From assembly GCA_051984825.1 (NCBI GenBank), contig JBPYES010000402.1, positions 1-21,878 of the forward strand: a stretch of DNA of 21,878 nt, in the 5' to 3' direction. Shown in pieces: positions 1 through 21,878 of this stretch; the first letter of the stretch is position 1; every line of letters starts with the position of its first letter. The translations under genes were made by a program, and so were the position numbers. The notes below the pieces were generated by a model. That model had not been told where the DNA came from. It searched no databases and worked only from the letters and a program-made list of their open reading frames with translations. Source of the stretch: Jatrophihabitantaceae bacterium (lineage in GTDB: Bacteria > Actinomycetota > Actinomycetes > Mycobacteriales > Jatrophihabitantaceae).

Positions 1-2003
1 CTGCCGGTGGCCAGCTCTTGTTCCGCGCGCTCTGAGGAGAGCACCGGCCAGATGTGCCCGGTCCCCTGGTTCGACGGTGCCCACGGCTGGCCGTCCGGCG
101 AGCAGGTGTGACCCGACGCGACGACGCAGTCGCCGTAACCGTCGTCGTTGTAGCGCAGCCAACCCGGGCCGTTCGGCGTCTGCTTCTCGATCGTGGCGTC
201 CACGACGGAGAGCGAGTTCAGGACGTCCGGGTCGGTTGCCGGCAGCTCACCGAGGCGAACCAGCTCGAGGAACCCGGCGTCGATCACAGTGCGCTGGTCG
301 TGATTGAGCACGCTGCCGTTGCCGACGTTGTAGGAGATAGCCGCATTCGGATCGCCGGTCTTCGAGAGCCTGATGAAGTAAGGCATATTCGACAGTGGGC
401 CGTTCGTCGTGACCGCCCAGCCCTTGATCGAACGCTGGTAGAGGTCGGCGGTGGCGAACCAGATCCGGGCGTCGACCATGTCGCCGCGCTGTTGCGCCAT
501 CGTGGCCCCGGCGACCAGCCCGGCGATTTCGGCGGCGATCGTCGACGGTGAGTAGCCGCTCTGCTCCTCCCACCGCTCAGGACCGGCCGAGGGCCCGTGC
601 GCGATCAGGTAGTTCGCTGCGGCCTGCACATGCGGCCACAGCGTGTCGTCACCGGCAAGCCCGGATTGGAGCACCATCAGGATCGGGTAGGCCACCTCGT
701 CCAACTGGGTGTTGAACGAGTCCGGGGCGAGCTTCCCGTTCACCAGCGAGTTGCGCGGCAGCGACCCGTTAGGCAACTGCTGCTTCTCCAACAGGAAGCG
801 GGTCGCCGCCTGGGCCGTGGAGAGGTCACCGTCGGTCAGCAGTGCCGTCCACGCCTCATAAAGGTCGCGTGAGAACACCTCGCGGTACGAGCCGAAGTAC
901 GTGTTCGCCGGGTCGCCGGCCGAGACGGCCTGCCCCCAGGGCGATGCCATGGATGCGACGATCGCACCTGGGAACGTCTTGTCCTCAGAGGCCTTCACCA
1001 CGTTCGCCGACGTGTAGTACTCGCGCACCGCGGCCTGCTGCTGCGCGTGCGTGAGTCCGGGCAGGTTGCCGGACGGCTCGCGCAGCCCGTCGTCGTAGTT
1101 CTTCCAGCCCGCGGCGTACTGACCGCGCAGCGAGCCGAACGGGGTGTTGAGCGTGGCGCCCGCGGTCGCGACGGCACTCGCCTGCGTCGTGCCGAAGCCG
1201 AGCGCCAACGTGAAGTTTCCGTGCTTGTCGGGAGTAACGCCCGCGGTCTGCTCGACGTTGCCGTTCATCGCAGTGGCGTTCGGCGTCAGCGCGTGGGCGG
1301 AGTCGAGCTGGGTCAGTCCGTCGCTCGGCGTTCCGACGAAGCCGCTCGCGGCAACGGGGAACGGCTGGTCGGCGCGCAGCGCGAGGTACGACGGCACCGC
1401 ATAGTCGCGATTTGCCGCGTTCGTGGCGGTGACTGTGTCGTAAGAGACCATGGCGCCGGACGGGTCGATGACCGCGTTATCGGCGCCGCCATTGCCCGAC
1501 CCGCCGCCGCCGTTCCCACCGACCGTCGCGTCCATGCGCACGTACAGGTGGTAGCCCGCGGCCGCCGCGGTCAGCGGCGTGTACTGCGTGCTCATCACAA
1601 CGCTGGACCGCGACGGGTCCGTCAGGTATGTGGTGGCGAGCCGATATGCGCCGGATTTCGCCGTGGACGTGACGGTGCAGATCATCCCGGTGGAATCGGC
1701 ACTCACCGTGTACGTCGTGTCACGCGACTGGAGATCGGTGAACGTCGAGCCGTCGGTGACGAGGTACTGCAGCGTCTCGATGTTCGTCGTATCGATCGTC
1801 GGCGCATACACGTCCGAGAGCACGCCGCCCGCCACTGTGTACCAGATCTTCGACGTGGTATTGCGTGCGGTGCCGAGGCAATCCTTGCGTGCCATGTCGA
1901 AATGGCTCAGCGCGCCGGGGCCTGCGGGTGTATCCGCGTGCGTCGCCGGCGAGAATACGACCAGTGATCCGGCCACCACTATGGCGGCGACGAGTGCTCG
2001 CAT
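1..2003 (-). CDS. Secreted glycoside hydrolase family 15 glucoamylase/glucodextranase. The gene is partial: its C-terminus lies beyond the window start.
   Basis: The minus-strand frame reads sensibly from ATG 2003..2001 to the window edge (MRALVAAIVVAGSLVVFSPATHA...). It has an N-terminal signal peptide and an AAGGAG Shine-Dalgarno (SD) 6 nt upstream. A GH15-type catalytic region is present (...ANTYFGSYREVFSRDLYEAW..., ...ERWEEQSGYSPSTIAAEIAGL..., ...GHIWPVLSSERAEQELATG). No stop codon occurs before position 1. Confidence 0.8.
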   Translation of the reverse strand, partial: MRALVAAIVVAGSLVVFSPATHADTPAGPGALSHFDMARKDCLGTARNTTSKIWYTVAGGVLSDVYAPTIDTTNIETLQYLVTDGSTFTDLQSRDTTYTVSADSTGMICTVTSTAKSGAYRLATTYLTDPSRSSVVMSTQYTPLTAAAAGYHLYVRMDATVGGNGGGGSGNGGADNAVIDPSGAMVSYDTVTATNAANRDYAVPSYLALRADQPFPVAASGFVGTPSDGLTQLDSAHALTPNATAMNGNVEQTAGVTPDKHGNFTLALGFGTTQASAVATAGATLNTPFGSLRGQYAAGWKNYDDGLREPSGNLPGLTHAQQQAAVREYYTSANVVKASEDKTFPGAIVASMASPWGQAVSAGDPANTYFGSYREVFSRDLYEAWTALLTDGDLSTAQAATRFLLEKQQLPNGSLPRNSLVNGKLAPDSFNTQLDEVAYPILMVLQSGLAGDDTLWPHVQAAANYLIAHGPSAGPERWEEQSGYSPSTIAAEIAGLVAGATMAQQRGDMVDARIWFATADLYQRSIKGWAVTTNGPLSNMPYFIRLSKTGDPNAAISYNVGNGSVLNHDQRTVIDAGFLELVRLGELPATDPDVLNSLSVVDATIEKQTPNGPGWLRYNDDGYGDCVVASGHTCSPDGQPWAPSNQGTGHIWPVLSSERAEQELATG

Positions 2004-2052
2004 GTCGCTCCTTCGTTCGCGTCCTGCGCGATCGAACCATGCGAGCGGGTGG

Positions 2053-2826
2053 TTAGCCAGAGCCAATCTGGCTAGGTGGTGGCGCTGTTATGTGAACGTC
2101 TTCATTGAAATGGTTCAGCCGCAACTCGAGTGCCGCAGTCGCCTGTTCTGTCTTGACCGTGTCGGTGACTTTGCGTACCAGGCCCTGTCCGTCGACCCAG
2201 ATGTTCAGCGGGATCATGTCGACGCCGCTGTCGGCGGCCTGCTGCATCTGCTGACCCTGTGAACCCGGCAGCTTCTGCGCGGCGCGACGCGTGTCGACCG
2301 ACAGGCTGTAATGCATGCACGACACACCGTCAACGGTTTCCTGGCCCACCATCTTGAGATTCTCCGCAGCCGAGACCATCAGTACGAACTGGCCTACGCC
2401 CGACTGGGTCAGCGTCCCGGGGATGTCCTTGGCGAGTTCCGCGACGACAGGGTCAGGGCTGTCGGGGGTGGCGACGACCCAAGGCTTGCCGTGCTGACCA
2501 CGTTCGACGTAGAGCTTGCCGCCGACGATGATCATGTGCAGCTTGGTGGTGTTGCCTTGCAGCGTGGTGGTGTAGCGAGCTTCGAGCGAGACGACGTTGC
2601 CGCCGTTGAGCTGCCCGGCGAACGTGCCGGTTTCGTCGATAGGCCCGGCGGTCAGATGCAGGCTGCCCTGTTCGGACGTCAGTTGCGCATTGGCGTGCGC
2701 CAGCGCCGCCCCGAGCCCTGCCACGGTGGTGTACACGGGTCCGACGCCTTTGCCCTTCGTCGCGGTCGAGCAGCCGGCGACAACGAGCACGGCGCCGGCA
2801 AGCGCCGCGACGCGCGTGCAGTTCAT
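2053..2826 (-). CDS. Putative lipoprotein of unknown function, possibly with an LppX/LprG-like fold
   Basis: This is a 257-aa ORF. Its N-terminus MNCTRVAALAGAVLVVAGCSTA has a signal peptide and an L-V-V-A-G-C lipobox. A 7-bp hairpin (2054..2074) overlaps its stop codon. Confidence 0.65.
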   Translation of the reverse strand: MNCTRVAALAGAVLVVAGCSTATKGKGVGPVYTTVAGLGAALAHANAQLTSEQGSLHLTAGPIDETGTFAGQLNGGNVVSLEARYTTTLQGNTTKLHMIIVGGKLYVERGQHGKPWVVATPDSPDPVVAELAKDIPGTLTQSGVGQFVLMVSAAENLKMVGQETVDGVSCMHYSLSVDTRRAAQKLPGSQGQQMQQAADSGVDMIPLNIWVDGQGLVRKVTDTVKTEQATAALELRLNHFNEDVHITAPPPSQIGSG

Positions 2827-2984
2827 GACGTCCGACCCTAGCGTCCGCTGCCGGGTGGAGTGCGACGGTGTGCCTGCCCCGCTGAGCCGGACATCTTTCT
2901 CCGCCGGGCATGTATCACCCGGCCGGGTAGGGCGTTCCGTCCTGGTGTGGTGGGCGTGCTGGGGGGCCGCCCGTCACCCTGCTG

Positions 2985-3053
2985 GGATCGGTCGCGAGCA
3001 CGGAGGGTGCGGCGGTACTCGGGACACGTACACCGCGCACTCGCGACCGATCC
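2985..3053. repeat. Perfect 14-bp inverted repeat (GGATCGGTCGCGAG / CTCGCGACCGATCC) around a 41-nt centre that itself contains an imperfect inner hairpin
   Basis: Read directly from the sequence. The left arm is 2985..2998 and the right arm 3040..3053, and they are exact reverse complements. The element lies in the 425-bp ORF-free gap between rplA and the lipoprotein gene. Confidence 0.7.
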
Positions 3054-3251
3054 GCAGCGCTGACCTAATCCGCCGGGCGTGTCGCTCCGGCACCGCCCCA
3101 AGGGGCGGATGCCTCCCGCCACACCGCGCCTCACGGCGCGGGCCGCGTCGCGGCGGCGGGCTCTTCGCGCAAGCGCTCATCGCTCACGTGGTTACGTCCC
3201 GAAGGTCGCCCTTCGCTGTTTGGCGCAAGCGCTCTTCGCGCTTCGCTCAGC

Positions 3252-3974
3252 TCAGGCCTGGGACGCTCCTGCGTCCTCTAGGAGGTTGCGGGTGCGGTTT
3301 GCGTCGACCGAGATGCCGGGGCCCATCGTCGTGGCGAACGTGACCTTCTTGAGGTACTTGCCCTTCGCCGAGGACGGCTTGGCGCGCAACACCTCGTCCA
3401 GGGCGGCGGCGTAGTTCTCGACGAGCTGCTCCGGCGTGAACGACGTCTTGCCCAGGATCAGGTGCAGATTGGACTGCTTGTCCACCCGGAAGGTGATCTT
3501 GCCGCCCTTGATGTCGCTGACCGCCTTCGCGACGTCCGGCGTCACCGTGCCGGTCCGCGGGTTCGGCATGAGCCCGCGCGGGCCGAGAATGCGGGCGATG
3601 CGCCCCACCTTCGACATCTGGTCGGGGGTCGCGATCGCGGCGTCGAAATCGAGGTACCCCTCCTGGATCGCGGCGATCAGGTCGTCGCTGCCGACCCGGT
3701 CGGCTCCAGCGGCCTCAGCCTCTGCTGCCTTGTCCCCGGTGGCGAAGACGATCACCCGGGCCGTCTTGCCGGTGCCGTGCGGCAGGTTGACCGTGCCGCG
3801 CACCATCTGGTCGGCCTTACGCGGGTCGACACCGAGCCGCAGCGCCACCTCGACGGTGGCGTCGAACTTGGTTGGTGAGGACTCCTTGGCCAGCCGGGCG
3901 GCCTCGAGCGGCGTGTACGTCTTGTCCCGGTCGACGAGCTCTGCGGCCTTGCGATAGGCCTTGCTGTGCTTCAT
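3252..3974 (-). CDS. rplA: 50S ribosomal protein L1
   Basis: 240 aa. The N-terminus [31 protein letters not shown]...[17 protein letters not shown] matches the L1 family. An AAGGAGA SD lies upstream. Confidence 0.95.
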
Positions 3975-4032
3975 TCCTGTCTCCTTTGTGGTAGTCGCGG
4001 ACGCTTGCGCGCCCTCCCACGGCCGGCGGCAC

Positions 4033-4464
4033 TCAGCCGCTGACGGTGATCCCCATCGAACGGGCCGTGCCGGCGATGATCTTCGCAGCCTGGTCGACGT
4101 CGTTGGCGTTGAGATCTTCCATCTTCGTCTGGGCGATCTCGCGCACCTGGTCCATGGTCACGGTGCCGACCTTGTTCGTGTGCGGCTCGCCGCTGCCCTT
4201 GTCGACGCCGGCGGCCTTCTTCAGCAGCTGTGCGGCCGGCGGCGTCTTGGTGACGAAGGTGAACGAACGGTCCTCGTAGACCGAGATCTCGACCGGGATG
4301 ATCTGCCCGCGCTGCGACTCGGTGGCCGCGTTGTACTGCCGGCAGAACTCCATGATGTTCACGCCGTGCTGGCCGAGTGCCGGACCCACGGGCGGCGCCG
4401 GGTTGGCGGCGCCGGCCTGGATCTGCAGCTTGATGATCGCGGCGAGCTTCTTCTTGGGAGGCAT
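4033..4464 (-). CDS. rplK: 50S ribosomal protein L11
   Basis: The protein begins [41 protein letters not shown]..., the canonical L11 N-terminus. The ATG is at 4464..4462. The ORF track extends this frame upstream to 4818, but that extension is Arg-rich junk overlapping nusG. Confidence 0.95.
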
Positions 4465-4475
4465 TGGCTTCTTTC

Positions 4476-5318
4476 TCAGATCTTGGCGACTTGGCTGAAC
4501 GACAGCTCGACAGGCGTCTCGCGTCCGAAGATGGAGACGAGCACCTGCAGTTTCTGGTGCACCGGGTCGATGTCGCTGATCGTCGCCGGCAGGGTGGCGA
4601 ACGGGCCGTCCATGACCGTGACGGACTCGCCGACGCTGAAGTCGACGACCTGGACCTCTGGCTTTGCGGTGGTGGTCGTGGTGCCCCGCGCGACCGCCGC
4701 GGCCTTCTGGGTGGCCGGTGCAAGAATCTTGGCGACCTCGTCGAGCGACAGCGGCGACGGGCGGGACGTGGCTCCGACGAACCCGGTCACACCCGGCGTG
4801 TTGCGCACCGCGCCCCACGACTCGTCGTTGAGGTCCATCCGAACCAGGATGTAGCCCGGGAACACCTTGCGCTGCACCTGCTGGCGCTTGCCGTTCTTGA
4901 TCTCGACGACCTCTTCGGTCGGCACCTCGACCTGGAATATGTACTCCTCCATGTCCAGGCTCTGAATGCGGCTTTCGAGGTTGGCCTTCACCTTGTTCTC
5001 GTAGCCGGCGTAGGAGTGCACCACGTACCAGTCGCCGATCTGATTGCGCAGTTCGCGGCGCAATGTCTCGATCGGGTCCTCTTCCTCGGCGTCTTCGGCC
5101 GCGGGTTCGGCAACGGCCGTATCGGCCGGAGCCTCGGGCTCGGCCGCCTCGGCCTCGACCGGCGCGGCGGACTCCACAGCGGCCGCGTCGTCGCCCGCCT
5201 CGTCGCGCACCTCTGCCTCGGCGTCGTTCTCATTCGCGCCGAGCAGTCGCGCAGCGGCGGCGAGGTCGGCTTGCTCTCTCGACCGCGCGTCGCCAGGCGC
5301 GCTCTCGTAGTCGGACAC
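4476..5318 (-). CDS. nusG: Transcription termination/antitermination factor NusG, with the acidic N-terminal extension typical of actinobacteria
   Basis: 280 aa. The C-terminal two thirds carry the NGN and KOW regions (...[19 protein letters not shown]...FPGYILVRM...[23 protein letters not shown]...). An AGGAAG SD lies upstream. Confidence 0.95.
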
Positions 5319-5371
5319 AGCTTTACTTCCTCACGTGCTTTGTGTGCTTGGTCGGGGCGGGACGTGCTCGG

Positions 5372-5608
5372 TCAGCCGAAGATCTTCAGGACCAGCTTGG
5401 CAAGCCCGAGGTCCAGGAAGCCCACTATCGACACCATGATCACCACGAAGACGATCACAACCGCCGTGTACGTCACCAGTTCGTGGCGCGAAGGCCAGAG
5501 GACCTTGCGCATCTCCGAGATGATTTCGCGGATGTAGCGCCCCGGGCGGCCGCCGGGTCCCCCGCTCGACGGACGGGGTGCTGCGGACTCGGTGCGCGTC
5601 GCAGTCAC
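5372..5608 (-). CDS. secE: Preprotein translocase subunit SecE
   Basis: The C-terminus ...RYIREIISEMRKVLWPSRHELVTYTAVVIVFVVIMVSIVGFLDLGLAKLVLKIFG shows the single TM helix and conserved motif. I chose the GTG at 5608 because AGGAGAG lies 5 nt upstream of it. The track ORF begins 33 nt earlier, at GTG 5641, which is an alternative start. Confidence 0.85.
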   Translation of the reverse strand: MTATRTESAAPRPSSGGPGGRPGRYIREIISEMRKVLWPSRHELVTYTAVVIVFVVIMVSIVGFLDLGLAKLVLKIFG

Positions 5609-5683
5609 GATCTCTCCTCTCGGTGGCGTGCCGGGTGGCACGCCATGTTGCTCGGGCGCCGCTTCTCATACATCAGCGCTCCG

Positions 5684-5756
5684 CAGGGGCGACAGGACTC
5701 GAACCTGCAACCGCCGGTTTTGGAGACCGGTGCTCTACCAATTGAGCCACGCCCCT
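5684..5756 (-). tRNA. trpT: tRNA-Trp (anticodon CCA)
   Basis: The minus-strand sequence is AGGGGCGTGGCTCAATTGGTAGAGCACCGGTCTCCAAAACCGG...GGTTCGAGTCCTGTCGCCCCTG. It folds as a cloverleaf with anticodon loop CTCCAAA. It sits directly upstream of secE, as in other actinobacteria. Confidence 0.9.
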
Positions 5757-5889
5757 AGGCCGTGATGGAACCAGCCCAGGCCGGGACGACATCGGTGCAT
5801 GCTGACGCAAGGCCCAGCCGACCCCGGATGCGAGTGTACGGCCCGGTGGCCACCGCCTCCAAGCCGGCGCCAACCCGCCCGCATCGGGG

Positions 5890-7233
5890 TCAGGACGACG
5901 CGATGCTCCGCGCCGGGGGGTCGGCCCGGCCGGCTCCGTCGTCGTTCGGCGGGAGCGGCACGCTGAGCGAGCGGCGAGCGGTGTCCAGAATGGAGGCGCC
6001 CTGGGTGATCAGCCCGGCGAGCACCTCGTTCACGCCGGACGCGCCGTTCAGCACGGTGACGTTGGCTCCGGTCAGCCCGCGCGAGGCCGCCTCGACGATG
6101 ACCGGCAGCACCTCGACGAGGTGGTTCGCCGCGATGAGTTCCTGGTTGCCCTCGCGGAGCGACTCAGCACGCTTGGCGTTCGCCTCGGCGTTGGCCTCGG
6201 CGGTGGTCCGCTCGGCGAAGGCGGAGGCTTCCGCCTGCGCGCGCACGGCCTGGGCCTCCCCCTCGGCGGTCGCCTGCCGGGTGTACGCCTGGGCGTCGGC
6301 CTGAATCCGGGCGGCCTTGGCCTCCGCGTCGGCAACGACGGTGCGGCGGTATGCCTCGGCCTCCGTTTGGAACCGCGCCTGGTCGCGGCCGGCCTCGGCG
6401 AGGGTCCGCTGCCGATACGCCTCGGCGTCGGCGGGCCGCCGCACCTCGGCCTCCAGGCGCTGCGCGGCAAGCTCGGCCTGCCGCTGCGCCAATGTCGTCT
6501 GCTGGGTGATCACTTCCTGGGCGGAGCTGGCCTCGGCGAGTGGGCCGGCCTGAGCCGCGCGAGCCCGGGCCTCCTCCACCTCTGCCTGGAAACCGGCATG
6601 CTTGATCGCGGTGTCCCGCTCGTACTGCGCCTTCAGCGCCGCCGCCTGCTGTTCGCGCTCGAACGCCTCCTGATCGGACTTGGCGGCGGCGATACGCGCC
6701 TGGCTCGCGACCGCCGCTGCGTACGGCGCCGCGATGTTGTCGATGTAGCCGCTCGCGTCGGCAATCTCTTGGATTTGCATCGCGTCGAGGATGAGGCCGA
6801 GCTTCTCCATCTCGGTATGACTGCCCTCGGTGACCTCCTGGGCCAGCCGGTCACGTTCGCGGATGATCTCCTCGACGGTCAGCGCGCCGACTATCGAGCG
6901 CAGGTGCCCGGCGAGCACCCGCCCGACCAGTTCTTCCATCTGGTCCTGCTCGGTGAGGAACCGGCGCGCTGCATTCGCGATCGAGGCCGTGTCGTCGCCG
7001 ACCTTGAACGCCGCCACGGCCTGCACGTTCAGCCTGATGCCCTGGACGGTCACGCAATCCTCGATGATCTCCGACACCCGTAGCGCCAGCGAGAGTCTGC
7101 TGGCCTTACGGAACACCGGCAGCACGAAGCTGCCCCGGCCGGTGACGATGCGGAACGGCGCCTCGGTGCTACGCCGCTTCGACCCCGTAATCAGCAGCGC
7201 CTCGTTCGGCGCGGGAACATGCCAGAACAGCAT
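5890..7233 (-). CDS. Flotillin-like SPFH/band-7 protein with a long Ala/Glu/Gln-rich coiled-coil tail. It appears to lack an N-terminal membrane anchor.
   Basis: 447 aa. The start MLFWHVPAPNEALLITG...RGSFVLPVFRKASRLSL is followed by EA-repeat coiled coil, as in the flotillin/FloT family. An AGGAAG SD lies 8 nt upstream of the ATG. An in-frame stop follows 27 codons upstream, so an N-terminal TM hairpin cannot be encoded. Confidence 0.85.
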   Translation of the reverse strand: MLFWHVPAPNEALLITGSKRRSTEAPFRIVTGRGSFVLPVFRKASRLSLALRVSEIIEDCVTVQGIRLNVQAVAAFKVGDDTASIANAARRFLTEQDQMEELVGRVLAGHLRSIVGALTVEEIIRERDRLAQEVTEGSHTEMEKLGLILDAMQIQEIADASGYIDNIAAPYAAAVASQARIAAAKSDQEAFEREQQAAALKAQYERDTAIKHAGFQAEVEEARARAAQAGPLAEASSAQEVITQQTTLAQRQAELAAQRLEAEVRRPADAEAYRQRTLAEAGRDQARFQTEAEAYRRTVVADAEAKAARIQADAQAYTRQATAEGEAQAVRAQAEASAFAERTTAEANAEANAKRAESLREGNQELIAANHLVEVLPVIVEAASRGLTGANVTVLNGASGVNEVLAGLITQGASILDTARRSLSVPLPPNDDGAGRADPPARSIASS

Positions 7234-7261
7234 GATCCACTTCCTCTCTCGCCATGACCGG

Positions 7262-7468
7262 CTACGGATACCGGGTGACGACGACCGAGCGCCCGGACAG
7301 CGCCTCGATGACCATCACGCGGGCGGACTTGGGAATCGGCTGGTCGGCCCACGCCGCGAATGCCTCGGTCCCACCTCGTACCGGGAGCATGACCTCACCC
7401 GGTCCCCCCTCCGGGATCGGAACGGTGACGCGTCCGATGGCACCGATCAGCTCGGCCCCGTCCTGCAT
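7262..7468 (-). CDS. Small NfeD-like protein consisting only of an OB-fold domain (68 aa)
   Basis: This is the C-terminal tail of the long minus ORF that runs antisense to aspC. Only the stretch MQDGAELIGAIGRVTVPIPEGGPGEVMLPVRGGTEAFAAWADQPIPKSARVMVIEALSGRSVVVTRYP looks like protein. It resembles the NfeD C-terminal beta-barrel that normally pairs with SPFH/flotillin genes, and it sits 28 nt upstream of the flotillin start. There is no room for the usual membrane segment because aspC starts 51 nt away. Confidence 0.5.
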   Translation of the reverse strand: MQDGAELIGAIGRVTVPIPEGGPGEVMLPVRGGTEAFAAWADQPIPKSARVMVIEALSGRSVVVTRYP

Positions 7469-7519
7469 AGCCGCACACGCTAGCCGTAGCCGGTTGATGC
7501 CGTCTGGGAGGATAGGCCG

Positions 7520-8722
7520 ATGGGAACCCGGATATCTGACCGCGTCGCCGCCATCGCCGCATCCGCCACGCTGGCCGTCGATGCCAAGGCGAAAGCGCTC
7601 CGGGCGTCCGGACGTCCGGTCATCGGCTTCGGCGCAGGTGAGCCGGACTTTCCCACTCCCGATTACATCGTCGAGGCTGCGGTCGCGGCAGCGCGCAACC
7701 CGAAGTACCACCACTACACGCCCGTGCCCGGACTCCCCGAGCTGCGCGAAGCCATCGCCGTGAAGACCAAGCGCGACAGCGGATTCGAGACGGCGGCCGC
7801 CAACGTCCTCGTTACCAACGGCGGCAAGCATGCCGTCTACAACGCATTCGCTACGCTGCTCGACCCAGGCGACGAGGTGTTGCTGATCGCCCCGTACTGG
7901 ACCACGTATCCGGAGGTGATCAAGCTCGCCGACGGCGTGCCGGTCGAGGTCGTCACTGACGAGACGTCCGGTTACCTGGCCACCGTCGAACAACTCGAGG
8001 CGGCGCGCACCGAGCGGACGAAGGTGCTGGTGTTCGTCTCGCCGTCCAACCCGACCGGTGCCGTCTATCCCCGCGAGGACATCGTCGAGATCGGACGATG
8101 GGCGGCAGCACACGGCCTGTGGGTGGTGACCGACGAGATCTACGAGCACCTCGTCTACGGCGGCGCCGAGCACGTCTCGATCGCGACCGCCGTGCCCGAA
8201 CTGGGCGACCGTGTCGTCGTCCTCAACGGTGTCGCCAAGACCTATGCCATGACCGGCTGGCGGGTCGGCTGGCTGATCGGGCCCATCGACGTGGTCAAGG
8301 CGGCGACCAACCTCCAGTCGCACTCCACGTCGAACGTCTCGAACGTCTCACAGATGGCGGCGCTCGCGGCGGTCAGCGGCGACCTGTCCGCCGTCGCGAT
8401 GATGCGTGACGCGTTCGACCGCCGCCGCCGCACGATCGTGAGCATGCTGAGCGACGTCCCGGGCATTGTCTGCCCCGAGCCGCTCGGCGCGTTCTACGCG
8501 TATCCGTCCGTCAAGGGGCTGCTCGGCAAGCCGCTGCGCGGACGCGTCGCGAGCAACTCGTCCGAGCTAGCCGGCATCATCCTGGACGAAGCCGAGGTTG
8601 CCGTCGTGCCCGGCGAGGCGTTCGGCACGCCCGGATATGCGCGGCTCTCCTATGCCCTGGGCGACGCGGATCTCGCGGAGGGCGTCAGCCGCATCGCCAA
8701 GCTCGTCGCCGACTCCGGTTGA
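7520..8722 (+). CDS. aspC: Aspartate/aromatic aminotransferase (PLP-dependent, class I)
   Basis: 400 aa. Diagnostic stretches are ...[15 protein letters not shown]..., ...[10 protein letters not shown]..., and ...[16 protein letters not shown]... with the PLP lysine in AKTY. A GGGAGGA SD is present. The gene sits at the conserved position next to the secE-nusG cluster. Confidence 0.9.
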
Positions 8723-8726
8723 CGTA

Positions 8727-9002
8727 TTACGCCACCAGGTCCTGGTACTCGGGGTGCCGGGAGATGAACCCGCGTACAAAGGGACACAGAGGGACGACGG
8801 CGAGCCCACGGCGGCGCACGTCGTCAAGAGCCCAGCGGACAAGCGCAGTGCCCACGCCCTTGCCCTCGGCTTCGGCCCGTACCTCGGTGTGCGTGAAGAT
8901 CACCCGGCCGGGCTCGGTGCGGTAGTAGGCGAATCCGACGGGCTGGTCGTCAAGGCGCGCCTCGTACTGGAATTCGTCGCTGTTGTCACGTACGTCGATC
9001 AT
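8727..9002 (-). CDS. Small GNAT-like (Acetyltransf_CG-type) N-acetyltransferase domain protein
   Basis: 91 aa, MIDVRDNSDEFQYEARLDDQPVGFAYYRTEPGRVIFTHTEV...GKGVGTALVRWALDDVRRRGLAVVPLCPFV. Its start ATG overlaps the stop of the upstream peptidase gene as ATGA. The ORF track begins 30 codons earlier at 9092, but that stretch is Arg-rich and overlaps the peptidase gene. Confidence 0.6.
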   Translation of the reverse strand: MIDVRDNSDEFQYEARLDDQPVGFAYYRTEPGRVIFTHTEVRAEAEGKGVGTALVRWALDDVRRRGLAVVPLCPFVRGFISRHPEYQDLVA

Positions 9003-10450
9003 GGCAGGGCGTGCGCCTTTCGAAGGATAGAGATCGCCGCCGGCAGATCGTGCAGCGCGGCCTCGAGGTCGGACGGGTTGGCGATGCGCCACGCGTTGGC
9101 GTTGACATAGCAGCGGATCGCCGCGTCGAATTTCGCCGGCCCTGCCGCTGCTCGAGCAGCCTGCAACGCGGCAGATCCCTTGTTGTAGGTGACGGTGTAG
9201 TAGAGGTCTGCGTAGCTGCCGTAGGACGCCGTCGGCGCGTCGACGTTGCCGCGCATGTTCAGCGTCCCGGGAGGTGGCGGGTCATCGTCGACGAGTTGCT
9301 CGGCGTAGCTCGCGAACGCCTCGTCCAGCCAGGCGTGGGTGGCCTGCGAGTCGCCCACCATCGCGTAGAACCACTGGTGGGCCGTCTCGTGCACGGCGAC
9401 CAGCTGTGAGCTGTCGAGCATCAGGATCGAGCTCGGGTACTCGATGCCGCCGCCCGGCGCCGGCACCCTTGCCACCGACAGCGACGGGAACGGGAACCGT
9501 CCGAACCGCTTGGCATGCTCGGTCATCGCCAGCCGGAACAGCGGCACCAGCTGATCGCGTACGCCGGCGCTCGGGGCCCCAACTCGGAGTTTGACGCCGT
9601 TCACCGTGGAGTCGCTGACCACGAAGGGGCCGACGGCGACGCTTACATCCCGGGCAGCGGCGATCGTCGAATGCCAGGTGCGCGCGCTGCCACCGGCCGG
9701 CGGATCGGACGGATCGCCGGACATGATCACCGTGTCGGACGCCGGCGCCGTGACGGTGAGGTCGGTCTGCATCGCCTCGCTCGTCGCACTTTCGGCGGCG
9801 AACTGCAACATCGGCTCGGTGTGCCAGCCGTAGCCCCGTTCCCAGGCCAGCAGCGGCTGCGCCGAGGCGAACCACGCGAACCGTTGGGCGCCGCTGCCGA
9901 CCCGGCCGAAGCGGTCGAACGACTCGTTGCCAAGTGTCACCGTGAACGTGATGTCGGCCGTGACGGTGGTCCCGGCCGGGATCCGTGCGGCGAACGGAAT
10001 GCGCAGCAGTCCGCCCTGGGTGCCCGGCGCCGCGCCGTCGCCGTCGTAGTGCGGGGCGCCGCCGCCGAGATCAGCCGACGCCTTGTCGATCACGATCTTG
10101 TTCCCGGCCGCGACGGTCGGAGCAGTGTTGGCAGTGAGCCGAAAGACCAGTTCGGTGATCGGGAGGTCCGGGGTGAACTCGATGTGCTCGCTGCCCTGCA
10201 CCGTGCCGAGGTCGGCGCCGACCGTGAACCGCAGCGTCACCCTGGGCCGGTGCGGGTCCGGCGCTATGTAGCTTGCGGGGCAGCCGCCCGGCGCGGCGCT
10301 ACTCGGCGACGCGGTCGGCGTGGTCGGCACGCCCGAGGACGGCGCAGTTGGCCGAGAGGGCGAGGCTCCGAGCGATCCGCGGCCGCCGGTGGTGGTCGAG
10401 CAGGCGGCCAGCACGAGCGCGGCGCCGGCCACCGCCAGCCCGATCCTCAC
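8999..10450 (-). CDS. Secreted lipoprotein of the gluzincin zinc metallopeptidase type (M1-like)
   Basis: 483 aa. The N-terminus MRIGLAVAGAALVLAACSTT has a signal peptide and lipobox. A Pro/Ser/Thr-rich linker follows. The motif HETAHQWFYAMVGDSQATHAWLDEAF is an exact HExxH-x18-E zinc site. The start overlaps the hadB-like stop (ATGA) and the stop overlaps the GNAT start (ATGA). Confidence 0.8.
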   Translation of the reverse strand: MRIGLAVAGAALVLAACSTTTGGRGSLGASPSRPTAPSSGVPTTPTASPSSAAPGGCPASYIAPDPHRPRVTLRFTVGADLGTVQGSEHIEFTPDLPITELVFRLTANTAPTVAAGNKIVIDKASADLGGGAPHYDGDGAAPGTQGGLLRIPFAARIPAGTTVTADITFTVTLGNESFDRFGRVGSGAQRFAWFASAQPLLAWERGYGWHTEPMLQFAAESATSEAMQTDLTVTAPASDTVIMSGDPSDPPAGGSARTWHSTIAAARDVSVAVGPFVVSDSTVNGVKLRVGAPSAGVRDQLVPLFRLAMTEHAKRFGRFPFPSLSVARVPAPGGGIEYPSSILMLDSSQLVAVHETAHQWFYAMVGDSQATHAWLDEAFASYAEQLVDDDPPPPGTLNMRGNVDAPTASYGSYADLYYTVTYNKGSAALQAARAAAGPAKFDAAIRCYVNANAWRIANPSDLEAALHDLPAAISILRKAHALP

Positions 10451-10851
10451 GAGGGCGGACGCACGATCGCGCGCGCCTTCGCGAGCACGGTCTGGCCGTT
10501 CACGGTCGCGGTGAGGTCGACCACGACGAGCCCGTCGTCACGAACCGCCGACACTTCGCCCGCGACGTCGAGCACCGCGCCGTCGGGGTCCGGCACCACC
10601 ACAGGGCGGGTGAACCGCACTCCGTATTCGACCAGCGCGCCTGGGTCGCCGGCCCAGTCGGTGACGACCCGAGCCGCCAGGGCCATCGTGTACATGCCGT
10701 GCGCGATGACGTTGGGCAGGCCGACCGACGTTGCGAAACGCTCGTTCCAGTGAATCGGGTTGAAGTCGCCGGACGCGCCCGCGTACCGAACCAGATCGGC
10801 GCGCCCGATAGGGAAGGTCTGCGCCGGCAGGACCGTGCCGACCGTGGTCAT
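10447..10851 (-). CDS. MaoC-like (R)-specific hydratase/dehydratase, the HadB-like catalytic subunit
   Basis: 134 aa. The hydratase-2 motif GASGDFNPIHWNERFA is present (catalytic Asp/His), on a hot-dog fold. A 4-nt overlap links it to the upstream hadA-like gene. Confidence 0.85.
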   Translation of the reverse strand: MTTVGTVLPAQTFPIGRADLVRYAGASGDFNPIHWNERFATSVGLPNVIAHGMYTMALAARVVTDWAGDPGALVEYGVRFTRPVVVPDPDGAVLDVAGEVSAVRDDGLVVVDLTATVNGQTVLAKARAIVRPPS

Positions 10852-11297
10852 GAGCCCGCCCCGCGGACGACGAGTGTCGCGTGCGCCGTGAGTACTGGCT
10901 CACCGTCCACAGTGGACACCTCGCCCTTCGTCGTAACGATGTCGTTGCCGGCCGCGGAACGGACGCTCTCGACCGTGACGACGACGGACAGCGCGTCCCC
11001 GGCGCGGATCGGGCGCACGTAGCTGAAGCGTTGCTCGCCGTGGACCACGCGCGAGTAGTCGACGCCGAGTTCCGGATCCATGATCACCTGGTGGCCGGCG
11101 CGCGACGTCACGAGGATGCCGAACGTCGGCGGCGCGATCACGTCGGGGTGGCCGTGGTCCTTCGCGGCGGCAGGGTCGCGGTAGACGGGGTTGGCGTCGC
11201 CGATGGCATCGGCGAACTCGCGGATCTTCTCGCGCCCCACCTCGTACGGCGGCGTGGGCGGGTAGACCCGCCCGACAAAGGACTGGTCGAGCGGCAT
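10848..11297 (-). CDS. MaoC-like hot-dog protein, a HadA-like non-catalytic partner subunit
   Basis: 149 aa. The N-terminal half resembles HadA (...YEVGREKIREFADAIGDANPVYRD...) and lacks the D-x4-H catalytic motif. It lies immediately upstream of the hadB-like gene and overlaps it. Confidence 0.8.
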   Translation of the reverse strand: MPLDQSFVGRVYPPTPPYEVGREKIREFADAIGDANPVYRDPAAAKDHGHPDVIAPPTFGILVTSRAGHQVIMDPELGVDYSRVVHGEQRFSYVRPIRAGDALSVVVTVESVRSAAGNDIVTTKGEVSTVDGEPVLTAHATLVVRGAGS

Positions 11298-11350
11298 GGA
11301 CCGACTCTATCCGCCGGGCCGCGTCGCTCGGCGGGTCTGCAGGCGAACGC

Positions 11351-12013
11351 TTATCGGCTACCCGCCGGTGCGACGGGCAGCGGATCGTCCAGGCCCAGCG
11401 TGATGTTGGCCCGGCGCAGCTCGCCGTCGATGACGTCCCAGATCGCGTGCCGCAGGTGCTCGACGAGACCGTGCCGGCTGATCGTGCGCGACTTCATCCA
11501 CCAGGCGAGGGTGTGCTCGACCATTCCCACCAGCGACTGCGCCGTGGGCTCGGCCAGCCTGGTGGGCAGCCCGAACGCCGTGGTGACGCCGCGGAGCAGC
11601 TCGGCAAGCTGATCCGCGATGGTTGCCTCGACGTCACCGAGCGCCGCGCCGCGCCGGCGCAGGAACTCGTACTGTCGCGGATGCGCCTCGACCCAGTCGC
11701 TGAGCGCCTCCAACGTGCCGCCGATGATCTCGTTCGCCGTAGCGCCGGACCGCAGCGGCGCCTTGAGCTGGGCGATGACGATCTCCCCCATGCGCCGGCA
11801 GACGGCGCCGCACAGGTCCTCCTTGTCGCGGAAGTAGCGATACAGCACGGTGCGGCTGACCCGGGCCGTTGCGGCGATCTCCTCCGCACTGGAGTCGGCC
11901 CCGTAGCGATCGATGGCCGCCACGCCGGCATCGACGAGGACGGCACGGCGGCGGATCCGGTGCTCGTTCCACCGCTCCCGTCGCCCGTCCGCCGGACGTG
12001 CGGCCTCACTCAC
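11351..12013 (-). CDS. TetR-family transcriptional regulator
   Basis: 220 aa. The N-terminal HTH ...SAEEIAATARVSRTVLYRYFRDKEDL is TetR-like. It sits between rpmG and the hadAB-like operon on the same strand. Confidence 0.85.
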   Translation of the reverse strand: MSEAARPADGRRERWNEHRIRRRAVLVDAGVAAIDRYGADSSAEEIAATARVSRTVLYRYFRDKEDLCGAVCRRMGEIVIAQLKAPLRSGATANEIIGGTLEALSDWVEAHPRQYEFLRRRGAALGDVEATIADQLAELLRGVTTAFGLPTRLAEPTAQSLVGMVEHTLAWWMKSRTISRHGLVEHLRHAIWDVIDGELRRANITLGLDDPLPVAPAGSR

Positions 12014-12048
12014 GCCAGGAGCGCACTAGGTGTGACGCGATGTAATAC

Positions 12049-12213
12049 TTACCGCGTCTCGCGGTGTTCGGTGTGCTTGCCGCAGTTGGGGCAGAACTTC
12101 TTCAGCGTCATCCGGTCGGGATCGTTGCGCCGGTTCTTGCGAGTGATGTAGTTGCGGTGCTTACACTCCTGGCACGCCAAAGTGATCTTGGGCCGGATGT
12201 CGGTGGCTGCCAC
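12049..12213 (-). CDS. rpmG: 50S ribosomal protein L33
   Basis: 54 aa with a GTG start: [54 protein letters not shown]. It has the Cys4 zinc ribbon. It is absent from the ORF track because it is shorter than 60 aa. Confidence 0.9.
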
Positions 12214-12248
12214 GGGAAGTGCCTTTCGAAGAGATGGACGAACGTTCG

Positions 12249-12322
12249 TAGCGAGGGCCGGATTTGAACCGGCGACACAGCGATTATGAGCCGCTTGCTC
12301 TGCCAGACTGAGCTACCCCGCC
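12249..12322 (-). tRNA. tRNA-Met (anticodon CAT), of elongator type
   Basis: The minus-strand sequence GGCGGGGTAGCTCAGTCTGGCAGAGCAAGCGGCTCATAATCGCTGTGTCGCCGGTTCAAATCCGGCCCTCGCTA folds as a cloverleaf with anticodon loop CTCATAA. The acceptor stem has two G-U pairs, so the exact ends are uncertain by 1-2 nt. It lacks the initiator hallmarks (no 3 G-C pairs in the anticodon stem, no C1-A72). It could instead be a lysidine-modified tRNA-Ile. Confidence 0.75.
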
Positions 12323-12338
12323 GTTGGGTGTCAGTATG

Positions 12339-12411
12339 AGCCCCTTTACGGAATCGAACCGTAGACCTTCTCCTTACCATGGAGACGCTCTGCCGACTGA
12401 GCTAAAGGGGC
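12339..12411 (-). tRNA. tRNA-Thr (anticodon GGT)
   Basis: The minus-strand sequence GCCCCTTTAGCTCAGTCGGCAGAGCGTCTCCATGGTAAGGAGAAGGTCTACGGTTCGATTCCGTAAAGGGGCT has a perfect 7-bp acceptor stem and anticodon loop ATGGTAA. It sits upstream of tRNA-Met, matching the actinobacterial thrT-metT-rpmG order. Confidence 0.85.
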
Positions 12412-12576
12412 CGAGCCCGCATACCGCGCGCCGACGGACGAGCTTACACGACCAACTCGGCGCGTCGTGGGCGCCGACTGTGACCGGCGAGATGTTGGCA
12501 ATGACGCACTGTGGTACAAGACTGCGTGCACAGGCGCAGAAATGCGCTCACGATGATGTGACTGGGAGATACCAGC

Positions 12577-13395
12577 GTGACCACCGTGAGGACGCCGGAC
12601 ACCGGCATCCACGCCCCCGGCAGAGCAAGCATCGCCGCCCGTACGTTGCGCATCGATCGTTGGTGGGTCCAGCCGGTGCTCGTCGTCACTGGGCTCTCGA
12701 TATGGCTGATCTACGGCGTGGTGCGGATCACCAGCCAACGCGCGTACTTCGTCGAGCGCTACCACTACCTCTCACCGTTCTCGTCGCCGTGCGTCTCGGC
12801 GTCGTGCCCCAAAGAGGCCCGCGACTTCGGCACGTGGTTCGGCCACTTCCCGCCGTTCCTGCCGTTGGCGATCATCACGCTGACGTTCCTGCTCGGCTTC
12901 CGATTCACCTGCTACTACTACCGGCGCGCGTACTACCGCTCGTTCTGGTTCTCACCGCCGGCTTGCGCCGTCCCCGAGCCGCGTGCCCGCTACACCGGTG
13001 AGACACGCTTCCCGCTGATCATCCAGAACGCGCACCGCTACTTCTTCTATGTCGCGATCCTCATATCGCTCGTCAACACCTACGACGTGATCCGAGCCTT
13101 CCGCGGCGCCGACGGCGACCCCGGCGTCGGGCTGGGCACGCTGATCATGCTGACCAACGTGGTGCTGCTGTGGGGGTACACGGTGTCCTGCCACTCCTGC
13201 CGCCACATCGTGGGTGGACGGTTGCGCAGCTTCTCCCGTCATCCGCTGCGCTATAAAACCTGGACGTTCATCTCGAAGCTGAACGCCCGGCACATGCAGC
13301 TAGCCTGGATCACGCTCGGCACGTTGATGTTGACCGACGCGTACATCGCGCTGGTCGCCTCGGGGGCGTTCGGCGACCCGCGCATCATTAACTAG
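12577..13395 (+). CDS. Succinate dehydrogenase/fumarate reductase membrane anchor subunit, a single large polytopic cytochrome-b-type anchor
   Basis: 272 aa. It has a GTG start with a GGGAGA SD 7 nt upstream. Several hydrophobic helices are present (...WWVQPVLVVTGLSIWLIYGVV..., ...LPLAIITLTFLLGF..., ...YFFYVAILISLV..., ...LIMLTNVVLLWGY...). It directly precedes the flavoprotein and Fe-S subunits. Size and order match the Rv0249c-Rv0248c-Rv0247c-type enzyme. Confidence 0.75.
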   Translation: MTTVRTPDTGIHAPGRASIAARTLRIDRWWVQPVLVVTGLSIWLIYGVVRITSQRAYFVERYHYLSPFSSPCVSASCPKEARDFGTWFGHFPPFLPLAIITLTFLLGFRFTCYYYRRAYYRSFWFSPPACAVPEPRARYTGETRFPLIIQNAHRYFFYVAILISLVNTYDVIRAFRGADGDPGVGLGTLIMLTNVVLLWGYTVSCHSCRHIVGGRLRSFSRHPLRYKTWTFISKLNARHMQLAWITLGTLMLTDAYIALVASGAFGDPRIIN

Positions 13396-13405
13396 AGGCG
13401 ACCAC

Positions 13406-15283
13406 ATGACCGAGACCGAGAAGTACAACTACGACGTCGTCGTCATCGGCGCGGGCGGCGCCGGGTTGCGTGCTGCGATCGCCGCGCGCGAAGCCGGCAT
13501 GCGCACCGCGATCATCAGCAAGTCGCTGTTCGGCAAGGCGCACACTGTCATGGCCGAGGGCGGCATCGCGGCCAGCATGGGCAACGTCAACCCGAACGAC
13601 AACTGGCAGGTCCACTTCCGCGACACCATGCGCGGCGGCAAGTTCCTCAACAGCTGGCGGATGGCCGAGCTGCACGCCAAGGAGGCGCCGCAGCGCGTGT
13701 GGGAACTGGAGACCTACGGCGCGCTGTTCGACCGCACCAAGGAAGGCAAGATCAGCCAGCGCAACTTCGGCGGCCACGAATACCCCCGGCTGGCCCACGT
13801 CGGCGACCGCACCGGCTTGGAGCTCATCCGCACGCTGCAGCAGAAGATCGTTTCGCTCCAGCAGGACGACGGCGGCGACGGCAAGCTCATGGTGTTCGCC
13901 GAGTGCACGATCACCGAACTGCTGCGTGACTCGTCGGGGCGGATCAGCGGCGCCTTCGGCTACTACCGGGAGAACGGCAACTTCGTGCTGTTCCGGGCGC
14001 CGGCGATCATCCTGGCGACGGGCGGCATCGGCAAGTCGTTCAAGGTGACGTCCAACTCGTGGGAGTACACCGGCGACGGGCACGCGCTGGCGCTCCGCGC
14101 CGGCTCGACGCTGCTGAACATGGAGTTCGTGCAGTTCCACCCGACGGGCATGGTGTGGCCGCTCTCGGTGAAGGGCATCCTCGTGACCGAGTCGGTGCGT
14201 GGCGACGGCGGCGTGCTGCGCAACTCCGAGGGCAAGCGGTTCATGTTCGACTACGTCCCGGACGTGTTCCGCAAGAACTACGCCGAGACCGAGGCCGAGG
14301 CCGACCGTTGGTACACCGACCCCGACCACAACAAGCGGCCGCCGGAGCTCCTGCCACGCGACGAGGTGGCCCGCGCGATCAACTCGGAGATCAAGGCGGG
14401 ACGAGGCTCGCCGCACGGCGGCGTGTTCCTGGACGTGTCGACGCGTCTGCCCGCGGCCGAGATCATGCGCCGGCTGCCGTCCATGCACCACCAGTTCCTG
14501 GAGCTGGCCGACGTCGACATCACCAAGGAACCCATGGAGATCGGCCCGACCTGCCACTACGTGATGGGCGGGGTCGAGGTGGAGCCGGACACGGCGGCCG
14601 CCGCGCGCGTGCCGGGGCTGTTCGCCGCCGGCGAGGTCGCCGGCGGTATGCACGGCTCGAACCGCCTGGGCGGCAACTCGCTGTCGGACCTGCTCGTGTT
14701 CGGCTGTCGCGCCGGGCTCGGCGCCGCCGAGTACGTGCGGCAGTTCGGCGGCGTCTACCCCGCCGTTCGTCCTGACCAGGTCGAGGCGGCCACCGCGACC
14801 GCACTGGCACCGCTCAGCGTCAATGGCGGAGAGAACCCCTACGCGGTGCACCAGGAATTGCAGCAGCTGATGAACGATCTGGTGGGCCTCATCCGGACCG
14901 CGGACGAGATGAACCAGGCACTCAAGCGCCTGGACGAACTGAAGGTCCGTGCCGCCAAGGTGAGCGTCGAGGGCGATCGGCACTTCAACCCCGGCTGGCA
15001 TCTCGCGCTGGACCTGCGCAACATGCTCCTCGTCAGCGAATGTGTGGCGCGGGCGGCGCTGCTGCGCGAGGAGAGCCGCGGCGGGCATACTCGCGACGAC
15101 TTCCCGGCGATGCGTCCCGAGTGGCGCAAGAAGAACCTGGTGTGCTCGGTCACGAACGGCGCCGTCGACGTGGTCGAACAGCCGCTGCCGCCGATGCGTT
15201 CCGACCTGATGGCGTTGTTCGACCGGGACGAACTGGCCAAGTACCTGACCGAAGCGGAATTGCCAGTCGAGGAGCACGCATGA
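13406..15283 (+). CDS. sdhA: Succinate dehydrogenase/fumarate reductase flavoprotein subunit
   Basis: 625 aa. The start MTETEKYNYDVVVIGAGGAGLRAAIAA is a Rossmann FAD site. The FAD-attachment and catalytic regions are present (...HTVMAEGG..., ...HPTG...). The reported 629-aa reverse ORF on the opposite strand is its antisense shadow. Confidence 0.95.
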   Translation: MTETEKYNYDVVVIGAGGAGLRAAIAAREAGMRTAIISKSLFGKAHTVMAEGGIAASMGNVNPNDNWQVHFRDTMRGGKFLNSWRMAELHAKEAPQRVWELETYGALFDRTKEGKISQRNFGGHEYPRLAHVGDRTGLELIRTLQQKIVSLQQDDGGDGKLMVFAECTITELLRDSSGRISGAFGYYRENGNFVLFRAPAIILATGGIGKSFKVTSNSWEYTGDGHALALRAGSTLLNMEFVQFHPTGMVWPLSVKGILVTESVRGDGGVLRNSEGKRFMFDYVPDVFRKNYAETEAEADRWYTDPDHNKRPPELLPRDEVARAINSEIKAGRGSPHGGVFLDVSTRLPAAEIMRRLPSMHHQFLELADVDITKEPMEIGPTCHYVMGGVEVEPDTAAAARVPGLFAAGEVAGGMHGSNRLGGNSLSDLLVFGCRAGLGAAEYVRQFGGVYPAVRPDQVEAATATALAPLSVNGGENPYAVHQELQQLMNDLVGLIRTADEMNQALKRLDELKVRAAKVSVEGDRHFNPGWHLALDLRNMLLVSECVARAALLREESRGGHTRDDFPAMRPEWRKKNLVCSVTNGAVDVVEQPLPPMRSDLMALFDRDELAKYLTEAELPVEEHA

Positions 15284-16029
15284 GCTACGACGCGCACTTT
15301 CGGGTGTGGCGCGGCGACGCCGACAAGGGCGACCTGATCGACTTCACCGTCGAGGTCAATGACGGCGAGGTTGTCCTCGACGTGATCCATCGGCTCCAGG
15401 CCACCCAGGCCGGCGACCTCGCCGTGCGATGGAACTGCAAGGCCGGTAAGTGCGGCTCGTGCAGCGCTGAGATCAACGGCCGGCCGCGCCTGATGTGCAT
15501 GACGCGCATGTCGACGTTCACGCAGGACGAGACCGTTACCGTCACGCCGCTACGCAGCTTCCCGGTGATCAAGGACCTGGTCACCAATGTCTCGTTCAAC
15601 TACGTGAAGGCACGCGAGATCCCGGCGTTCGCCCCGCCGGCCGGCCTCGAGCCCGGCGAATACCGCATGGCACAGGTCGACGTCGAGCGCTCGCAAGAGT
15701 TCCGCAAGTGCATCGAATGCTTCCTGTGCCAGAACGTCTGCCACGTGGTCCGCGATCACGAGCAGAACAAGGAGGCATTCGCCGGGCCGCGCTTCCTGAT
15801 GCGGGTCGCCGAACTAGACATGCACCCGCTCGACGCCCTGGACCGGAAGAACCAAGCGCAGGACGAGTTCGGGCTGGGTTACTGCAACATCACCAAGTGC
15901 TGCACCGAGGTTTGCCCCGAGCACATCAAGATCACCGATAACGCGCTCATCCCGATGAAGGAACGCGTCGTCGACCGCAAGTACGACCCGCTGGTCTGGC
16001 TCGGCAACAAGATCACCCGCCGGAGTTAG
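15280..16029 (+). CDS. sdhB: Succinate dehydrogenase/fumarate reductase iron-sulfur subunit
   Basis: The start MSYDAHFRVW... overlaps the sdhA stop as ATGA. A 2Fe-2S cluster (CKAGKCGSCSAEINGRPRLMC) and two Cys-rich ferredoxin motifs (CIECFLCQNVC and CNITKCCTEVCP) are present. The track ORF begins 80 codons upstream, at 15040, inside sdhA; that part is junk. Confidence 0.9.
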   Translation: MSYDAHFRVWRGDADKGDLIDFTVEVNDGEVVLDVIHRLQATQAGDLAVRWNCKAGKCGSCSAEINGRPRLMCMTRMSTFTQDETVTVTPLRSFPVIKDLVTNVSFNYVKAREIPAFAPPAGLEPGEYRMAQVDVERSQEFRKCIECFLCQNVCHVVRDHEQNKEAFAGPRFLMRVAELDMHPLDALDRKNQAQDEFGLGYCNITKCCTEVCPEHIKITDNALIPMKERVVDRKYDPLVWLGNKITRRS

Positions 16030-16078
16030 GCCGGCGAGGAGCGCTCCCGCGGCCGCGCTGCGCCGGAAGCAGACATGC

Positions 16079-16114
16079 GCTCAGGTGGCCGCACGGGGGA
16101 ACGGCCACCTGAGC
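16079..16114 (+). terminator. Strong GC-rich hairpin 50 nt after the sdhB stop, a candidate factor-independent terminator without a U-tract
   Basis: GCTCAGGTGGCCG-cacgggggaa-CGGCCACCTGAGC forms a perfect 13-bp stem around a 10-nt loop. It is followed by TTGAGT, which is a poor T-tract, as is common in high-GC actinobacteria. Confidence 0.5.
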
Positions 16115-16475
16115 TTGAGTAGAGTATGGCCTCTGAGTAACCAACCCGCAACTGCCCGTGAGACTTCTTTGTCACATACTTGCCGGGCGCGGGTCGCTTG
16201 ACCGATTTCTGATATGTGCCGGATTGGGCACGGGTACCTGCCGTACCGGCAGCCGTGAGACGGGACATTCGGCCCTGTCCGCATGCTCGCCGAAAGCCGA
16301 CCATGGGAGTGGCTCGCGGGACGTGCGAGGGAGCCGGAGAGAGACATACTCGAGGCTGAGAGGCGTCGGGCGATTCCGACGCCACCTCCACGACCTGGCC
16401 TATGTGAGGCCGGGGAAATCGCCCCGCGAGCCGCCATGTTCGCGGACGAGCCAGCCGATACCTCGACCGCGGGGC

Positions 16476-16820
16476 CTAACCCACGCGCGCACCAGGCACG
16501 GCGGTGAGGAGCACGACGGAATCCGTCAACGCGTTCAGGCCGTGGCGGGTGTTCGGGACGAGGAGCAGGTCGCCGTCGCGGCCTTGCCACCGGTCCTCGC
16601 CGGCGACCAGTTCGACGCGCCCCTGCAGCACGAGCACCGTCGCCTCGCCGGGATTCTCGTGCTCGTCGAGGCTCGCGCCTTCGCACAGTGCTAGCACCGT
16701 CTGGCGCAGCGTGGTCTCGTGCCCGCCGGTAACGGTGCGGGCGGCACGCTGCGACGGGGCGCGGCGCGCGATGTCGAGTTGCTCACGGGCAAGGGCGTCA
16801 AGAGAGAGCTTGTGCGTCAT
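16476..16820 (-). CDS. Cupin-domain protein
   Basis: 114 aa. The stretch ...TGGHETTLRQTVLALCEGASLDEHENPGEATVLVLQGRVELVAGEDRW...LLLVPNTRHGLNA follows the two-motif cupin pattern, with G(X)5HxH-like and PxG...H motifs on a beta-barrel. Confidence 0.6.
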   Translation of the reverse strand: MTHKLSLDALAREQLDIARRAPSQRAARTVTGGHETTLRQTVLALCEGASLDEHENPGEATVLVLQGRVELVAGEDRWQGRDGDLLLVPNTRHGLNALTDSVVLLTAVPGARVG

Positions 16821-17051
16821 CGGGAATTAGTTTCCGTCGGGAGCGGGTCTCGACGGGAACGCTATCCGATCGACCGGCTGACGCGTGATATGCCCTGGGC
16901 CGGCAGCTGTATGCACACCGTCGTGCGGCGCGGGCGCAGTCGCAGCATTATGTCGAGCGCGATCGGTCTTTGTCCAGCATGGCTGTGGTCCCTCCGACGT
17001 CGCCACCGCGTGGACTCGGGTGTCGCTGATCGTTCGCGCCGGAGGCGCTGT

Positions 17052-17071
17052 CGGATCACTCGAGTGATCCG
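17052..17071. promoter_or_regulatory. Perfect 20-bp palindrome CGGATCACTCGAGTGATCCG, about 30 bp upstream of the ECF sigma start. It is a candidate operator.
   Basis: Exact reverse-complement symmetry read from the sequence. It lies in the 279-bp gap between the divergent cupin and sigma factor genes. Confidence 0.4.
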
Positions 17072-17099
17072 CTATGCCCGTAGGTGACGAATTACTTGC

Positions 17100-17717
17100 G
17101 TGATCGTGACGGCGACCGGCCGGCGCCGTACCTTCGCAACGGTGGGGGTATCGGCCCGGCAGGAAGCGTTACTGCTGGCGCGAATCCAGGCAGGCGACGG
17201 CGACGCGCTCGGCGCGGTGTACGACCAGCACGCCGGCCTGGTGTACGGGCTGGCCCGCCGCGTGACCCGTGACGAGCAGCTTGCTCGCGACATCACCCAG
17301 GAGGTCTTCACGTACCTGTGGGAGCTGCCCGGCCGGGTCGACCTGACGCGTGGTTCGTTGCGCTCCTACCTAGCGATGGTCGCGCACCGCCGTGCCGTCG
17401 ACGAGGTCCGCCGCCATGAGCGGCGTACCCGCACCGAAGCCGCCTCGGCGCGTCCCGAGGCCGAGGAGGGGCCAGAACCCGAAGTGGTCGCCGCCACCAC
17501 GGCGAGCTGGCGCAAAACACGGCTGGCCGCGATGCTCGACAGGCTGCCGGCCGAACAACGCGAGGCGGTGCAGCTCGCCTATTACCGCGGCCAGACCTAT
17601 ACCCAGGTGGCGAAGACACTCGGCATACCGGAAGGGACCGCCAAGTCGCGGCTGCGACTCGCTCTCGCCCGGCTGCGCACCCTGCTCGACGACGAGACCC
17701 GGGCGGCGATCAGATGA
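17100..17717 (+). CDS. ECF (group 4) RNA polymerase sigma-70 factor, SigK-like
   Basis: 205 aa. Region 2 is ...LARIQAGDGDALGAVYDQHAGLVYGLARRVTRDEQLARDITQEVFTYLWE. Region 4 is ...LPAEQREAVQLAYYRGQTYTQVAKTLGIPEGTAKSRLRLALARLR. The start is uncertain: GTG 17100 (AGGTGA 12 nt upstream) or a later GTG. Confidence 0.85.
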   Translation: MIVTATGRRRTFATVGVSARQEALLLARIQAGDGDALGAVYDQHAGLVYGLARRVTRDEQLARDITQEVFTYLWELPGRVDLTRGSLRSYLAMVAHRRAVDEVRRHERRTRTEAASARPEAEEGPEPEVVAATTASWRKTRLAAMLDRLPAEQREAVQLAYYRGQTYTQVAKTLGIPEGTAKSRLRLALARLRTLLDDETRAAIR

Positions 17718-18712
17718 ACCGGCCTTACGACGATGAGACGGCAGCCCTACTCGCGCTTGACGCCCTGGAAGCCGACGAGCAGGCCGACGCCGAGCTGCGC
17801 ATCGGGACGTTCCCACCGGGCCTCGCCGACGCGGTCGCAACGCTTGCCGAAGACGCCGTCGTCGACCCGCCCACAGGGCTTCGCGCCGACACACTCGCCC
17901 GTGCCAAGTCCCGTCGCCCGGAGGGCCGGCCCGTCGGAGCGGCCCAGCCGTGTCCGCCTGCGGAGGCGTTCGACCGCACCGTCACCGACCTGGACCGCCT
18001 GCTGAACTCGCTCACCGACGCCGACTGGAACGCACCCGCGCACCCCGATCACGGCCGGGTTCGCGACCTGGTCGCACACCTGGTCGGCGTCGAGCGGCTC
18101 GTGCTGCGCTGGCTCGCGGCGGACGAGGCCGTCCCCGACCTTCCCGACCACGTCGCCGCGACGCGGCCGGTGGTGGCCCAGCTTGCCGACACCGAGCCCC
18201 GCGACGTCGCCAGGCAGTGGTACGAGGCGGCCCGCGCGGTTGCTGCGGCCGCGGCGACCGGCGACATCACTCGCCCGGTGACGTTCCACGACATGACCAT
18301 CAGCGTCAAGCGTCTGCTCGTCATGCGCACCTTCGAGTTGTGGGCGCACGCCACGGACGTCTGCCTGGCCGCCGGCCGCCCGCTGCTGCAACTGGACGCG
18401 GAGCGCATGACCACCCTGTCCGCTGAGCTCATGACGGTCCTGCCCGTGGCCCTGGCCTACCAGGGCAGCGCCGCCCCGGGCCGGAGTGCTCGGTTCGTGC
18501 TGACCGGCCTTGCCGGTGGCACCTACACAGTGCCCCTGGCGCCGGGCACCCCGGCCACACGGCCGGCCGTCACGATCATCACCGACCCGGGCGAGCTGTG
18601 CCGGGTCGCGGCACGCCGGCTCGATCCGGCCGAACTGGACGTCACCATCGACGGCGACCACGAGCTGGCCGAACTCGTGCTCGCCGGCGTCGGCGCGCTC
18701 GCCCTCGACTAG
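17714..18712 (+). CDS. Anti-sigma factor that fuses an RskA-like N-terminal sigma-binding region to a C-terminal mycothiol-dependent maleylpyruvate-isomerase-N / DinB-like (TIGR03083-type) domain. No transmembrane segment is present.
   Basis: 332 aa. Its ATG overlaps the sigma stop (ATGA). The N-terminus MNRPYDDETAALLALDALEADEQADAELRIG resembles anti-sigma-K N-termini. The central/C-terminal stretch ...LVAHLVGVERLV...FELWAHATDV... fits the MDMPI_N/DinB four-helix family. No hydrophobic helix is seen. Confidence 0.75.
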   Translation: MNRPYDDETAALLALDALEADEQADAELRIGTFPPGLADAVATLAEDAVVDPPTGLRADTLARAKSRRPEGRPVGAAQPCPPAEAFDRTVTDLDRLLNSLTDADWNAPAHPDHGRVRDLVAHLVGVERLVLRWLAADEAVPDLPDHVAATRPVVAQLADTEPRDVARQWYEAARAVAAAAATGDITRPVTFHDMTISVKRLLVMRTFELWAHATDVCLAAGRPLLQLDAERMTTLSAELMTVLPVALAYQGSAAPGRSARFVLTGLAGGTYTVPLAPGTPATRPAVTIITDPGELCRVAARRLDPAELDVTIDGDHELAELVLAGVGALALD

Positions 18713-18938
18713 GTCGGGGCAGCGGATCGGCGGGCCGTACTGGTACCACGCTGAACGCCTCTTCCTCTTCCTGCGCGTTGTGCAGCCGCAGGATCGCATG
18801 CAGCCCGTACAGCTGCCGACGCAGCTCGACGATGTCCTGTGTCACTGCGCGACCCACGCAACTGTGCCGGCCGCCAGCAAGATGACGGACGAACCGAACA
18901 ACGCCGTCGCGCCACGCTGTCTCAACGACACAACACCA

Positions 18939-19415
18939 TCACTGTAGGTTGCGCGGGGATTTCCGGATGATGCGGAAGACCGGGAACTGCGCCGCGATCG
19001 GCTCGAAGTCCGCAACCGGAGCACGCCGGCTCACCGGGATGTGCGGCCGGGCACCTGGGGCGCGGTCGAGGTAACGCCGCAGGATTGGGGCGCGGACGTT
19101 CGGCTCGACCTCCTCGAGGTGGACGACCTCACGGCGCGGCCCATGCCACAGCACCGCGCGGCCACCTCCCGCCCTGACGTTGCGCACCCAGTTGACGTCG
19201 CTGCCGAGCATTGATACCAGGTAGGACCTACCCGCGTAGTCGGCGACTGCCAATGGCAAGGAGATCTTTCGGCCGCTCTGCCGGCCGGTCACCTCGAGGG
19301 TCACCATCCGGGTAGGCAGCAGCCTGCCGATGATGGCCGAGAGCCGGTTCTGCGGCCGCGCCCACCAATTGGGCCGCCCGCCTTGATACATCCACCGGTA
19401 ATAGCGATCCCACAT
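18939..19415 (-). CDS. Deazaflavin (F420H2)-dependent nitroreductase-family oxidoreductase (Ddn-like, PF04075)
   Basis: The core ...WARPQNRLSAIIGRLLPTRMVTLEVTGRQSGRKISLPLAVADYAGRSYLVSMLGSDVNWVRNVRAGGGRAVLWHGPRREVVHLEEV... matches the split-barrel Ddn family. I placed the start at ATG 19415 (MWDRYYRWMYQ...). The track ORF extends 88 Arg-rich codons further, into the flavodoxin gene, which is implausible. Confidence 0.7.
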   Translation of the reverse strand: MWDRYYRWMYQGGRPNWWARPQNRLSAIIGRLLPTRMVTLEVTGRQSGRKISLPLAVADYAGRSYLVSMLGSDVNWVRNVRAGGGRAVLWHGPRREVVHLEEVEPNVRAPILRRYLDRAPGARPHIPVSRRAPVADFEPIAAQFPVFRIIRKSPRNLQ

Positions 19416-19432
19416 CTCAGACCTGCTTGGGG

Positions 19433-19954
19433 CTATGCCGGATGCAACGCGCTGGCGAGGTCTTCGCCCCACGAGCGGGCGCGCACGTGCTCGCCGTCGA
19501 GCAGACGGTTCTGCTTGTCGACGAGGAAACTGCGTGGCGACTCGACCAACTGTGCGCCGTGTCGCCGCAGCTGCCGGGCGATATGCGGCGCTGCACGCCC
19601 GCTCACAATGGCAGGCATGTCGACGCGCGTGTCGAATGCGGCGGCCCTGCAGGACACGGTGCCGAGGTCGGCTAACCACTCGCGCAGACCCGTCCCGTCC
19701 GCGCCGGGTTCGAGGCTCACCGTGCTGTCCGGCTTGCTCGCGGCATCGCGAGCGGCCTTGCGGCTGGACGGACGGCTCATGCCGCGGATGTGTGTCGGGC
19801 CGCCGACGACAAGGAGGTCGGCTGCCGCCACCCGCTCCGGGGACGCTTCGCGTACCGGCACGACATGGGTCTCGGTCCCCAAACTCGAACCGATCGCCTC
19901 GGCGATCGCCCGTGTGTTGCCATACATCGACTCATAGACGACCAGGACTCTCAT
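19433..19954 (-). CDS. Flavodoxin-like FMN-binding protein
   Basis: 173 aa. The N-terminus MRVLVVYESMYGNTRAIAEAIGSSL...ADLLVVGGPTH is a flavodoxin-fold FMN phosphate-binding loop. It lies 17 nt upstream of the Ddn-like gene on the same strand. Confidence 0.75.
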   Translation of the reverse strand: MRVLVVYESMYGNTRAIAEAIGSSLGTETHVVPVREASPERVAAADLLVVGGPTHIRGMSRPSSRKAARDAASKPDSTVSLEPGADGTGLREWLADLGTVSCRAAAFDTRVDMPAIVSGRAAPHIARQLRRHGAQLVESPRSFLVDKQNRLLDGEHVRARSWGEDLASALHPA

Positions 19955-20209
19955 CGCAGCTCCTCACCCCGTCGTGGTGACGGGACGGCCCGGAAGCGCG
20001 AGCGTCGCCGCGGTTTCAGACCGTCGGCGCGCCAGGCCGTCCCGCCACATCCAGTCCACCCCTTGCACGACGACGGCGTTAGAGACGACGGTCCCCAGCG
20101 TCCGGGACCTCAGACCCGCCCGACCTGGCGCGCATGGGGGGCAATGGCCGAGCGCACCGGGGCGCTACTGCTGACGCGGAACTTCCCTTGAAAATAAGGG
20201 GATTCTAGC

Positions 20210-20254
20210 TAGACAGTAGAGCGAGCAGGGCAGTATACTCGAACATGTGTTTGA
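20210..20254 (+). promoter_or_regulatory. SigA-type promoter (-35 TAGACA, 18-nt spacer, -10 TATACT) followed immediately by a LexA/Cheo-type SOS box TCGAAC-ATGT-GTTTGA that spans the start codon of the DUF222-HNH gene
   Basis: Read from the sequence. The -35 is at 20210..20215 and the -10 at 20234..20239. The box at 20239..20254 matches the Gram-positive/mycobacterial consensus TCGAAC-N4-GTTCGA at 11 of 12 positions. The region is locally AT-rich. Confidence 0.55.
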
Positions 20255-21578
20255 ACGTCCCGCACCGCCGCTGACGGTCGCTGAGGTGCTCGACGACCCG
20301 GATCAAGCCGCAGCATGGTCGGCGCGAGACGTGCCGGGTCCCGATACCGGGGTAAGCGTGTCGTTGCTCGACCCGAGCACGTTGTCTCACACGGGGAGGG
20401 TCGATCTCCTAGTGGCGTTGGAGCGGCAGGCCGCGTGGCTGGCGGCGATGCAGCAGCGCGTGCTCGCTGCGATGGCTGCTGATCCGGCGGCGGCAGCCGA
20501 CGATGTGGATCGGACGGGTCAAGGTTGGCTGCGCGAGGACGTTGCCTGTGCGCTGCGCTTGTCGGGGCTCACCGCGCAGCGGCGCATCGCGGTGGCGCAG
20601 ACGCTCGCCGACCAGTTGCCGGCCACGCTCGTGCAACTCGGCCGGGGCGAGATCAGCTACCTGCACGCGGCGAGCCTCGCTGAGGCCGTGTATTCGCTGG
20701 ACCACGAACGGGCAACGCAGGTGGAAGCACGGGTATTGCTGCGAGCTGGTGAACAGACCCTGTCGGAATTCCGGCGCGTCGTGCGCCGAGCGGTTGCGTC
20801 TGTCGCCACGGCGAGCATGGAGGAGCTGCACGCGCAGGCGATGGCCGAACGGCGGATGTGCGTTACTCCACGCGACGACGGCATGGCTGAACTCTGGGCG
20901 TTGTTGCCTGCGGAGGGCGCCGCGGCGATCAGTGCTGCTGTCGATGCGCTTGGTTCGGCCACCTCCCCCAACGACCCGCGCGCCGCCGACCAGCGGCGCG
21001 CGGACGCACTTGTCGACCTCGCGGTCGCCGCATTGCACAACCCACTGCTACCGAAGGCGCAGCGCATGCGCCCGGCGGTTCAGGTCACCGTGGCCTTGTC
21101 CACGCTGCTCGGTGTGGACGACCAGCCTGGCGAGCTCGCTGGACACGGCCCCATCCCGGCGTCGCTGGCCCGGCGGCTCGCGGCCGACACGTCTGGCACT
21201 TGGCGACGGCTGGTTTCCGATCCGCTCAGCGGGCAGCTGCTCGATTACGGCCGCGCAACGTATCGCCCGCCGAAGGACCTCAGCGAGTTCGTGATCGCCC
21301 GCGATCAGGTGTGCGTCTTCCCGACCTGCTCCCGTCCGGCGCGGCGCTGCCACCTCGACCATCGAATCCCTTATCACAGAGGTGGATCCACCAGCCGCGA
21401 CAACATCGCAGCGCTGTGCGAGCGCCACCACATCGGCAAGCACAAGACAACCTGGACACCTCGGCGTGAGCTCGACGGCACGCACACGTGGGTCAGCCCG
21501 ACCGGTCACCGCTACAGATCCCGACCACCCGATCTGCCGGTCGACGCCACGTTGGCGGACAAACCTCCACCGTTCTGA
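20247..21578 (+). CDS. DUF222-domain protein with a C-terminal HNH endonuclease motif, of the 'REP13E12-like' family
   Basis: 443 aa with a GTG start. It has the N-terminal DUF222 architecture (...RVDLLVALERQAAWLAAMQQRVLA...). The C-terminal HNH/zinc motif is ...CVFPTCSRPARRCHLDHRIPYHRGGSTSRDNIAALCERHHIGKH. Confidence 0.85.
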   Translation: MFERPAPPLTVAEVLDDPDQAAAWSARDVPGPDTGVSVSLLDPSTLSHTGRVDLLVALERQAAWLAAMQQRVLAAMAADPAAAADDVDRTGQGWLREDVACALRLSGLTAQRRIAVAQTLADQLPATLVQLGRGEISYLHAASLAEAVYSLDHERATQVEARVLLRAGEQTLSEFRRVVRRAVASVATASMEELHAQAMAERRMCVTPRDDGMAELWALLPAEGAAAISAAVDALGSATSPNDPRAADQRRADALVDLAVAALHNPLLPKAQRMRPAVQVTVALSTLLGVDDQPGELAGHGPIPASLARRLAADTSGTWRRLVSDPLSGQLLDYGRATYRPPKDLSEFVIARDQVCVFPTCSRPARRCHLDHRIPYHRGGSTSRDNIAALCERHHIGKHKTTWTPRRELDGTHTWVSPTGHRYRSRPPDLPVDATLADKPPPF

Positions 21579-21772
21579 TCTGTTCGGTGAAGCGGTATCG
21601 ACGGCCTGCTCGCCAACGGGCTGCGCGCGTAAGAGTAACTGTGCCTTTCGGCCCTATGCATGCCTGAAGCGCGAGGTCGACGATTAAGGCGTGCACACTA
21701 CGACTGTCATGAACGCACGCGTCAACCGCTCCCGCCCACCCACGCCGCGCTACTACCGGGCATCGTGACGGC

Positions 21773-21878
21773 ATGTCGGTCTTCGAGCAGTTCGAGCAGC
21801 ACGAACAGGTCATACATTTCAGTGATGCAGTCAGCGGATTGCGCGCGATCATCGCGATCCACTCGACGGCGCTCGGAC
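21773..21878 (+). CDS. Glu/Leu/Phe/Val-family amino-acid dehydrogenase, probably leucine or valine dehydrogenase. Only the N-terminal 35 codons are in the window.
   Basis: MSVFEQFEQHEQVIHFSDAVSGLRAIIAIHSTALG matches the conserved N-terminus of Val/Leu dehydrogenases (...HEQVV.C.D..SGLKAIIAIH.T.LGP...). The call rests on 35 residues only. Confidence 0.5.
   Translation, partial: MSVFEQFEQHEQVIHFSDAVSGLRAIIAIHSTALG

Follow-up and report, generated by a model that had tools for sequence, protein, structure and literature searches.

A dehydratase gene pair and a downstream surface peptidase gene as a probable conserved FAS-II operon of Jatrophihabitantaceae and Geodermatophilaceae

In the window analysed here, a stretch of 21,878 nucleotides from a Jatrophihabitantaceae bacterium, a pair of hydroxyacyl dehydratase genes is followed by the gene for a surface peptidase. 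We consider it probable (roughly 60%) that these genes form a conserved, co-expressed operon of type II fatty-acid synthesis (FAS-II), to which a TetR regulator gene and a GNAT gene are optional additions. This dehydratase–peptidase arrangement, found in one lineage of soil actinobacteria, is old, conserved and apparently undescribed: no published description of the hadA–hadB–peptidase arrangement was found in the literature, in agreement with an earlier note on this DNA, which had not recognised the combination as a described system. The window represents the conserved actinobacterial rpmG … secE-nusG neighbourhood (Table 1). The gene order given previously (tRNA-Thr, tRNA-Met, rpmG, TetR, HadA, HadB, peptidase, GNAT, convergent aspC) was confirmed, as were the 53 bp between tetR and hadA and the 4 bp (8723-8726) between the GNAT and aspC stops. 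The TetR, HadA-like, HadB-like, peptidase and GNAT assignments all passed the Pfam thresholds. At the GNAT/aspC junction, where a terminator had been said to be lacking, no terminator-like site was indeed predicted, and the RNA across it has no folding advantage over shuffled sequence (z = 0.41).

Table 1. Features of the window around the dehydratase–peptidase unit
Feature	Coordinates	Strand	Evidence or remark
tRNA-Thr(GGT)	12338-12411	-	ARAGORN; Rfam tRNA 66.1 bits; upstream landmark of conserved block
tRNA-Met(CAT)	12248-12322	-	ARAGORN; Rfam tRNA 60.9 bits; upstream landmark of conserved block
rpmG, ribosomal protein L33, 54 aa	12049-12213	-	TIGR01023 79.6 bits, cut-off 23.95 exceeded
rpmG–tetR spacer, 35 bp	12014-12048	-	holds box GCGTCACACCTAG
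TetR-family regulator, 220 aa	11351-12013	-	TetR_N 35.6 bits, TetR_C_32 29.1 bits (Pfam)
tetR–hadA intergenic region, 53 bp	11298-11350	-	TAGAGT hexamer and imperfect inverted repeat
HadA-like subunit, 149 aa	10848-11297	-	FAS1_DH_region 121 bits (Pfam)
HadB-like catalytic subunit, 134 aa	10447-10851	-	MaoC_dehydratas 87.9 bits (Pfam)
Two-domain M1-type zinc aminopeptidase-like lipoprotein, 483 aa	8999-10450	-	Peptidase_M1 53 bits (Pfam)
YjdJ-type minimal GNAT, 91 aa, PF14542	8727-9002	-	Acetyltransf_CG 95.4 bits (Pfam)
Convergent aspC, aspartate-aminotransferase-type, 400 aa	7520-8722	+	PRK06107 362.7 bits, under equivalog cut-off
tRNA-Trp	5683-5756	-	
secE	5372-5641	-	

Together, hadA and hadB encode a heterodimeric (3R)-hydroxyacyl-ACP dehydratase of FAS-II, with HadB as the catalytic and HadA as the non-catalytic subunit. 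The HadB-like protein has the hydratase-2 motif YAGASGDFNPIH with both its Asp and its His retained, and matches M. tuberculosis HadB (PDB 5ZY8_B) with 119.6 bits, while the HadA-like protein, a non-catalytic single-hotdog partner that matches HadA, HadC and HadD chains in the PDB, has a Tyr at the position of the catalytic His (GDANPVY). The pairs of M. tuberculosis (HadAB/HadBC, Rv0635-Rv0637) and S. coelicolor (SCO4636/SCO4637, ‘FabA’) are likewise encoded by two adjacent single-hotdog genes right after rpmG, with the hydratase-2 motif in HadB and no His in HadA, and occupy the same chromosomal site between tRNA-Thr/Met-rpmG and tRNA-Trp-secE-nusG. Unlike in these two species, however, TetR and lipoprotein peptidase genes are part of the unit in the window. 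Compared with M. tuberculosis, moreover, hadC is absent, and both subunits score below the NCBIfam equivalog cut-offs (HadA, NF040624, 133.6 bits against 180; HadB, PRK13693, 133.7 bits against 203). The locus had been taken for that of the mycolate dehydratase, an identity made unlikely by these scores, by a lineage outside the mycolate producers and by the rpmG-linked MaoC pair of Streptomyces, SCO4636/SCO4637, which is cited as the hydroxyacyl-ACP dehydratase of general FAS-II (PMC5882110). Most likely, the Had pair of the window serves general FAS-II in the same way and is not a mycolate enzyme.

For comparison, we used 38 distinct related loci with hadA, hadB and the peptidase gene in this order. 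The conserved unit is rpmG–hadA–hadB–peptidase facing aspC, and it is present in Jatrophihabitantaceae, cultured Geodermatophilaceae and relatives, with Geodermatophilus, Blastococcus, Modestobacter and Goekera among the cultured carriers; rpmG precedes hadA in nearly all loci whose upstream flank was covered, and a convergent aspC follows the peptidase gene in most. Since the hadA–hadB–peptidase linkage recurs this widely, it is no accident of one contig. On the other hand, the four genes proposed earlier did not emerge as a co-conserved set: TetR precedes hadA in 8/38 loci, GNAT follows the peptidase in 5/38, and both occur together only in the three closest relatives. TetR and the YjdJ-type GNAT are thus lineage-restricted accessory genes, and the sparse distribution of such accessories points to an arrangement that is old, spans the lineage and varies in its add-ons. 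Two slots are variable, rpmG|hadA and peptidase|aspC, with DUF4873, DUF2505, a toxin-antitoxin pair, LysR plus an MFS transporter, or beta-lactamases as alternative occupants. Rather than having been ‘rebuilt’ recently, as the earlier note had it, the arrangement predates the split between Jatrophihabitantaceae and Geodermatophilaceae, and the phylogeny of the peptidase agrees with the published placement of Jatrophihabitans beside Geodermatophilaceae (PMC6113628). We propose that, in an ancestor shared by both families, the gene for a Sec-exported, lipid-anchored M1 peptidase took up a permanent place immediately after hadB.

The genes from hadA to GNAT are joined by 4-nt stop/start overlaps. 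All three junctions had been described as ATGA, which is correct for hadA/hadB (10851..10848, where the hadB ATG overlaps the hadA stop) and for peptidase/GNAT (9002..8999, where the GNAT ATG overlaps the peptidase stop), but not for hadB/peptidase, which reads GTGA (10450..10447) because the peptidase gene, whose start overlaps the hadB stop, begins with GTG. Overlaps of this length are frequent in high-GC operons and genomes and therefore unremarkable by themselves. Obligatory co-translation and fixed stoichiometry, which had been deduced from them, do not follow, and complex formation is impossible between a dehydratase of the cytoplasm and a lipoprotein that is exported by Sec. What does stand is the co-orientation and overlap of hadB and the peptidase gene: at least 19 of the 38 related loci share the overlap, and retention in that many independent loci exceeds chance. 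Tight coupling is nonetheless not obligatory, since five loci have an extra gene between the two (DUF2505, or one for a 306-328-aa protein); in several loci the spacing is 3-65 bp. No Shine-Dalgarno sequence precedes the peptidase GTG in the window, and the peptidase may be made by ribosomes that finish hadB and then reinitiate. An overlap kept for so long could reflect a real functional dependence.

The earlier note had regarded the 483-aa protein as an M1-like zinc-peptidase lipoprotein with an exact HExxH-x18-E site, and this assignment was upheld by Pfam, by structure prediction and by the family profile. The AlphaFold2 model (pLDDT 79, pTM 0.80) was matched by Foldseek with probability 1.00 to aminopeptidase N, ERAP1 and a two-domain Deinococcus M1 enzyme (PDB 6A8Z), and the family profile matched the latter with E = 3e-23. 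The zinc site reads HETAH-x18-E (residues 354-358 and 377, coordinates 9391..9320) and the lipobox LAAC, with Cys17 at 10402..10400. Both are invariant in homologues: Cys17 of the lipobox in 28, and H354, E355, H358, E377, E337 and the catalytic Tyr422 in 32 of 31-74% identity. By sequence profile, the two-domain M1 metallopeptidase of Deinococcus radiodurans (6A8Z and related entries) is the best PDB match; 6A8Z is also among the best fold matches over the whole chain (TM about 0.6), at an identity of only about 17-19%. Both proteins consist of an N-terminal beta domain and a thermolysin-like catalytic domain and lack the large C-terminal domain of the ERAP1 type, and they share the HExxH-x18-E site, the Glu at the GxMEN position and the catalytic Tyr. 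Unlike 6A8Z, the window peptidase has GGIEY (334-338) as its exopeptidase motif, a conserved Cys57/Cys447 pair, and a lipoprotein signal followed by a linker rich in Pro, Ser and Thr that extends to about residue 55; signal and linker indicate that it works outside the membrane.

The peptidase phylogeny offers some guidance as to the substrate. There, the had-linked enzymes form one clade, sister to a clade linked to non-ribosomal Pls/PosA poly-amino-acid synthetases (TIGR02353 562 bits), with the peptidase gene lying directly downstream of the synthetase gene in Actinomycetospora. The position of this sister clade within Pls/PosA clusters suggests a surface peptide or polyamide hydrolase, and the window peptidase would accordingly act extracytoplasmically on peptides or cationic poly-amino acids, judging by the context of the paralogous clade. 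A more specific, though unlikely, reading would make it a PldII-like hydrolase of cationic homo-poly-amino acids, e.g. epsilon-poly-L-lysine, with a constitutive operon providing surface protection against the cell's own or competitors' polymers. In S. albulus, the extracytoplasmic metallopeptidase PldII degrades epsilon-poly-lysine, and its gene overlaps the upstream pls by 4 bp (PMC4361855, PMC9223678); besides, the Pls-linked clade is uniformly very acidic (median net charge -32). The window peptidase, however, is only mildly acidic (-11), its gene comes after hadB instead of a synthetase gene, and no Pls gene is present in the window. Moreover, G. africanus and G. siccatus each have one had-linked and one Pls-linked copy, which suggests different roles for the two clades. 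The likeness to PldII is one of gene context, and we treat it as a lead rather than a family assignment.

As for regulation, the best NCBIfam match of the TetR protein is FasR, the acyl-CoA-sensing TetR activator of fas in M. tuberculosis (6O6N, 6O6O, 6O6P), and weak full-length matches to 6O6N and 6O6P were obtained. Like that of FasR, its gene adjoins fatty-acid-synthesis genes. However, it is not a FasR orthologue (42 bits against an equivalog cut-off of 330), and whereas FasR acts on fas, the window gene lies co-directionally upstream of hadAB. This distantly FasR-like protein is the likely regulator of the unit, perhaps an acyl-CoA-responsive one. The box GCGTCACACCTAG is kept in relatives (the window and loci L006, L009, L010 and L012 were compared) and may serve tetR as an operator or a promoter element; the -10 element of tetR is degenerate in the window (TGCGCT). 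The inverted repeat at 11311-11334 is a further candidate operator. Candidate repeats of this kind, short and GC-rich, could have arisen by chance. Ahead of hadA, the hexamer TAGAGT (11309..11304) spans -12 to -7 relative to the ATG, ending 6 nt before it, and there is no Shine-Dalgarno sequence, which fits the promoter of a leaderless mRNA. A TANNNT hexamer at -12 or -13 is found in the window and in 11 loci of the Jatrophihabitantaceae clade, whichever gene lies upstream, whereas in Geodermatophilaceae a Shine-Dalgarno sequence closely follows rpmG instead. To judge from sequence alone, hadA, hadB, peptidase and GNAT are probably transcribed as one leaderless mRNA from this -10 element, with read-through from rpmG as a possible addition.

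What, then, ties the peptidase to HadAB? One answer is that nothing does: the peptidase gene would have landed in an essential region that rearranges slowly and would stay there by inertia, with an internal promoter of its own and with overlaps as by-products of compaction. The hadB–aspC interval is indeed a hot spot of insertion, with unrelated genes that vary from one relative to the next, and the gaps and whole genes that separate hadB from the peptidase in several loci, as well as the general frequency of 4-nt overlaps at high GC, would be expected under mere adjacency. Yet the identical overlap extends from Jatrophihabitantaceae to Geodermatophilaceae although their had-linked peptidases are only 41-46% identical, the peptidase GTG is without a ribosome-binding sequence of its own, promoter room exists only inside the hadB coding sequence, and among the loci recovered this peptidase clade is never apart from hadAB, bar a nested Blastococcus paralogue pair. 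We therefore regard mere adjacency as quite improbable.

The opposite answer, a dedicated TetR-controlled envelope or lipopeptide module in which HadAB supplies an enoyl-acyl group, processing of the product outside the cell falls to the exported M1 enzyme, and the GNAT serves to acetylate an intermediate, draws on the co-directional, overlapping genes, the persistence of the hadB/peptidase overlap, a TetR weakly resembling a lipid-sensing type, the lipid-acting M1 member leukotriene A4 hydrolase among the profile matches, and three loci in which a DUF2505 gene separates hadB from the peptidase gene. We consider it improbable: conservation of GNAT and TetR does not follow that of the core, the Had pair occupies the conserved housekeeping site behind rpmG, the Glu and Tyr typical of aminopeptidases are retained in the peptidase, and dehydratase and peptidase lie on opposite sides of the membrane. 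Besides, with no ACP, acyl ligase, NRPS/PKS, transporter or exporter nearby, the fatty-acyl-linked envelope or peptide-processing module suggested earlier found no support. Under the conserved FAS-II operon that we favour, the tie would instead be one of co-expression with membrane-lipid synthesis and growth, involving neither a shared substrate nor a protein complex.

The small GNAT matches E. coli YjdJ (PDB 5I0C) over its full length (E = 8e-9) and, at ~90 aa, resembles both YjdJ and Arabidopsis At1g77540, minimal GNATs of PF14542; the overlap of its gene with the peptidase gene is confined to a few close relatives.

Comparison with related loci from other genomes indicates that the conserved unit at this position is hadA–hadB–peptidase, and that the TetR-linked four-gene operon proposed in the earlier note is one local elaboration of it. 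Neighbourhoods were collected from contigs encoding homologues of the peptidase (more than 1000, the closest from Jatrophihabitantaceae-type metagenome bins), from a scan with one genome per species, and from tblastn searches of all window proteins against the loci. The peptidase gene directly follows hadA–hadB in 38 distinct loci. Every one of these that extends far enough upstream has rpmG there, and a convergent aspC follows the peptidase gene in most. The set spans Jatrophihabitantaceae bins, 'Mycobacteriales' bins, and cultured Geodermatophilus, Blastococcus, Modestobacter and Goekera, with the peptidases of the cultured genera being 41-46% identical to the window protein. The hadB stop and the peptidase start overlap by 4 nt (ATGA or GTGA) in at least 19 loci, while most others are gapped by 1-65 bp. 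Five loci have an inserted gene between hadB and peptidase, which encodes a DUF2505 protein (∼165 aa, its start overlapping the hadB stop) in three and an unannotated protein of 306-328 aa in two.

A TetR gene precedes hadA in eight of the 38 loci, a GNAT gene follows the peptidase in five, and no locus but those of the three closest relatives (L006, L009 and L010) has the two combined. Besides, the slots between rpmG and hadA and between peptidase and aspC hold varied genes among relatives (DUF4873, a ParD-type antitoxin pair, LysR plus MFS transporter, beta-lactamases), which argues for the three-gene core. TetR and the mini-GNAT are thus interchangeable passengers, whereas the link between hadB and the peptidase holds. 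Phylogenomics has placed Jatrophihabitans beside Antricoccus and Geodermatophilaceae (PMC6113628), which fits a single ancestral acquisition of the had-linked arrangement. The slot between peptidase (or GNAT) and aspC is an insertion hot spot, with a ParD-like antitoxin pair, LysR and MFS transporter genes, or beta-lactamase and M19 peptidase genes. On the other side, many relatives have a DUF4873 gene (∼100 aa) ahead of hadA and behind TetR (or rpmG), which in L007 overlaps the stop of TetR; its absence from the window and L006 suggests a recent deletion. In three loci (L013, L016 and L043), matches to TetR, the peptidase and aspC are broken across reading frames, a pattern more suggestive of frameshift errors (these are long-read metagenome bins) than of pseudogenes.

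Features of the window and of related loci (handles beginning with L)
Feature	Position (nt)	Strand	Basis or content
tRNA-Thr	12338-12411	-	tRNA scan
tRNA-Met	12248-12322	-	tRNA scan
rpmG	12049-12213	-	ORF map, family search
TetR gene	11351-12013	-	TetR_N
HadA-like gene	10848-11297	-	FAS1_DH_region/MaoC
HadB-like gene	10447-10851	-	MaoC_dehydratas
Peptidase, 483-aa ORF	8999-10450	-	Peptidase_M1
Mini-GNAT, 91-aa ORF	8727-9002	-	Acetyltransf_CG
aspC, convergent aminotransferase gene	7520-8722	+	ORF map, family search
Flotillin/Band_7 gene	5890-7233	-	447 aa; FloT-like, 173 bits
ECF-type sigma factor gene and overlapping DinB/MDMPI_N gene	17100-18712	+
DUF222/HNH endonuclease gene	20247-21578	+
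Hexamer upstream of hadA	11309..11304		TAGAGT
Imperfect inverted repeat	11311-11334
Conserved box, rpmG stop to tetR start	12014-12048; L006 ∼4414-4452; L009 ∼4930-4968; L010 ∼263-318		GCGTCACA(G/C)(G/C)TAG
Extra gene between hadB and peptidase	L012 6453-6953; L014 6477-6983; L017 6446-6940; L020 5983-6903; L069 5806-6792
Inserts between peptidase (or GNAT) and aspC	L006 7730-8448; L007 4071-6349; L008 7793-11111
DUF4873 gene	L007/L010 990-1301; L002 6783-7091; L009, L012-L015		∼100 aa
Pls–peptidase cassette	L041, L044, L046, L048, L049, L051, L053-L058, L060, L065, L068, L071-L073; e.g. L053 40-8365, L056 2356-8320

Within the window, the ORF map, tRNA scan and family searches reproduced the gene list drawn up from the sequence earlier, and all five proteins of the operon region (TetR, HadA-like, HadB-like, peptidase and GNAT) scored above their Pfam thresholds. 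The 53-bp gap between TetR and hadA and the 4-bp spacing that separates the stops of GNAT and aspC are likewise correct. No terminator-like site or hairpin is predicted between these two stops, in line with the earlier claim that there is no terminator, and RNA across this junction shows no folding advantage over shuffled sequence. Three ATGA overlaps had been reported; a 4-nt stop/start overlap is indeed present at all three junctions, yet it reads ATGA at only two, the hadB/peptidase junction being GTGA because the peptidase start codon is GTG. An Rfam search over the window returned no structured RNAs besides three tRNAs. Beyond aspC lie a flotillin gene and then tRNA-Trp, secE, nusG and rplA. 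The flotillin gene, with a short ORF upstream, occupies the same place in L006, L009 and L016 and is absent from most other relatives.

The two elaborating genes belong to recognizable families. The TetR protein combines an N-terminal HTH (TetR_N, 35.6 bits) with a ligand-binding helical C-terminal domain (TetR_C_32, 29.1 bits), and its best, albeit weak, relatives are FasR-type regulators (NCBIfam; PDB 6O6N, 6O6P); its score against the NCBIfam FasR model is 42.3 bits, below the cut-off of 330. The 91-aa protein is a minimal GNAT of the YjdJ/At1g77540 type with a single GNAT core, scoring 95.4 bits against PF14542 (threshold 30) and a full-length match to YjdJ (PDB 5I0C). A 121-aa version starting at an upstream GTG (9092) was rejected, as the Pfam match begins only at residue 42 of the longer ORF; gene calls on related contigs take the 91-92-aa form.

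The Had pair consists of two adjoining single-hotdog MaoC-type genes downstream of rpmG, here with the TetR gene in between, which is not so in most relatives. The hydratase-2 motif reads …G-D-x-N-P-[LIV]-H…, with Asp and His, and the HadA-type partner subunit is without the His. In translation, the HadB-like protein keeps both residues (YAGASGDFNPIH), while the HadA-like protein reads GDANPVY, with Tyr replacing the catalytic His, as would be expected of a non-catalytic partner. The HadB-like protein matches M. tuberculosis HadB with 119.6 bits, and the HadA-like protein matches HadA, HadC and HadD chains. However, neither reaches the equivalog cut-off (HadA-like against NF040624, HadA, 133.6 bits versus 180; HadB-like against PRK13693, HadB, 133.7 bits versus 203), so that we treat them as homologs of HadA and HadB and do not call them equivalogs. 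In M. tuberculosis, hadABC likewise comes after rpmG, and so does SCO4636/SCO4637 of Streptomyces, a pair cited in PMC5882110 as the one FAS-II hydroxyacyl-ACP dehydratase known from this genus. With no hadC after hadB in the window ORF map or family searches, scores below the cut-offs and a Jatrophihabitantaceae-like lineage that is not a mycolate producer, the mycolate-dehydratase framing of the locus is not supported, and the most economical reading of the pair would be a general FAS-II dehydratase.

The third member of the unit can be assigned, on profile and modelled-fold evidence, to the M1 enzymes. It scores 53 bits against PF01433 (threshold 27.7), and its zinc site follows HExxH-x18-E (HETAH at 354-358, E377). 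No substitution occurs across 32 homologues (31-74% identity) in the residues that bind zinc (H354, H358 and E377), in the catalytic E355, or in E337 and Tyr422. In the GxMEN exopeptidase motif of M1 enzymes, the Glu binds the free amino group of the substrate; at this position the protein reads GGIEY (334-338, aligned with the matching segment of 6A8Z), with G335 and E337 invariant and Met and Asn replaced. Y422 (TYNKG, the Y-x-K-G segment) aligns with the Tyr of 6A8Z. An AlphaFold2 model (pLDDT 79, pTM 0.80, its body well predicted) retrieved M1 structures in Foldseek at probability 1.00, including aminopeptidase N and ERAP1, and displays the N-terminal beta domain and the thermolysin-like domain. 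While the peptidase aligns along its whole length with the two-domain M1 enzyme of Deinococcus radiodurans, it covers only the first half of APN/ERAP1 (target-normalised TM ∼0.35); the C-terminal ERAP1-like helical domain of canonical PepN/APN is absent, the protein stopping ∼60 residues past the catalytic Tyr. Pfam, the PDB profile search and AlphaFold2/Foldseek all return M1, which rules out a chance HExxH match in another fold and sustains the earlier call of a metallopeptidase.

Its N-terminus, MRIGLAVAGAALVLAAC, carries a lipoprotein signal (positive region, hydrophobic region and lipobox). The lipobox consensus of Sec/SPII lipoproteins is [LVI][ASTVI][GAS]C; Cys17 is invariant in the 28 closer homologues, and all had-linked orthologues have a lipobox. 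A disordered Pro/Ser/Thr linker extends to about residue 55. Besides the lipobox cysteine, C447 is invariant and C57 nearly so in close homologues (codons ∼9112-9110 and ∼10282-10280), a conservation that would agree with disulfide formation after export. LpqM, a mycobacterial lipoprotein metalloproteinase with lipobox and HExxH, was considered as a possible closest relative; no Mycobacterium locus was found among the best 80 genome matches (one genome per species).

No sigma-70 consensus promoter was found in the window; a -10-only pattern emerged from the locus comparison. In the window and in 11 loci of the Jatrophihabitantaceae clade (L001, L002, L006, L009-L014, L017 and L043), the hadA ATG is preceded at -12 or -13 by a TANNNT hexamer, whether the gene before it is rpmG, TetR or DUF4873, and there is no Shine-Dalgarno before hadA. 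A -10-like hexamer without Shine-Dalgarno is the pattern of actinobacterial leaderless promoters, and this combination suggests a transcript beginning at the hadA ATG. Geodermatophilaceae have, instead of the hexamer, a conserved Shine-Dalgarno (GAGAGGGCGGGAGC-ATG) shortly after rpmG, which suggests hadA expression by read-through from rpmG. An imperfect inverted repeat adjoins the -10 element of the window; like the conserved box ending in TAG in the rpmG–tetR spacer, it is a candidate TetR site, nothing more. L006, L009 and L010 have the hexamer TA(C/T)GCT at -12..-7 relative to the start codon of tetR, where the window has TGCGCT.

Homologues of the peptidase at 31-41% identity do not adjoin hadAB. 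Neighbour clustering placed ∼20 of them downstream of a ∼1319-aa NRPS of the Pls/PosA family (TIGR02353, 562 bits), in Pseudonocardia, Actinomycetospora, Agrococcus, Jiangellales and as second copies in Geodermatophilus. A BPL_N-like protein (∼239 aa) and an HGSNAT/Acyl_transf_3 membrane protein (∼466 aa) are often encoded between NRPS and peptidase; in Actinomycetospora, the peptidase gene immediately follows the synthetase gene, and Rhodococcus plasmids (L092) carry the Pls–BPL_N–HGSNAT cassette without it. In a neighbour-joining tree, the had-linked peptidases form one clade, sister to the Pls-linked clade, and G. africanus and G. siccatus each have one copy of either type. A profile search with the Pls-linked clade gave only Pseudonocardiales and Geodermatophilaceae proteins among the 120 matches listed. 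Charge was compared as a possible pointer to a cationic substrate: the Pls-linked clade is very acidic, as are the had-linked Geodermatophilaceae proteins, and the window protein is only mildly so.

We favor, at a probability of roughly 0.6, an ancient, lineage-wide operon that would bring about joint expression of an exported M1 lipoprotein and the dehydratase pair of housekeeping FAS-II, a FasR-like TetR and a YjdJ-type GNAT having been added in the window and its nearest relatives. The tie between dehydratase and peptidase would then be one of co-expression. As no Shine-Dalgarno precedes the peptidase GTG, this gene is likely translated by reinitiation after hadB termination. Reinitiation amounts to expression coupling, from which neither the fixed stoichiometry asserted earlier nor a physical complex follows. 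That the genes are merely adjacent and share no regulatory tie is quite unlikely in our view; the gapped junctions and inserted genes would sit well with it, the recurrent 4-nt overlap less so. Slightly less probable still is a true lipid- or lipopeptide-processing pathway. Leukotriene A4 hydrolase, which belongs to M1 and has a derivative of a fatty acid as its substrate, provides a precedent for a lipid-acting reading. Most doubtful is the proposal that the M1 lipoprotein is tied in function to the dehydratase products, acting on a lipid, N-acylated or lipopeptide envelope component or trimming a surface protein with FAS-II-dependent lipidation; if true, hadA–hadB–peptidase would constitute a module for envelope biogenesis that is specific to the lineage of Geodermatophilaceae and Jatrophihabitantaceae, and GNAT and TetR would be optional additions that tune it.

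Under the favored co-expression reading, the peptidase is probably a surface-anchored M1 aminopeptidase-type hydrolase of extracellular peptides or polyamides. PMC4361855, PMC9223678 and PMC8117764 describe pldII of S. albulus, an extracellular metallopeptidase gene overlapping pls by 4 bp, whose product degrades epsilon-poly-lysine. By analogy, PldII would be the closest functional counterpart of the peptidase. A protective hydrolase of this type, compatible with the main explanation, is a specific but unproven possibility that we consider unlikely as the peptidase's particular role. The window contains no Pls gene, and only the sister clade is linked to Pls/PosA. In tblastn searches against plasmids, Streptomyces homologues were ∼30% identical and did not adjoin pls. 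The plasmid-borne Pls clusters found lacked the peptidase gene or had dat/ask genes in its place, and when the Streptomyces homologue itself served as query, all matches were close orthologues of it.

Every component comes from a known family and no new biochemistry is demonstrated; it was the TetR and mini-GNAT genes that made the locus resemble a novel four-gene system. To our knowledge, discussion of the rpmG-linked dehydratase operon is usually limited to mycobacteria. In this sister lineage, the stable third member is an exported M1 peptidase with a conserved 4-nt overlap with hadB, a clean example from nature in which a housekeeping enzyme of the cytoplasm and a hydrolase of the cell surface would form one expression unit. 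Cultured genomes with the arrangement are already public, and it is testable in cultured Geodermatophilus, Modestobacter or Blastococcus. We found no description in the literature of a hadAB–M1 lipoprotein operon, nor of the had-linked/Pls-linked split of the peptidase family. This division of a ∼470-aa actinobacterial M1 lipoprotein family into a hadAB-linked and a Pls/PosA-cluster clade leads to a concrete substrate hypothesis for proteins annotated merely as 'M1 family aminopeptidase'. Elsewhere in the window, an ECF-type sigma factor gene is followed by an overlapping gene with a DinB/MDMPI_N (mycothiol-dependent) domain, whose product may be an anti-sigma factor, and farther along lies a DUF222/HNH endonuclease gene.
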